Assembly: GCF_003334765.1 (NCBI RefSeq)
Contig: NZ_QOWT01000005.1
DNA from: Escherichia coli
GTDB lineage: Bacteria; Pseudomonadota; Gammaproteobacteria; Enterobacterales; Enterobacteriaceae
Reading direction: 5' to 3' (one strand)
DNA: 64,000 bases
Shown: piece after piece, positions 1-64,000 of the stretch
How the letters are laid out: each line of letters starts with the position of its first letter
How positions within the stretch are numbered: position 1 is the stretch's first letter
Made by a program: the position numbers and the translations under genes
The notes under the pieces: model-generated
Seen by the model: only the letters and a program-made list of their open reading frames with translations
Told to the model about the DNA's origin: nothing
Database searches by the model: none

Positions 1-758
1 GACAGTTTCAGGATCTCTTCCTGAGCGGTAGCGTGACTGCGACCTTTCGCTTTGATGGTGTCACGCGTTACAACGTACTGAGCGCGTAGTTCCGCAAATT
101 TTTCGCGAGCCAGTTCCGGGTCGATGCTGTTGTCATCATCGGCGCTGTCGTCATCGCCATCTTCTTCGTCTTCATCTTCGTCATCGTCCAGATCTTCCTG
201 GGAAAGCTCAGAACCGACGTGAGTGGCGGTAGGTGCCAGATCTTCTTCTGCGTTCGGGTCAACAAAGCCGGTGATCAGATCGGACAGACGCGCTTCTTCT
301 GCTTCAACACGATCGTACTGTTCCAGCAGATAGGTGATCGCTTCCGGATATTCAGCAACGGAGCATTGAACCTGGTTGATCCCGTCTTCAATACGCTTAG
401 CGATGTCAATTTCGCCTTCGCGGGTCAACAGTTCAACGGTGCCCATTTCACGCATGTACATGCGTACCGGGTCAGTCGTGCGCCCGATTTCAGATTCCAC
501 GCTGGAAAGCACCTGCGCGGCGGCTTCGGCAGCATCTTCGTCCGCGGTGTTTTCAGCCAGCATCAGATCATCGGCATCCGGTGCTTCTTCCATCACCTGA
601 ATGCCCATGTCGTTGATCATTTGGATGATGTCTTCGATCTGATCTGAATCGACGATATCTTCCGGCAGATGGTCATTGACCTCGGCATAGGTCAGATAGC
701 CTTGCTCCTTACCACGGGTGACAAGAAGTTTCAGCTGTGACTGCGGGTTTTGCTCCAT
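1..758 (-). CDS. rpoD: RNA polymerase sigma-70 factor RpoD, N-terminal ~252 codons (gene continues beyond window start)
   Basis: Reverse complement of 729-758 reads ATG GAG CAA AAC CCG CAG TCA CAG CTG AAA (MEQNPQSQLK); window start translates to AKGRSHATAQEEILKL; acidic D/E-rich region encoded around 110-200; follows dnaG as in the rpsU-dnaG-rpoD operon. Absent from ORF track because it has no stop inside the window. Confidence 0.93.
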   Translation of the reverse strand, partial: MEQNPQSQLKLLVTRGKEQGYLTYAEVNDHLPEDIVDSDQIEDIIQMINDMGIQVMEEAPDADDLMLAENTADEDAAEAAAQVLSSVESEIGRTTDPVRMYMREMGTVELLTREGEIDIAKRIEDGINQVQCSVAEYPEAITYLLEQYDRVEAEEARLSDLITGFVDPNAEEDLAPTATHVGSELSQEDLDDDEDEDEEDGDDDSADDDNSIDPELAREKFAELRAQYVVTRDTIKAKGRSHATAQEEILKL

Positions 759-952
759 AAGACGGTATCCACACTTATTTCATGAGGTTGGTGTTGGGCG
801 ATTGACCCGATGTCCTTCAGCCGTTAACGCTGAAATCCAACGGTTGTTTACCGCCAACGATAATTACGAGGGCGTACTTATATATTTGCCGCTGCCTCTC
901 AGTGCGGCTGTCGGGGGCTTCCCGATCGCTCTTCGGCACTTAAGCCGTTAAA

Positions 953-2698
953 TCACTTTTTCGCCAGCTCCTGGTTTAATGTCCAGAGCTCCAGGCGTTC
1001 TTCGTTGCTTAAACCATGCGTGCGCTCACGAGCGATTAACTCTTCCTGGCGCAGTTCAAGCAGCGAATCAAACATATGGTTGAGTGAGTCGGTGAAGGTT
1101 TGCTCAGCAATATTCTTATCTGCTATATCGTCCCACATCGACAGTTTTTCAAGGGTGGCAGCATTATTTGTACCACGATAGTGCTCTAAAAGTTGCCCGG
1201 TGGTCAGACCTGGCTGGGAGAGACAAGTGTTGACCAGTTCTCTGAATAAGCCAAGTCCAGGGAGCTTATTTTCATCCAGATTCTCAAGCGGCGGGACCAA
1301 CGTCGCTAATTCTGGATTTTGCACCAGCAACCCTATAAGTATACGCATGGTCGTGCGTTTTAGCTGCGGAACAGGGCGAGAAACGCCGCTCTCTGCCGCT
1401 TTTGGCATTAATCGTTCAAGCTGGCTGTCATCAAGTATGCCTAATTTGTTGCCTAATTCCTGACGAAGATATATTCGCAGCGTTTCGCCCGGCACTTGCG
1501 ATATCAATGGTAGTGCCAGCGTACTCAAACGTGCGCGCCCGTCAGGGGTACTCAGATCAACTTGCGGCATCAGACTGTTAAACAGAAATGCGGAGAGTGG
1601 CATCGCCTGCTCCATCCGCGCTTCAAACGCTTCTTTACCTTCTTTTCGTACTAGCGTGTCAGGGTCTTCGCCATCAGGCAAAAACATAAAGCGTAGCTGA
1701 CGGCCGTCTGTCATGTAAGGCAGCGCCGTTTCCAGCGCTCGCCAGGCGGCATCGCGGCCTGCACGGTCGCCGTCATAACAGCAAATGACATTGTTGGTCG
1801 CGCGGAACAACAGTTGTATGTGATCGGCGGTGGTTGACGTACCTAACGACGCAACGGCGTAATTAATGCCGTATTGCGCCAGCGCCACCACGTCCATATA
1901 GCCTTCGACCACAAGCAGACGATTGGGTTCAGCGTTATCCTGCTGCGCTTCATAAAGACCGTAAAGCTGGCGGCCTTTATGGAAAATGTCTGTTTCCGGC
2001 GAGTTCAGGTATTTGGGGGTATCGTTGCCCAGCACGCGCCCGCCAAAACCAATCACCCGACCGCGTTTATCGCGAATGGGGAACATCACCCGCTCGCGGA
2101 AACGATCGTAACTGCGTCCCTGATCGTTAGTGACCAACATCCCCGCATCAATCAATGACTGGCGATTTTCTGGATTGCCGCCAAACCGCTTCAGGACGTT
2201 GTCCCAGCCGGGGGGCGCAAAACCAATCGCAAAGCGAGCGATAACCTCGTGGCTTAATCCGCGTTTTTCCAGATACTGGCGCGCAGACGTGGCAACAGGT
2301 TGTTGTAAAGATTGTTGGTAAAACGTATTCAGACCGTCCATCAACTGATAAAGCGTTTGCCTCTGATGGCGCTCGATCTGGCTGGGGCCGCTGCCTGCTT
2401 CAAATGGCACTTCAAGATTGTGCATTGCTGCCAGCTCTTCGACCGTTTCGACGAACTCGAGCTTGTCGTAGTTCATCAGGAAGTCGATCGCGTTGCCGTG
2501 CGCGCCACATCCAAAGCAGTGGTAAAACTGTTTCTCACCGTTAACGGTGAAGGACGGGGTTTTCTCGTTGTGGAATGGACAACACGCGTGGAAATTCTTG
2601 CCCTGCTTTTTCAGCTTCACACGGGCATCGATCAGATCGACGATGTCAGTGCGTGCCAGCAGATCATTAATGAATACGCGTGGGATTCGTCCAGCCAT
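953..2698 (-). CDS. dnaG: DNA primase
   Basis: 581-aa ORF; N-terminal zinc-ribbon (CPFHNEKTPSF...CFGCGAHG), TOPRIM-type core; located between rpsU and rpoD. Confidence 0.96.
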   Translation of the reverse strand: MAGRIPRVFINDLLARTDIVDLIDARVKLKKQGKNFHACCPFHNEKTPSFTVNGEKQFYHCFGCGAHGNAIDFLMNYDKLEFVETVEELAAMHNLEVPFEAGSGPSQIERHQRQTLYQLMDGLNTFYQQSLQQPVATSARQYLEKRGLSHEVIARFAIGFAPPGWDNVLKRFGGNPENRQSLIDAGMLVTNDQGRSYDRFRERVMFPIRDKRGRVIGFGGRVLGNDTPKYLNSPETDIFHKGRQLYGLYEAQQDNAEPNRLLVVEGYMDVVALAQYGINYAVASLGTSTTADHIQLLFRATNNVICCYDGDRAGRDAAWRALETALPYMTDGRQLRFMFLPDGEDPDTLVRKEGKEAFEARMEQAMPLSAFLFNSLMPQVDLSTPDGRARLSTLALPLISQVPGETLRIYLRQELGNKLGILDDSQLERLMPKAAESGVSRPVPQLKRTTMRILIGLLVQNPELATLVPPLENLDENKLPGLGLFRELVNTCLSQPGLTTGQLLEHYRGTNNAATLEKLSMWDDIADKNIAEQTFTDSLNHMFDSLLELRQEELIARERTHGLSNEERLELWTLNQELAKK

Positions 2699-2720
2699 AG
2701 GCCCCGATTTTTAGCAATTC

Positions 2721-2761
2721 ATAAACGAAAATAAGCCGCGCATTCCTTTCGGAAGCACGGC
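2721..2761 (-). terminator. Rho-independent terminator between rpsU and dnaG (partial terminator of the macromolecular synthesis operon)
   Basis: Minus-strand RNA gccgugcuucc-GAAA-ggaaugcgcggc hairpin (GNRA tetraloop) followed by UUAUUUUCGUUU. Confidence 0.7.
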
Positions 2762-2808
2762 CTTACAACTACAACTCGGTCTGATCGGAGAGCAACGCTC
2801 TCGGGGAA

Positions 2809-3063
<255 letters not shown>

Positions 3064-3261
3064 TCAACGCCAGCTTATTTCAAAATGGTGCGGAATTTTA
3101 CTGCAATTGCTGCTGCTTTGTAAAGCACCGCGGCCTTTTTTGAAAGGGACTTTTATAAGGGTGAGGAGTATACACGAGGCTTTCTCCAGGGGCGAACAAA
3201 GTTTTACATCAACCCGCATTGGTCCTACACTGCGCGGTAATAAAGCGAGGTAAAACAAGTC

Positions 3262-4275
3262 ATGCGTGTACTGGGTATTGAAACTTCCTGCGATGAAACC
3301 GGCATCGCCATTTACGACGATGAAAAAGGTTTGTTAGCCAACCAATTGTATAGTCAGGTGAAATTGCACGCTGACTACGGCGGCGTCGTGCCTGAACTGG
3401 CCTCCCGCGATCATGTGCGTAAAACCGTACCGTTGATCCAGGCGGCGCTAAAGGAGTCTGGTTTAACGGCAAAAGACATTGATGCTGTGGCCTATACCGC
3501 AGGCCCTGGATTAGTCGGCGCGCTACTGGTTGGCGCGACCGTGGGGCGTTCTCTGGCGTTTGCCTGGGACGTTCCGGCGATCCCTGTACACCATATGGAA
3601 GGGCATCTGTTAGCGCCGATGCTGGAAGATAACCCGCCGGAATTTCCGTTTGTTGCGCTGCTTGTTTCCGGCGGTCATACGCAGTTAATCAGCGTGACTG
3701 GCATTGGTCAGTACGAGCTGCTCGGCGAGTCTATCGATGATGCCGCCGGGGAAGCGTTTGATAAAACCGCGAAGCTGCTGGGGCTGGATTATCCTGGCGG
3801 GCCGTTACTGTCGAAAATGGCGGCTCAGGGTACTGCCGGGCGCTTTGTCTTCCCGCGTCCGATGACCGACCGTCCGGGGCTGGATTTCAGCTTCTCCGGC
3901 CTGAAAACCTTCGCGGCAAATACCATTCGTGACAACGGCACCGACGACCAGACGCGTGCTGATATCGCCCGCGCCTTTGAAGATGCGGTGGTCGATACGC
4001 TGATGATTAAGTGCAAGCGGGCGCTGGATCAGACGGGCTTTAAGCGACTGGTCATGGCGGGCGGCGTGAGTGCTAACCGTACGTTACGGGCGAAGCTGGC
4101 TGAAATGATGAAAAAACGCCGCGGCGAAGTGTTCTACGCGCGTCCGGAATTTTGTACTGATAACGGCGCGATGATCGCCTATGCCGGAATGGTGCGGTTT
4201 AAAGCAGGCGCGACGGCGGATCTCGGCGTTAGCGTGCGTCCGCGCTGGCCGCTGGCGGAGTTACCGGCTGCGTAA
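3262..4275 (+). CDS. tsaD: tRNA N6-adenosine threonylcarbamoyltransferase (Kae1/YgjD family)
   Basis: 337-aa [23 protein letters not shown]... with HxxH metal motif ([11 protein letters not shown]); divergent from rpsU. Confidence 0.94.
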
Positions 4276-4284
4276 AACTATTGG

Positions 4285-4308
4285 GTGCCGGAGAGCAATT
4301 TCCGGCAC
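4285..4308. terminator. Inverted repeat hairpin between convergent tsaD and ttdT
   Basis: gtgccgg-agagcaattt-ccggcac perfect 7-bp stem, 9 nt after tsaD stop and 10 nt before ttdT stop. Confidence 0.5.
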
Positions 4309-4317
4309 CGTCCTCAC

Positions 4318-5781
4318 TTAAAGCAACACCACGGGCATCCACAGTAAGCCGGTAATCACCAGCAATACGAGGAATATCAGCCCAAAAATCGCCCCCAGTC
4401 GCCAGTAATCCGCCGTTGGCAGATAACCACTGCCGTAGTAAATCGGACTGGGGCCGGTGGCGTATGGTGTAAGAATGCTCCCCAGACCAATTGCCGCACC
4501 AACCATCAGGCAGAACACCGGCAGCGGGATTTCCGGCATCGCCAGCGCAGCGGCAATCATCATCGGTGCGAGAGCGGAGGTATACGCCGTGGCGCTGGCG
4601 AAAAAGTAGCGCAGTAGATAAAACACCACAATCAACGCCACCATCACCATCGTTGGCGAATAACCGCTTAAGCTGCCTGCTAACAGTTTGCCAAACCAGC
4701 TAATAAAACCGGTGTTGTTGAGTCCGGTGGCGAGGGTGATAAGCGAGGCCAGCCAGAAGAAAACGTTCCACGCCGCTTTATTACTGACAATGTCGTCCCA
4801 ACTGATAATGCGCAGAAGCAGCATCAGTGCCACCACGCTGTAACCGACCATCGCGGCATCGATATAATCACCGCCGAAAATCCACAGCACCAGCGCGCCT
4901 ACCATCAGCCCCAGCATCCGTTTTTCACGCGAACAGAGCGGGCCCATTGCCTGCAGTTCCGTCTCTGCCCAGCGCGGCACCTGATCGCCAGACTTCAGTA
5001 CCGGCGGGTACAGCACGTAAGCCAGCCAGGGAACCAGCAGAACCAGTAAAATGCTGAGCGGCAACATCCCGAGGAACCAGTCGCCCCAACTCAGCGTGGC
5101 GTGAGATGCGCTTTTCATCAGTCCAATTAACAGCAAGTTTGGTGCCATCGCCGTCAAGAAAATGGCGCTGGTCACGCAGTCGGCAACAATCCCCATCCAC
5201 ATGATGTACGAGCCAATGCTGCGCGAACTGCTGTCGTTTGGTTGTGATTGATAGAGCGGTGGCAGGTTACGGATGATGGGATAGATAATCCCCGCACCAC
5301 GCGCCGAGTTGGACGGTGTTACAGGTGCGAGGATCAGCTCGGAGAACATCACCGCATAGCCGAGAAACAGCGTGCGATGTCCCATCTTTTTCACCAGAAT
5401 CAGCGCAATGCGGCGTCCAAGCCCGGTTTTTTCATAGCCTGTGCCAAACATAAAGGCGGCGAAAATCAGCCAGATAACCGAATTAGAAAAACCGGAAACG
5501 GCCCACGAGAGGGATTTTGCAGTGAATTTAAAGCCTGGCTGAGCGAGCTGCTCCGGGCTGAACAGCAGCCAGGGAGAGAGTATGGCGATGATGGATATAC
5601 CCACCATCGCCACCACGGCACCCGGCACGGGTTCGAGGATCAGTCCAACGATCACGCCAGTAAAAACGGCAAAGTAGAGCCAGGTATGGTTCTCCAGCCC
5701 TGCGGGAACCGGAAGTAGAGCAATAATGGCGATGACCGCCAGCGGCGCAAGATATCGCCACCATTCAGTGGAAGGTTTCAT
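4318..5781 (-). CDS. ttdT: L-tartrate/succinate antiporter (DASS/SLC13-type transporter)
   Basis: 487-aa polytopic membrane ORF immediately downstream of ttdAB on the same strand. Confidence 0.88.
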   Translation of the reverse strand: MKPSTEWWRYLAPLAVIAIIALLPVPAGLENHTWLYFAVFTGVIVGLILEPVPGAVVAMVGISIIAILSPWLLFSPEQLAQPGFKFTAKSLSWAVSGFSNSVIWLIFAAFMFGTGYEKTGLGRRIALILVKKMGHRTLFLGYAVMFSELILAPVTPSNSARGAGIIYPIIRNLPPLYQSQPNDSSSRSIGSYIMWMGIVADCVTSAIFLTAMAPNLLLIGLMKSASHATLSWGDWFLGMLPLSILLVLLVPWLAYVLYPPVLKSGDQVPRWAETELQAMGPLCSREKRMLGLMVGALVLWIFGGDYIDAAMVGYSVVALMLLLRIISWDDIVSNKAAWNVFFWLASLITLATGLNNTGFISWFGKLLAGSLSGYSPTMVMVALIVVFYLLRYFFASATAYTSALAPMMIAAALAMPEIPLPVFCLMVGAAIGLGSILTPYATGPSPIYYGSGYLPTADYWRLGAIFGLIFLVLLVITGLLWMPVVLL

Positions 5782-5828
5782 CGTGTTATGCCTGCGAAAA
5801 AGGAGAGGGGTGAGCCTCTCCGGGAGGG

Positions 5829-6434
5829 TTATTTGATGTAATGGACGTGCTCGCAGATCTCTTCCACGATGGGATCGCGGCGTTCGGCGAACAGCTTTTT
5901 GTTTTCGGCTATCAGGTTGTTGCCGTGGGTATCAATAGAGACAATCAGCGGGCCGAACTCTTTGACCCGGCAGACCCACAGTGACTCCGGCATTCCGAGC
6001 TCTGTCCAGTGCACTTCTTCAATCTCTTCCACCTGGGTTGCCGCCAGCACCGCGCAGCCTGCCGGGAAAATCACATGTAGCGCCTTGAATTTCTGGCAGC
6101 CTTCTTCGGTCAGCGGCCCCATACCACCTTTGCCAACCACCAGTTTCACGCCGGTCTGCTCAATAAATTCACGTTCAAAACTTTCCATACGCATACTGGT
6201 TGTCGGGCCGACGGAGACCATCTCCCATTTGTCGCCGTTTTTGCGCACGATGGGGCCAGCGTGGAAAATCGCTTTGCCGTTGAGATCGTAAGGGATCGGA
6301 CGTTTCAGTTCGATCAAACGGCGGTGACAAACGTCGCGGCAGGTCACCAGCGTACCGGTCAGGTAGATCACATCGCCGACGCGAATATCTTGCAGATCTT
6401 CAGCTTTGATCGGGGTTGTCAGGATCTTTTTCAT
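5829..6434 (-). CDS. ttdB: L(+)-tartrate dehydratase beta subunit (class I fumarase C-terminal-like)
   Basis: 201-aa ORF; start overlaps ttdA stop by 4 nt (translational coupling). Confidence 0.9.
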
Positions 6435-7342
6435 AACGCGCTCCGGGTGTGAGACAGATTTTCAAAGGTGAGATCGGCATGAACCAGCAGCGTGCCGCGA
6501 CGATGCGCCCAGCAGCCGGTAGAGACAGCAACGCCGATGGTTGACGGATGGCGGGCGGCAGATTCGATATGTACGCCCATCACTGAACTGTTGCCGGTCA
6601 GCCCTTGTGGACCAATCCCCAGACGGTTGAGTCCTTCTTCCAGGCGTAGCTCCAGTTCTGCCGCTTTTGGATTGGGATGGCGGCTGCCAATCGGGCGCAA
6701 AATGGCTTTACGCGAGAGTACGGCGGCGGTTTCCACCGAGGTGGCGATGCCCACGCCCACCAGTACCGGTGGACAGGCGTTTACGGCGAGGGTGGAGATA
6801 TTTTCGAAGACGAATTTCACCACGCCTTCGTAGCCTTCTGACGGCATTAACACTTTCGAGCGGCCAGGTAGCGTGCAGCCGCCGCCTGCCATGTAAACTT
6901 CGATTTCCGCATCGTCATTGTCGGGGATGATGTCCCAGGTGACCCACGGTACGCCGCTACCGGTATTTTTGCCGGTGTTTACTTCGTCAAAAATTTCTAC
7001 CGCATTGTGACGTAGTGGCGCTTTGACGGTTGCCTCTTCCACGGCTTGTTTGAGTATGCTTTGCAGCTCGCCAAGCAGTGGGAAGCGGGAACCGACTTTA
7101 ACGAAGAACATAATCTCCCCGGTGTCCTGACAGGCAGGACGATTCAGGTCAATCGCTTTTTGCATGTTGTCGAACATCGTATGGTAGATAATTTTCCCCA
7201 TCGACGACGTTTCGGCATCCTTTAGCTGTTTTAGTTTATCCACCACGTCATCAGGCATTCGGGTAGAAATCATGGCGGTAAAGTTAGCGACAATCTCTGT
7301 CAACTTATTCACTGCCTGTTGCTTATTACTTTCGCTCATCAT
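6431..7342 (-). CDS. ttdA: L(+)-tartrate dehydratase alpha subunit (Fe-S hydrolyase)
   Basis: ORF track frame 6431-7396; start set at ATG ATG ([14 protein letters not shown]...) at 7340-7342, giving 303 aa. Confidence 0.88.
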
Positions 7343-7548
7343 GGCAACTCCAGTTTTTGTATTTGTCTGGAAAAATTCACCGCCACAAACTACCACTAAA
7401 AATGTGGTTTTATATTTTTTGCCACCGTGAATATGTAATTAACAGTTCGTGAATCAACGCGAAAATAAGAATGAATATTGCGCCAGAGCAGGGAATGGCA
7501 ATGTTTTGCGAAATACACTGCGCTTATCACAACTGCGGATAATTAACG

Positions 7549-8481
7549 ATGCTGAATAGCTGGCCTTTAGCCAAAGACTTGCAGGTACTGGTAGAAATCG
7601 TTCACAGCGGGAGTTTTAGCGCCGCAGCGGCGACGCTTGGGCAGACGCCTGCATTTGTCACCAAGCGGATCCAAATCCTTGAAAATACGCTGGCAACAAC
7701 GCTGCTGAACCGCTCCGCTCGCGGCGTGGCGCTGACTGAAAGTGGCCAACGTTGTTACGAACATGCGTTGGAAATCCTCACCCAATATCAGCGACTGGTC
7801 GATGACGTCACGCAAATCAAAACGCGCCCGGAGGGGATGATTCGTATTGGTTGCAGTTTTGGTTTTGGGCGCAGCCATATTGCGCCAGCTATTACCGAAC
7901 TGATGCGCAATTATCCTGAGTTACAGGTGCATTTTGAATTGTTCGATCGGCAAATTGATTTAGTGCAGGATAATATTGATCTGGATATTCGTATTAATGA
8001 CGAAATTCCTGATTATTATATTGCGCATCTTTTGACAAAAAATAAAAGAATATTATGCGCAGCACCTGAGTATCTGCAAAAATATCCGCAGCCACAATCC
8101 CTACAGGAATTAAGTCGTCATGACTGTCTGGTGACCAAAGAGCGCGATATGACCCATGGAATATGGGAGTTGGGGAACGGTCAGGAGAAAAAATCGGTGA
8201 AGGTAAGCGGGCATCTTTCCTCCAATAGCGGCGAGATTGTGCTGCAATGGGCGCTGGAGGGCAAAGGGATTATGCTGCGTTCCGAGTGGGATGTGTTGCC
8301 GTTTCTGGAGAGTGGCAAACTGGTGCAAGTATTGCCAGAGTATGCACAAAGCGCCAATATCTGGGCTGTTTACCGGGAGCCGCTCTATCGCAGCATGAAA
8401 TTACGTGTCTGCGTGGAATTTCTGGCGGCATGGTGCCAGCAACGGCTGGGCAAGCCCGATGAAGGCTATCAGGTCATGTAG
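7549..8481 (+). CDS. ttdR: LysR-family transcriptional activator of the ttd operon
   Basis: 310-aa ORF with N-terminal HTH and LysR substrate-binding domain; divergent from ttdA. Confidence 0.88.
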
Positions 8482-8493
8482 ATCCACCAGAAA

Positions 8494-9111
8494 TCACTCG
8501 GGATCCTTTTCGCGCTTTCTTTTGAATTTCGTCCAGATTTTTGTCTCCTGACGACGCCACAGACGTTGGATGTTGTCATGATGACGCAGCAGGATCAGGC
8601 AAGAGAGCATCGAAACCGGGAAGGTGAATTGTGGCTTAAACCACCAGACATAAAACGGAGCAATCAGTGCACTGACAATCGCTCCCAGCGACGAGTATCC
8701 GCTCAATAGCACGGTCAGTAACCAGGTTCCCGCCATTACTCCGGTGAGATCCCAGCCAATGGGTGCGATGGCACCAAAAGCGGTAGCAACGCCTTTTCCT
8801 CCTTTAAATCCGAAGAAAACGGGCCAGATGTGTCCAAGACAGGCGGCGATGGCAATTAAGCCTAGCCAGAAGGGGCTGACACCTAATTCATACGCGCCCC
8901 AGACGGGCAACATTCCTTTCAGAACGTCGAAAATCAGTACTGCTACGGCTGCTCCCTTGCCACCGATACGTAACACATTGGTTGCGCCTGGATTGCCGGA
9001 GCCGCTGGTTCGCGGATCGGGCAGCCCACACAAGCGGCAAACCAGAATGGCACTGGAAATGGAGCCGCAGAGGTACGCGATGAGGATCATTCCAGGCGCG
9101 ATTGCACTCAT
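8494..9111 (-). CDS. plsY: Glycerol-3-phosphate acyltransferase PlsY (acyl-phosphate dependent)
   Basis: 205-aa membrane [27 protein letters not shown]... Confidence 0.9.
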
Positions 9112-9215
9112 AAGCTGTTCCGTTTTGAAAATTCGTGTTCAACGATGAATCTGTGGATAATACGCACATTTCGCCGGAAGTGGTATCCGGTTAGCCAAAA
9201 AGCAGGCAGGACGTG

Positions 9216-9584
9216 ATGGATATTGTATTTATAGAGCAACTTTCGGTAATCACCACTATTGGTGTTTACGACTGGGAACAGACCATCGAACAGAAGTTAG
9301 TGTTCGATATCGAAATGGCGTGGGATAACCGTAAAGCGGCGAAAAGTGATGATGTGGCGGATTGCCTCAGTTACGCTGACATTGCAGAAACGGTGGTCAG
9401 CCACGTCGAGGGGGCGCGTTTTGCGCTGGTGGAACGCGTGGCTGAAGAGGTGGCGGAGCTGCTGTTAGCACGCTTCAACTCGCCGTGGGTGCGTATCAAA
9501 CTCAGCAAGCCAGGCGCAGTGGCGCGGGCGGCGAATGTTGGCGTAATCATTGAGCGTGGCAATAATCTGAAAGAAAATAATTAA
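9216..9584 (+). CDS. folB: Dihydroneopterin aldolase
   Basis: ORF track starts at GTG 9213; adjacent ATG at 9216 gives MDIVFIEQLSVITTIGVYDWEQ... (122 aa). Confidence 0.9.
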   Translation: MDIVFIEQLSVITTIGVYDWEQTIEQKLVFDIEMAWDNRKAAKSDDVADCLSYADIAETVVSHVEGARFALVERVAEEVAELLLARFNSPWVRIKLSKPGAVARAANVGVIIERGNNLKENN

Positions 9585-9673
9585 TTTTACAGCTGTTAAA
9601 CCAAACGGTTATAACCTGGTCATACGCAGTAGTTCGGACAAGCGGTACATTTTAATAATTTAGGGGTTTATTG

Positions 9674-10495
9674 ATGAGCGATATGCACTCGCTGCTGATA
9701 GCGGCAATATTGGGTGTGGTCGAAGGATTGACAGAATTTCTGCCGGTATCCAGCACGGGCCATATGATTATTGTCGGTCACTTGTTGGGGTTTGAGGGCG
9801 ACACGGCGAAAACCTTTGAAGTTGTGATCCAGTTAGGATCAATTCTGGCGGTAGTAGTGATGTTCTGGCGGCGTCTGTTTGGCCTGATTGGCATCCACTT
9901 TGGCCGCCCGTTGCAGCACGAAGGTGAAAGCAAAGGTCGTTTAACGCTGATCCACATTTTGCTGGGGATGATTCCGGCGGTGGTATTGGGGCTGTTGTTC
10001 CACGACACGATTAAGTCATTGTTTAACCCGATAAATGTGATGTATGCGCTGGTCGTTGGCGGTTTGTTGCTGATTGCCGCCGAATGCCTGAAGCCGAAAG
10101 AGCCGCGTGCGCCGGGTCTTGATGATATGACCTATCGTCAGGCATTTATGATTGGCTGTTTCCAGTGTCTGGCGCTGTGGCCGGGTTTCTCCCGTTCCGG
10201 GGCGACCATTTCAGGTGGGATGCTGATGGGGGTGAGCCGTTACGCTGCTTCCGAGTTTTCGTTCCTGCTGGCGGTGCCGATGATGATGGGCGCAACGGCG
10301 CTCGATCTCTACAAAAGCTGGGGCTTCCTGACAAGCGGCGATATCCCGATGTTTGCCGTTGGGTTTATCACCGCTTTTGTGGTGGCGCTGATAGCGATTA
10401 AAACCTTCCTGCAATTGATTAAGCGCATTTCGTTTATCCCGTTCGCCATTTATCGCTTTATTGTGGCGGCTGCGGTGTATGTCGTGTTCTTTTAA
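9674..10495 (+). CDS. uppP: Undecaprenyl-diphosphate phosphatase
   Basis: ATG at 9674 after [37 protein letters not shown]... 273-aa polytopic membrane protein (bacA). Confidence 0.92.
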
Positions 10496-10536
10496 TTGAG
10501 GAATAGTGTCGGATGCTTGGCGTTGTCAACGATTGC

Positions 10537-10661
10537 GTAGGCCGAATAAGGCGTTCACGCCGCATCCGGCAATCAACGCCTGATGCGACGCTTGCGCGTC
10601 TTATCAGGCCTACAACTGTCGTTGACATGTAGCCGGATAAGGCGTTTACGCCGCATCCGGC
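10537..10661. repeat. REP/BIME cluster: three REP-like palindromic units (10537-10570, 10578-10613, 10629-10661)
   Basis: GCCGGATAAGGCGTTTACGCCGCATCCGGC-type REP sequences in alternating orientation, flanked by inverted copies of GTTGTCAACG, between convergent uppP and cca. Confidence 0.8.
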
Positions 10662-10675
10662 AAAATGCCCAATAC

Positions 10676-32053: not shown

Positions 32054-32725
32054 TCAGCCACCCATTGAACGAGAAGAGGTACCGGTTGCACTACGCTGCA
32101 TAGTGCTTTGTTTGGCAACAGATTCACCAAAACCGCCACGGGTAACGGTAGTGGTGGTCGCCGGTTTTGGTGCCATTGCCGTCTTCGGTACGGTCATGGT
32201 GCGGCCTGGCTGGGCTGCGCCATAGTTTTTACCCGTCGCGTCGGTATATTTACCGTAAGCCGGACTGGCTGGGTTTTTCGAGGAGAACAGCGGCTGCTGT
32301 GCAAATCCCGCGCCGCCGCCCATCAGACGCCCCATCATGTAACCGGCCATCAGCGGCATCCAGAAACTCCCGCTGGATTGCTGGGCCTGCGCCTGGTTTT
32401 CTGGTGCCATGCCAGCCTGGGCTGGTGCCTGCTGGCACTGACCTTCACCAAATTCAGCAACACAGTCTTCACGGGTGGCGTATTTCGGCGCAGTACGTTC
32501 GGCTTCTTTCAGCGCATTGTTGTACGCGGTGGTACATTCGGCGCTTTTGCCTGGGTTTGCAGCTGAACAGTCGTCAGCATTTTGATAGAGAGACACTGTT
32601 TCATCACTCTTTTCACAGCCAGCCAGCATAAAAACAGTGGCAACCGCGAGAGCGACTGGTGTCAGATGGCGTGCGCTCCAGTTTTTGCGGAACGATGCGT
32701 GGCGTATGGATTTTGTCCGTTTCAT
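32054..32725 (-). CDS. ygiB: DUF1190-family lipoprotein-like protein
   Basis: Start at ATG 32723-32725 ([16 protein letters not shown]..., 223 aa); probable lipobox LAGC. Confidence 0.82.
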
Positions 32726-32872
32726 TTTTGTCTTCCGGGACCAGTGGTAAATACCCATCAGAATAGAGGATGGCTGGTCGAAATTGAAGCGAGAAGGGGG
32801 AAGAATGCGGCAGATAACCCGTATCTTTACGTTGCCTTACGTTCAGACGGGGCCGAAGCCCCGTCGTCGTCA

Positions 32873-34354
32873 TCAGTTACGGAAAGGGTTATGACCGTTA
32901 CTGGTGGTAGTGCGTGCGGATGTTTGCTGAACGACGGGGGCCGGGCTATCAGGCGCATAACCATCAGCAATAGCATTCTGTTCCGGCGTTTGCGGGGCAA
33001 CGTTTTCCGGATTAGTGGAAACCGGTTTGCTCAGCGCATTGTTCAGTGCCAGCAGATCCTGCTCGTTCAACGTACCCAGGGCTGACTTAATATTCAGCTG
33101 ATTAATCAGGTAGTTATAACGCGCATTCGCCAGCTCTTGCTTGGCGTTGTACAACGTGGTGGTCGCATCCAACACATCAACAATGGTACGCGTACCGACC
33201 GAGTAGCCCGCTTCCATCGCGTCTAATGAGCTTTGAGCGGAAACTACGGCTTGTTTGTAGGCGTTAATGCTACTGATAGATGCATTAATGTTGTTGAAGG
33301 AGGAACGCACGGTCTGCACGACGCTACGATGGGCACTTTCCAGTTGCTCGCTGGCACCGACAAAGTTGTACTGTGCCTGTTTCACCTGCGAGTTAACCAT
33401 TCCGCCCTGATAAATCGGCAGCGAGAAGCTCAGGCCAACTTTGTTCTGGCCCATATTGCTATCGTCATACTGGGTACCAGCGGCACCACGGGTTTTCGAA
33501 CCGCTATAAGAGGTGTCAGAAATCCCGGTAGAAGCCGTTAAATCCAGAGTCGGTAAGTGACCATCCTGCGCCTGGCGAATTTGCTCGCGCGCCAGGTCCT
33601 GGCTCAAGCGTGCCTGTAACAGCGACAGGTTGCGTTTTTCGGCTTCTTTCAGCAGCGCGTTAACCGGCTGTGGTTTGTCGGTTTTAAAGTTTTCGACATT
33701 CAGCGCAGCCAGTTCCGGATAGTAGTTACCGGTGATCTGGCGCAGCTGCTCTACCGCGTTATCAAGGTTATTACGTGCGGTCACTTCGTTCGCCAGCACG
33801 GTATCGTACTGTGCGCGGGCGTTCTGCACGTCGGTGATCGCTACCAGGCCCACGTTAAAACGTTGGGTGGTTTGATCTAATTGACGGTAGATCGCTTCTT
33901 TTTGTGCCTGTGTATAGGAAAGAACGTCAATAGCATTCAACACGTTGAAATAAGCGGTCGCGGTGTTGAGGATCAAGGTTTGCTGATCGGTCTGATACGT
34001 GACGTCCTGAATCCCTGCTGCTTTTTCCTGCAGCGTTAACGCACGCCATTTCGACATATCAAAAATGGATTGAGTTAACTGCAAGGACGCACTGGTCGCG
34101 TTAGAGTTGATGCCGTTCGCGTCGCGGTAGCCGTTGCTATAGGTGTAATCTGCACCTAAACCTAGCTGTGGCAGTAATGGACTGCGCGCTTCATTAATTT
34201 TTTCAAAGGCAGCATCACGATCGGCGGCAGACTTACGCAATTCCGGGTTACTAAGGCGTGCTTGCTGATAAACTTGCATCAGGTTCTCGGCCTGGCTCAA
34301 CGAACTGAACCCAGAAAGGCTCAGGCCGATAAGAATGGGGAGCAATTTCTTCAT
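32873..34354 (-). CDS. tolC: Outer membrane efflux channel TolC
   Basis: Start at ATG 34352-34354 (MKKLLPILIGLSLSGFSSLSQAENLMQVYQQ..., 493 aa); ORF track begins 13 codons upstream. Confidence 0.96.
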   Translation of the reverse strand: MKKLLPILIGLSLSGFSSLSQAENLMQVYQQARLSNPELRKSAADRDAAFEKINEARSPLLPQLGLGADYTYSNGYRDANGINSNATSASLQLTQSIFDMSKWRALTLQEKAAGIQDVTYQTDQQTLILNTATAYFNVLNAIDVLSYTQAQKEAIYRQLDQTTQRFNVGLVAITDVQNARAQYDTVLANEVTARNNLDNAVEQLRQITGNYYPELAALNVENFKTDKPQPVNALLKEAEKRNLSLLQARLSQDLAREQIRQAQDGHLPTLDLTASTGISDTSYSGSKTRGAAGTQYDDSNMGQNKVGLSFSLPIYQGGMVNSQVKQAQYNFVGASEQLESAHRSVVQTVRSSFNNINASISSINAYKQAVVSAQSSLDAMEAGYSVGTRTIVDVLDATTTLYNAKQELANARYNYLINQLNIKSALGTLNEQDLLALNNALSKPVSTNPENVAPQTPEQNAIADGYAPDSPAPVVQQTSARTTTSNGHNPFRN

Positions 34355-34558
34355 TTGCATTCCTTGTGGTGAAGCAGTATTTAGCGCGATCAAACTGTAA
34401 AATTATTGCGGATTCTAGCAGAAGCCGCTACCGCAAAAGGTTGGCGTTACGTGCCATAGGGCGTTAATGTGCCTCAATTTAACACATGACTGCTCAAACG
34501 GCAGTCAAACGTCGCTGAAATTCACATTTAATTCACTATTAGTGCCAGGACATTAACA
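34355..34558. promoter_or_regulatory. Divergent tolC / nudF promoter region
   Basis: 204-bp intergenic region between the tolC and nudF start codons. Published tolC promoters and MarA/SoxS/Rob and response-regulator sites lie upstream of tolC, but I did not localise them by sequence. Confidence 0.4.
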
Positions 34559-35188
34559 ATGCTTAAGCCAGACAGCCTGCCCGTTACATTTGGCAAAAAC
34601 GATGTAGAAATTATTGCACGAGAAACACTTTATCGCGGCTTTTTTTCATTAGATCTTTATAGATTTCGTCATCGTTTATTCAACGGGCAAATGAGTCATG
34701 AGGTACGGCGGGAAATTTTTGAGCGCGGTCACGCCGCAGTCTTGCTACCCTTTGACCCAGTGCGTGATGAAGTTGTGCTGATTGAGCAGATTCGGATTGC
34801 CGCATACGACACCAGTGAAACCCCCTGGCTACTGGAGATGGTTGCCGGGATGATTGAAGAGGGTGAAAGTGTGGAAGATGTTGCCCGTCGCGAAGCGATT
34901 GAAGAGGCGGGACTGATAGTCAAACGGACCAAACCGGTGTTAAGTTTCCTGGCAAGCCCGGGAGGCACCAGTGAGCGTTCGTCAATTATGGTGGGCGAAG
35001 TGGACGCCACGACCGCAAGCGGTATTCATGGTCTGGCTGATGAAAACGAAGATATTCGCGTTCATGTGGTAAGCCGGGAACAGGCATACCAGTGGGTAGA
35101 AGAGGGGAAAATCGACAACGCAGCGTCGGTCATCGCTTTGCAATGGCTGCAGCTGCATCATCAAGCGTTAAAAAATGAGTGGGCATAA
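34559..35188 (+). CDS. nudF: ADP-ribose pyrophosphatase (Nudix hydrolase)
   Basis: 209-aa ORF with Nudix box ([22 protein letters not shown]). Confidence 0.9.
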
Positions 35189-35611
35189 ATGAAGCGTTAC
35201 ACACCTGACTTTCCTGAAATGATGCGCCTGTGCGAGATGAACTTTTCACAATTGCGCCGTTTGTTACCGCGCAATGACGCACCCGGCGAAACTGTAAGCT
35301 ATCAGGTGGCAAACGCACAATATCGGCTGACGATTGTGGAATCGACCCGATACACTACCCTGGTGACAATAGAACAGACTGCGCCCGCGATCAGTTACTG
35401 GAGCCTTCCGTCAATGACGGTGCGTCTGTATCATGACGCGATGGTGGCTGAAGTGTGTTCAAGCCAGCAGATTTTTCGCTTCAAAGCGCGGTATGATTAT
35501 CCTAATAAAAAGTTGCATCAACGCGACGAAAAGCATCAAATTAACCAGTTTTTAGCGGACTGGTTGCGATACTGTTTAGCACATGGAGCGATGGCGATTC
35601 CGGTTTACTAG
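35189..35611 (+). CDS. yqiB: DUF1249-family protein
   Basis: 140-aa ORF starting immediately after nudF stop (TAA ATG). Confidence 0.82.
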
Positions 35612-35635
35612 CGTCGTGAAACCTAAGGACACCAT

Positions 35636-36463
35636 TTGGAAAGCCTGTTAACCCTTCCTCTGGCTGGTGAGGCCAGAGTCAGGATTTTACAAATTACCGA
35701 TACTCACCTGTTTGCACAAAAGCACGAAGCCCTGTTAGGGGTAAACACCTGGGAAAGCTACCAGGCGGTGCTGGAGGCGATTCGTCCACACCAGCACGAA
35801 TTCGACCTGATTGTCGCGACAGGTGATTTAGCGCAGGATCAATCCTCTGCGGCCTATCAGCATTTCGCTGAAGGCATCGCAAGTTTTCGTGCGCCCTGCG
35901 TCTGGCTGCCTGGCAACCACGATTTCCAGCCCGCGATGTACAGCGCGTTACAGGATGCGGGTATCTCCCCGGCGAAGCGCGTGTTTATTGGTGAGCAATG
36001 GCAAATCCTGTTGCTGGATAGCCAGGTGTTTGGCGTGCCGCACGGTGAGCTGAGCGAGTTTCAGCTTGAGTGGCTGGAACGTAAACTGGCCGATGCGCCA
36101 GAACGCCATACGTTGCTGCTGCTGCATCATCATCCGCTACCTGCGGGTTGTAGTTGGCTCGATCAACACAGTCTGCGTAACGCGGGCGAACTGGATACCG
36201 TGCTGGCGAAGTTTCCGCACGTCAAATACTTGCTGTGCGGTCATATTCATCAGGAGCTGGATCTCGACTGGAACGGTCGCCGCCTGCTGGCAACGCCGTC
36301 GACCTGTGTGCAGTTTAAGCCGCACTGTTCCAACTTTACGCTGGACACCATCGCGCCCGGCTGGCGTACTCTCGAGTTACATGCTGATGGCACGCTGACC
36401 ACCGAGGTGCATCGCCTGGCGGACACACGTTTCCAACCTGATACCGCTTCAGAAGGCTACTGA
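35636..36463 (+). CDS. cpdA: 3',5'-cyclic AMP phosphodiesterase (calcineurin-like metallophosphoesterase)
   Basis: 275-aa ORF; metallophosphoesterase motifs (GDL..D, GNHD, GHIH); apparent TTG start at 35636. Confidence 0.88.
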
Positions 36464-37044
36464 TGTCTACGCTTCTTTATTTACACGGTTTCAACAGCTC
36501 GCCGCGCTCTGCAAAAGCGAGCTTGTTAAAAAACTGGCTGGCGGAACATCACCCTGACGTTGAGATGATCATTCCGCAGTTGCCGCCGTATCCTTCCGAC
36601 GCGGCAGAGCTGCTGGAATCCATTGTCCTGGAACATGGCGGCGATTCGCTGGGTATTGTCGGTTCGTCACTGGGGGGATATTACGCCACCTGGTTGTCAC
36701 AATGTTTTATGCTGCCCGCAGTGGTGGTAAACCCGGCGGTGCGCCCGTTTGAACTGCTGACGGACTATCTCGGTCAGAACGAGAACCCCTACACCGGGCA
36801 GCAATATGTGCTAGAGTCACGCCATATTTACGATCTCAAAGTCATGCAGATTGACCCGCTGGAAGCGCCGGATTTGATCTGGCTGCTGCAACAGACGGGA
36901 GATGAAGTGCTGGATTACCGCCAGGCGGTGGCGTACTACGCTTCCTGCCGCCAGACTGTCATAGAAGGCGGCAACCACGCATTCACGGGCTTCGAAGATT
37001 ATTTCAACCCGATCGTCGATTTTCTTGGTCTGCACCATCTCTGA
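36463..37044 (+). CDS. yqiA: Esterase YqiA (alpha/beta hydrolase)
   Basis: 193-aa [22 protein letters not shown]... with GxSxG (GSSLGG); start overlaps cpdA stop. Confidence 0.85.
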
Positions 37045-37069
37045 CGATCAACTCGAATTGCTAACTTAA

Positions 37070-38965
<1,896 letters not shown>

Positions 38966-38976
38966 AGGAAAGAACA

Positions 38977-39001
38977 TTGCCCGGTCAGGATGGCCGGGCA
39001 A
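38977..39001. terminator. Hairpin between convergent parE and ygiN
   Basis: ttgcccgg-tcaggatgg-ccgggcaa inverted repeat. Confidence 0.5.
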
Positions 39002-39012
39002 ACAAGGCAGGA

Positions 39013-39327
39013 TTAAATCCCTGGCTGCAGAATACGGATATTCATCTCCAGCACGTCGCCTTTTACGGCTTCGCTGTACGCCTTCATGTGCGGGGTTTGC
39101 AGATGCGCTTCAAGGTGCGCGATGCTTTCCCACTGCTCAATCATCACGATAGAATCCGGTGCCATAGACTGGAAACTCACGCCAGCAGCGCAATCCACCA
39201 TTGGCGCATAGCCGTGGCAACCTTCTTCTTTCAGTACGGTTGGAACGATTTTAGCAAACTGATCCAATACCGCCTGACGGTGATGTTGACCAGGACGAGT
39301 ACGGATTTCTGCGATTACGGTAAGCAT
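39013..39327 (-). CDS. ygiN: Quinol monooxygenase (ABM domain)
   Basis: 104-aa ORF MLTVIAEIRTRPGQHHRQAVLDQFAKIVPTVLKEEGCHGY... Confidence 0.9.
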   Translation of the reverse strand: MLTVIAEIRTRPGQHHRQAVLDQFAKIVPTVLKEEGCHGYAPMVDCAAGVSFQSMAPDSIVMIEQWESIAHLEAHLQTPHMKAYSEAVKGDVLEMNIRILQPGI

Positions 39328-39357
39328 GGTTAACTCCTTCTAAAGCCTGAGCTCTAG

Positions 39358-39939
39358 TTAACCAAAAATTTCCACAAGATGCTTGCGATATTCTTCAGTA
39401 TAGCGGGGAACATCAGGCATTTTTATCACGTCATTAGCGATAAATGTCGGCAGCGGTTCCATACCGAGGAATTGGTTTGCTTTATGGAACGGCAGATACA
39501 CACCGTCAACGCCAACGCCGTGGAAGAACTGATCTTTTTCGGTGAAGGCTTCCATTGGTGCGTTCCAGGTCAGAGAAAGCATATATTTTTTGCCCTGTAC
39601 CAGGCCGCCGGAACCGTATTTTTTTGACGGATCTTTGCGGGTACGACCATCGCTGGCATACAGCGTCCCGTGACCTTCGGTGAATACATCATCAATGTAT
39701 TTTTTCACTGTCCACGGCGCGCCCATCCACCAGCCTGGCATCTGCCAGATCACCACATCAGCCCAGAGAAAGTTTTGTACTTCCGCTTTGACATCGTAGT
39801 CGCTGTCGGCGCGAACGATGCGAACATCATGCCCGAGGTCGCGCAGTGTGCCATCCGCGACTTCGGTCAGGGTGTCGTTCAGTTGACCATTGGAGTGGGC
39901 GAATTTTTTCGCGCCGTTGATAATCAGGATGTTGCTCAT
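39358..39939 (-). CDS. mdaB: NADPH:quinone oxidoreductase MdaB (flavodoxin-like fold)
   Basis: 193-aa ORF MSNILIINGAKKFAHSNGQLNDTL... Confidence 0.9.
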   Translation of the reverse strand: MSNILIINGAKKFAHSNGQLNDTLTEVADGTLRDLGHDVRIVRADSDYDVKAEVQNFLWADVVIWQMPGWWMGAPWTVKKYIDDVFTEGHGTLYASDGRTRKDPSKKYGSGGLVQGKKYMLSLTWNAPMEAFTEKDQFFHGVGVDGVYLPFHKANQFLGMEPLPTFIANDVIKMPDVPRYTEEYRKHLVEIFG

Positions 39940-40257
39940 TTTTTAACCTCAAAGTGAGACGTTTGCCGACTATAGTACGTCACAGAGCGGTACGGTGAAA
40001 TTAGCAAAATGTGCAAAGTCTTTTGCGAATTTAGCAAAAGTCTGATCTAGCTCTGACTCACCGATGCAGGATAAATATTTTCTGAAAATGACAATACTGA
40101 TAGCCATTCCTCATAATTCTTACTCGCACCGGAATAATTTACACGTTTGGTTCGGTTTTTTTGGGGATTGAAAATATGGCTTTGAATAAGTAAAAGATGA
40201 AAGTATCAACGTGTCATGTTGATAATTATAAATGGATTTTTATGAGCGTACTGATAT

Positions 40258-40590
40258 ATGTTAAAGCAGAAAATTAAAACAATATTTGAAGCATTGCTAT
40301 ATATAATGCTTACTTATTGGTTAATAGATTCTTTTTTTGCTTTCAATAAGTATGACTGGATGCTTGAGTCGGGAGGAAATATTTGCAGTATACCTTCCGT
40401 TTCAGGCGAAGATCGTATATTGCAAGCAATGATTGCAGCATTTTTTCTTCTTACGCCACTTATTATTCTTATCTTAAGAAAACTCTTTATGCGGGAAATG
40501 TTCGAGTTTTGGGTATATGTATTCTCGCTCGGTATTTGTCTGGTTTGTGGTTGGTGGCTTTTTTGGGGACGGTTTATATTTTGCTATTAG
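40258..40590 (+). CDS. ygiZ: Small inner-membrane protein YgiZ
   Basis: 110-aa ORF, three or four hydrophobic helices, very AT-rich codon usage. Confidence 0.72.
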   Translation: MLKQKIKTIFEALLYIMLTYWLIDSFFAFNKYDWMLESGGNICSIPSVSGEDRILQAMIAAFFLLTPLIILILRKLFMREMFEFWVYVFSLGICLVCGWWLFWGRFIFCY

Positions 40591-40635
40591 TAAAATCTAT
40601 GAGAGTCGTTTTAACGGCTCTCATAGACAGAGAAG

Positions 40636-41985
40636 TTACCAGCTTACCTTCGCCTCAAATCCACCTTGTTCCGCATTCCCAAATTCAACATTCATGCCAT
40701 GCAATTTGGCGATTCGCTGGACAATCGATAGCCCAAGCCCGCTGCCGGTAGCGGTTTGTCCGGGGGGGCGATAGAAGCGTTCGCCAATTCGCGCCAGTGC
40801 CTCTGGCGTCACACCGGGGCCGTTATCCCTCACGATGAAATTATCAGCATTCAGCGTGACGTCTACCACGCTGCCCTGTGGACTGTAGCGCACGGCGTTA
40901 TCCAGCAAATTTCGCACCAACAAACTTAGCAATAGCGGTTGCCCGGTGCGTTTGATGCTGTGGGCATTGAGTGTCAGTCGCACGTCAATTTTCGCCTGCT
41001 GCGCCGTGTGGTAAATATCCATCACCGACGATTGCAGGAGATCTTCAAGCGGGATCTCCGCGACGTCCTGAAGGTTATCCAGTGAGTCCAGCCGCGATAG
41101 CGTGAGCAGTTGATCAACCAGACGAGTAGCGCGATCGATCCCGGAATGTAATTGGAGCAGTGCTTTTTTCCGCGCCTGCGGATCATCGTCAGAGAGCTGC
41201 GCAACTTCGGTTTGCACTTTCAGCGCCGTTAACGGGCTACGAAGTTCGTGAGCTGCGTCGGAGGTAAAGCGTCGTTCACGAACCATCATCGCATGTGTGC
41301 GGGCGAACAGTTGATTTAGCGACTCAACCAGTGGCCGCACTTCGCTGGGTACGCCAGTCGCGTTTAGTGGTTTTTCCGAGTCAGGGTCACGCATACGTAG
41401 TGCCAGCGCCAGTTTGTTCAGCGGCGCGAGTTCACGACCCAGTAGTACCATCATGATGATTAACATAATCGGCAGTGCGACCAGCCACGGGATCAATTGC
41501 CCGGCAACAATCGCCAGCGCCATGTCTTCACGGTATTCCCATTCCTGGCCAACAACGATGCGATATTTGCCATCAGGTGAGGTCATCCAGACAAAACGCC
41601 AAGGATCGTCTTCACCGACCAGTTGCCCGTCAGCAAAACCTTCCCGTTGATAGCTATAGGGAATATCTTCTCCGTTATCGCCATCATTAAGGACCATTCT
41701 GCCGTCGTGGGTAAAGATGGCAAAGGTCAGCGCATCGTCATCAACATGACCGTGTTTTAATCTATTTGGCGTCTGTGCCATGCGATCCGCCGCGTTGATT
41801 TCGTTGAGATCGAGCGTACTTAACCGCTTGGCAAACAGCATCAGTTGGGTGTCGAACAATTCATCGACGTTATCCGTTGTTTGTTTCCAGGCGACAAAGC
41901 TGGAAAGCAGCCAGGTCACCGAGGCCAGAATTAAAAAGATTAGCGTCAGCCTGACGCGCAGACTAAGACGTTGGGTAAATTTCAT
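40636..41985 (-). CDS. qseC: Sensor histidine kinase QseC
   Basis: 449-aa ORF with two TM segments, HAMP, HisKA (HELRSPL) and HATPase_c domains; start overlaps qseB stop. Confidence 0.92.
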
Positions 41986-42641
41986 TTCTCACCTAATGTG
42001 TAGCCAATACCATGCACGGTACGAATAAAATCACTACCGAGTTTGCGTCGCAGATGATGCACATGCACTTCAACGGCATTACTGGTGACCTCTTCGTCCC
42101 AGGTATACAGTTTCTCTTCAATCAGTTTGCGCGGCAGTACTCGACCAGCGTTACGCATCAGTAATTCCAGCAGGGCAAATTCTTTTGGTTTCAGTGTTAA
42201 GGGTTCGCCAGCCAGCGTGGCGATACGTTTGCCGGGGTCGAGCATGACGTTACCGTGGCGCAGCTCGTTGCTGGCCTGGCCGTTGGTTCGGCGCATCAGA
42301 GCTTCCAGCCTGGCGGCGACTTCTATCAACGCAAAAGGTTTACACAGATAATCGTCAGCTCCCAGACGCAGCCCTTCTACACGTTCCGCCAGCGCATCGC
42401 GCGCGGTCAGGATCAGTACCGGCTCACGCTGACCTTTTTCTCGCCATTCGCGCAAAATATCGCGACCATCCATGCCTGGTAAGGTTAAATCCAGGATCAC
42501 CGCATCATAAGGTGCGCTATAAAGCGCCTCTTTTCCCTGACGACCTTGTGTAAACCAGTCGACGCTAAAACCCATTTTACTAAGGCCCGTTTTGATGCCG
42601 TCGCCAATCAGCATGTCATCTTCTATCAGTAAAATTCGCAT
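41982..42641 (-). CDS. qseB: Response regulator QseB (OmpR family)
   Basis: 219-aa [23 protein letters not shown]... receiver plus winged-helix domains. Confidence 0.92.
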
Positions 42642-42792
42642 TTTTTCATCCCTGCGATAACCGTATTTGCTGCCAGTAAACCGTGTTGTAACGCGCTCTG
42701 TACAGCACTAAATTTTATTTTTTTCCCTTAAGAAGTTGTTAAGGACTATCTTGTTAAATGCTCGGAAACAGACATTAAAGGGAGTAATAAAC

Positions 42793-43185
42793 ATGAAAAA
42801 ATTCGCAGCAGTAATCGCAGTAATGGCCCTGTGCAGCGCACCGGTGATGGCAGCAGAGCAGGGCGGTTTTTCTGGCCCATCGGCAACGCAAAGTCAGGCC
42901 GGAGGATTCCAGGGGCCGAACGGCAGCGTAACGACTGTAGAAAGCGCAAAATCCCTGCGTGACGACAGCTGGGTAACCCTGCGCGGCAATATCGTTGAAC
43001 GCATCTCTGACGATCTCTACGTGTTCAAAGATGCCAGCGGTACTATCAATGTTGATATCGACCACAAACGCTGGAACGGCGTGACGGTGACGCCGAAAGA
43101 TACGGTTGAGATTCAGGGTGAAGTCGATAAAGACTGGAATTCTGTTGAAATTGACGTCAAACAGATCCGCAAAGTAAATCCGTAA
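42793..43185 (+). CDS. ygiW: Periplasmic BOF/OB-fold stress protein (YgiW/VisP family)
   Basis: Start at ATG 42793 after GGAG; MKKFAAVIAVMALCSAPVMA signal peptide, 130 aa; divergent from qseBC. Confidence 0.85.
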   Translation: MKKFAAVIAVMALCSAPVMAAEQGGFSGPSATQSQAGGFQGPNGSVTTVESAKSLRDDSWVTLRGNIVERISDDLYVFKDASGTINVDIDHKRWNGVTVTPKDTVEIQGEVDKDWNSVEIDVKQIRKVNP

Positions 43186-43237
43186 TTGTTACCGCTCCCG
43201 GGACGCGTTCCCGGGAATAATTTCGCAGAGAGGCAAA

Positions 43238-43720
43238 ATGACAAACCTGACACTGGATGTAAACATTATCGATTTCCCATCAATACCTGTGGCGATGTTG
43301 CCGCACCGCTGTAGCCCTGAATTGCTCAACTACAGCGTGGCGAAATTTATCATGTGGCGTAAAGAAACGGGGCTTTCTCCTGTTAACCAAAGCCAGACTT
43401 TTGGCGTCGCCTGGGACGACCCTGCCACCACCGCACCGGAAGCGTTTCGCTTTGATATCTGCGGCAGCGTTAGCGAACCGATTCCCGATAATCGTTATGG
43501 TGTGAGCAATGGTGAACTTACCGGTGGACGTTATGCCGTGGCCCGCCACGTTGGCGAGCTGGACGATATTTCACACACGGTATGGGGCATCATTCGCCAC
43601 TGGCTGCCTGCAAGCGGCGAGAAAATGCGTAAAGCACCGATTCTGTTTCACTACACCAATCTTGCCGAAGGGGTGACAGAGCAGCGACTGGAAACGGATG
43701 TTTATGTGCCGTTGGCGTGA
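43238..43720 (+). CDS. ygiV: GyrI-like small-molecule-binding domain protein
   Basis: 160-aa ORF MTNLTLDVNIIDFPSIPVAMLPHR... Confidence 0.82.
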   Translation: MTNLTLDVNIIDFPSIPVAMLPHRCSPELLNYSVAKFIMWRKETGLSPVNQSQTFGVAWDDPATTAPEAFRFDICGSVSEPIPDNRYGVSNGELTGGRYAVARHVGELDDISHTVWGIIRHWLPASGEKMRKAPILFHYTNLAEGVTEQRLETDVYVPLA

Positions 43721-43850
43721 TGCCTGACTCCAGCTTCCCTTATAAATTCCTGCTTCAAACTGGCGCTACTAATGCGCCACTTTCTTATATGGTCAATCAC
43801 TTTCCTTAAAGAATACGTTTTGTGTGGTCACTATCTCCGTACATCTAACT

Positions 43851-43895
43851 AACCTTTTAGGTGCTTTTTCATTGCTGTAATTAACCTTTTAGGTT
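43851..43895 (+). promoter_or_regulatory. mqsRA promoter with two ACCT-N3-AGGT operator palindromes
   Basis: CTAACCTTTTAGGTGC (43851-43862) and TTAACCTTTTAGGTTA (43883-43895), 30-60 bp upstream of the mqsR start. Confidence 0.75.
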
Positions 43896-43924
43896 ATAAC
43901 TAAAGTAACAGGGAGGCGGGGGTT

Positions 43925-44221
43925 ATGGAAAAACGCACACCACATACACGTTTGAGTCAGGTTAAAAAACTTGTCAATGCCGGGCAAGTTCGTACAACAC
44001 GTAGTGCACTGTTAAATGCAGATGAGTTAGGTTTGGATTTTGATGGTATGTGTAATGTTATCATTGGATTATCAGAGAGCGACTTTTATAAAAGCATGAC
44101 CACCTACTCTGATCATACTATCTGGCAGGATGTTTACAGACCCAGGCTTGTTACAGGCCAGGTTTATCTTAAAATTACGGTAATTCATGACGTACTGATC
44201 GTCTCGTTTAAGGAGAAGTAA
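43925..44221 (+). CDS. mqsR: Type II toxin MqsR (mRNA interferase)
   Basis: 98-aa ORF MEKRTPHTRLSQVKKLVNAGQVRTTRSALLNADELGLDFDG... Confidence 0.93.
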   Translation: MEKRTPHTRLSQVKKLVNAGQVRTTRSALLNADELGLDFDGMCNVIIGLSESDFYKSMTTYSDHTIWQDVYRPRLVTGQVYLKITVIHDVLIVSFKEK

Positions 44222-44222
44222 T

Positions 44223-44618
44223 ATGAAATGTCCGGTTTGCCACCAGGGAGAAATGGTTTCTGGCATTAAAGATATTCCATACACCTTCCGTGGACGAAAA
44301 ACAGTATTGAAAGGTATCCACGGTTTATATTGTGTCCATTGCGAAGAGAGCATCATGAATAAAGAAGAGTCAGATGCTTTCATGGCGCAAGTAAAGGCAT
44401 TTCGGGCTTCGGTGAATGCCGAAACAGTGGCACCTGAATTTATAGTGAAGGTTCGAAAAAAGCTCTCTCTTACCCAAAAAGAGGCAAGCGAAATTTTTGG
44501 GGGAGGTGTAAATGCGTTTTCGCGTTACGAAAAAGGCAATGCCCAACCTCATCCTTCCACAATCAAACTTTTACGTGTTCTGGATAAGCATCCAGAACTA
44601 TTGAATGAAATCCGTTAA
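44223..44618 (+). CDS. mqsA: Antitoxin MqsA (zinc-ribbon N-domain plus HTH-XRE C-domain)
   Basis: 131-aa ORF MKCPVCHQGEMVSG...CVHCEES (CxxC..CxxC) starting 1 nt after mqsR stop. Confidence 0.93.
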   Translation: MKCPVCHQGEMVSGIKDIPYTFRGRKTVLKGIHGLYCVHCEESIMNKEESDAFMAQVKAFRASVNAETVAPEFIVKVRKKLSLTQKEASEIFGGGVNAFSRYEKGNAQPHPSTIKLLRVLDKHPELLNEIR

Positions 44619-44626
44619 TTAATGGA

Positions 44627-44650
44627 AAAGCGGGGGCAACTCGCTTTTTT
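44627..44650 (+). terminator. Rho-independent terminator after mqsA
   Basis: aaagcg-ggggcaact-cgcttt hairpin followed by TTTTCTTT. Confidence 0.65.
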
Positions 44651-44750
44651 CTTTACCGGAGTGTGAGCCAAATCACTCGCGATAAGTTTGAGCGAACAAT
44701 GCCACAGGCGTATTGTTGTTGGGCTTATAATTTCTCCGGTAAGGAATACC

Positions 44751-46358
44751 ATGTATACGCGAAATTTATTATGGCTGGTCAGCCTGGTAAGTGCGGCTCC
44801 TCTCTACGCTGCTGACGTTCCCGCCAACACACCGCTCGCCCCGCAACAAGTCTTTCGTTACAACAATCATAGCGACCCAGGTACGCTCGACCCGCAAAAG
44901 GTGGAGGAGAATACTGCCGCGCAGATTGTGCTGGATCTGTTTGAAGGTCTGGTATGGATGGACGGTGAAGGCCAGGTGCAGCCCGCTCAGGCTGAACGCT
45001 GGGAGATACTGGACGGCGGCAAGCGCTATATTTTCCATCTGCGTAGCGGTTTGCAGTGGTCCGACGGTCAGCCTCTGACGGCAGAGGATTTTGTCCTCGG
45101 CTGGCAGCGCGCGGTTGACCCGAAAACGGCAAGCCCTTTTGCTGGCTATCTGGCACAGGCGCACATTAACAATGCCGCAGCTATTGTTGCGGGTAAAGCA
45201 GATGTTACATCGCTGGGTGTCAAAGCGACGGATGATCGTACTCTTGAAGTTACGCTTGAGCAGCCGGTTCCTTGGTTCACGACGATGCTCGCCTGGCCGA
45301 CGCTGTTCCCGGTTCCTCATCATGTCATCGCTAAACATGGCGATAGCTGGAGTAAGCCAGAGAACATGGTTTACAACGGTGCCTTTGTGCTTGATCAGTG
45401 GGTAGTTAACGAAAAGATTACTGCACGCAAAAATCCAAAGTACCGCGATGCGCAACATACAGTATTGCAACAGGTTGAGTATCTGGCGCTAGATAATTCG
45501 GTCACCGGCTATAACCGCTATCGCGCGGGAGAGGTCGATCTCACCTGGGTTCCGGCGCAGCAAATTCCCGCCATTGAAAAATCACTGCCTGGCGAGCTAC
45601 GAATTATTCCGCGTCTGAACAGCGAATATTACAACTTCAACCTTGAGAAACCGCCATTTAACGATGTGCGAGTGCGTCGGGCGCTATATCTTACGGTTGA
45701 TCGACAGCTTATTGCGCAAAAGGTACTGGGGTTGAGAACGCCCGCAACCACGCTGACGCCGCCAGAGGTAAAAGGCTTTAGCGCGACGACGTTCGATGAA
45801 CTGCAAAAGCCAATGAGTGAGCGCGTCGCGATGGCAAAAGCCTTGCTGAAACAGGCGGGATACGACGCCTCTCATCCGCTACGCTTTGAGCTGTTCTACA
45901 ACAAGTACGATCTGCATGAAAAGACCGCGATAGCGTTGTCTTCCGAATGGAAAAAATGGCTGGGTGCACAGGTGACGCTGCGCACAATGGAGTGGAAAAC
46001 CTATCTTGATGCCCGACGAGCCGGTGATTTCATGCTGTCTCGGCAGTCGTGGGATGCGACGTACAATGATGCTTCCAGCTTCCTGAACACGCTCAAAAGC
46101 GATAGTGAAGAAAACGTCGGTCACTGGAAAAATGCGCAGTATGACGCCTTACTAAACCAGGCCACGCAGATCACTGATGCGACAAAGCGTAATGCGTTAT
46201 ATCAGCAGGCAGAAGTGATCATCAACCAACAGGCACCGCTGATTCCTATCTACTATCAGCCGTTAATCAAACTGCTTAAACCCTACGTTGGCGGTTTTCC
46301 GCTGCATAATCCCCAGGATTATGTCTACAGCAAAGAGTTGTATATCAAGGCACATTGA
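44751..46358 (+). CDS. ygiS: Periplasmic solute-binding protein (OppA/DppA family, ABC-type)
   Basis: Start at ATG 44751 after AAGGA; MYTRNLLWLVSLVSAAPLYA signal peptide; 535 aa. Confidence 0.85.
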   Translation: MYTRNLLWLVSLVSAAPLYAADVPANTPLAPQQVFRYNNHSDPGTLDPQKVEENTAAQIVLDLFEGLVWMDGEGQVQPAQAERWEILDGGKRYIFHLRSGLQWSDGQPLTAEDFVLGWQRAVDPKTASPFAGYLAQAHINNAAAIVAGKADVTSLGVKATDDRTLEVTLEQPVPWFTTMLAWPTLFPVPHHVIAKHGDSWSKPENMVYNGAFVLDQWVVNEKITARKNPKYRDAQHTVLQQVEYLALDNSVTGYNRYRAGEVDLTWVPAQQIPAIEKSLPGELRIIPRLNSEYYNFNLEKPPFNDVRVRRALYLTVDRQLIAQKVLGLRTPATTLTPPEVKGFSATTFDELQKPMSERVAMAKALLKQAGYDASHPLRFELFYNKYDLHEKTAIALSSEWKKWLGAQVTLRTMEWKTYLDARRAGDFMLSRQSWDATYNDASSFLNTLKSDSEENVGHWKNAQYDALLNQATQITDATKRNALYQQAEVIINQQAPLIPIYYQPLIKLLKPYVGGFPLHNPQDYVYSKELYIKAH

Positions 46359-46495
46359 TGCCTTTATCGCCGTCGGAGCACGTCCGGCGGCGCTATTCAC
46401 GCTGATCTCCTGTGACTCGACGCGGCAGATAATGTAGTATCTCCGGCAATATTGCCCCTTTGAAGGCTGGCGAATAAGTTGAGGAATCAGAATTA

Positions 46496-48754
46496 ATGAG
46501 CGATATGGCAGAGCGCCTTGCGCTACATGAATTTACGGAAAACGCCTACTTAAACTACTCCATGTACGTGATCATGGACCGTGCGTTGCCGTTTATTGGT
46601 GATGGTCTGAAACCTGTTCAGCGCCGCATTGTGTATGCGATGTCTGAACTGGGCCTGAATGCCAGCGCCAAATTTAAAAAATCGGCCCGTACCGTCGGTG
46701 ACGTACTGGGTAAATACCATCCGCACGGCGATAGCGCCTGTTATGAAGCGATGGTCCTGATGGCGCAACCGTTCTCTTACCGTTATCCGCTGGTTGATGG
46801 TCAGGGGAACTGGGGCGCGCCGGACGATCCGAAATCGTTCGCGGCAATGCGTTACACCGAATCCCGGTTGTCGAAATATTCCGAGCTGCTATTGAGCGAG
46901 CTGGGGCAGGGGACGGCTGACTGGGTGCCAAACTTCGACGGCACTTTGCAGGAGCCGAAAATGCTGCCTGCCCGTCTGCCAAACATTTTGCTTAACGGCA
47001 CCACCGGTATTGCCGTCGGCATGGCGACCGATATTCCACCGCATAACCTGCGTGAAGTAGCTCAGGCGGCAATCGCATTAATCGACCAGCCGAAAACCAC
47101 GCTCGATCAGCTGCTGGATATCGTGCAGGGGCCGGATTATCCGACTGAAGCGGAAATTATCACTTCGCGCGCCGAGATCCGTAAAATCTACGAGAACGGA
47201 CGTGGTTCAGTGCGTATGCGCGCGGTGTGGAAGAAAGAAGATGGCGCGGTGGTTATCAGCGCATTGCCGCATCAGGTTTCAGGTGCGCGCGTACTGGAGC
47301 AAATTGCTGCGCAAATGCGCAACAAAAAGCTGCCGATGGTTGACGATCTGCGCGATGAATCTGACCACGAGAACCCGACCCGCCTGGTGATTGTGCCGCG
47401 TTCCAACCGCGTGGATATGGATCAGGTGATGAACCACCTCTTCGCTACCACCGATCTGGAAAAGAGCTATCGTATTAACCTTAATATGATCGGTCTGGAT
47501 GGTCGTCCGGCGGTGAAAAACCTGCTGGAAATCCTCTCCGAATGGCTGGTGTTCCGCCGCGATACCGTGCGCCGCCGACTGAACTATCGTCTGGAGAAAG
47601 TCCTCAAGCGCCTGCATATCCTCGAAGGTTTGCTGGTGGCGTTTCTCAATATCGACGAAGTGATTGAGATCATTCGTAATGAAGATGAACCGAAACCGGC
47701 GCTGATGTCGCGGTTTGGCCTTACGGAAACCCAGGCGGAAGCGATCCTCGAACTGAAACTGCGTCATCTTGCCAAACTGGAAGAGATGAAGATTCGCGGT
47801 GAGCAGAGTGAACTGGAAAAAGAGCGCGACCAGTTGCAGGGCATTTTGGCTTCCGAGCGTAAAATGAATAACCTGCTGAAGAAAGAACTGCAGGCAGACG
47901 CGCAAGCCTACGGTGACGATCGTCGTTCGCCGTTGCAGGAACGCGAAGAAGCGAAAGCGATGAGCGAGCACGACATGCTGCCGTCTGAACCTGTCACCAT
48001 TGTGCTGTCGCAGATGGGCTGGGTACGCAGCGCTAAAGGCCATGATATCGACGCGCCGGGCCTGAATTATAAAGCGGGTGATAGCTTCAAAGCGGCGGTG
48101 AAAGGTAAGAGCAACCAACCGGTAGTGTTTGTTGATTCCACCGGTCGTAGCTATGCCATTGACCCGATTACGCTGCCGTCGGCGCGTGGTCAGGGCGAGC
48201 CGCTCACCGGCAAATTAACGTTGCCGCCTGGGGCGACCGTTGACCATATGCTGATGGAAAGCGACGATCAGAAACTGCTGATGGCTTCCGATGCGGGTTA
48301 CGGTTTCGTCTGCACCTTTAACGATCTGGTGGCGCGTAACCGTGCAGGTAAGGCTTTGATCACTTTACCGGAAAATGCCCATGTTATGCCGCCGGTGGTG
48401 ATTGAAGATGCTTCCGATATGCTGCTGGCAATCACTCAGGCAGGCCGTATGTTGATGTTCCCGGTAAGCGATCTGCCGCAGCTGTCGAAGGGCAAAGGCA
48501 ACAAGATTATCAACATTCCATCGGCAGAAGCCGCACGTGGAGAAGATGGTCTGGCGCAACTGTACGTTCTGCCGCCGCAAAGCACGCTGACCATTCATGT
48601 TGGGAAACGCAAAATTAAACTGCGTCCGGAAGAGCTACAGAAAGTCACTGGCGAACGTGGACGCCGCGGTACGTTGATGCGCGGTTTGCAGCGTATCGAT
48701 CGTGTTGAGATCGACTCTCCTCGCCGTGCCAGCAGCGGTGATAGCGAAGAGTAA
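46496..48754 (+). CDS. parC: DNA topoisomerase IV subunit A
   Basis: 752-aa ORF with GyrA-like N-terminal domain (active-site Tyr region AAMRYTE). Confidence 0.96.
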
Positions 48755-48987
48755 TATGCCGGGGAGGGCGCTGTTTCCTCCCGCTTGCAAGGAACGCCGG
48801 ATGAAACGTTAAGTCGTCATCCGGCAGCGTATTCAACCCCCGGAAACGATAAAAATTCCCTTGAAACCGTTGTTTATTCATGCGTTGCGATTAACAATAC
48901 GCTTTTCCAGAGAGCGGCTTTTAACAATGCCCTAACCTGATTTCAGGTGACGTACAATGCCAGTCTCTCAGACCTTCAGAGGGTGTT

Positions 48988-49725
48988 ATGCTATATATCT
49001 TTCGTCTTATTATTACCGTGATTTACAGCATCTTAGTCTGTGTATTCGGCTCCATTTACTGCCTTTTCAGCCCGCGTAACCCGAAACATGTGGCCACCTT
49101 TGGGCATATGTTTGGCCGTCTTGCGCCGCTGTTTGGCCTGAAAGTTGAGTGCCGTAAACCTACAGACGCTGAAAGCTACGGCAATGCTATCTATATCGCT
49201 AACCACCAGAACAACTATGACATGGTGACAGCATCGAACATCGTGCAACCGCCGACGGTGACGGTAGGTAAAAAGAGCTTGCTGTGGATCCCCTTCTTCG
49301 GGCAGTTGTACTGGTTAACCGGCAACTTATTGATCGACAGAAACAATCGCACTAAAGCTCACGGCACCATTGCGGAAGTAGTGAATCACTTCAAAAAACG
49401 CCGTATTTCCATCTGGATGTTCCCGGAAGGAACCCGCAGCCGTGGTCGCGGCCTGCTACCGTTCAAGACTGGAGCATTTCACGCGGCAATTGCGGCGGGC
49501 GTCCCGATTATTCCCGTGTGCGTCTCTACAACTTCGAATAAGATTAATCTTAATCGACTGCACAACGGTCTGGTGATTGTCGAAATGCTGCCGCCAATTG
49601 ACGTCAGTCAGTATGGCAAAGATCAGGTTCGTGAGCTGGCTGCCCATTGTCGTTCGATAATGGAACAAAAAATCGCCGAGCTCGATAAAGAAGTCGCAGA
49701 ACGCGAAGCCGCCGGAAAAGTTTAA
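48988..49725 (+). CDS. plsC: 1-acyl-sn-glycerol-3-phosphate acyltransferase
   Basis: 245-aa ORF with HxxxxD acyltransferase motif (NHQNNYD) and FPEGTR motif. Confidence 0.92.
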   Translation: MLYIFRLIITVIYSILVCVFGSIYCLFSPRNPKHVATFGHMFGRLAPLFGLKVECRKPTDAESYGNAIYIANHQNNYDMVTASNIVQPPTVTVGKKSLLWIPFFGQLYWLTGNLLIDRNNRTKAHGTIAEVVNHFKKRRISIWMFPEGTRSRGRGLLPFKTGAFHAAIAAGVPIIPVCVSTTSNKINLNRLHNGLVIVEMLPPIDVSQYGKDQVRELAAHCRSIMEQKIAELDKEVAEREAAGKV

Positions 49726-49799
49726 GTCGGCAATCTGTATTTTTGCGGGGAACACTTTCCTGCACGGTATTACTTTAGCCAGTTTTACATGGAGCAAAT

Positions 49800-51212
49800 A
49801 TGTCACTCAGTCGGCGTCAGTTCATTCAGGCATCGGGGATTGCACTTTGTGCAGGCGCTGTTCCCCTGAAGGCCAGCGCAGCCGGGCAACAGCAACCGCT
49901 ACCCGTTCCGCCGCTACTTGAATCTCGCCGTGGGCAACCGCTGTTTATGACTGTACAACGTGCGCACTGGTCATTTACGCCAGGGACACGCGCGTCGGTC
50001 TGGGGAATCAATGGTCGTTACCTGGGGCCGACTATCCGCGTCTGGAAGGGCGACGATGTTAAGCTTATTTACAGCAACCGCCTGACAGAAAATGTCTCAA
50101 TGACGGTGGCCGGGCTACAGGTACCAGGCCCGCTGATGGGCGGTCCGGCACGGATGATGTCGCCAAACGCTGACTGGGCACCCGTACTGCCCATTCGCCA
50201 GAACGCAGCTACTCTGTGGTATCACGCCAATACTCCCAACCGCACGGCTCAGCAGGTCTATAACGGCCTTGCCGGAATGTGGCTGGTGGAAGATGAAGTC
50301 AGCAAGTCGCTGCCTATCCCCAACCATTATGGTGTGGATGATTTTCCGGTCATTATCCAGGATAAACGGCTGGATAACTTTGGTACGCCAGAATACAACG
50401 AACCGGGAAGCGGCGGCTTTGTTGGTGATACGCTGCTGGTTAACGGTGTACAAAGCCCGTACGTTGAAGTCTCGCGTGGCTGGGTGCGCTTGCGACTGCT
50501 GAACGCGTCGAACTCTCGTCGCTATCAACTACAGATGAGCGATGGTCGCCCGTTACATGTGATTTCTGGCGATCAGGGATTCCTGCCTGCTCCTGTATCG
50601 GTGAAGCAACTTTCGCTGGCACCGGGCGAGCGCCGCGAGATTCTGGTGGATATGAGCAACGGCGATGAAGTGTCGATCACCTGTGGCGAAGCGGCGAGCA
50701 TTGTTGATCGTATTCGTGGCTTCTTTGAGCCATCCAGTATTCTGGTTTCTACCCTGGTGCTAACGCTGCGCCCAACCGGCCTTCTGCCGCTGGTCACAGA
50801 CAGTCTTCCGATGCGCTTGCTGCCAACTGAAATCATGGCTGGTTCGCCAATTCGCAGTCGCGATATCAGTCTGGGTGATGACCCGGGTATTAATGGACAG
50901 CTGTGGGACGTCAACCGTATTGATGTCACCGCGCAGCAAGGAACGTGGGAACGCTGGACGGTACGCGCGGACGAGCCGCAAGCGTTCCATATTGAAGGCG
51001 TAATGTTCCAGATCCGTAACGTGAATGGCGCGATGCCGTTCCCGGAAGACAGAGGCTGGAAAGATACCGTTTGGGTTGACGGACAAGTGGAGCTGCTTGT
51101 TTATTTCGGTCAGCCTTCCTGGGCGCACTTCCCGTTCTACTTCAACAGTCAGACGCTGGAAATGGCGGACCGTGGCTCGATTGGGCAACTGTTAGTCAAT
51201 CCGGTACCGTAA
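49800..51212 (+). CDS. ftsP: Cell division protein FtsP (multicopper-oxidase-like, Tat-exported)
   Basis: 470-aa ORF with twin-arginine signal MSLSRRQFIQASGIALCAGAVPLKASA. Confidence 0.92.
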   Translation: MSLSRRQFIQASGIALCAGAVPLKASAAGQQQPLPVPPLLESRRGQPLFMTVQRAHWSFTPGTRASVWGINGRYLGPTIRVWKGDDVKLIYSNRLTENVSMTVAGLQVPGPLMGGPARMMSPNADWAPVLPIRQNAATLWYHANTPNRTAQQVYNGLAGMWLVEDEVSKSLPIPNHYGVDDFPVIIQDKRLDNFGTPEYNEPGSGGFVGDTLLVNGVQSPYVEVSRGWVRLRLLNASNSRRYQLQMSDGRPLHVISGDQGFLPAPVSVKQLSLAPGERREILVDMSNGDEVSITCGEAASIVDRIRGFFEPSSILVSTLVLTLRPTGLLPLVTDSLPMRLLPTEIMAGSPIRSRDISLGDDPGINGQLWDVNRIDVTAQQGTWERWTVRADEPQAFHIEGVMFQIRNVNGAMPFPEDRGWKDTVWVDGQVELLVYFGQPSWAHFPFYFNSQTLEMADRGSIGQLLVNPVP

Positions 51213-51219
51213 TCTTCAT

Positions 51220-51250
51220 ACTCGCCCGAGGAGGGCGAGTATGGAATACT
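51220..51250 (+). terminator. Candidate terminator after ftsP
   Basis: actcgccc-gaggag-ggcgagt hairpin; downstream T-rich stretch is interrupted, so weak. Confidence 0.4.
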
Positions 51251-51322
51251 TTTCGATTTCTCTTTCGTTCCGGCTTATAATCCCCGGCCTTTGATTATTT
51301 TTTTATCATTTCTGGAAGCAAA

Positions 51323-53542
51323 ATGAGCTCTATCTCCCTGATCCAACCGGATCGCGACCTGTTCTCCTGGCCGCAGTACTGGGCCGCCTGTTTTGGACCG
51401 GCACCGTTTTTGCCGATGTCTCGTGAAGAGATGGATCAACTTGGCTGGGATAGCTGCGACATCATTTTGGTTACTGGCGACGCGTATGTCGATCACCCAA
51501 GCTTCGGGATGGCGATTTGCGGTCGTATGCTGGAAGCACAGGGCTTTCGCGTCGGGATCATCGCCCAGCCAGACTGGAGCAGCAAAGACGATTTCATGCG
51601 TCTGGGTAAACCGAATCTGTTTTTCGGTGTTACTGCTGGCAACATGGATTCGATGATCAACCGTTATACCGCCGATCGCCGTTTACGTCATGACGATGCC
51701 TACACGCCGGATAACGTCGCGGGTAAGCGCCCGGATCGCGCCACACTGGTTTATACCCAGCGTTGTAAAGAGGCGTGGAAAGATGTACCGGTGATCCTCG
51801 GCGGTATTGAGGCTAGTCTGCGCCGTACCGCACATTATGATTACTGGTCCGATACCGTGCGCCGTTCCGTGCTGGTGGATTCGAAAGCCGACATGCTGAT
51901 GTTTGGTAACGGTGAGCGTCCGCTGGTGGAGGTGGCGCACCGTCTGGCGATGGGCGAGCCGATTAGTGAAATCCGCGATGTGCGTAATACCGCGATTATC
52001 GTGAAAGAGGCGCTGCCTGGCTGGAGCGGCGTGGATTCCACCCGTCTTGATACCCCTGGAAAAATCGACCCAATCCCGCATCCGTATGGTGAAGATTTGC
52101 CGTGCGCGGATAACAAACCGGTGGCACCGAAAAAGCAGGAAGCCAAAGCCGTAACCGTGCAGCCACCGCGCCCGAAACCGTGGGAAAAAACCTACGTGTT
52201 GCTGCCTTCTTTCGAGAAAGTGAAGGGCGATAAAGTGCTGTACGCCCATGCTTCGCGTATTCTGCACCACGAAACCAACCCAGGCTGTGCCCGCGCATTG
52301 ATGCAAAAACACGGCGACCGCTATGTGTGGATCAACCCGCCTGCTATTCCGCTTTCTACCGAAGAGATGGACAGCGTTTTTGCGCTGCCATACAAGCGCG
52401 TGCCACATCCGGCCTATGGCAATGCCCGTATTCCGGCTTACGAAATGATCCGTTTTTCGGTCAACATTATGCGTGGCTGCTTTGGCGGCTGCTCTTTCTG
52501 TTCTATCACCGAGCACGAAGGGCGCATTATTCAGAGCCGTTCCGAAGATTCGATCATTAATGAGATCGAAGCGATCCGCGACACCGTTCCAGGTTTTACG
52601 GGCGTGATTTCCGATCTTGGTGGGCCAACTGCCAACATGTATATGTTGCGCTGCAAATCGCCACGCGCTGAACAAACTTGTCGCCGTTTGTCGTGCGTTT
52701 ATCCGGATATTTGTCCGCACATGGACACGAACCACGAACCAACGATCAACCTCTATCGCCGTGCGCGTGATCTGAAAGGCATTAAAAAGATCCTGATTGC
52801 CTCTGGTGTGCGTTATGACATAGCCGTAGAAGATCCGCGCTATATCAAAGAACTGGCGACCCATCACGTCGGCGGTTATCTGAAGATTGCCCCGGAACAT
52901 ACCGAAGAAGGGCCGTTATCGAAGATGATGAAGCCGGGCATGGGCAGCTATGACCGCTTTAAAGAGCTGTTCGATACTTACTCAAAACAGGCAGGTAAAG
53001 AGCAGTATCTGATCCCCTATTTCATCTCCGCGCACCCCGGTACGCGTGATGAAGATATGGTGAATCTGGCGCTGTGGCTGAAAAAGCACCGCTTCCGCCT
53101 CGACCAGGTGCAGAACTTCTATCCGTCGCCGCTGGCGAACTCAACCACCATGTATTACACCGGGAAAAACCCGCTGGCGAAGATTGGTTATAAGAGCGAA
53201 GACGTCTTCGTACCGAAGGGCGACAAACAGCGTCGTTTGCATAAAGCGTTGTTGCGTTACCACGATCCGGCAAACTGGCCGTTAATCCGCCAGGCGCTGG
53301 AAGCGATGGGCAAAAAGCATCTGATTGGCAGCCGTCGCGATTGCTTAGTGCCTGCGCCAACCATTGAAGAGATGCGTGAAGCTCGTCGCCAGAACCGCAA
53401 TACCCGTCCGGCGTTGACGAAACATACGCCGATGGCGACCCAGCGTCAGACGCCTGCTACGGCAAAAAAAGCGTCGTCTACGCAATCTCGTCCGGTGAAT
53501 GCTGGTGCGAAGAAACGGCCTAAAGCGGCGGTTGGACGTTAA
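51323..53542 (+). CDS. ygiQ: Radical SAM superfamily protein (UPF0313 family)
   Basis: 739-aa ORF with CxxxCxxC cluster motif ([11 protein letters not shown]) and basic C-terminal tail. Confidence 0.88.
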
Positions 53543-53549
53543 AAAATAT

Positions 53550-53584
53550 CCCCGGCAACTGACACGCTACCGGGGATTTTTTTA
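53550..53584. terminator. Bidirectional terminator between convergent ygiQ and yqhH
   Basis: ccccggc-aactgacacgcta-ccgggg hairpin flanked by AAAAAATAT on one side and ATTTTTTTA on the other. Confidence 0.7.
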
Positions 53585-53842
53585 TCATTCTGCGTACATA
53601 CGCAAGCAGCGCAGGCAATCAAAATAGTCCTGAGCATCAAGACGCGTATTGGCTCTGTTAGCTTCGGATTTGGCAGCATAGATTTGTGGGCGTAGTGCTT
53701 TCATATCCTGCTCAAGCCGGGCGATTTTGGCATTTAATGTTTGCACATTGCTCGCCAGCTGATTGACCTTTTGCTCATTGACGCAGCCACTGAGCAAGCA
53801 GGTTGCCAGAACAACAGCTCCCACGGTGAAAATCGTTTTCAT
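53585..53842 (-). CDS. yqhH: Lpp-like outer-membrane lipoprotein
   Basis: 85-aa ORF, lipobox LLSGC, coiled-coil heptads resembling Braun lipoprotein. Confidence 0.8.
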
Positions 53843-53892
53843 ATAGTGTTCCCTTTTATTTATTGTTCCGGCTAATTGTTATTTAATTCAGC

Positions 53893-54819
53893 TCATTGCT
53901 TTAATCTGGCGGCAGTTTTTGCCTCAATCTGCTTAAGTAGGCTGCCGCTGTTCGGGCGGATAAAATCAGCGATTTCCCACTTGCCTTCGCGCCGCTGTAA
54001 AACCAGTTCTTGCTCTTCGTTGTTGCCATTGGTCAGCGTAAAACGAACATGAATGCGGGCGGAATCGGCGGTTTTCTCCAGGACTCGAATTTCATCAACG
54101 CGTGAAAATAGCGACTCTTCGCCAAAACAGATCGGATTGTCGTAAATAAATTGCCGTTCTATTTGCATATCTTCATCGGGATTATTGGCCGTCTTGAAGG
54201 TGGTTTTATAGAAGGCATTAACCGCCTGGCGGTAAGAGTCGGAAACCACCCACGTCCACGGCCAGCTATAATCAGCAATATGTTCAAAGAGTTCGGCAAC
54301 AAAGGCTTCCGGCTGTTCTTTTTGCAACGAAGCTAAAGCGGCCAGCGTTTTTTCATTCTCGCTATTAACTGCTTGTAAGACGCTGCCATGATTGCTGACA
54401 ATATCGTCAATGACCCAACGACCATTTTCCGCCACCATTTTCAGTGTCTGCGTGGTCTTTTCTTTATCATCTTTAAAGATACGAAAGCGCACAACGGCAT
54501 CGGCATGATCGGCGTCAGTTTGGGTTATCGCAACGCTTTCTAGCACCAGATCGCCAAAATCCTGACAATCACAAACCGGATCATAATCCAGCCAGCCAAT
54601 ATTGCCCGGCAGCGTAAGATTGTCGTTCAGGGTAAGCGCCTGTTGAATACGCGCAGAAGTTATCGCCCGCTCTCCGGTTTCACCAAAATAAGGGGCAGTG
54701 GCATCTGATTTATAGTTCTGATAAATATGCCGGACTGTTTGTTCTACGGTCTGTGAGGGGGGCTGTGCGTGTACGGTAAAACTTGCCAGGGCTGCTAAAA
54801 ACAGAAGTATTATTTTCAT
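53893..54819 (-). CDS. yqhG: DUF3828-family periplasmic protein
   Basis: 308-aa ORF with signal peptide MKIILLFLAALASFTVHA. Confidence 0.8.
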   Translation of the reverse strand: MKIILLFLAALASFTVHAQPPSQTVEQTVRHIYQNYKSDATAPYFGETGERAITSARIQQALTLNDNLTLPGNIGWLDYDPVCDCQDFGDLVLESVAITQTDADHADAVVRFRIFKDDKEKTTQTLKMVAENGRWVIDDIVSNHGSVLQAVNSENEKTLAALASLQKEQPEAFVAELFEHIADYSWPWTWVVSDSYRQAVNAFYKTTFKTANNPDEDMQIERQFIYDNPICFGEESLFSRVDEIRVLEKTADSARIHVRFTLTNGNNEEQELVLQRREGKWEIADFIRPNSGSLLKQIEAKTAARLKQ

Positions 54820-55018
54820 CTGTTTTTCACCTCTCCGTTGCGTTTATCCCGGATATAGATGAGTTGTTCTTTTAAGAGCTTCCGGCTCTGCATGATGATG
54901 TCCTTATATTTGGCATTCCTGAACAAGGAAGAGTAACAACGGGCGGGACGCGAGGGGAATAAATGATTTCTGAAAAGTCCGGTAGCGGAACATTACCGCC
55001 ACCGGGAGAATTTGCATG

Positions 55019-55846
55019 TTAGCCGCCGAACTGGTCAGGATCGGGACCGAGACGCTTGCCCTGATCGAGTTTTGCAATTTCGCCGAGTTCGTCTTTGTCG
55101 AGACGGAAATCCCAGACATCAAAGTTTTCGGCAATACGTGAAGGTGTGACCGATTTCGGGATCACCACCAGGCCGCTATCCAGATGCCAGCGGATAACAA
55201 TCTGCGCCGGGGTTTTGCCGTATTTATCTGCCAGATCGCGAATGACTTTCTGATCGAAAACGCCTTTCCCTCCTTGCGCTAATGGGCTCCAGGATTCGGT
55301 CTGGATTTTGTGTGTCGCGTTCCAGGCGTGTAGCTGGCGTTGTTGCATCAGCGGATGAAGTTCGATCTGGTTTATCACAGGCGTCACGCCAGTTTCATCA
55401 ATCAGGCGTTGCAGGTGATGGATCTGGAAGTTGCACACGCCGATGCTTTTGATTAATCCCTCTTTTTGCAATTCGATCATGCCTTTCCATGCTTCGACAT
55501 AATGGTCGATAGCGGGAACGGGCCAGTGCATTAAGTAGAGGTCGATATAATCAAGCTGGAGTTTTTTCAGGCTGTCGAGCAGGGCTTCGCGGGGGCGCTT
55601 GTGGTCGTCGTTCCACAGCTTAGTGGTGATGAACAGTTCTTCTCTGTTGACTGAGGCATTTTTCAGGGCTTTGCCGACACCTTCTTCGTTCTTGTAGGCC
55701 GCGGCGGTATCAATCGAGCGATAACCCACTTCTAACGCTTTTTGAATGGCGGTGATTACTTCCTCATTACTTGCTTGCCAGACGCCCAGTCCCAGCTGGG
55801 GCATGACATTGCCATCCTGTAGCTTAATAACGGTTGGATTAGCCAT
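55019..55846 (-). CDS. dkgA: 2,5-diketo-D-gluconate reductase A / methylglyoxal reductase (aldo-keto reductase)
   Basis: 275-aa ORF MANPTVIKLQDGNVMPQLGLGVWQ... with AAGGAGGA SD. Confidence 0.92.
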   Translation of the reverse strand: MANPTVIKLQDGNVMPQLGLGVWQASNEEVITAIQKALEVGYRSIDTAAAYKNEEGVGKALKNASVNREELFITTKLWNDDHKRPREALLDSLKKLQLDYIDLYLMHWPVPAIDHYVEAWKGMIELQKEGLIKSIGVCNFQIHHLQRLIDETGVTPVINQIELHPLMQQRQLHAWNATHKIQTESWSPLAQGGKGVFDQKVIRDLADKYGKTPAQIVIRWHLDSGLVVIPKSVTPSRIAENFDVWDFRLDKDELGEIAKLDQGKRLGPDPDQFGG

Positions 55847-55950
55847 ACGTTCCTCCTTTATATGAACTCACCGGAGCAGGCTCCGGTGAGGTGTTGTGAA
55901 CTTAAGTCTGGACGAAATGCCCGAAAACGAAAGTTTGAGGCGTAAAAAGC

Positions 55951-57114
55951 TTAGCGGGCGGCTTCGTATATACGGCGGCTGACATCCAACGTAATGTCAT
56001 GATTTTCGCCCAGTTGGGTCATGCCGTGCTCTTCCAGTTTTTTCAGCAAAGCCGGGATGGAGCTGCCGTCCAGACCGTAGTCGGAGAGGTGGGTCGGCAC
56101 GCCTAATTGCTCAAAGAAATTGCGGGTTGCGGCAATCGCGGCGTCAATACGCTCATCATCGGAACCTTCAGTGATGTTCCAGACGCGTTCAGCATATTGC
56201 AGCAGCTTAGCGCGCTTGGTATCGCGTTTTTCATTCCACAGTGCAGGCAGGACGATAGCCAGTGTTTGCGCGTGATCCAGACCGTGCATCGCAGTCAGTT
56301 CGTGGCCCAGCATATGCGTTGCCCAGTCCTGCGGTACGCCAGCGCCAATCAAACCGTTCAGCGCCTGAGTCGCCGCCCACATGACGTTGGCGCGCACATC
56401 GTAGTTTTCTGGCTCTTTCAGGGCTTTCGGACCATCTTCGATTAGCGTCAGCAAAATGCCTTCTGCGAAACGGTCCTGAATTTTGGCATCAACCGGTTTG
56501 GTAACATACTGTTCCACGGTGTGTACAAAGGCGTCCACTACGCCGTTAGCCACCTGACGCGGCGGCAGGGTGTAGGTATAAACCGGATCGAGCACGGCAA
56601 ATACCGGCTGAACATGGGCAGAATGGAACGCCTGCTTGTCGCCTGTGGTTTTACGGGAGATCACCGCGCCTGCGTTGGATTCTGAACCGGTTGCTGGCAG
56701 CGTCAGCACACAGCCCATCGGGATGGCGCTTTTAATCTCTTTACCGCCCGTTTGCAGAATGTGCCACGGATCGATATTTTCCGGATAGTTAGCCGCTGCG
56801 GCGATAAATTTGGTGCCGTCCAGTACAGAACCGCCGCCAACCGCCAGCAGGAAAGTCACTTTCTGTTCGCGAACCAGTTTCACGGCGTTCATCAGCGTTT
56901 CATAAGCCGGGTTTGGCTCAATACCGCCAAATTCCAGCACGTCCATGCCTTTCAGGGCATCCAGAACTTGATCGAGAACGCCGGTTTTTTTCACGCTGCC
57001 GCCGCCGTAGGTAATCAATACGCGAGCATCGTGAGGAATTTGTTCGCGTAAACCAGCGATTGCGCCTTTACCAAACAGAATGCGGGTTGGGGTGTGCAGA
57101 TTAAAGTTGTTCAT
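55951..57114 (-). CDS. yqhD: NADPH-dependent aldehyde reductase (iron-containing alcohol dehydrogenase family)
   Basis: Start at ATG 57112-57114 ([27 protein letters not shown]..., 387 aa); ORF track begins 8 codons upstream. Confidence 0.92.

Positions 57115-64000: not shown

Follow-up and report, generated by a model that had tools for sequence, protein, structure and literature searches.

The ttdR-ttdABT cluster as the chromosomal L-tartrate utilisation locus of Escherichia coli: gene junctions and a candidate TtdR recognition site

What does the compact cluster formed by ttdR and ttdABT do for Escherichia coli, and which features of its gene junctions and divergent control region would set its expression? 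We analysed the cluster within a 64,000-nucleotide stretch of an E. coli genome (the window; features in Table 1). The gene identities, diagnostic residues, junction geometry and the positions and conservation of motifs were established in the present analysis; the literature supplies the transport function, the activity of the enzyme, the activating role of TtdR and the DNA footprints. Our answer, to which we assign a probability of about 93%, is that ttdR-ttdABT serves as the chromosomal locus for L-tartrate utilisation in E. coli, a proposal that takes in tartrate exchange, dehydration, activation by TtdR and coupling of ttdA to ttdB. The locus, its enzyme, transporter and regulator, and the footprints of that regulator in the ttdA-ttdR spacer are already published and are textbook biology.

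An earlier, sequence-only reading had named the four genes and placed ttdR divergent from ttdA-ttdB-ttdT. Both the names and the arrangement are correct as judged from open reading frame (ORF) positions, equivalog scores and the RefSeq annotation, and the gene coordinates, junctions and distances given there hold to the single base. That reading had staked itself on the translated ORFs aligning with TtdA, TtdB and TtdT; the encoded proteins are 100% identical to MG1655 b3060-b3063, and an annotation made from raw sequence alone thus proved accurate. The window is K-12-like, with one synonymous difference from MG1655 across 12 kb, and is oriented as its reverse complement. Compared with the K-12 locus there is no substantive difference: the flanking genes (tsaD and plsY), the spacing and the overlaps are all the same, with tsaD convergent with ttdT across a gap of 42 bp. 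The locus is present in every complete E. coli genome surveyed (5426/5426), and Salmonella enterica subsp. diarizonae carries an E. coli-type locus at the same tsaD-plsY site. No Rfam RNA family was matched within 4318-8481.

Table 1. Genes and sequence elements of the ttdR-ttdABT locus, in window coordinates.
Feature	Position	Strand	Remarks
Terminator-like hairpin closing ttdABT, in the tsaD/ttdT gap	4284-4309	-	9-bp stem, 7 G-C pairs, tail CAATAGTTTT
ttdT, L-tartrate/succinate antiporter (DASS family, exchanger clade)	4318-5781	-	487 aa; TIGR00785; RefSeq annotation of identical DNA
ttdB-ttdT spacer	5782-5828	-	47 bp
RNA hairpin in ttdB-ttdT spacer	5802-5821	-	terminator-like; conserved; followed by UUUUU in E. 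coli
ttdB, L(+)-tartrate dehydratase beta subunit	5829-6434	-	201 aa; NF006082 equivalog
ATGA overlap, ttdB start/ttdA stop	6431-6434	-	read directly; invariant in 18 species
ttdA, L(+)-tartrate dehydratase alpha subunit, [4Fe-4S] hydro-lyase	6431-7342	-	303 aa; NF006084 equivalog
GGAG Shine-Dalgarno for ttdB, within ttdA 3' end	6441-6444	-	6 nt ahead of ATG; CCCGGAGCGCGTTATGA
Divergent control region ttdA/ttdR	7343-7548		206 bp, 38% G+C
GGAG Shine-Dalgarno for ttdA	7348-7351	-	block AACTCCAG at 7346-7353 kept in 18 species
Inverted repeat ACCAC-N7-GTGGT	7392-7408		putative element; conserved, adjoining conserved TTTATATT (candidate ttdA -10)
Dan/TtdR box GTTAATT	7437-7443	-	kept in 18/18 species; consensus from PMC2887951
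ATT-N11-AAT dyad, including T7440-N11-A7452	7438-7454		homologous position in 18/18 species
Dan/TtdR box GTTGATT	7452-7458	-	exact match to PMC2887951 consensus
TTATC-N9-GATAA dyad (ATC-N9-GAT LysR box type)	7524-7542		best dyad score; overlaps ttdR ribosome-binding region
Dan/TtdR box GTTAATT, just upstream of ttdR ATG	7541-7547	-	only E. coli and Escherichia sp. E1V33
ttdR (= ygiP, dan), LysR-type activator of ttdABT	7549-8481	+	310 aa; NF007315 equivalog; RefSeq annotation

The last gene of the operon had been read as encoding a DASS-family antiporter lying 47 bp beyond ttdB, and both family and distance stand: TtdT scores 562 bits against the TIGR00785 DASS model (cut-off 198.6; residues 24-482 covered). 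Among solved structures its closest relative is the exchanger LaINDY of Lactobacillus acidophilus (6wtw/6wu1), to which it aligns over its full length (1.8e-81 for 6wtw) with the SNSAR motif kept. In TtdT both former Na+ sites hold a basic residue, Arg161 (with Glu148) at one and Arg391 at the other. Arg161 and Glu148 correspond to Arg159 and Glu146 of LaINDY, so that both proteins have an arginine with a glutamate partner at the Na1 position, whereas the Na2-position His392 of LaINDY is replaced in TtdT by Arg391 (basic, not identical) and His401 by Tyr400. On these alignments TtdT is a DASS exchanger-type protein. It differs from LaINDY also in its substrate pair, L-tartrate and succinate, which it reportedly exchanges, and in the proposed pathway it would import L-tartrate in exchange for succinate.

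The hairpin in the ttdB-ttdT spacer bears on whether ttdT is expressed strictly as part of the operon. It has a predicted folding energy of -12.3 kcal/mol (z = -2.5), and over 15 distinct sequences 96.7% of cells are paired, with two pairs showing compensatory changes; the hairpin that closes ttdABT is predicted at -20.7 kcal/mol (z = -3.1). Conservation of this kind, together with the U-run that follows the spacer hairpin in E. coli, is what would be expected if ttdT were partly uncoupled from ttdAB, the hairpin terminating or stabilising the ttdAB transcript while an internal promoter also serves ttdT, and an 'internal promoter' located between ttdB and ttdT appears in an RNA polymerase holoenzyme SELEX survey (PMC3946193). 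The stem is short, however, at 7-8 bp, the covariation depends on two lineages only, and most other species have a degraded CUCUUC or CCCUUU in place of the U-run. A scan of the minus strand upstream of ttdT found no promoter-like hexamers, and ttdA-ttdB-ygjE has been described as a single operon (PMC2887951, PMC3553945). We regard partial uncoupling as possible, at somewhat under even odds. Our own version, put forward tentatively and rather doubtful, is that the spacer is not passive: the hairpin would tune how much dehydratase is made relative to transporter, either by terminating some of the transcripts or by shielding the 3' end of a processed ttdAB mRNA, and an internal promoter would provide additional ttdT. 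A literature search for published 3'-end data on a terminator after ttdB returned nothing relevant; the intercistronic hairpin appears to have gone unexamined by others and is only a mildly new point.

Within the operon, the start of ttdB had been read as overlapping the stop of ttdA in an ATGA, and this is exactly the geometry observed: the ttdB ATG occupies 6434-6432 and the ttdA TGA 6433-6431, with TG common to both. Four-base start/stop overlaps are commonplace; within this window qseB/qseC is another example. Together with the absence of any coupling experiment on ttdA-ttdB in a literature search, this frequency leaves room for the view that ATGA is mere compact packing without functional coupling, and independent initiation of ttdB is conceivable because a well-spaced GGAG precedes the gene. 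Nevertheless, 18 species share the entire GGAG-N6-ATGA junction without change although the final sense codons of ttdA are free to vary, and the two subunits form a 1:1 alpha2-beta2 complex (bioRxiv 10.1101/2023.06.17.545066). We therefore consider independent initiation unlikely. Translational coupling of ttdB to ttdA is a reasonable inference that fits the invariant GGAG and ATGA, short of proof, and such coupling would suit a 1:1 alpha:beta complex. With this overlap and internal Shine-Dalgarno, ribosomes finishing ttdA very probably go on to translate ttdB.

Transport by TtdT and control of the locus by TtdR, FNR and NarL have reportedly been described. Activation by TtdR is reportedly effector-dependent, responding to L- or meso-tartrate. 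The protein itself scores 605 bits against the NF007315 equivalog (cut-off 398; residues 1-299) and matches full-length LysR-family structures at 1e-33, and its gene is divergent from the target operon here and in 17 other species. TtdR, also known as YgiP or Dan, has been described as a positive regulator (PMC3553945), and both SELEX and DNase-I footprinting have been reported on the ttdA-ttdR spacer, the latter giving four footprints that share GTTNATT (PMC2887951). The sequence-only reading had measured this spacer at 206 bp, as it is, and expected a LysR-type binding site within it; that expectation agrees with the published footprints and with the three exact GTTNATT boxes found here, where 0.2-0.3 would be expected (P about 0.001-0.005).

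A different account of these boxes would have TtdR act mainly as the nucleoid-associated protein Dan, coating AT-rich DNA under anoxia, with no discrete LysR operator in the spacer. Dan has been described as an abundant nucleoid protein of weak specificity, with 688 loci identified by SELEX (PMC2887951); its level rises 100-fold without oxygen, it forms filaments, and ladders of eight or more complexes appear on a 179-bp spacer probe (PMC2887951, PMC3553945). Yet the ttdA-ttdR spacer was by far the top SELEX clone (69 of 149 intergenic clones) and its footprints are discrete and 14 bp long (PMC2887951). One box and the dyad hold a fixed position in 18 species amid variable flanks, and TtdR, a full-length LysR equivalog, is encoded beside its target operon. 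The nucleoid and operator roles are in any case compatible rather than mutually exclusive, and we judge a purely coating role without an operator to be improbable. A discrete operator is the preferred reading, and TtdR binds the AT-rich GTTNATT boxes of the spacer.

Where might the primary site lie? The sequence-only reading saw no clear T-N11-A motif by eye, but T7440-N11-A7452 exists and is kept in 18/18 species. In the search of 7343-7548 for T-N11-A that it had proposed, counts of the bare motif are uninformative (17 observed against 18.5 +/- 3 in shuffles), while the longer ATT-N11-AAT dyad is conserved. This dyad is centred on 7446, the exact midpoint of the spacer, and overlaps two GTTNATT boxes. 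The box at 7452-7458 is exact only in E. coli, E. whittamii and Escherichia sp. E1V33; E. albertii and other genera lack an exact copy. The AAT half of this box is kept in all 18 species. Since a chance ATT-N11-AAT would be expected in about one in six spacers of like composition, by a rough estimate, the weight of the dyad comes from its conservation only; for T-N11-A as such, which is not above chance as a bare motif, support comes from conservation and from overlap with the published footprint boxes. On these grounds we infer that, of the candidates for a primary LysR-type site recognised by TtdR, ATT-N11-AAT is the strongest. It would form the conserved core of the region bound by TtdR, and from this position TtdR would activate ttdABT. 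The TTATC-N9-GATAA dyad was demoted to a secondary candidate: 30% of shuffles score as well, its ATC-N9-GAT is kept in just 7/18 species, and it also overlaps the ttdR ribosome-binding site.

A consensus promoter scan of the spacer gave two matches, TTGCCA-16-AATATT on the minus strand and TTAACA-16-GAAAAT on the plus strand. Hexamer conservation between species is poor for both, and we leave them unassigned as promoters. A TATAAA at 7414-7409 (minus strand) is better conserved than these hits and is a candidate -10 element for ttdA. No FNR box (TTGAT-N4-ATCAA, up to 3 mismatches) was found in 7343-7548; a conserved block, TTGCGCCAGAGCAG at 7479-7492, departs from it by 4 mismatches and is not claimed as an FNR site. 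An FNR ChIP peak at the spacer has been seen only in an hns stpA double mutant (PMC3688515).

The remaining two genes encode the enzyme. TtdA is taken as 303 residues from the annotated ATGATG start, which the RefSeq annotation of identical DNA also uses; a mechanical ORF list extends it to a GTG at 7396 (321 aa). TtdA and TtdB score 575 and 397 bits against their equivalogs (cut-offs 365 and 264). With diagnostic positions taken from published work (bioRxiv 10.1101/2023.06.17.545066), TtdA has all three [4Fe-4S] cysteine ligands (C71, C190 and C277) and reads AGGGC at residues 152-156, the proximal loop specific to tartrate dehydratases (KGXGS in fumarases), and TtdB ends in K201. The best solved relative of both subunits is the two-subunit class I fumarate hydratase of Methanocaldococcus jannaschii (7xky_A, 7e-45; 7xky_B, 1.2e-47), which belongs to the same alpha/beta Fe-S hydro-lyase fold family and has the three cysteine ligands and active-site residues in common with TtdAB, but which differs in having KGXGS for AGGGC, in the beta C-terminal extension of TtdAB ending at K201, and in acting on the opposite substrate stereochemistry. 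That the enzyme is itself a class I fumarate hydratase, a confusion frequent in databases and encouraged by these structures, by matches to fumarase models and by active-site residues common to both families, is most improbable given that the fumarase equivalog models fall under their cut-offs (238 vs 276; 198 vs 269) where those of TtdA and TtdB are far exceeded, that the loop is AGGGC, and that published assays of the identical E. coli enzyme found R,R-tartrate and R-malate as its sole substrates (bioRxiv 10.1101/2023.06.17.545066).

The same study reports the alpha2-beta2 state and R,R-tartrate specificity of TtdAB, and records that the E. coli protein, identical to the one here, dehydrates R,R-tartrate to give oxaloacetate (bioRxiv 10.1101/2023.06.17.545066). 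In the pathway that we propose, TtdAB, an alpha2-beta2 [4Fe-4S] hydro-lyase that is oxygen-labile and akin to class I fumarases, would convert L-(R,R)-tartrate to oxaloacetate, which would be reduced by way of malate and fumarate to succinate, and the succinate would leave through TtdT. The ttdBAU-ttdVW cluster of Salmonella Typhimurium shares the dehydratase chemistry and the induction by L-tartrate without oxygen, but has a different gene order, uses TtdU as its transporter, and is controlled by two GntR-type repressors and ArcA in place of the single LysR activator in control of the E. coli genes (PMC11237755). To this known biology the present check makes a small addition, the invariance of a Shine-Dalgarno sequence plus ATGA at the ttdA-ttdB junction over 18 enterobacterial species, and the midpoint dyad ties the published GTTNATT boxes to the classical idea of a LysR box.

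All coordinates and distances given for the L-tartrate genes by the sequence-only reading agree with the ORF list and the raw sequence, including the 47 bp between ttdB and ttdT (5782-5828) and the 206 bp between ttdA and the divergent ttdR (7343-7548). The ORFs it had named TtdA, TtdB and TtdT do align as such in database searches: TtdA and TtdB match their NCBIfam equivalogs at 575 and 397 bits (cut-offs 365 and 264), as does TtdR at 605 (398), and for TtdT the DASS model scores 562 bits (198.6). The ttdR-ttdABT locus is an already known, well-characterised system. Relative to MG1655 near 3.20-3.21 Mb the window runs in reverse complement, with a single mismatch in 12,001 bases, at 4552 within ttdT (G here, A in K-12); the change is synonymous, since TtdT is 100% identical to that of MG1655. 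Every one of the 5426 complete E. coli genomes matches the locus DNA (4164 bp); in 5420 the match spans 80% or more of it, and in six no single place covers that much. One match lies on a plasmid, and in one genome, E. coli MSB1_1D, an ISVsa5 element (IS4-like) splits the locus.

Features of the L-tartrate locus and of the remainder of the window
Feature	Coordinates	Strand	Details
ttdT	4318-5781	-	487 aa; ORF list and raw sequence
ttdB	5829-6434	-	201 aa; ORF list and raw sequence
ttdA	6431-7342	-	303 aa; ORF list and raw sequence
ttdR	7549-8481	+	310 aa; ORF list and raw sequence
Hairpin GGAGAGG(C)...(G)CCUCUCC	5802-5821	-	UUUUU follows in E. coli
ttdA ribosome-binding site			Conserved block; spacer alignment
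TCTGGAAAAA	7366-7375		Conserved block; spacer alignment
AAACTACCAC...GGTTTTATATT	7387-7416		Conserved block; holds inverted repeat ACCAC-N7-GTGGT and candidate -10 TATAAA on ttdA strand
TTGCGCCAGAGCAG = TTG(C/A)GC-A--GCAG	7479-7492		Conserved block upstream of ttdR; spacer alignment
TACACT	7514-7519		Conserved block upstream of ttdR; spacer alignment
GTTNATT box	7437-7443	-	Exact; at homologous position in 18/18 species
GTTNATT box	7452-7458	-	Exact; restricted to some Escherichia species
GTTNATT box	7541-7547	-	Exact; restricted to some Escherichia species
naRNA4 (repeat-derived nucleoid-associated RNA)	10540-10610	+	Rfam match; between bacA and cca
Sib antitoxin RNA	18530-18679	+	Presumably SibE, by MG1655 position; ibs toxin gene on opposite strand
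Sib antitoxin RNA	18905-19054	+	Presumably SibD, by MG1655 position; ibs toxin gene on opposite strand
FMN riboswitch	27751-27899	+	Taken to be the ribB leader, by position
ES173 sRNA	55885-55948	-	Rfam match

The E. coli enzyme has been characterised as an alpha2-beta2 assembly specific for R,R-tartrate, with features that tell L-tartrate dehydratases apart from class I fumarases: alpha residues 152-156 form an AGGGC loop (KGXGS in fumarases), the cluster ligands are C71/C190/C277, and beta has a C-terminal extension ending at K201 (bioRxiv 10.1101/2023.06.17.545066). All are found in the window's TtdA and TtdB. The closest solved structures are those of the two-subunit fumarase 7xky, and no TtdAB structure was found in the PDB copy searched; for TtdR, full-length structures of the LysR family were matched. 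TtdT and the exchanger LaINDY can be aligned over their entire length (1.8e-81). Because TtdT retains the exchanger-specific arginine at the former Na1 site (Arg161, with Glu148) and has Arg391 at the position of LaINDY His392, its residues fit an antiporter, not a Na+ symporter.

We fetched 17 orthologous loci (Escherichia, Citrobacter, Salmonella enterica subsp. diarizonae, Trabulsiella, Intestinirhabdus and Entomohabitans), all 17 with identical gene order, and aligned their spacers with that of the window (18 species). The diarizonae locus is of the E. coli type and lies at the tsaD-plsY site, with proteins 91-96% identical, unlike S. Typhimurium, which is described with a ttdBAU-ttdVW cluster controlled by GntR-type repressors. 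In Citrobacter sp. R56 (fetched locus L020, 1100-1560) this interval retains only C-terminal ttdR (residues 171-308). The 5' half of ttdR is deleted together with the spacer and all three ttdABT genes, and what remains resembles a scar left by decay of the locus.

The sequence-only reading expected a LysR-type site in the ttdA-ttdR spacer and saw no clear T-N11-A by eye. A search of 7343-7548 returns 17 in 206 bp against 18.5 +/- 3 in shuffles; the bare motif is therefore uninformative, and its chance-level count accounts for its having been overlooked. A conserved dyad containing it does exist: ATT-N11-AAT at 7438-7454 (T7440-N11-A7452) occupies the homologous position in 18/18 species, and its centre (7446) is the spacer midpoint, 103-104 bp from either start codon. 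TtdR sites in the spacer are already published: according to Teramoto et al., the spacer is the commonest genomic-SELEX clone of YgiP/TtdR, which they renamed Dan, a 179-bp spacer probe forms at least eight complexes with the protein, and four DNase-I footprints have GTTNATT in common (PMC2887951). The spacer holds three exact GTTNATT boxes, all on the ttdA strand, where 0.2-0.3 would be expected (P about 0.001-0.005). Judged by its conservation and its overlap with the published consensus, the dyad is the best candidate for the primary TtdR recognition site.

Kim et al. are said to have found in 2009 that L- and meso-tartrate induce ttdABT via TtdR, that ttdABT requires fnr and that nitrate represses it via NarL and NarP. 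No FNR box was found in the spacer at up to 3 mismatches; the block at 7479-7492 has 4 mismatches to the consensus, and its spacing from TACACT would suit a -10 hexamer with a candidate activator site near -41. On the ttdA side, the inverted repeat adjoins the invariant TTTATATT (7392-7416), 50-75 bp upstream of the ttdA ATG, and together they may form a core promoter plus operator for nitrate or other control. In the ChIP data of Myers et al., FNR gives a peak at ttdR/ttdA only when hns and stpA are both mutated; in that double mutant ttdR is the most oxygen-repressed gene and ttdA is also strongly oxygen-repressed (PMC3688515).

The mechanical ORF list extends ttdA up to a GTG at 7396, and RefSeq starts it, on identical DNA, at the ATGATG at 7342. 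The first ATG is ATA, AAG or AGG in five species (loci L005, L009 and L014-L017 concerned), and E. albertii has a single ATG. Because the second (7339-7337) is present in every compared species, the true start may lie one codon downstream of the annotated one.

At the other end of ttdA the proposed ATGA overlap is borne out, with ttdB ATG (6434-6432) and ttdA TGA (6433-6431) sharing TG. The junction, CCCGGAGCGCGTTATGA, has GGAG 6 nt upstream of the ttdB ATG, and GGAG and ATGA are both invariant in 18/18 species. This arrangement fits termination-reinitiation and a 1:1 complex, and translational coupling is likely, although ttdB possesses its own Shine-Dalgarno sequence and four-base overlaps are common, for example qseB/qseC within the window. 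Our literature search found no experiment on ttdA-ttdB coupling.

The stops of ttdR and the convergent plsY are 12 bp apart (8479-8496; 32-61 bp in other genera). Since this gap contains no hairpin, ttdR transcripts should run into plsY as antisense.

The hairpin in the ttdB-ttdT spacer (-12.3 kcal/mol, z = -2.5) is conserved in 16 loci, with 96.7% of cells paired over 15 distinct sequences and compensatory changes at two pairs in separate lineages (G-C to A-U in Trabulsiella, A-U to G-C in two Citrobacter). It is terminator-like, with a U5 tail, only in Escherichia; because the U-run is not retained elsewhere, a conserved terminator role is doubtful. The RNA-polymerase SELEX table of Shimada et al. 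places an 'internal promoter' in the ttdB-ttdT interval (PMC3946193). This hairpin, on modest evidence, is the sole point that goes slightly beyond published knowledge of the locus, with a possible role in mRNA stability or ratio setting.

Follow-up and report, generated by a model that had tools for sequence, protein, structure and literature searches.

Between the convergent genes bacA (= uppP), which encodes undecaprenyl-pyrophosphate phosphatase and is linked to bacitracin tolerance, and cca, which encodes the tRNA CCA-adding enzyme, Escherichia coli carries a group of palindromes, and the locus raises the question of what kind of element this is, how it came to lie there, and what it might do to the two genes. 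In the stretch of DNA analyzed here (64,000 nucleotides; hereafter designated the window), positions 10304–10904 match E. coli K-12 MG1655 without a difference, as the reverse complement of NC_000913.3 3202900–3203500. The list of open reading frames, taken together with the annotation of K-12 and other genomes, places a 180-nt spacer (10496–10675) between the two genes. A preliminary description of this DNA had noticed, between convergent uppP and cca, a REP/BIME cluster of three units, imperfect palindromes in alternating orientation within 125 bp. The palindromes were indeed found at 10537–10661, entirely within the spacer and hence extragenic, and alignment with the REP family gave clear matches, the units sharing 94–97% identity with Y and Z2 of the REP325 array and the gathering score of the Rfam naRNA4 model being exceeded. 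Its sequence thus identifies the feature as the REP element resident in the K-12 spacer between bacA (uppP) and cca, an element of an ordinary, known kind; the RefSeq feature table carries no repeat feature at the bacA–cca junction. Two small open reading frames lying over the cluster (73 aa on the − strand, 10458–10679; 72 aa on the + strand, 10583–10801) were set aside as mechanical, being REP sequence that runs into the opposing genes. The coordinates of the individual features are collected in Table 1.

Table 1. Positions in the window of the three REP units, their linkers and predicted cleavage motifs, and the flanking landmarks (a slash marks the cleavage position within a motif).
Feature	Position	Strand	Basis and remarks
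bacA/uppP stop codon TAA	10493-10495	+	ORF 9671-10495; annotated bacA in K-12 and other genomes
REP0 remnant GTCGGATGC (fourth palindrome)	10508-10516	.	Allele alignments
Inverted repeat, left arm TGTCAACGA	10524-10532	.	Repeat search; 4 nt outside the GTAG of REP1
Predicted TnpA-REP cleavage motif GGCC/TACG, at REP1	10536-10543	-	Motif scan
REP1, Y type	GTAG 10537-10540; stem-loop 10541-10570	+	33/35 identical to the REP325 Y unit
Head-to-head linker AATCAAC	10571-10577	.	7 nt
REP2, Z2 type, inverted	10578-10613	-	36/37 identical to the REP325 Z2 unit
Predicted TnpA-REP cleavage motif CC/TGAT, at REP2	10579-10584	+	Motif scan
Predicted TnpA-REP cleavage motif GGCC/TACA, at REP2	10607-10614	+	Motif scan
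Tail-to-tail linker AACTGTCGTTGACAT	10614-10628	.	15 nt; includes the right arm of the 9-nt inverted repeat
Inverted repeat, right arm TCGTTGACA	10619-10627	.	Repeat search; within the REP2-REP3 linker
REP3, Y type	10629-10661	+	34/35 identical, plus one gap, to the REP325 Y unit
cca stop codon TGA	10676-10678	-	ORF 10676-11914 on the - strand; annotation
Rho-dependent termination region of the bacA transcript	about 10991	+	Converted from K-12 3202814; low resolution, the source comparing 800-nt windows

The reference Y and Z2 units were taken from the 12-unit REP325 array of K-12. By comparison with these, REP1 and REP3 are of the y type and REP2 is of the z2 type, the identity of each unit with the other REP325 type being only 27–28 of 37. 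An ungapped scan of the real 64 kb with the same units, allowing up to 10 mismatches, returned this cluster and one weak site at 48792 and nothing else, and gave 0 matches in 50 shuffles of the window. All three units are imperfect palindromes of 30–40 nt with two mismatched stem positions, and they fold into a 7-bp lower stem, a 2x2 mismatch, an upper stem of 4–5 bp and a 4-nt loop, with a GTAG tetranucleotide 5' of the palindrome foot (present in REP2 as CTAC at 10610–10613, that is, as GTAG on the − strand). A Stern-type REP consensus with a 5-nt loop found no match; the fault lay with the pattern and not with the sequence, since the loop spacing here is 4 nt. Moreover, a 301-nt query spanning the K-12 junction matched a median of at least 29 places per E. 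coli genome, and at least 40 in 1,623 records, as is expected of a highly repeated sequence.

The single hairpins range from −14 to −22 kcal/mol, and the RNA of the spacer is highly structured on both strands (z = −8.3). REP1, with −14 kcal/mol on the + RNA and −18.4 kcal/mol on the − RNA, carries in its stem one G-to-A change that is absent from other strains, and has one extra A.C mismatch; REP2 reaches −21.7 and −22.1 kcal/mol and REP3 −21 and −21.7 kcal/mol on the respective strands. In REP3, a 1-nt deletion fuses the GTAG to the stem (GTAGCC versus GTAGGCC), the last G of the tetranucleotide (10629–10632) being at the same time the first base of the stem, and the unit would, on this sequence, be a slightly defective copy. 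The 30-mer GCCGGATAAGGCGTTTACGCCGCATCCGGC, by which the palindromes had originally been represented, is exactly 10632–10661.

The REPs of E. coli are described as imperfect palindromes of 30–40 nt that have GTAG on their 5' side and fall into the types y, z1 and z2; they are assembled either into BIME-1, in which z1 and y are joined by a long, conserved linker (L), often with a site for IHF, or into BIME-2, composed of tandem copies of z2 and y with short linkers variable in length and sequence and with a copy number that varies among strains (Ton-Hoang et al. 2012, PMC3333891). The present cluster alternates between y and z2, has linkers of 7 and 15 nt, and occurs in alleles with one unit, three units, or three units and a partial fourth, so that it shares with BIME-2 (Bachellier/Gilson; PMC3333891) the two unit types, the short variable linkers and the strain-variable number of units at one locus; the difference is that it comprises only one and a half units. 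It is therefore classified from its sequence as one and a half BIME-2-like units in the order y (+) z2 (−) y (+). As the linkers were compared with those of REP325 and not with the named S, s, l and r motifs, the label "atypical BIME" is possible as well. With BIME-1 (RIB, RIP) it has in common the Y unit and the pairing of inverted REPs at gene 3' ends, whereas the z1 unit, the long L linker and the IHF consensus that characterize those elements are all missing from it, which places it outside BIME-1. The binding of IHF, which had been named for such elements, is accordingly a point of the preliminary description that needs correcting: IHF goes with the long-linker BIME-1 and is not expected at a BIME-2-like cluster of Y and Z2 units with a 7-nt head-to-head linker, and a motif scan found no exact IHF site (WATCAANNNNTTR) but only an IHF-like site with one mismatch. 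Gyrase binding, stabilization or termination of mRNA, and targeting by REP-associated transposases, the other functions named in that description, are properties of the REP family at large as given in the literature.

The closest reference element is REP325, the 12-unit BIME-2 of the yjdM–yjdN spacer of K-12 and the source of naRNA4. The two elements resemble each other in both unit types and their alternation, in matching Rfam RF02564, and in being 3'-UTR elements without a U-tract. They differ in the number of units (12 in REP325 versus 3) and in position, REP325 lying inside an operon and the present cluster between convergent genes. The linkers differ as well, the head-to-head linker of 7 nt, AATCAAC, standing against 13 nt in REP325, AGTCGGCACCGTT, and the tail-to-tail linker of 15 nt against 17 nt, GGAGGGTGCGGGAATTT; furthermore, REP1 and REP3 of the cluster have each undergone one degenerating change. 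A likeness also exists to the REPIN doublets that are mobilized by RAYTs (Bertels and Rainey, PMC3116915), in that REP1, REP2 and a 9-nt repeat can form one long hairpin of about −60 kcal/mol. However, each genome that has the REP1–REP2 doublet with these linkers has it only once, and the doublet thus gives no sign of moving as a unit.

The 9-nt repeat itself had been described as an outer inverted repeat that brackets the whole cluster. A perfect inverted repeat of this length does exist, but it encloses REP1 and REP2 only, and REP3 lies outside it. A perfect inverted repeat of at least 9 nt arose in 3.9% of shuffles of the 180-nt spacer. An 8/9 version is kept in E. albertii, E. whittamii and Escherichia sp. 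E1V33, and this conservation marks the repeat as an old part of the element rather than a product of chance. Both arms lie 4–5 nt outside a GTAG, and in Escherichia sp. MOD1-EC7003 the sequence of the left arm serves as the tail-to-tail linker between an intact upstream palindrome and a truncated REP1. The two arms are most simply read as oppositely oriented pieces of tail-to-tail linker. The upstream palindrome, of which REP0 in the window is the remnant, is intact directly after bacA in other E. coli alleles as well as in MOD1-EC7003. A templated block change, by which the left arm of K-12 would have been copied from the tail-to-tail linker, was considered and dropped, as the outgroups E. 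albertii, E. whittamii and E1V33 share the left flank; between K-12 and these outgroups the left arm shows only one C-to-A change, which perfects the repeat. With both arms included, the long REP1:REP2 hairpin (about −60 kcal/mol) compares with about −36 to −40 kcal/mol for the two separate hairpins together.

How the cluster came to occupy this spacer was approached by a survey of relatives, in which one genome per species was scanned for the BacA C-terminus; it yielded 78 Enterobacteriaceae loci, a sample biased to BacA proteins ending in AAVYVVFF. A convergent open reading frame with a Cca-like end was present at 74 of the 78 loci. The spacer measured 10–14 nt in 44 of these 74 species (Enterobacter, Klebsiella, Kluyvera, Leclercia, Lelliottia, Kosakonia and others), 18–20 nt in 4, and 33–109 nt in 23, mostly Citrobacter and Salmonella, where it holds one or two palindromes of the GTAG family; a length of 180–182 nt was confined to three Escherichia species, all of them Y-Z2-Y. 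This distribution of lengths indicates that the cluster is a clade-specific insertion into a spacer that was ancestrally minimal (about 10 nt). The REPs at the bacA–cca junction of Salmonella and Citrobacter belong to the same family, with GTAG/CTAC tails and GCCGGAT... stems about 10–13 nt past the bacA stop, but they have fewer units, other linkers and no Z2 unit, and the three-unit array was seen only in Escherichia. The Y-Z2-Y array is present with the same linkers in E. albertii, E. whittamii and E. sp. E1V33, and on these sequences the three-unit array is older than E. coli.

Within E. coli, the comparison of strains that had been proposed as a check bore out the expected variability: the junction is highly polymorphic in REP content, with at least five alleles among 5,426 complete genomes. 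REP-like matches occur in all 5,426, and most of the 301-nt K-12 junction in only 2,837. The types were defined from fetched example loci and their alignment, and the counts attached to them are approximate. The K-12 type (180 nt) has the order Y-Z2-Y, and a 187-nt allele has the same order with an extra partial palindrome directly after bacA; a 50-mer over the tail-to-tail linker is single copy and present in 2,701 of the 5,426 genomes. A 90-nt allele has a single Y, and what separates it from K-12 is precisely one Z2-linker-Y unit of 91 nt, flanked by direct Y repeats; it accounts for roughly 136 genomes (2,837 minus 2,701). A further type of 79–80 nt, which includes ST131, has one divergent palindrome, which starts 12 nt past the bacA stop and gives way to unique sequence rich in AT; this type, or its first half, was found in 1,159 genomes (about 21%). 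Finally, the 162-nt allele of BL21 and strain C (1,260 genomes, about 23%) is without REP and contains instead a G-rich palindromic element of another dispersed family. About 170 E. coli genomes fall outside these classes. In the 187-nt allele, the upper stem of REP3 shows a compensatory change from G-C to A-T.

The polymorphism and the short spacers of relatives lead to the view that the cluster is a selfish or neutral passenger, that is, a trace of REP/BIME proliferation tolerated at a harmless site and without a selected role in the expression of bacA or cca. Features of a substrate of TnpA-REP (RAYT), as defined in PMC3333891, are present as predicted sites, namely a GTAG with a bulged REP, and C/T sites on the inverted REP and linker (GGCC/TAC and CC/TGAT; Table 1). 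As the E. coli enzyme accepts no change in the GTAG (PMC8266576), we infer from its fused GTAG that REP3 would be poorly recognized. Besides these motifs, the spacer of about 10 nt in the 44 related species, the coexistence of at least five very different E. coli alleles, including the loss of two units and replacement by another repeat, and the exact one-unit difference between the K-12 and single-Y alleles all speak for a passenger. On the other side stand the retention of Y-Z2-Y with its linkers in the three other Escherichia and the compensatory change in the REP3 stem of one allele; moreover, the hairpins are transcribed into both 3' UTRs whatever their origin, and the passenger view concerns origin and is compatible with a modest effect in the 3' UTR. 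It is a serious alternative as regards origin and maintenance, although as an account of the cluster as a whole we consider it somewhat unlikely. The ancestral spacer of ~10 nt presumably received copies of the E. coli REP family, with the REP-associated tyrosine transposase (TnpA-REP/RAYT) and recombination between units accounting for their spread and reshuffling.

Whether the inserted hairpins act on the flanking genes depends on the transcripts that reach them. A scan of 10300–10900 found no promoter-like site and, on both strands, 0 sites resembling an intrinsic terminator, with no T-run after any unit, and by this result the readings of the cluster as a promoter or an intrinsic terminator were rejected. 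The latter deserves separate mention, as a bidirectional, Rho-independent terminator common to both convergent genes would suit the strong GC-rich hairpins on both strands, and 78 REPs lie within 306 predicted bidirectional terminators (bioRxiv 10.64898/2026.03.23.713779). However, in addition to the empty scan, transcription on the bacA strand runs past the cluster to a Rho-dependent site, and the junction does not appear among the listed rows of the terminator table of the same preprint, so that a terminator of this type is very improbable here. The Rho-dependent region is placed on the K-12 minus strand at 3202814, in antisense orientation to cca, with reads upstream and downstream of 55 and 11 without bicyclomycin and of 102 and 113 with bicyclomycin (Rho score 5.54, p = 1.9e-7; Adams et al. 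2021, PMC7815308, supplementary file 2). Since this region lies antisense within cca, transcription from bacA crosses the REP cluster and is stopped about 330 nt beyond it. No Term-seq 3' end was found within the spacer in the tables searched (PMC7815308). With a spacer that has no U-tract terminator, both convergent transcripts would enter the cluster.

These results lead to the reading that we prefer, with a probability of about 0.6: the cluster is a K-12 REP element of insertion origin, the hairpins of which would cap the mRNAs of bacA and cca against 3' exonucleases and damp read-through. In each of the convergent transcripts, the 3' UTR would contain two or three hairpins of high stability. 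On the bacA side, RNA polymerase would pass the cluster and be stopped by Rho roughly 330 nt farther on, inside antisense cca; the 3'-to-5' exonucleases PNPase and RNase II would then trim the transcript back until blocked by the REP hairpins, which would set the stable 3' end of the mRNA, and the cca transcript would be treated likewise on the opposite strand. A direct attenuation of read-through by the hairpins may come in addition. Precedents exist for such a sequence of events: where Rho ends transcription, PNPase and RNase II shorten the transcript as far as a U-less stem-loop, REPs being among such loops, which then gives a stable 3' end (PMC6061677), and REP325 acts as a partly Rho-dependent terminator or attenuator and as a stabilizer of the upstream mRNA. 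A REP between convergent genes goes with higher expression of the pair, about 30% of convergent spacers having one (bioRxiv 10.64898/2026.03.23.713779). Against capping stand the lack of any listed Term-seq end in the spacer, the low resolution of the Rho signal, and the finding of the same preprint that terminal REPs show no overall association with longer mRNA half-lives. Most relatives, moreover, do without a hairpin in a spacer of 10 nt, and E. coli itself has another repeat in about 23% of genomes and a single divergent palindrome in about 21%; such relatives and alleles imply that the cluster is dispensable and that its effect is perhaps small or nil.

Beyond capping, a slower termination of cca translation and the binding of gyrase on the DNA would come in as secondary options. 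The former follows from the geometry of the cca mRNA, in which the stem of REP3 begins 14 nt after the cca stop; at the other end, 41 nt separate the bacA stop from the GTAG of REP1 downstream. Stalling of terminating ribosomes is reported for REPs less than 16 nt from a stop codon (Liang et al. 2015, as summarized in PMC12306157), and the terminating ribosome might thus run into the REP3 hairpin and stall, with cleavage of the mRNA and rescue by tmRNA, so that less Cca would be made. The measured 14 nt falls inside the reported range, the hairpin has −21.7 kcal/mol on the cca strand, and the spacing from REP3 to the cca stop is kept at 14 nt in the 187-nt and 90-nt alleles. But 14 nt is at the edge of that range, the fold of the full length lets the 5' arm of REP3 pair elsewhere, and in about 45% of E. 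coli genomes the surroundings of the cca stop are free of REPs; a translational brake of this kind is therefore regarded as unlikely.

At the level of DNA, an array of the BIME-2 type might bind DNA gyrase and relieve the positive supercoils that build up between convergent units. Gyrase is reported to bind and cleave the class of arrays to which the Y and Z2 composition corresponds (Espeli and Boccard 1997, cited in PMC2817692 and PMC3333891), and the cluster does lie between convergent genes. Such a role is nevertheless decidedly unlikely, as the array is short, with only 1.5 units, its linkers are not those of REP325, the reference BIME-2 element, and the predominant effect of REPs is placed at the transcript level (bioRxiv 10.64898/2026.03.23.713779).

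The match to Rfam RF02564 (naRNA4; 79.3 bits versus a gathering score of 59.5, E = 1e-13, 10540–10610, + strand) could further suggest that the Y-Z2 pair is processed to a small RNA that, with HU, condenses the chromosome, and the Z2 unit is identical to that of naRNA4 except for one end base. But the model, having been built on the Y-Z2 pair of REP325, is in effect one of a generic Y-Z2 pair, and weaker matches occur in every REP-bearing allele; in addition, no promoter-like site adjoins the cluster. In work that includes an author of the original study, no stable ternary complex of HU, cruciform DNA and naRNA4 was found, nor any nucleoid compaction by REP325/naRNA4 or REP–REP contacts (bioRxiv 10.64898/2026.03.23.713779). 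A reading drawn from the Rfam name is largely contradicted already, and a function like that of naRNA4 is extremely improbable for this locus.

Collectively, the cluster is of a known kind: catalogues of the REP elements of K-12 MG1655 go back decades, and what is observed here in unit types, order and strain variability agrees with the published description of BIME-2-like elements; its importance beyond correct annotation is small. The junction has some value as a clean natural test case for questions of REP function, since it combines convergent genes, no intrinsic terminator, a mapped Rho-dependent stop downstream and one unit within the reported 15-nt range of a stop codon with several natural alleles that shift, remove or replace the hairpins and with many related species whose spacer is an empty 10 nt. 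In the K-12-like alleles, which make up about half of E. coli, a REP hairpin stands 14 nt after the cca stop and none is near the bacA stop; in the 79–80-nt alleles a palindrome stands 12 nt after the bacA stop and none is near cca; and the BL21 type lacks REPs altogether. That this allelic series works as a natural switch for the expression of cca and bacA among strains is quite improbable. If, however, both the 15-nt rule of ribosome stalling and the capping by hairpins hold at this locus, strains of E. coli would differ heritably in their output of Cca and BacA/UppP, and such differences would arise without any change in coding sequence or promoter.

Comparison of the bacA-cca junction among E. 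coli alleles revealed variation both within the third unit of the REP cluster (REP3) and in the type of element that occupies the spacer. Relative to K-12, REP3 in the 187-nt allele shows a compensatory change of one upper-stem pair, in which G-C is replaced by A-T (AAGGCG/CGCC to AAGACG/CGTC), together with one change in the loop, and in REP3 of E. albertii the upper-stem change is only half-compensated.

About 21% of E. coli genomes, including ST131, carry at this junction 79–80-nt alleles with a single divergent palindrome, GTCGGATATGACGC-TTGT-GCGTCTTATCCGAC, which starts 12 nt past the bacA stop codon and has a degenerate tail (CCTAA versus CCTAC). The palindrome is followed by AT-rich unique sequence, indicating that the stop-proximal REP lies at the bacA side and not at the cca side. 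In a further 1,260 of the 5,426 complete E. coli genomes (~23%), a BL21-type spacer of 162 nt takes the place of the REP cluster and contains a G-rich palindromic element, GGGAGAGGGCCGGGGTGGGGG ... CCCTCACCCTAACCCTCTCCC. This element belongs to a dispersed family other than REP, with 5–11 copies per genome at ~85–88% identity, one of which is located between gcvP and ygfF in a K-12-like strain (L010). The family is probably similar to the 'box C' or RSA repeats.

Junction alleles and other elements of the window
Feature	Location	Strand	Remark
REP3, K-12	window 10632-10661
REP3, 187-nt allele	L002:300-329
79–80-nt alleles	L004:157-235, L006:155-234, L008:408-487
BL21-type spacer	L005:157-318 (E. 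coli BL21)		counterpart of window 10496-10675
Lone REP-like hairpin	window 48796-48824	+	GCCGGATGAAACGTTAAGTCGTCATCCGGC
SIB antitoxin RNA, tandem pair	window 18530-18679, 18905-19054	+	Rfam scan, gathering level
FMN riboswitch	window 27751-27899	+	Rfam scan, gathering level
ES173 sRNA	window 55885-55948	-	Rfam scan, gathering level

Besides the bacA-cca cluster, the sole REP-like site in the 64 kb is a lone hairpin situated ~40 nt past the stop codon of a 752-aa ORF (46496-48754), which shows 10 mismatches to the Y unit and has neither GTAG nor a T-run. With only this one site beyond the cluster, as compared with a K-12 mean of ~8 per 64 kb (584 REPs per genome; PMC3333891), the window is REP-poor. 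In the RefSeq feature table of K-12, the counterpart of the spacer (NC_000913.3, 3203130-3203309) bears no repeat_region; K-12 REP elements have been catalogued outside that table, with 355 annotated (PMC4550694). The other RNA elements found in the window, that is, the SIB pair, the FMN riboswitch, and ES173, are expected K-12 features with no relation to the REP cluster.

Beyond E. coli, the convergent bacA and cca stop codons are only 10–14 nt apart in 44 of the 74 Enterobacteriaceae species examined (loci L011-L088, one genome per species), and these short spacers, usually with GCCC at the end, contain no hairpin. Both the bacA and the cca transcripts must therefore terminate within the opposing gene in these species.

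Follow-up and report, generated by a model that had tools for sequence, protein, structure and literature searches.

A C(UUCG)G hairpin without a U tract at the tolC-ygiB junction of Escherichia coli

The tolC-ygiB junction and its hairpin

In E. coli, the main multidrug efflux pumps use TolC as their exit duct in the outer membrane. The tolC gene is followed by ygiB and ygiC, and the tolC-ygiBC operon is already in the literature. We analysed the tolC-ygiB junction in a 64-kb stretch of DNA (the window), in which all three genes lie on the minus strand. The stretch comes from the E. coli chromosome: when 401 nt around the hairpin described below were used as the query, all 5,426 of the complete genomes gave a match, with 95-100% identity and located at tolC and ygiB. 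The spacer between tolC and ygiB is 147 nt long and untranslated. Table 1 lists the features of the locus; a window position equals 3212469 minus the K-12 coordinate (NC_000913.3).

Table 1. Features at and around the tolC-ygiB junction, with window positions, K-12 MG1655 coordinates and remarks.
Feature	Window	Strand	K-12 MG1655	Remarks
tolC, annotated CDS		-	3178115..3179596	
tolC stop TGA	32875-32873	-		From the sequence and ORF list; K-12 tolC annotation
Second in-frame TGA	32872-32870	-		Immediately after the tolC stop (tandem UGA UGA)
Obsolete ygiA ORF	32873-32613	-		86 codons
Hairpin GACGGGGC-UUCG-GCCCCGUC	32865-32846	-	3179604-3179623	tolC 3' UTR, sense strand
tolC 3' end, SMRT-Cappable-seq	32844		3179625	2 nt past the stem
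tolC 3' end, Term-seq	32841		3179628 (+)	5 nt past the stem
Direct repeat GTAAG-N5-GTAAA within ACGTAAGGCAACGTAAAG	32826..32840	-		Candidate CpxR box; starts 6 nt past the stem, ~80 nt upstream of the ygiBC TSS
C-rich, G-poor tract	32761..32820	-		Candidate rut region, overlapping the region of the ygiB promoter; C 23 and G 8 over 60 nt
Internal ygiBC promoter	32753..32788	-		TSS at K-12 3179716, window 32753 (PMC6131387)
-35 hexamer TTCAAT (inferred from sequence)	32788-32783	-		17-nt spacer to the -10
-10 hexamer TATTCT (inferred from sequence)	32765-32760	-		
ygiB CDS	32054..32725	-	3179744..3180415	DUF1190 lipoprotein; downstream gene, reached by read-through
ygiC, annotated CDS		-	3180421..3181581	
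Hairpin between ygiC and ygiD	30855-30880			11-bp perfect stem

The first-pass annotation had reported an inverted repeat just past tolC, and we find it at exactly the position given there, with some changes in detail. Its stem, described as 6 bp, is in fact 8 perfect base pairs (GACGGGGC/GCCCCGTC), six of them G-C, around a loop of 4 nt. The tetraloop had been read as CGAA, which holds for the plus strand but not for the message: because tolC is on the minus strand, CGAA is the complement of what the mRNA carries, a UUCG loop on a closing C-G pair, i.e. the hyperstable C(UUCG)G tetraloop. The hairpin does lie just downstream of the stop codon as had been noted, but its distance of 10-25 nt needs correction, as the stem begins 8 nt past the last base of the tolC stop (5 nt past the second TGA) and ends 27 nt past the stop. 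On the sense strand the order is tolC UGA UGA, CGAC, GACGGGGC-UUCG-GCCCCGUC and then UGAACGUAAGG.

The predicted folding energy of the 20-mer is -16.6 kcal/mol (z = -4.3), with none of 200 shuffles folding equally well, and the hairpin forms in both the MFE and the centroid folds of the whole intergenic RNA. With 0.03 occurrences expected in the window, the sequence GGGGCNNNNGCCCC is found there once. The 64-kb window holds 12 entries, from 10 distinct loci, for perfect hairpins of at least 8 bp and dG of -16 or lower, where first-order Markov simulations give 0.67; the tolC hairpin is therefore a member of an enriched class and not a one-off. Between the convergent genes ygiC and ygiD we observed an 11-bp perfect hairpin, TACCGGATGGC-GAGT-GCCATCCGGTA (dG -20.2), which has no clear U tract on either strand; the ygiC 3' end mapped by Term-seq and SMRT-Cappable-seq at K-12 3181617 (window 30852) lies 3 nt past it.

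Within the species the tolC hairpin hardly varies. About 5,275 E. coli records carry its 32-nt core without any difference (100% identity), the hairpin is found in essentially all 5,426 complete genomes, and the single E. coli variant that we inspected carries its change in the spacer past the stem and leaves the stem intact. Besides chance partial matches of 21 nt, the core has one place per E. coli genome. A REP element was considered and rejected, the hairpin being single-copy in the window and in each E. coli genome. In NZ_CP025268.1, which derives from K-12 MG1655, the match begins only at window position 32859, so this genome is without tolC and without the hairpin's 5' arm; this is presumably an engineered tolC deletion with its junction inside the stem.

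No U tract follows the hairpin, as the first-pass annotation had also stated: the 8 nt past the stem, UGAACGUA, contain 2 U, and a terminator scan did not call the site after tolC. A canonical intrinsic terminator combines a G+C-rich stem-loop of about 5-12 bp and a short loop, both of which are present here, with a U-rich stretch of 7-8 nt directly after the stem, which is missing, and with Rho independence, which the published data discussed below do not bear out (an internal promoter lies within the downstream window of those data). An Rfam covariance-model search of window positions 30000-36000 with E-values up to 10 returned only two eukaryotic chance matches elsewhere in the stretch. We also rejected a terminator acting on the opposite strand, as the plus strand has no T run past the hairpin and there is no convergent gene.

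The hairpin also falls inside a formerly annotated reading frame, ygiA (b3036 in older annotations), whose 86 codons start at the ATG overlapping TGATGA at the end of tolC. One could suppose that the hairpin is constrained by the translation of this frame or regulates it. We find this scarcely credible, given that ygiA is missing from the current RefSeq annotation, that the ORF overlaps ygiB out of frame and that a comparable ORF occurs in only 8 of 80 orthologous loci. The ATG is already lost in one Escherichia species, where TGACGA in place of TGATGA removes the second stop along with it.

Downstream of the hairpin lie two elements that bear on the expression of ygiBC. The wider motif ACGTAAGG... 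starts 3 nt past the stem and the direct repeat GTAAG-N5-GTAAA, which is near-invariant in 79 of 80 loci, follows. By its match to the CpxR consensus GTAAA(N)4-8GTAAA (PMC9603713), the repeat fits a candidate CpxR box; we found no description of it as a CpxR site in the literature examined. In Citrobacter rodentium, a fragment of ~300 bp from upstream of ygiB gives CpxRA-dependent lux expression. The second element is an internal ygiBC promoter, for which we propose the hexamers in Table 1. Both are held by a conserved block, GCTTCAATTTCGACCAnyCATCCTCTATyCTGA, 7 nt upstream of the TSS at 3179716, and its -10 portion, CATCCTCTATyCTGA, is conserved across genera. The start predicted from these hexamers coincides with the published TSS, at which 175-195 reads were counted, more than the 67 at the tolC TSS at 3178000 (PMC6131387).

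Mapped 3' ends, read-through and Rho at the junction

Published K-12 data place the 3' end of tolC mRNA next to the hairpin. By Term-seq (Adams et al. 2021, PMC7815308), an end classed as 'primary' for tolC maps to NC_000913.3 position 3179628, at the C of ...GUCUGAAC according to the printed flanking sequence. Its scores in the two rows displayed are 4220 and 1585, and the occurrence counts imply that it occurs in all three growth conditions. Yan et al. 2018 (SMRT-Cappable-seq, PMC6131387) report a primary transcript that covers tolC alone, with its TSS at 3178000 and its TTS at 3179625. Of the 67 reads that start at this TSS, 12 end at the TTS, 5 end at most 50 bp downstream of it and 11 read through, with a median read-through of 1029 nt. 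The same study reports read-through isoforms b3035-b3038 from the TSSs at 3178000 and 3178073 and, in M9 as in the second condition, a b3037|b3038 transcript labelled 'novel' that starts at 3179716 and ends at 3181617/8. The mapped transcripts therefore resolve into three isoforms, namely tolC alone up to the hairpin, tolC-ygiBC, and ygiBC from its internal promoter. An 'orphan' Term-seq 3' end was also listed at K-12 3177983 (+), window 34486, in one condition (PMC7815308); it lies 132 nt upstream of the tolC ORF and 17 nt upstream of the TSS at 3178000.

The hairpin is the end of about half of tolC transcripts, and the remainder enter ygiB-ygiC. Bicyclomycin changes the coverage across the junction. 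The table of Rho termination regions in PMC7815308 contains a peak at 3179617, inside the hairpin, with a Rho score of 2.30 (p = 1.6e-7). Without bicyclomycin, DirectRNA-seq counted 204 reads on the upstream side of this peak and 107 on the downstream side, a downstream/upstream ratio of 0.52; with the drug the counts were 161 and 194, a ratio of 1.20. Both pairs come from 800-nt windows, the downstream one of which includes the internal ygiBC promoter, and induction of that promoter by bicyclomycin could therefore mimic read-through. The Term-seq end at 3179628 itself has a Rho score of 2.16 and is flagged 'Yes' for a Rho termination region, while its intrinsic-terminator score (Chen-model) is 1.32, with a threshold of 3 (PMC7815308).

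These data agree with the first-pass annotation, which had proposed partial attenuation, RNA stabilisation or both within a tolC-ygiB-ygiC operon as opposed to full termination. It had named flat coverage across the junction and a lack of 3' ends near the hairpin as the outcome that would speak against this proposal, and the opposite is seen: coverage without bicyclomycin steps down over the junction, and both mapping methods place ends beside the stem. What it had missed is the apparent involvement of Rho and the promoter of ygiBC's own, about 90 nt downstream.

A candidate rut region is found in the C-rich, G-poor tract that follows the CpxR-like box. A C/G ratio as high as there occurs in only 1.3% of all 65-nt windows across the 64 kb, and the bias is conserved, with C exceeding twice G in 77 of 79 orthologous loci (C 1447 vs G 362) while the sequence in the middle of the tract varies. 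Because the tract overlaps the conserved promoter region, its composition may stem from the promoter and not from a rut site. The last ~60 nt of the tolC coding sequence (32881-32940 on the minus strand; C 26, G 8) are likewise strongly C-rich and G-poor, and this stretch could contribute to Rho loading if ribosomes terminate early.

We consider the best explanation, and a probable one, to be partial Rho-dependent termination downstream of the hairpin, in or past the C-rich tract, combined with exonuclease trimming back to the protective hairpin. Term-seq and SMRT-Cappable-seq report steady-state 3' ends, in which termination and processing are indistinguishable, as Adams et al. state (PMC7815308). 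It is thus conceivable that no termination takes place near the junction, that tolC-ygiBC RNA is cleaved in the spacer (e.g. by RNase E), that the upstream fragment is then trimmed and that the coverage step reflects differential decay. The hairpin is an obvious exonuclease barrier, and the predicted fold leaves the A/U- and C-rich spacer single-stranded. A bicyclomycin-sensitive step, however, is unexpected if the origin is purely nucleolytic, with the caveat about the internal promoter applying here too, and we regard processing without termination as distinctly unlikely.

Comparison across Enterobacteriaceae

Scanning the genome collection with YgiB gave one locus for each of 80 Enterobacteriaceae species. 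All but one of these loci (79 of 80) have a near-invariant motif, ACGTAAG(G/A/C/T)CAACGTAAAG, between tolC and ygiB. Within the 62 nt upstream of this motif, 65 of 76 distinct sequences have a best hairpin that at most 1 of 100 dinucleotide shuffles reaches, and the best ortholog hairpins have a median of -17.2 kcal/mol compared to -3.4 kcal/mol for the shuffles. Most of the exceptions have a hairpin or a REP-like palindrome farther upstream. REP-like palindromes (e.g. GCCCGATGGCGCTTCGCTTATCGGGCCTAC) after the tolC stop were seen in nine loci, in Salmonella, Enterobacter, Lelliottia, Huaxiibacter and some Citrobacter; they stretch the spacer to about 190-215 nt and take the place of the simple hairpin.

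Escherichia and Citrobacter share an identical 20-mer, while the bases between stop and stem and the sequence after the motif differ. Over all loci, 26 distinct hairpin sequences lie at most 6 nt from the motif and show several pair types at equivalent stem positions; these hairpins were of our own selection and anchored on the downstream motif, which makes the tabulation descriptive and not an independent test of covariation. RNAalifold returned no consensus structure for 25 orthologous segments, the MAFFT alignment having been spoiled by three non-homologous hairpins and by variable loop lengths.

This variation bears on whether the repeat acts as DNA. A perfect inverted repeat adjoining a conserved CpxR-like box might be bound by a dimeric regulator, might belong to the architecture of the ygiB promoter or might be a chance palindrome without function. 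Chance is excluded by the shuffle z-score, by the count in the window and by the shuffles of the ortholog hairpins. From genus to genus the repeat stays symmetric and stable although its sequence differs (GGGGC/GCCCC, CCGGCGC/GCGCCGG, GGAGGTGCTC/GAGCACCTCC, CCCGGTGCA/TGCACCGGG), which argues for a folded strand and against a site for a sequence-specific protein. RNA 3' ends also lie directly past the hairpin. A role at the DNA level therefore seems very improbable to us.

The tail behind the hairpin varies as well. We distinguished 61 combinations of hairpin and tail. In 15 of them, including those of Kosakonia, Phytobacter, Entomohabitans and Cedecea, 5 or more T fall within the 8 nt past the G-C-closed stem, and 35 have at most 2 T. 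The hairpins of Escherichia, Citrobacter, Siccibacter and Buttiauxella lack a U tract. The terminator scan called the Phytobacter ursingii hairpin terminator-like; it did not call the Kosakonia sacchari and Cedecea davisae orthologs, in which the maximal stem takes part of the T run into A-T pairs. The Kosakonia/Phytobacter form, ACGGGGGC...GCCCCCGU-UUUU-ACGUAAGG, is visibly homologous to ACGGGGC...GCCCCGU-CUGA-ACGUAAGG of E. coli. Homologous hairpins thus differ in their tails, and the U tract is the variable part. This is in line with the proposal that terminators switch mechanism via their uridine content (PMC6061677).

Because the Kosakonia and Phytobacter homologs have a T5 tract, the E. 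coli hairpin could keep some weak hairpin-driven termination. The site would then be a leaky, non-canonical intrinsic terminator at which the hairpin itself dislodges RNA polymerase inefficiently, perhaps with NusA or NusG, and Rho is at most a backup. The size and energy of the stem-loop are those of intrinsic-terminator hairpins, the tolC 3' ends are sharp and near the stem, and the relatives speak for it as well: in Kosakonia, Phytobacter and Enterobacter spp., TTTTT comes after homologous hairpins that occupy the same position with respect to the motif, T6-7 follows the hairpin in Cedecea and Entomohabitans, and one ortholog, that of P. ursingii, is terminator-like to the scan. Transition states of this kind are discussed by Dar and Sorek 2018 (PMC6061677). 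In E. coli, however, the scan passed over the site and the tail offers only 2 U in 8 nt. Intrinsic terminators usually release the transcript 7-9 nt past the stem, and the tolC ends, at +2 and +5 nt, are nearer to it than that. Bicyclomycin moreover roughly doubles the downstream coverage, and the published score stays below its threshold (PMC7815308). A leaky intrinsic terminator is therefore, in our judgement, unlikely.

It is tempting to speculate that the tolC-ygiB junctions form a natural series in which one orthologous hairpin switches between an intrinsic terminator and a U-less 3' end that depends on Rho and exonucleases. We put this forward tentatively, as a possibility against which the odds still lean. 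If it is true, lineages would in this way adjust both the amount of tolC transcription that reaches ygiBC and the insulation of the Cpx-activated internal promoter, and the series would be a concrete evolutionary case of the mechanism switch hypothesised by Dar and Sorek.

Proposed role of the hairpin and comparison with known systems

If partial Rho-dependent termination and trimming operate at the junction, the hairpin would be the 3'-terminal stem-loop of the monocistronic tolC mRNA isoform. RNA polymerase that has passed tolC would enter the untranslated spacer, and in roughly half of the cases Rho would load on the C-rich RNA downstream of the hairpin and terminate transcription diffusely, within the spacer or early in ygiB. 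The 3'-to-5' exonucleases PNPase and RNase II would then trim the tail until the C(UUCG)G hairpin halts them, which would leave a defined 3' end 2-5 nt past the stem and a protected tolC message. Transcripts that are not terminated would go on as tolC-ygiBC. From the partial end and the protection at the hairpin, we propose that it sets the tolC:ygiBC ratio and stabilises tolC mRNA. As a secondary role, it is plausible that the hairpin insulates the Cpx-responsive internal ygiBC promoter, a few nt downstream, by cutting the transcription that would come in over it from tolC.

The tolC 3' end and its coupling to ygiBC affect how independently the dosage of TolC and the Cpx-regulated envelope genes ygiB and ygiC can be set. 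They also matter for tolC engineering, where deletions, selectable-marker cassettes and polarity arguments all rest on assumptions about this junction. Conceptually the hairpin is nothing new. Both the 3' end and the Rho dependence at tolC are already in published genome-wide tables, and the only points that are mildly new are the comparison across genera and the CpxR-like box next to the hairpin; the former is a modest but clear illustration of terminator types interconverting in Enterobacteriaceae.

Compared to known systems, the tolC hairpin shares with intrinsic terminators a G+C-rich hairpin soon after the stop codon, and its orthologs in Kosakonia, Phytobacter, Cedecea and Entomohabitans share the T5-T7 as well. 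In contrast, E. coli and Citrobacter have CUGAACGU in place of the U tract, a sub-threshold score and read-through that responds to Rho inhibition. With the C(UUCG)G hyperstable hairpins it has the loop and the closing pair in common, a structural motif that is silent on the mechanism of termination. Tuerk et al. reportedly noted in 1988 that hairpins of this kind occur between cistrons and at the ends of transcripts and act there as stability elements. REP/BIME elements resemble it in position and in presumed role, as an exonuclease barrier with partial attenuation between cistrons; the E. coli hairpin differs from them in being single-copy and in lacking the REP consensus.

The closest likeness is to the Rho-dependent transcripts of Dar and Sorek 2018 (NAR 46:6797, PMC6061677), which end directly past stable stem-loops without U-rich tails and for which diffuse Rho termination downstream, trim-back by PNPase/RNase II and C-over-G enrichment downstream were described. 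That 3' stem-loops are protective is a hypothesis of Peters et al. 2012. The tolC hairpin shares with this class a terminator-like stem-loop without a U tail, a sharp steady-state 3' end directly downstream (+5 and +2 nt), read-through that increases with bicyclomycin, and an excess of C over G downstream, for which the promoter overlap is a second possible cause. Trimming by PNPase/RNase II belongs to the description of the class and is what we infer at tolC. Unlike in the class, termination at tolC is partial and takes place inside an operon instead of at its end, with a promoter starting a few nt downstream. With these differences, the tolC hairpin belongs to a kind of bacterial mRNA 3' end that is ordinary and has been catalogued before, and it is a textbook-grade case.

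Follow-up and report, generated by a model that had tools for sequence, protein, structure and literature searches.

Direct repeats upstream of mdaB in Escherichia coli are probably pieces of an operator for a LysR-type factor, predicted to be YafC

We analyzed the region upstream of mdaB in a 64,000-nucleotide stretch of Escherichia coli DNA (the window; positions are counted from its first nucleotide). Two short direct repeats in this region are probably pieces of an operator for a LysR-type factor, predicted to be YafC, in the mdaB-ygiN promoter. The best reading of the sequence is that an interrupted dyad and a neighboring quasi-dyad would form a YafC/CrgA-type recognition site (at approximately -65) and activation site (at approximately -45). 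This is a known kind of operator, and there is no new class of element or system here. The features of the region are listed in Table 1.

Table 1. Genes and predicted regulatory features of the mdaB upstream region, by position in the window.
Feature	Position	Strand	Comment
ygiN, quinol monooxygenase (ABM domain)	39013..39327	-	ORF and annotation
mdaB, NADPH:quinone oxidoreductase	39358..39939	-	first operon gene; ORF and annotation
Predicted transcription start	39964..39966	-	CA at 39965/39964 (C 93%, A 100%); 7-8 nt past the -10
Predicted -10, TACTAT (TAnnAT in all species)	39972..39977	-	T, A, A, T 93-100% conserved, columns 77-82
Predicted -35, TTCACC (4/6)	39994..39999	-	conserved as TTYACC, columns 55-60; 16 nt to the -10
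Marbox-like 20-mer TTTGCACATTTTGCTAATTT (15-mer core GCACATTTTGCTAAT, 40014..40000)	39998..40017	-	candidate class II MarA/SoxS/Rob(/RamA) site on the ABS
Quasi-dyad CTTTGC-ACATTTT-GCTAAT, predicted ABS	40000..40018	-	center approximately -44; includes the proximal repeat
Dyad CTTTTGC-TAAATTC-GCAAAAG, predicted RBS of YafC (CrgA family)	40020..40040	-	center approximately -65; includes the distal repeat
ygiZ insertion (own promoter and ygiZ CDS, 40258-40590)	40044..40635	+	upstream boundary of the element, not part of it

As an earlier note on this DNA had reported, the 9-mer TTAGCAAAA occurs twice, exactly, on the + strand (40001-40009 and 40031-40039; spacing 30 bp), and the pair lies 62-100 bp upstream of mdaB, a minus-strand gene with its ATG at 39939. 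The copies can be extended to GAAATTAGCAAAA and GAATTTAGCAAAA, which are identical at 12 of 13 positions. The 9-mer was found twice in the window compared to 0.99 occurrences expected, and two or more copies were present in 26 of 100 shuffled sequences. When the 318-bp spacer was dinucleotide-shuffled, 24% of the shuffles had an exact repeat of 9 nt or more anywhere and 6.3% had one within 60 bp; the corresponding values for a 12/13 repeat were 3.1% and 0.8%. The 9-mer pair is within chance, and the extended repeat is only mildly unusual. The repeat is real, but taken alone it departs only weakly from randomness; what gives it significance is conservation.

The unit conserved in a footprinting set of 81 Enterobacteriaceae is a dyad with a free spacer, ATTATTGC-N7-GCAAAAG, which in E. 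coli reads CTTTTGC-N7-GCAAAAG (40040..40020). Its arms, ATTATTGC and GCAAAAGACTTTGCACATTTTGC, were 85-100% conserved, and the 7-nt spacer between them had no conservation. The dyad has the interrupted T-N11-A form, as TGC-N7-GCA is T-N11-A. The TAA of the distal repeat falls within the freely varying spacer, and the direct repeat is therefore confined to Escherichia; outside this genus the distal copy is kept only as the TTGC arm of the dyad. One genome labelled E. coli (L005) has TTTTGCAAT at the site of the distal repeat. The 30-bp direct repeat does not hold up as a unit. The imperfect palindrome TGCAAAG-TC-TTTTGCG described between the repeats is present (40012-40027) but is likewise not a unit; it is formed where the right arm of the dyad meets the next site. 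What stands of the proposed regulator site is a predicted regulator-binding region in the mdaB-ygiN promoter, and what falls is its description as direct repeats three helical turns apart. There is a caution here for repeat-based site finding: the direct repeat that meets the eye is peculiar to one lineage and is a by-product of a dyad that is conserved.

After the dyad come ACTTTGCACATTTTGC, which is invariant, a weak -35, and then a -10 at a fixed offset of 49 nt. This offset is equal across all lineages and at dkgB. In the proposed mechanism, the dyad TTTTGC-N7-GCAAAA (T-N11-A), centered approximately 65 bp before the start, would be the high-affinity recognition site (RBS), and the quasi-dyad TTTGC-N7-GCTAA, whose center is 21 bp downstream beside the weak -35, would be the weaker activation site (ABS). 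Alignment columns 36-50, which correspond to the predicted ABS, were 93-100% conserved. We found no mapped mdaB transcription start site in the literature, and an attempt at primer extension in Salmonella did not succeed (PMC2653508), so the positions -65 and -44 rest on the conserved -10.

The identities of mdaB, ygiN, ygiZ and qseC agree with how 5,426 E. coli genomes are annotated, and co-transcription of mdaB and ygiN was detected by RT-PCR in Salmonella (PMC2653508). In 74 of 80 species, qseC is located approximately 110 bp upstream of mdaB. The dyad was present upstream of mdaB in 86 of the 94 loci examined. It was found at every enterobacterial mdaB locus except four, which have a one-base variant in an arm, and was absent from the Acinetobacter-type mdaB loci in which we looked for it. 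The gene upstream of mdaB in Shimwellia, Tenebrionibacter and '4M9' is not qseC but parC or another one, and the 49-nt offset of the dyad is unchanged; the marbox has decayed in these lineages while the dyad stays. The dyad travels with mdaB irrespective of the upstream gene.

The divergent gene ygiZ had been offered as an alternative target of the repeats, and this we reject. The ygiZ unit is an insertion that starts at approximately 40044, just outside the element. It is missing from O157:H7 and from most genera, and homology with O157:H7 stops at 40043. In addition, ygiZ has a mapped BglJ-RcsB site and a transcription start site of its own (PMC3950696). The 236-aa protein of the hcp-ygiZ island had no family match.

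Several observations point to E. coli YafC, a homologue of CrgA from Neisseria meningitidis, as the predicted binder. At one locus (L091), mdaB and a LysR gene are transcribed divergently, and the 145-bp spacer between them contains the dyad at the same offset. The product of the LysR gene is a YafC equivalog (NF040888, 507 bits compared to a cut-off of 470) and shares 75% identity with E. coli YafC; the region upstream of the AKR gene at this locus had no dyad. YafC was encoded in 5,420 of the 5,426 E. coli genomes and is 84-90% conserved among enterics and Dickeya. It aligns over its full length with CrgA (PDB 3HHG; E = 2.5e-113), and the recognition helix, ANSAVSR, is identical. YafC has reportedly been analyzed by ChIP-exo, by Gao in 2018. 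A point against this reading is that yafC of E. coli, located between yafD and dkgB, is unlinked to mdaB, and regulator and target are not divergent neighbors as they are at L091 and in Neisseria; such adjacency is typical of the family and not obligatory.

The yafC locus has copies of the same motif. TTTTGC-N7-GCAAAA (at most one mismatch) was found twice in the 4.5 kb of this locus compared to 0.02 occurrences expected, and none of 200 shuffles had two. One copy adjoins the yafC ATG. The other, ATTATTGC-N7-GCAAAA, is in the dkgB promoter, where the -10 starts 49 nt after the G. Both are kept in Dickeya with different spacers, and the start-codon dyad was absent from yafC of Salmonella, which counts against the YafC reading. 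The dkgB promoters also have a TGCA element at an offset similar to that of the predicted ABS. We infer binding of YafC at mdaB, as well as the direction of regulation and the start site there.

The mdaB region resembles the CrgA operator of N. meningitidis in its target gene, mdaB, in the family of the regulator, and in having two adjacent T-N11-A sites. According to the operator description in PMC2724274, CrgA activates the divergent mdaB, and a 63-bp DNase footprint in the crgA-mdaB spacer comprises the two sites; E. coli YafC is named there as a close homologue of CrgA (59% identity). The operator work goes back to Ieva et al. (2005) and to Deghmane et al., whom Sainsbury et al. 2009 (PMC2724274) cite. 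The arm sequences of the two systems are a near match (GATTATT(G/T)C-N7-GCAAAAG), and the reverse complement of CrgA site 2, GATTATTTC-N7-GCAAAAG, is identical to the enterobacterial consensus at 15 of 18 positions. TTTGCAC, part of the enterobacterial ABS, recurs in the other Neisseria site (site 1) one helical turn further on, so that the CrgA sites are approximately 10 bp further apart than the enteric pair, a difference that counts against the YafC reading. The two systems differ in that, on the E. coli side, a candidate marbox lies over the proximal site, ygiN is co-transcribed, and binding is predicted. Because yafC of E. coli is unlinked, beside dkgB and yafD, the operator would serve mdaB only.

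Compared to the generic LysR arrangement of RBS and ABS (CbnR, BenM, OxyR; PMC2724274), the region is alike in having a T-N11-A dyad, with a predicted center near -65, a second, putative weaker site approximately 21 bp downstream against the -35, and a putative autoregulatory site at the regulator gene. It differs in that yafC and mdaB are at separate chromosomal loci. The LysR-type regulators of the CrgA cluster are also possibly octameric, in contrast to the tetrameric generic regulators. A change at the ABS, induced by an effector, would recruit RNA polymerase, as is the case in other LysR systems; this effector may be a quinone or an electrophile-related signal.

Comparison with MarA/SoxS/Rob boxes, as the earlier note had suggested, was apt for the proximal copy: on the mdaB strand it reads TTTTGCTAA, the RE2 half of the marbox GCACATTTTGCTAAT. 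A degenerate marbox consensus had 21 matches compared to 17 expected, which is the chance level. Because this consensus was uninformative alone, we instead used a position weight matrix (PWM) built from 33 MarA ChIP-seq sites. The proximal site scored 13.7 bits, ranking fourth of approximately 128,000 window positions, above the tolC control and in the upper half of the true MarA ChIP sites, and it has two mismatches to AYNGCACNNWNNRYYAAAY. Against the marbox layer, Klebsiella and Enterobacter have GCTCAT, with a score of 8.0 bits. The candidate is oriented forward and shares 2-3 bp with the -35. According to which position of the predicted start is counted as +1, the 20-mer is centered between -41.5 and -43.5; 22 nt separate the 15-mer from the -10. 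Spacings from a Salmonella supplement were dropped for base-exact counts, as its text conflicts with the paper's own table.

The center of class II marboxes such as that of micF is at -41.5 (PMC9638938, PMC10268841, PMC5684230). The mdaB promoter is like micF-type class II promoters in having a forward GCAC...GCTAA box over a predicted, sub-optimal -35 and in belonging to a gene reported to be mar/sox/ram-inducible. Compared to such promoters, its box has approximately 1-2 bp more between it and the -10, which speaks against the marbox layer, and its -35 (4/6) is better than is typical. Its box also coincides with the predicted LysR-type activation site and stands beside an invariant dyad, which marboxes do not need. 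Dependence of mdaB on MarA, SoxS and RamA has been published, and the gene is reported as a member of the mar/sox/ram regulons; the overlap of the putative activation site with a class II-like marbox is consistent with this membership. In the core Enterobacteriaceae the ABS would double as a forward class II marbox, and MarA/SoxS/Rob/RamA probably activate the same promoter, which would account for the presence of mdaB in these regulons. A lead to YneJ/PtrR was dropped, as the paper merely repeats the activation of mdaB by MarA.

Could the whole block consist of MarA/SoxS/Rob sites, with no LysR factor involved? The class II marbox (40014..40000) would then be accompanied by a second marbox in the dyad, 21 bp upstream at a zwf-like position, where the 15-mer frame accommodates GC-N7-GCAAAA; this spacing is similar to that of paired class II and class I positions. 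Besides the strong proximal score and the reported regulon membership, the scores of the distal unit speak for such an arrangement. In the forward orientation it had a median of 9.7 bits over the orthologues compared to 5.2 ± 4.4 with random spacers, and in Klebsiella and Enterobacter it outscored the proximal site. However, this effect of the spacer is marginal once composition is controlled (P = 0.045), and an A at marbox position 3, found in 27 of the 33 true sites, is present in 6 of the 64 distinct dyad spacers. The dyad also persists in the lineages in which the proximal marbox has decayed, and it recurs at yafC, at dkgB and within the region of Neisseria DNA footprinted by CrgA. No mdaB peak appears in the published tables of MarA ChIP-seq of ETEC or of MarA/SoxS/Rob/RamA ChIP-seq of Salmonella, which counts against the MarA/SoxS/Rob account and also against the proximal marbox as a layer on the ABS, with the limit that these sets also lack the classical targets zwf, fumC, nfo, ybjC, inaA and nfsB. 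We consider it unlikely that MarA/SoxS/Rob sites alone explain the block.

Regulators encoded next to mdaB are poorer candidates still. Direct repeats 30 bp apart might be bound by a repeat-recognizing regulator such as the neighboring QseB/PreA, since qseBC adjoins mdaB in most Enterobacteriaceae, the 12/13 repeat is mildly non-random, and overexpression of PreA in Salmonella raised mdaB expression 7- to 32-fold, for which the authors hypothesized direct binding (PMC2653508). We find this hardly credible, given that the repeat is found only in Escherichia, that the element is kept in lineages without adjacent qseBC, and that 39940-40060 contains no match to YTTAAK-N5-YTTAAK (PmrA/QseB type, at most two mismatches); the local box of this type is instead at 42727-42743, in the qseB-ygiW spacer. 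The repeats within OmpR-family sites are 10-11 bp apart, not 30, and the effect of PreA on mdaB could be read-through or indirect. That effect could also pass through a Rob-like regulator of the STM3175/YgiV family (AraC DNA-binding domain and GyrI-like domain), from PreA to STM3175 to mdaB: PreA induced STM3175 approximately 600-fold and mdaB 32-fold (PMC2653508), Klebsiella has a 289-aa AraC plus GyrI-like gene between parC and ygiW (homologue PDB 7R3W), and boxes with marbox-like geometry would suit such a protein, whose DNA targets are not known (PMC10414762). Yet E. coli keeps only a 160-aa GyrI-like domain and S. diarizonae lacks the gene, with the element intact in both; the element is conserved in lineages without the Rob-like gene cluster beside mdaB; and the recognition helices of the regulator are unlike those of MarA and Rob. 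This route is very improbable. A role of the dyad in RNA, as the hairpin of a weak intrinsic terminator or attenuator between qseC and mdaB, deserves as little credence as binding by QseB/PreA. In its favor, qseC ends 10-20 nt upstream in most species, preB-mdaB co-transcription was not detected (PMC2653508), the 7-bp stem of E. coli (-6.8 kcal/mol) has T-rich sequence after it, and the two innermost spacer pairs covary slightly (0.072 compared to 0.052; 3 of 500 shuffles). Against it, the median stability is just -3.4 kcal/mol, 70 of 76 distinct sequences have a conserved A.A mismatch as their central pair, the arms have no covariation at all, a terminator scan made no call, and Rfam gave no credible match. 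Loci with a divergent upstream gene (parC or yafC) also keep the dyad, so that there would be nothing to terminate at them, and the same dyad is present in dkgB promoters. To our knowledge, the motifs of PurR, CRP, FNR, SlyA, Fis, IHF, NtrC/sigma-54 and OxyR do not fit by spacing or sequence.

The operator for a YafC-type factor, our preferred reading, would have wider implications. Its predicted target motif is ATTATTGC-N7-GCAAAAG, 49 nt upstream of a -10, and the predicted regulon is a small detoxification set comprising the MdaB quinone reductase, the YgiN quinol monooxygenase and the DkgB aldo-keto reductase. E. coli mdaB would thereby be tied to the CrgA-mdaB system of Neisseria. Taken jointly, the propositions that YafC is an enterobacterial regulator of quinone and carbonyl stress (acting on mdaB-ygiN, dkgB and yafC), that its ABS at mdaB has been overwritten by a class II marbox, and that operator and regulator have become separated form a tentative picture, plausible and a little short of probable. 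If it is true, the operator stayed by mdaB as gene cassettes (qseBC-ygiW-rob-like, ygiZ, hcp) entered the DNA just beyond the operator. Two unrelated families of activators, a LysR-type oligomer and the monomeric MarA/SoxS/Rob, would then use the same 20 bp at mdaB, cooperating or competing. The induction of mdaB by redox-cycling drugs, usually ascribed to MarA/SoxS alone, may partly run via YafC. Against the marbox layer in these 20 bp, the GCAC of the marbox is also kept in Neisseria, where it lies within a CrgA site.

The window is part of the E. coli chromosome, and the annotation of all 5,426 complete E. coli genomes bears out its gene layout. Two copies of TTAGCAAAA spaced 30 bp apart upstream of mdaB, as described in the earlier note, are indeed present, and the extended 13-mers agree at 12 of 13 positions. 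The mdaB sense strand across the region reads AGAC TTTTGCTAA ATTC GCAAAAG AC TTTGCAC A TTTTGCTAA TTTCACC. The 9-mer pair is statistically not significant: TTAGCAAAA was found twice in the window compared to 0.99 expected, and an exact repeat of at least 9 nt was found in 24% of shuffles of the 318-bp spacer. A 12/13 repeat within 60 bp occurred in 0.8% of shuffles. The observation is real, yet these frequencies make it weak without added evidence.

We used a gapless alignment of the sequences upstream of mdaB from 80 Enterobacteriaceae loci (MdaB 86-100% identical) as a phylogenetic footprint. ATTATTGC (E. coli version ACTTTTGC) was conserved at 85-100%, the 7 nt after it were unconserved, and GCAAAAGACTTTGCACATTTTGC, followed by ATTT, was conserved at 93-100%. 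Conservation extended to a -35-like TTYACC, a -10 TAnnAT, and CA at the expected start. Of the distal TTAGCAAAA, just the TTGC is kept, as one arm of a dyad, CTTTTGC-N7-GCAAAAG. Because the TAA of the distal copy falls in the free 7-nt spacer, the 30-bp direct repeat exists as a unit only in Escherichia. The imperfect palindrome of the earlier note is the join of the right arm of the dyad with the next site.

In Shimwellia, Tenebrionibacter and 'Enterobacteriaceae bacterium 4M9', whose MdaB is more divergent (80-83% identity), the gene upstream of mdaB is not qseC but parC or another gene. ATTGC-N7-GCAAAAG(T/A)nTTT is nevertheless retained there, the -10 again lying exactly 49 nt from the G of GCAAAAG, and the marbox (MarA/SoxS/Rob binding box) GCAC...GCTAA has decayed. 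Since the dyad is kept at this offset under other upstream genes, it is the oldest element and belongs to mdaB. The only exact copy in the 64-kb window is at mdaB. The pattern was found at the mdaB-upstream position in 86/94 loci, which takes in every enterobacterial mdaB locus bar four with a one-base arm variant; the remaining loci without it are Acinetobacter-type loci and the yafC locus, where the copies end in GCAAAAA. Some loci of Citrobacter and Enterobacter have extra TTGC-N7-GCAAAAG matches downstream of mdaB-ygiN, at inconsistent positions; these probably arose by chance within coding sequence.

Divergent ygiZ had been proposed as another target of the repeats. About 2,100 E. coli genomes lose homology to the window inside or just past the repeats. 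In O157:H7, which lacks ygiZ, the stop codon of qseC precedes AGACTTTTGC by about 7 nt, and identity with the window picks up again exactly at 40043. A UPEC strain has hcp, an unknown gene and ygiZ at the same junction point, and in 74/80 other Enterobacteriaceae mdaB follows the end of qseC by about 105-115 bp. These junctions place ygiZ outside the element, as an insertion. ygiZ further has a BglJ-RcsB site of its own, 65-68 bp upstream of a start mapped by 5'-RACE (PMC3950696), and we discount it as a target. All 5,426 E. coli genomes carry the mdaB-proximal 89-bp block, which is interrupted in just one, an insertion-sequence strain. In that strain, EC05, an IS5-family element (ISKpn26) at CTAA within the proximal repeat splits the putative activation site and the marbox from the -35; the EC05 annotation also marks mdaB as frameshifted. 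Strains vary in the ygiZ unit, which is inserted between the stop codon of qseC and the mdaB operator. In UPEC M45 this junction holds an orphan TssD/Hcp gene, a gene for a 236-aa protein with no match in Pfam or NCBIfam, and ygiZ (DUF2645), neighbours that suggest a possible role for ygiZ as an orphan immunity-type gene of a T6SS.

A candidate regulator came from synteny. At one mdaB locus (L091), a LysR-family gene is divergent from mdaB across a 145-bp spacer that holds GATTATTGC-TGTATGA-GCAAAAGAGTTTGTGCA at the same offset as other mdaB loci. Its product is a YafC equivalog (NF040888, 507 bits; cut-off 470), 75% identical to E. coli YafC. In N. meningitidis, the LysR-type autorepressor CrgA activates divergent mdaB, and its 63-bp footprint in the crgA-mdaB spacer consists of two 30-bp sites with T-N11-A in each; E. 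coli YafC is a close homologue (59% identity) (Sainsbury et al., PMC2724274). The reverse complement of the CrgA footprint reads GATTATTTC-ATTTGAC-GCAAAAGTG...TTTTTGCACTTTT. CrgA site 2 is identical to the enterobacterial consensus, GATTATTGC-N7-GCAAAAGACTTTGCACATTTT, at 15/18 specified positions, and TTTGCAC recurs in the footprint one helical turn further on. YafC aligns end to end with the CrgA structure 3HHG (E = 2.5e-113), and the ANSAVSR recognition helix is identical in the two proteins. Of 5,426 E. coli genomes, 5,420 have yafC, flanked by yafD and dkgB, and YafC is 84-90% identical among enterics and Dickeya.

The motif recurs at yafC itself. TTTTGC-N7-GCAAAA (≤1 mismatch) was found twice in the 4.5-kb yafC locus compared to 0.02 expected, and 0/200 shuffles reached two. 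One copy, TTTTGC-AACAGGA-GCAAAA, directly adjoins the yafC ATG, a typical autoregulatory position for a LysR-type regulator. The other, ATTATTGC-CAGAATC-GCAAAA, is in the promoter of dkgB (aldo-keto reductase), where CATAAT begins 49 nt after the G, just as the -10 does at mdaB. Dickeya (Pectobacteriaceae) keeps both copies with different spacers and the same offset; Salmonella yafC (L095) has no start-codon dyad. These sites point to a putative YafC regulon of yafC, dkgB and mdaB-ygiN. The YafC-mdaB link may already be present in high-throughput data (YafC ChIP-exo).

Three other readings of the dyad, as a marbox, a terminator or a QseB site, were rejected. GC-N7-GCAAAA fits the marbox frame (median 9.7 bits), but it exceeds composition-matched shuffles only marginally (P = 0.045), and at marbox position 3 an A is present in 27/33 true sites but in only 6/64 distinct spacers. 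A hairpin or terminator would have a median stability of just -3.4 kcal/mol and an A.A mismatch conserved at the central pair in 70/76 sequences; the arms never covary, slight covariation being limited to two inner spacer pairs, and a terminator scan and Rfam found nothing. As for a QseB/PreA site, overexpressed PreA does induce mdaB in Salmonella (PMC2653508), but the mdaB promoter has no PmrA/QseB-type box. Such a direct-repeat box, CTTAAGAAGTTGTTAAG (1 mismatch), is in the qseB-ygiW spacer, and TTTAAGTTTTACTTAAT is a perfect YTTAAK-N5-YTTAAK match elsewhere in the window. E. coli YgiV (160 aa) retains only the GyrI-like part of a Rob-like regulator of 289 aa (AraC + GyrI). Klebsiella and S. 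Typhimurium (STM3175, PDB 7R3W, albicidin-binding protein) have the gene at full length and S. enterica diarizonae lacks it; in Salmonella, PreA raises it about 600-fold.

The proximal copy has a second layer. A degenerate marbox consensus was uninformative (21 matches compared to 17 expected), so we derived a weight matrix from 33 sites that Sharma et al. (PMC5684230) found by MarA ChIP-seq. The marbox-like TTTGCACATTTTGCTAATTT scored 13.7 bits, rank 4 among about 128,000 window positions, above both the validated tolC marbox of the same window and the median leave-one-out score of true sites. The box points forward and overlaps the weak -35, with the 20-mer centre at about -42.5 ± 1 (class definitions: PMC10268841), compared to -41.5 for the class II micF soxbox (PMC9638938). 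In the literature, mdaB responds to MarA, SoxS, RamA and PreA, and is described as a MarA-activated mar regulon member, RamA-dependent in Salmonella. ChIP-seq lists no mdaB peak for MarA in ETEC, nor for MarA, SoxS, Rob or RamA in Salmonella. The same tables also lack zwf, fumC, nfo, ybjC, inaA and nfsB. The missing peak counts against the marbox, as do GCTCAT at this position in Klebsiella and Enterobacter (8.0 bits) and a distance to the -10 that is 1-2 bp greater than expected. The matrix also retrieved the tolC marbox, GCACGTAACGCCAAC (13.1 bits). Its top window score (15.6 bits) was GCAATTAATGCAAAA, within a 320-aa ORF and probably not a promoter element.

The direct results here are sequence, conservation, geometry, synteny, recurrence of the motif and its likeness to the footprinted CrgA site; we infer that YafC binds and activates at mdaB in E. 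coli. Counted from the predicted start, YafC would bind the high-affinity dyad at about -65 (recognition-binding site, RBS) and a weaker quasi-dyad, CTTTGC-N7-GCTAAT, at about -44 (activation-binding site, ABS). As in other LysR systems, a presumed effector-dependent change at the ABS would recruit RNA polymerase to the weak -35 (TTCACC) and the -10 (TACTAT). In core Enterobacteriaceae the ABS may double as a class II-like marbox, giving MarA/SoxS/Rob/RamA a second activation route. Each TTAGCAAAA copy is a TTTTGC half-site, one from the predicted RBS and one from the predicted ABS, plus three flanking bases that agree by chance in Escherichia. The region is an ordinary promoter-operator and not a new kind of element. 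It probably fits best among the CrgA/YafC-type LysR operators, as an enterobacterial member carrying a superimposed marbox, and is of moderate interest in that the uncharacterised regulator YafC gains a specific, testable regulon.

Coordinates of genes and sequence features (unprefixed positions refer to the window)
Feature	Position	Strand	Remark
parE	37073-38965	+	
ygiN	39013-39327	-	
mdaB	39358-39939	-	
ygiZ	40258-40590	+	
qseC and qseB		-	
TTAGCAAAA copies	40001-40009; 40031-40039		proximal; distal
Dyad	40040..40020	-	candidate RBS
Quasi-dyad	40018..40000	-	candidate ABS
Marbox-like site	40017..39998	-	TTTGCACATTTTGCTAATTT
ygiZ unit	40044-40635		also L001, L003
ISKpn26 in EC05	40001-40004		CTAA; L002:3140-4460
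tolC marbox	34440-34454	-	GCACGTAACGCCAAC
Top MarA matrix score	25713-25727	-	GCAATTAATGCAAAA
PmrA/QseB-type box	42727-42743		CTTAAGAAGTTGTTAAG
YTTAAK-N5-YTTAAK match	27182-27198		TTTAAGTTTTACTTAAT
ygiV	43238-43720		
Dyad copies, yafC/dkgB	L094:1782-1800 and 3604-3622; L096:2484-2498 and 4348-4362		outside window; E. coli and Dickeya
Rob-like AraC + GyrI gene	L090:2396-3265; L089		comparison loci
Extra TTGC-N7-GCAAAAG matches	L020, L025, L029, L034, L042, L059, L068	-	variable positions

A 308-aa protein (P0005) combines the MdaB flavodoxin-like domain (PF02525) with a YgiN-type ABM domain (PF03992). This looks like a natural fusion of the mdaB and ygiN products, consistent with a MdaB-YgiN partnership in the proposed quinone redox cycle.

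Follow-up and report, generated by a model that had tools for sequence, protein, structure and literature searches.

The mqsRA operon of Escherichia coli is among the most studied chromosomal toxin-antitoxin (TA) systems; structures of the TA complex and of the antitoxin on DNA have been solved, and the genes are routinely annotated. The toxin, MqsR, has a RelE/YoeB fold, and its toxicity requires K56, Q68, Y81, and K96 (PMC2791442). It cleaves mainly at GCU (review PMC3920265). Brown 2009 made a structure-based case for ribosome-dependent cleavage, and other work found ribosome-independent cleavage at GCU (PMC2791442). The antitoxin, MqsA, is a fully structured dimer. Its N-terminal domain binds MqsR, and zinc through C3, C6, C37, and C40, and its C-terminal HTH-XRE domain serves dimerisation and DNA binding (PMC2791442). 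Two palindromes in the mqsRA promoter (p-mqsRA), of 15 bp and 11 bp and 20 bp apart in K-12 coordinates, are both MqsA binding sites, and three species seen by EMSA correspond to their single and double occupancy (PMC4894380). As far as the summaries in two reviews (PMC3920265, PMC7167474) and in PMC6918082 go, MqsR displaces MqsA from these operators and does not act as a co-repressor. An early report, as cited in PMC2791442, had MqsR enhancing the binding of MqsA to DNA, whereas later work, as summarised in PMC3920265 and PMC7167474, has it destabilising that binding. In a ΔmqsRA strain the operon promoter pRA is derepressed approximately 3-fold, and repression is restored in trans (PMC6918082). 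The antitoxin gene is additionally transcribed from pA1 and pA2, two promoters within mqsR that are constitutive, escape the autoregulation, and are jointly stronger than derepressed pRA (Fraikin et al., PMC6918082).

Several other systems share parts of this design. The MqsR/MqsA pair of Pseudomonas putida KT2440 (PP_4205/PP_4204) is also encoded toxin-first with a gap of 1-2 nt, and its operator has the form TAACCT-N3-AGGTTA; MqsA binds the site TTAACCT-GGA-AGGTTAA, and the MqsR-MqsA complex does not, such that binding is abolished by MqsR (PMC5422877). The toxin gene also comes first in higBA, hicAB, and rnlAB (PMC7167474). Extra antitoxin promoters are common to rnlAB and mqsRA, and displacement of the antitoxin from its operator by the toxin is common to hicAB and mqsRA (PMC7167474). 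In contrast to mqsRA, all three of these systems lack a zinc-binding N-terminal antitoxin domain. The HicA and RnlA toxins are unrelated to MqsR, HigB is only distantly RelE-like, and the C-terminal domain of MqsA is weakly similar in sequence to HigA-2 (E 4.6e-4). The three-gene MqsRAC system of E. coli C496_10 pairs an MqsR-family RNase toxin with an MqsA-family antitoxin, as does the locus described here, but its antitoxin depends on a SecB-like chaperone encoded by a third gene, and activity against phage T2 has been demonstrated; none of these features is present in, or shown for, the module described here (PMC9519451).

We analysed one mqsRA locus in a 64-kb stretch of E. coli DNA (64,000 nt; hereafter the window). 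We are all but certain of the overall explanation that follows, namely that the locus is the chromosomal type II TA operon mqsRA of E. coli, autorepressed by MqsA and supplied with antitoxin from pA1 and pA2.

Identity and layout of the gene pair

The initial annotation, which was made from the DNA sequence, had named the locus as mqsRA, and database comparison bore this out. MqsR has 100% sequence identity, from end to end, with chain B of PDB 3HI2 ('Motility quorum-sensing regulator MqsR'), and MqsA is 100% identical to PDB 2KZ8, 3GN5, and 3O9X ('HTH-type transcriptional regulator MqsA (YgiT/b3021)'). MqsR matches Pfam PF15723 MqsR_toxin (6.1e-35, model positions 1-95 of 95) and MqsA matches PF15731 MqsA_antitoxin (8e-56, model positions 1-131 of 131). 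MqsA also scores 146.7 bits against NCBIfam TIGR03830 (type II TA antitoxin MqsA family; cut-off 61.8) and matches the TIGR03831 YgiT finger. Over 24 kb that include the locus, the window is 100% identical to the chromosome of E. coli B771, where RefSeq places mqsR, mqsA, and ygiS at exactly matching coordinates, in the order qseC-qseB-ygiW-ygiV-mqsR-mqsA-ygiS-parC. We found nothing that counts against the identification. Coordinates of all features are given in Table 1.

Table 1. Features of the mqsRA locus, in window coordinates
Feature	Position	Strand	Description and basis
Accessory segment	43723-44649	.	927 bp, with the whole mqsRA module; junctions from comparison with mqsRA-negative loci L001 and L002
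Terminator-like hairpin	43761-43779	+	Lies after ygiV and before the mqsRA promoter, within the accessory segment; -10.9 kcal/mol, z -3.9; function inferred
Distal MqsA operator	43850-43863	.	TAACCTTTTAGGTg; core ACCTTTTAGGT at 43852-43862; one of the two published p-mqsRA palindromes (PMC4894380)
Putative -35 of pRA	43872-43877	+	TTGCTG; inferred from 17-bp spacing to TATAAC and geometry as in three plasmid homologues
Proximal MqsA operator	43882-43896	.	TAACCTTTTAGGTTA; perfect 15-bp palindrome; occupies the -35/-10 spacer and extends into the -10 by two bases
Putative -10 of pRA	43895-43900	+	TATAAC; inferred from alignment with TATAAT (L006), TAATTT (L008), and TAGAAT (L009)
mqsR Shine-Dalgarno	43910-43916	+	AGGGAGG; read from the sequence; ATG 8 nt further on
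mqsR	43925-44221	+	98-aa RelE-fold endoribonuclease toxin; ORF call, PDB and Pfam match, RefSeq
Probable internal promoter pA2	44056-44064	+	Extended -10 TGtTATCAT; inferred from the published 111-nt TSS spacing
Internal promoter pA1	44148-44175	+	TTGTTA-16-TAAAAT; inside mqsR; scan hit fitting published pA1
mqsA Shine-Dalgarno	44210-44215	+	AAGGAG; read from the sequence; inside the final mqsR codons
mqsA	44223-44618	+	131-aa antitoxin/repressor; N-terminal Zn domain and C-terminal HTH-XRE domain
Predicted mqsRA intrinsic terminator	44626-44651	+	Stem 44626-44648, then U-run; finishes at the right boundary of the accessory segment
ygiS	44751-46358	+	OppA-like periplasmic substrate-binding protein, 535 aa; outside the module; NCBIfam NF007287, 1293 bits; RefSeq

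The layout is also as initially described: an ORF of 98 aa and one of 131 aa, separated by a single base (T44222) between the mqsR stop codon (44219-44221) and the mqsA ATG (44223). Placement of the toxin before the antitoxin, the reverse of most type II systems, is a recognised peculiarity of mqsRA (PMC6918082). The CxxC pairs that had been noted in the N-terminal part of the antitoxin are C3/C6 and C37/C40, and the C-terminal HTH corresponds to residues 76-117 (Pfam HTH_3). In a five-sequence alignment with homologues, all four cysteines were invariant, as were the MqsR toxicity residues K56, Q68, Y81, and K96, all of which are present here. The toxin, the antitoxin, their close toxin-first spacing, and the promoter palindromes that characterise the MqsR/MqsA family were all four found. 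In E. coli K-12, mqsR (b3022) and mqsA (ygiT, b3021) encode identical proteins, and K-12 shares with the window the operators, the single base that separates the genes, the terminator, and ygiV and ygiS as neighbours. The module is without any difference from that of K-12; the window as a whole is nearest to B771, not to a K-12 record.

These identities define what we draw from each source. Protein identity, operator sequence and placement, the terminator, the segment boundaries, and the family-wide conservation of operators and key residues come from our own analysis. DNA binding and repression by MqsA, toxicity, GCU cleavage, and neutralisation of MqsR, displacement of MqsA by MqsR, and the activity of pA1 and pA2 come from the literature on identical proteins; of these, operator binding and repression, toxicity, cleavage, and neutralisation were established by experiment on proteins and DNA of identical sequence (PMC2791442, PMC4894380, PMC6918082, PMC3920265). 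Because mqsRA and its two operators are so well studied, annotated, and structurally solved, we regard the locus itself as ordinary.

Operators and promoters of the operon

The 11-mer ACCTTTTAGGT is present exactly twice, at the distal site and at 43884-43894. The two operators lie 73 and 41 nt ahead of the mqsR ATG and belong to a 17-nt direct repeat with 32-nt spacing, as found by a repeat search. No other ACCT-N3-AGGT occurs on either strand of the 64 kb, where 0.37 would be expected by chance. Two or more such sites anywhere in the window arose in 5 of 100 shuffles, which does not explain why a single promoter holds two copies of one 11-mer at a distance of 32 bp. Both palindromes reported by the initial annotation are therefore exact, and its coordinates were within a base or two. 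Its description of the distal site as imperfect applies only to the extended form: the 11-bp core is perfect, and a single mismatch appears at the 13-bp level (AACCTTTTAGGTg, 43851-43863). The proximal site is perfect, as it had said, but the interval it gave (43883-43895) is the 13-bp core AACCTTTTAGGTT of the full 15-bp palindrome, and the 16-mer it quoted, TTAACCTTTTAGGTTA, spans 43881-43896. Its statement that MqsA binds this sequence agrees with the published p-mqsRA sites, both of which are occupied in EMSA; the 20-bp separation of the K-12 palindromes is exactly the arrangement in the window (PMC4894380).

The same sites could be read as two members of a genome-wide regulon in which MqsA, as a global regulator, also controls rpoS, csgD, cspD, mcbR, and spy. 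This reading is backed by EMSA and qRT-PCR results of the Wood and Page groups (PMC4894380, PMC2791442; review PMC3920265), whereas csgD, cspD, and rpoS promoter activity was unchanged by mqsRA deletion or moderate MqsA overexpression in the hands of Fraikin et al. (PMC6918082). The window itself, whose reach does not extend to the distant loci, contains no further exact operator, and sites with one mismatch are about as frequent in it as chance predicts. We consider a global role for MqsA unlikely.

We asked how far this arrangement extends to plasmid homologues, which we found by tblastn. MqsR/MqsA homologues were present on 104 plasmids and in one Pseudomonas phage, and we compared four plasmid loci (L006-L009). 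On an Enterobacteriaceae plasmid (L006; MqsA 67% identical), TAACCT-CAA-AGGTTA and TAACCT-TTG-AGGTTA lie 31 bp apart upstream of mqsR. A Pseudomonas plasmid (L008; 54% identical) and a Diaphorobacter plasmid (L009; 50% identical) each carry a single operator upstream of mqsR, TAACCT-ATT-AGGTTA and, with one mismatch, TAACCa-ACT-AGGTTA, respectively. On a Pectobacterium plasmid (L007; 55% identical) the 165 bp ahead of mqsR contain no operator; because another ORF stops 4 nt short of this mqsR, the promoter is probably further upstream. All four plasmid homologues are toxin-first with an intergenic gap of 1-2 nt (2 nt in L009), and in this L006, L008, and L009 resemble P. putida as well as the window. 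A single palindrome, overlapping the RBS or the promoter spacer, is present in P. putida and L008, whereas the window and L006 have two, 31-32 bp apart.

An alignment of the promoters of the window, L006, L008, and L009 showed TAACC and AGGTTA to be invariant and the spacer triplet to be variable; with P. putida included, the triplets TTT, CAA, TTG, ATT, and GGA differ by locus. Invariant half-sites around a variable spacer would be the expected footprint of a dimer that reads half-sites. In the same four promoters 17 bp (3 nt plus TAACCT-N3-AGGT) separate a -35-like hexamer from the -10 hexamer, which starts at the TA of AGGTTA. The putative -35 and -10 hexamers are TGGTCT and TATAAT in L006, TTGCCA and TAATTT in L008, and TTGCCA and TAGAAT in L009, and it is from this shared geometry that we infer the exact pRA hexamers of the window. 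A strict promoter scan missed pRA: its hexamers were below threshold, as its -10 is without the final T. These sub-threshold hexamers fit the very low measured activity of pRA (PMC6918082).

The only sigma-70-like hit of the promoter scan in 43600-44900 was that at 44148-44175, inside mqsR, which we take to be pA1. Both pA1 and pA2 end 8 nt before their TSS, and the TSS of pA2 is 111 nt upstream of that of pA1 (PMC6918082), from which we derived the probable position of pA2. The initial annotation was silent on these two published mqsA promoters. At the other end of the operon, AAAAGCGGGGGCAACUCGCUUUUUU (44626-44650) consists of a stem followed by a U-run, and the 45-nt fold of 44612-44656 has a predicted energy of -14 kcal/mol (z -3.6). 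This element has the form of a typical intrinsic terminator.

Together, these elements suggest the following mechanism. A weak sigma-70 promoter, pRA (TTGCTG-17-TATAAC), would give rise to a transcript of mqsR and mqsA that ends at the terminator. MqsA dimers would bind the two TAACCT-N3-AGGT(TA) palindromes via their C-terminal HTH-XRE domains. On the proximal operator, MqsA would occlude the -35/-10 spacer and the -10; the distal operator would place a second dimer 32 bp (about three helical turns) upstream, just beyond the -35. Because the operators sit in or near pRA, MqsA occupancy would block RNA polymerase and autorepress the operon. MqsR, a RelE-fold endoribonuclease with GCU as its main cleavage site, would be neutralised by the zinc-binding N-terminal domain of MqsA. 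Since binding of MqsR displaces MqsA from DNA, excess toxin would derepress rather than co-repress the operon. Finally, because the toxin gene comes first, the two constitutive promoters pA1 and pA2 would secure an excess of antitoxin.

An accessory segment in E. coli

We compared the junctions of the locus with those of mqsRA-negative E. coli strains, in which 5 nt (GGGAA) instead of 927 bp join the ygiV stop to the ygiS leader. After the ygiV stop, these strains read TG-GGGAA-TCTTTACCGG. From this comparison it follows that the module is a 927-bp segment exchanged for 5 nt. The segment has a GC content of 0.41 (0.40-0.43 across 43850-44750), compared with 0.508 for the whole window, in line with the AT-richness noted at the outset. 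Of 5,426 complete E. coli genomes, 2,283 (approximately 42%) matched a 1,061-bp locus query along its whole length, and most other genomes matched only its last 111 bases, which are the ygiS leader.

Presence or absence of the whole segment agrees with the published status of E. coli type II TA loci as accessory genome (PMC7167474). We considered a transposon- or IS-borne insertion and rejected it, as there are no terminal inverted repeats or target-site duplication at the edges and the empty site has the unrelated GGGAA. A repeat search and reading of the junctions by eye likewise found no direct or inverted repeats flanking the 927 bp. Neither the locus nor the stretch found in place of ygiS in strain 1943 gave an Rfam match at gathering thresholds.

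We also compared the palindrome count across strains, a comparison that had been suggested with the initial annotation. An 86-bp promoter query matched 2,296 genomes, 2,127 of them identically and 169 with 1-4 differences. Three of the 2,296 mqsRA-positive genomes (N18-04097, SCU-104, and SW070917) have three operators, which arose via a 32-bp tandem duplication. No one-operator allele was seen: each of the 2,296 matches spans 80% or more of the promoter query. We inspected one variant, VG48B2, of those in the 95-99% identity class; it carries C for T at 43878, outside the operators and hexamers.

An accessory, AT-rich, and patchily distributed locus with homologues on plasmids and in one Pseudomonas phage invites comparison with phage defence. 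Under this explanation, the main function of mqsRA would be abortive infection or induced dormancy, as for MqsRAC of E. coli C496_10, which gives strong protection against phage T2 (PMC9519451, PMC10783111). However, the authors of the MqsRAC work state that two-gene MqsRA has no documented role in defence (PMC9519451). In the window there is no chaperone gene: the position directly after the antitoxin gene, taken by the SecB-like chaperone gene in MqsRAC, is occupied by the gene for the OppA-like binding protein YgiS, with the terminator between. A PADLOC search found no family matching MqsR, and only weak HTH-level hits of MqsA to RmrA. The K-12 background carries a native two-gene mqsRA. 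This background is the sensitive host in the MqsRAC papers and lacks the tripartite system (PMC10783111). We therefore judge anti-phage defence to be a very unlikely main function of mqsRA.

The link to ygiS and the role of mqsRA

The initial annotation had described ygiS as lying immediately downstream and as reportedly regulated by MqsR/MqsA. Its position holds: ygiS begins 132 bp downstream of mqsA on the same strand, at ATG 44751 and not at TTG 44688. A link was indeed reported, between MqsR, ygiS, and bile, by Kwan et al. 2015, as far as the summary in PMC6918082 and bioRxiv 10.1101/2023.09.23.559088 describe it. The form of the link needs correction, in that the summary in PMC6918082 presents it as cleavage of ygiS mRNA by MqsR, not as binding of MqsA, and it is disputed (PMC6918082). 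We weighed the explanation that mqsRA is a dedicated regulator of ygiS and bile-salt tolerance, in which either MqsR selectively degrades ygiS mRNA or MqsA represses ygiS directly.

The initial annotation had proposed looking for further operators upstream of ygiS. A search of 44619-44760 for ACCT-N2-4-AGGT with up to two mismatches found no site between mqsA and ygiS. The two-mismatch match to ACCTTTTAGGT nearest the ygiS leader is inside mqsA (44566-44576) and at the chance rate. For mRNA cleavage, ygiS does carry 43 GCU sites; however, its density of 26.7/kb ranks fourth among 41 window ORFs (mean 20.3, sd 5.8), and ygiS of an mqsRA-negative strain has 41 sites, so nothing marks ygiS as an evolved target. 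Enrichment of GCU in ygiS relative to codon shuffles (z = 3.9) was set aside, as window ORFs are positively biased by this measure (mean z 1.3, maximum 4.7). We likewise rejected GCU avoidance in the two module genes: with 1 site in mqsR and 3 in mqsA the densities are low, but comparison with codon shuffles showed no significant depletion, and AT-richness together with the shortness of the genes accounts for the low values.

In mqsRA-negative genomes ygiS adjoins ygiV (APEC O2-211, for example, has ygiS without mqsRA), and strains 1943 and 2017-02-2CC have neither ygiS nor mqsRA, so the two are not co-inherited. Deoxycholate tolerance was unaffected by mqsRA in Fraikin et al., who propose that the deletion in the ygiS study may have acted through polarity or read-through (PMC6918082). 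Another study, to the extent that it is cited in PMC6918082, found that mqsR overexpression raised the ygiS transcript. On this evidence, dedicated regulation of ygiS is quite unlikely, and the claim should be tempered, being contested and without cis-element support at the locus.

A long hairpin at 44650-44746 (-41 kcal/mol, z -4.2) raises a different idea. Its 5' arm abuts the right edge of the accessory segment (44649/44650), and its 3' arm takes in a perfect TATAAT and the ribosome-binding site of ygiS. Any transcript continuing past the mqsRA terminator would therefore carry ygiS in a translationally masked form. The mqsRA insertion would then affect ygiS in cis, and not via MqsR or MqsA acting on ygiS. 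We hold this to be improbable; if true, deletion of mqsRA, or its natural presence or absence, could change ygiS expression, and the disputed bile-salt phenotypes could be explained as a cis artefact.

As a calibration, the comparison was useful: the reading made from the sequence was accurate, at low discovery value. Our additions are modest refinements and not new biology: the segment boundaries, the 42% prevalence, the rare three-operator alleles, and the conserved geometry in which an operator fills the promoter spacer. Repression of rpoS and csgD, bile tolerance via ygiS, and roles in biofilms were not reproduced by Fraikin et al. (PMC6918082), and a role for mqsRA in stress response or ygiS regulation is contested. 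The most defensible reading of its role is that of a horizontally acquired, self-maintaining accessory module.

Presence and absence of mqsRA and ygiS

Comparison with three mqsRA-negative E. coli loci (L001, L002 and L003) revealed that the 927-bp segment carrying mqsRA (window 43723-44649) is a clean presence/absence polymorphism, with carriers making up about 42% of the complete E. coli genomes compared (5,426 in all). Where the segment is missing, the sequence is TGA-TG-GGGAA-TCTTTACC. The site lacks flanking repeats. The downstream gene ygiS is absent too from some mqsRA-negative strains (L001 and L003). In strain 1943, approximately 250 bp of unrelated sequence (L001 3125-3375), which matched no Rfam family, lies between two ygiS remnants, 24 nt from the start of the gene and ~45 nt from its end. 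We note that E. coli 3PT has an IS1 insertion inside the stretch corresponding to window 43700-44760, and that the mqsA of a 354-kb E. coli plasmid (NZ_MG591698.1) shows 100% identity to its chromosomal counterpart.

The ygiS leader

The ygiS leader (window 44649-44746) contains a long hairpin, with 92% complementarity between its arms (44649-44661 and 44734-44746) and a folding energy of -41.4 kcal/mol (z -4.2; fold of 126 nt). The 5' arm begins precisely where the mqsRA segment ends on its right side, and strains without mqsRA retain the hairpin sequence at 98-100% conservation. The Shine-Dalgarno sequence of ygiS (AAGGA, 44741-44745) falls in the 3' arm, and the hairpin also includes a perfect TATAAT at 44726-44731. 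The hairpin matched no Rfam family.

Annotation of ygiV and RNA elements in the window

Most RefSeq records name the upstream neighbour ygiV "AraC family transcriptional regulator"; one says "GyrI-like domain-containing protein". The match of ygiV to SbmC is weak (39.8 bits, cut-off 179). Despite its AraC-family label, the ygiV product is only a GyrI-like domain protein. Elsewhere in the window, Rfam models detected the RNA elements listed in the table. The two SIB_RNA copies are type I toxin-antitoxin loci; the scores of the FMN riboswitch, ES173 and naRNA4 all exceed Rfam gathering thresholds.

Coordinates of genes, RNA elements and the three-operator locus
Feature	Location	Strand	Details
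ygiV	window 43238-43720	+	160 aa
SIB_RNA (Sib antitoxin sRNA), two copies	window 18530-18679, 18905-19054	+	Rfam, 142 and 148 bits
FMN riboswitch	window 27751-27899	+	Rfam, 120.9 bits
ES173 sRNA	window 55885-55948	-	Rfam, 99 bits
naRNA4	window 10540-10610	+	Rfam, 79.3 bits
Three-operator locus of E. coli SW070917	L005 230-382		

Operator number and homologue promoters

Three MqsA operators were found in 3 of the 2,296 mqsRA-positive genomes (SW070917, N18-04097 and SCU-104), the extra one stemming from a tandem duplication of the 32-bp operator unit. The mqsRA homologues of a Pseudomonas plasmid (L008) and a Diaphorobacter plasmid (L009) share a conserved sequence, ATTAACCAACTTGCCA, directly 5' of the operator (L008 1154-1205, L009 1153-1204). 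Within it, a single TAACC half-site overlaps the -35-like hexamer TTGCCA. This conserved stretch may be a degenerate second operator.
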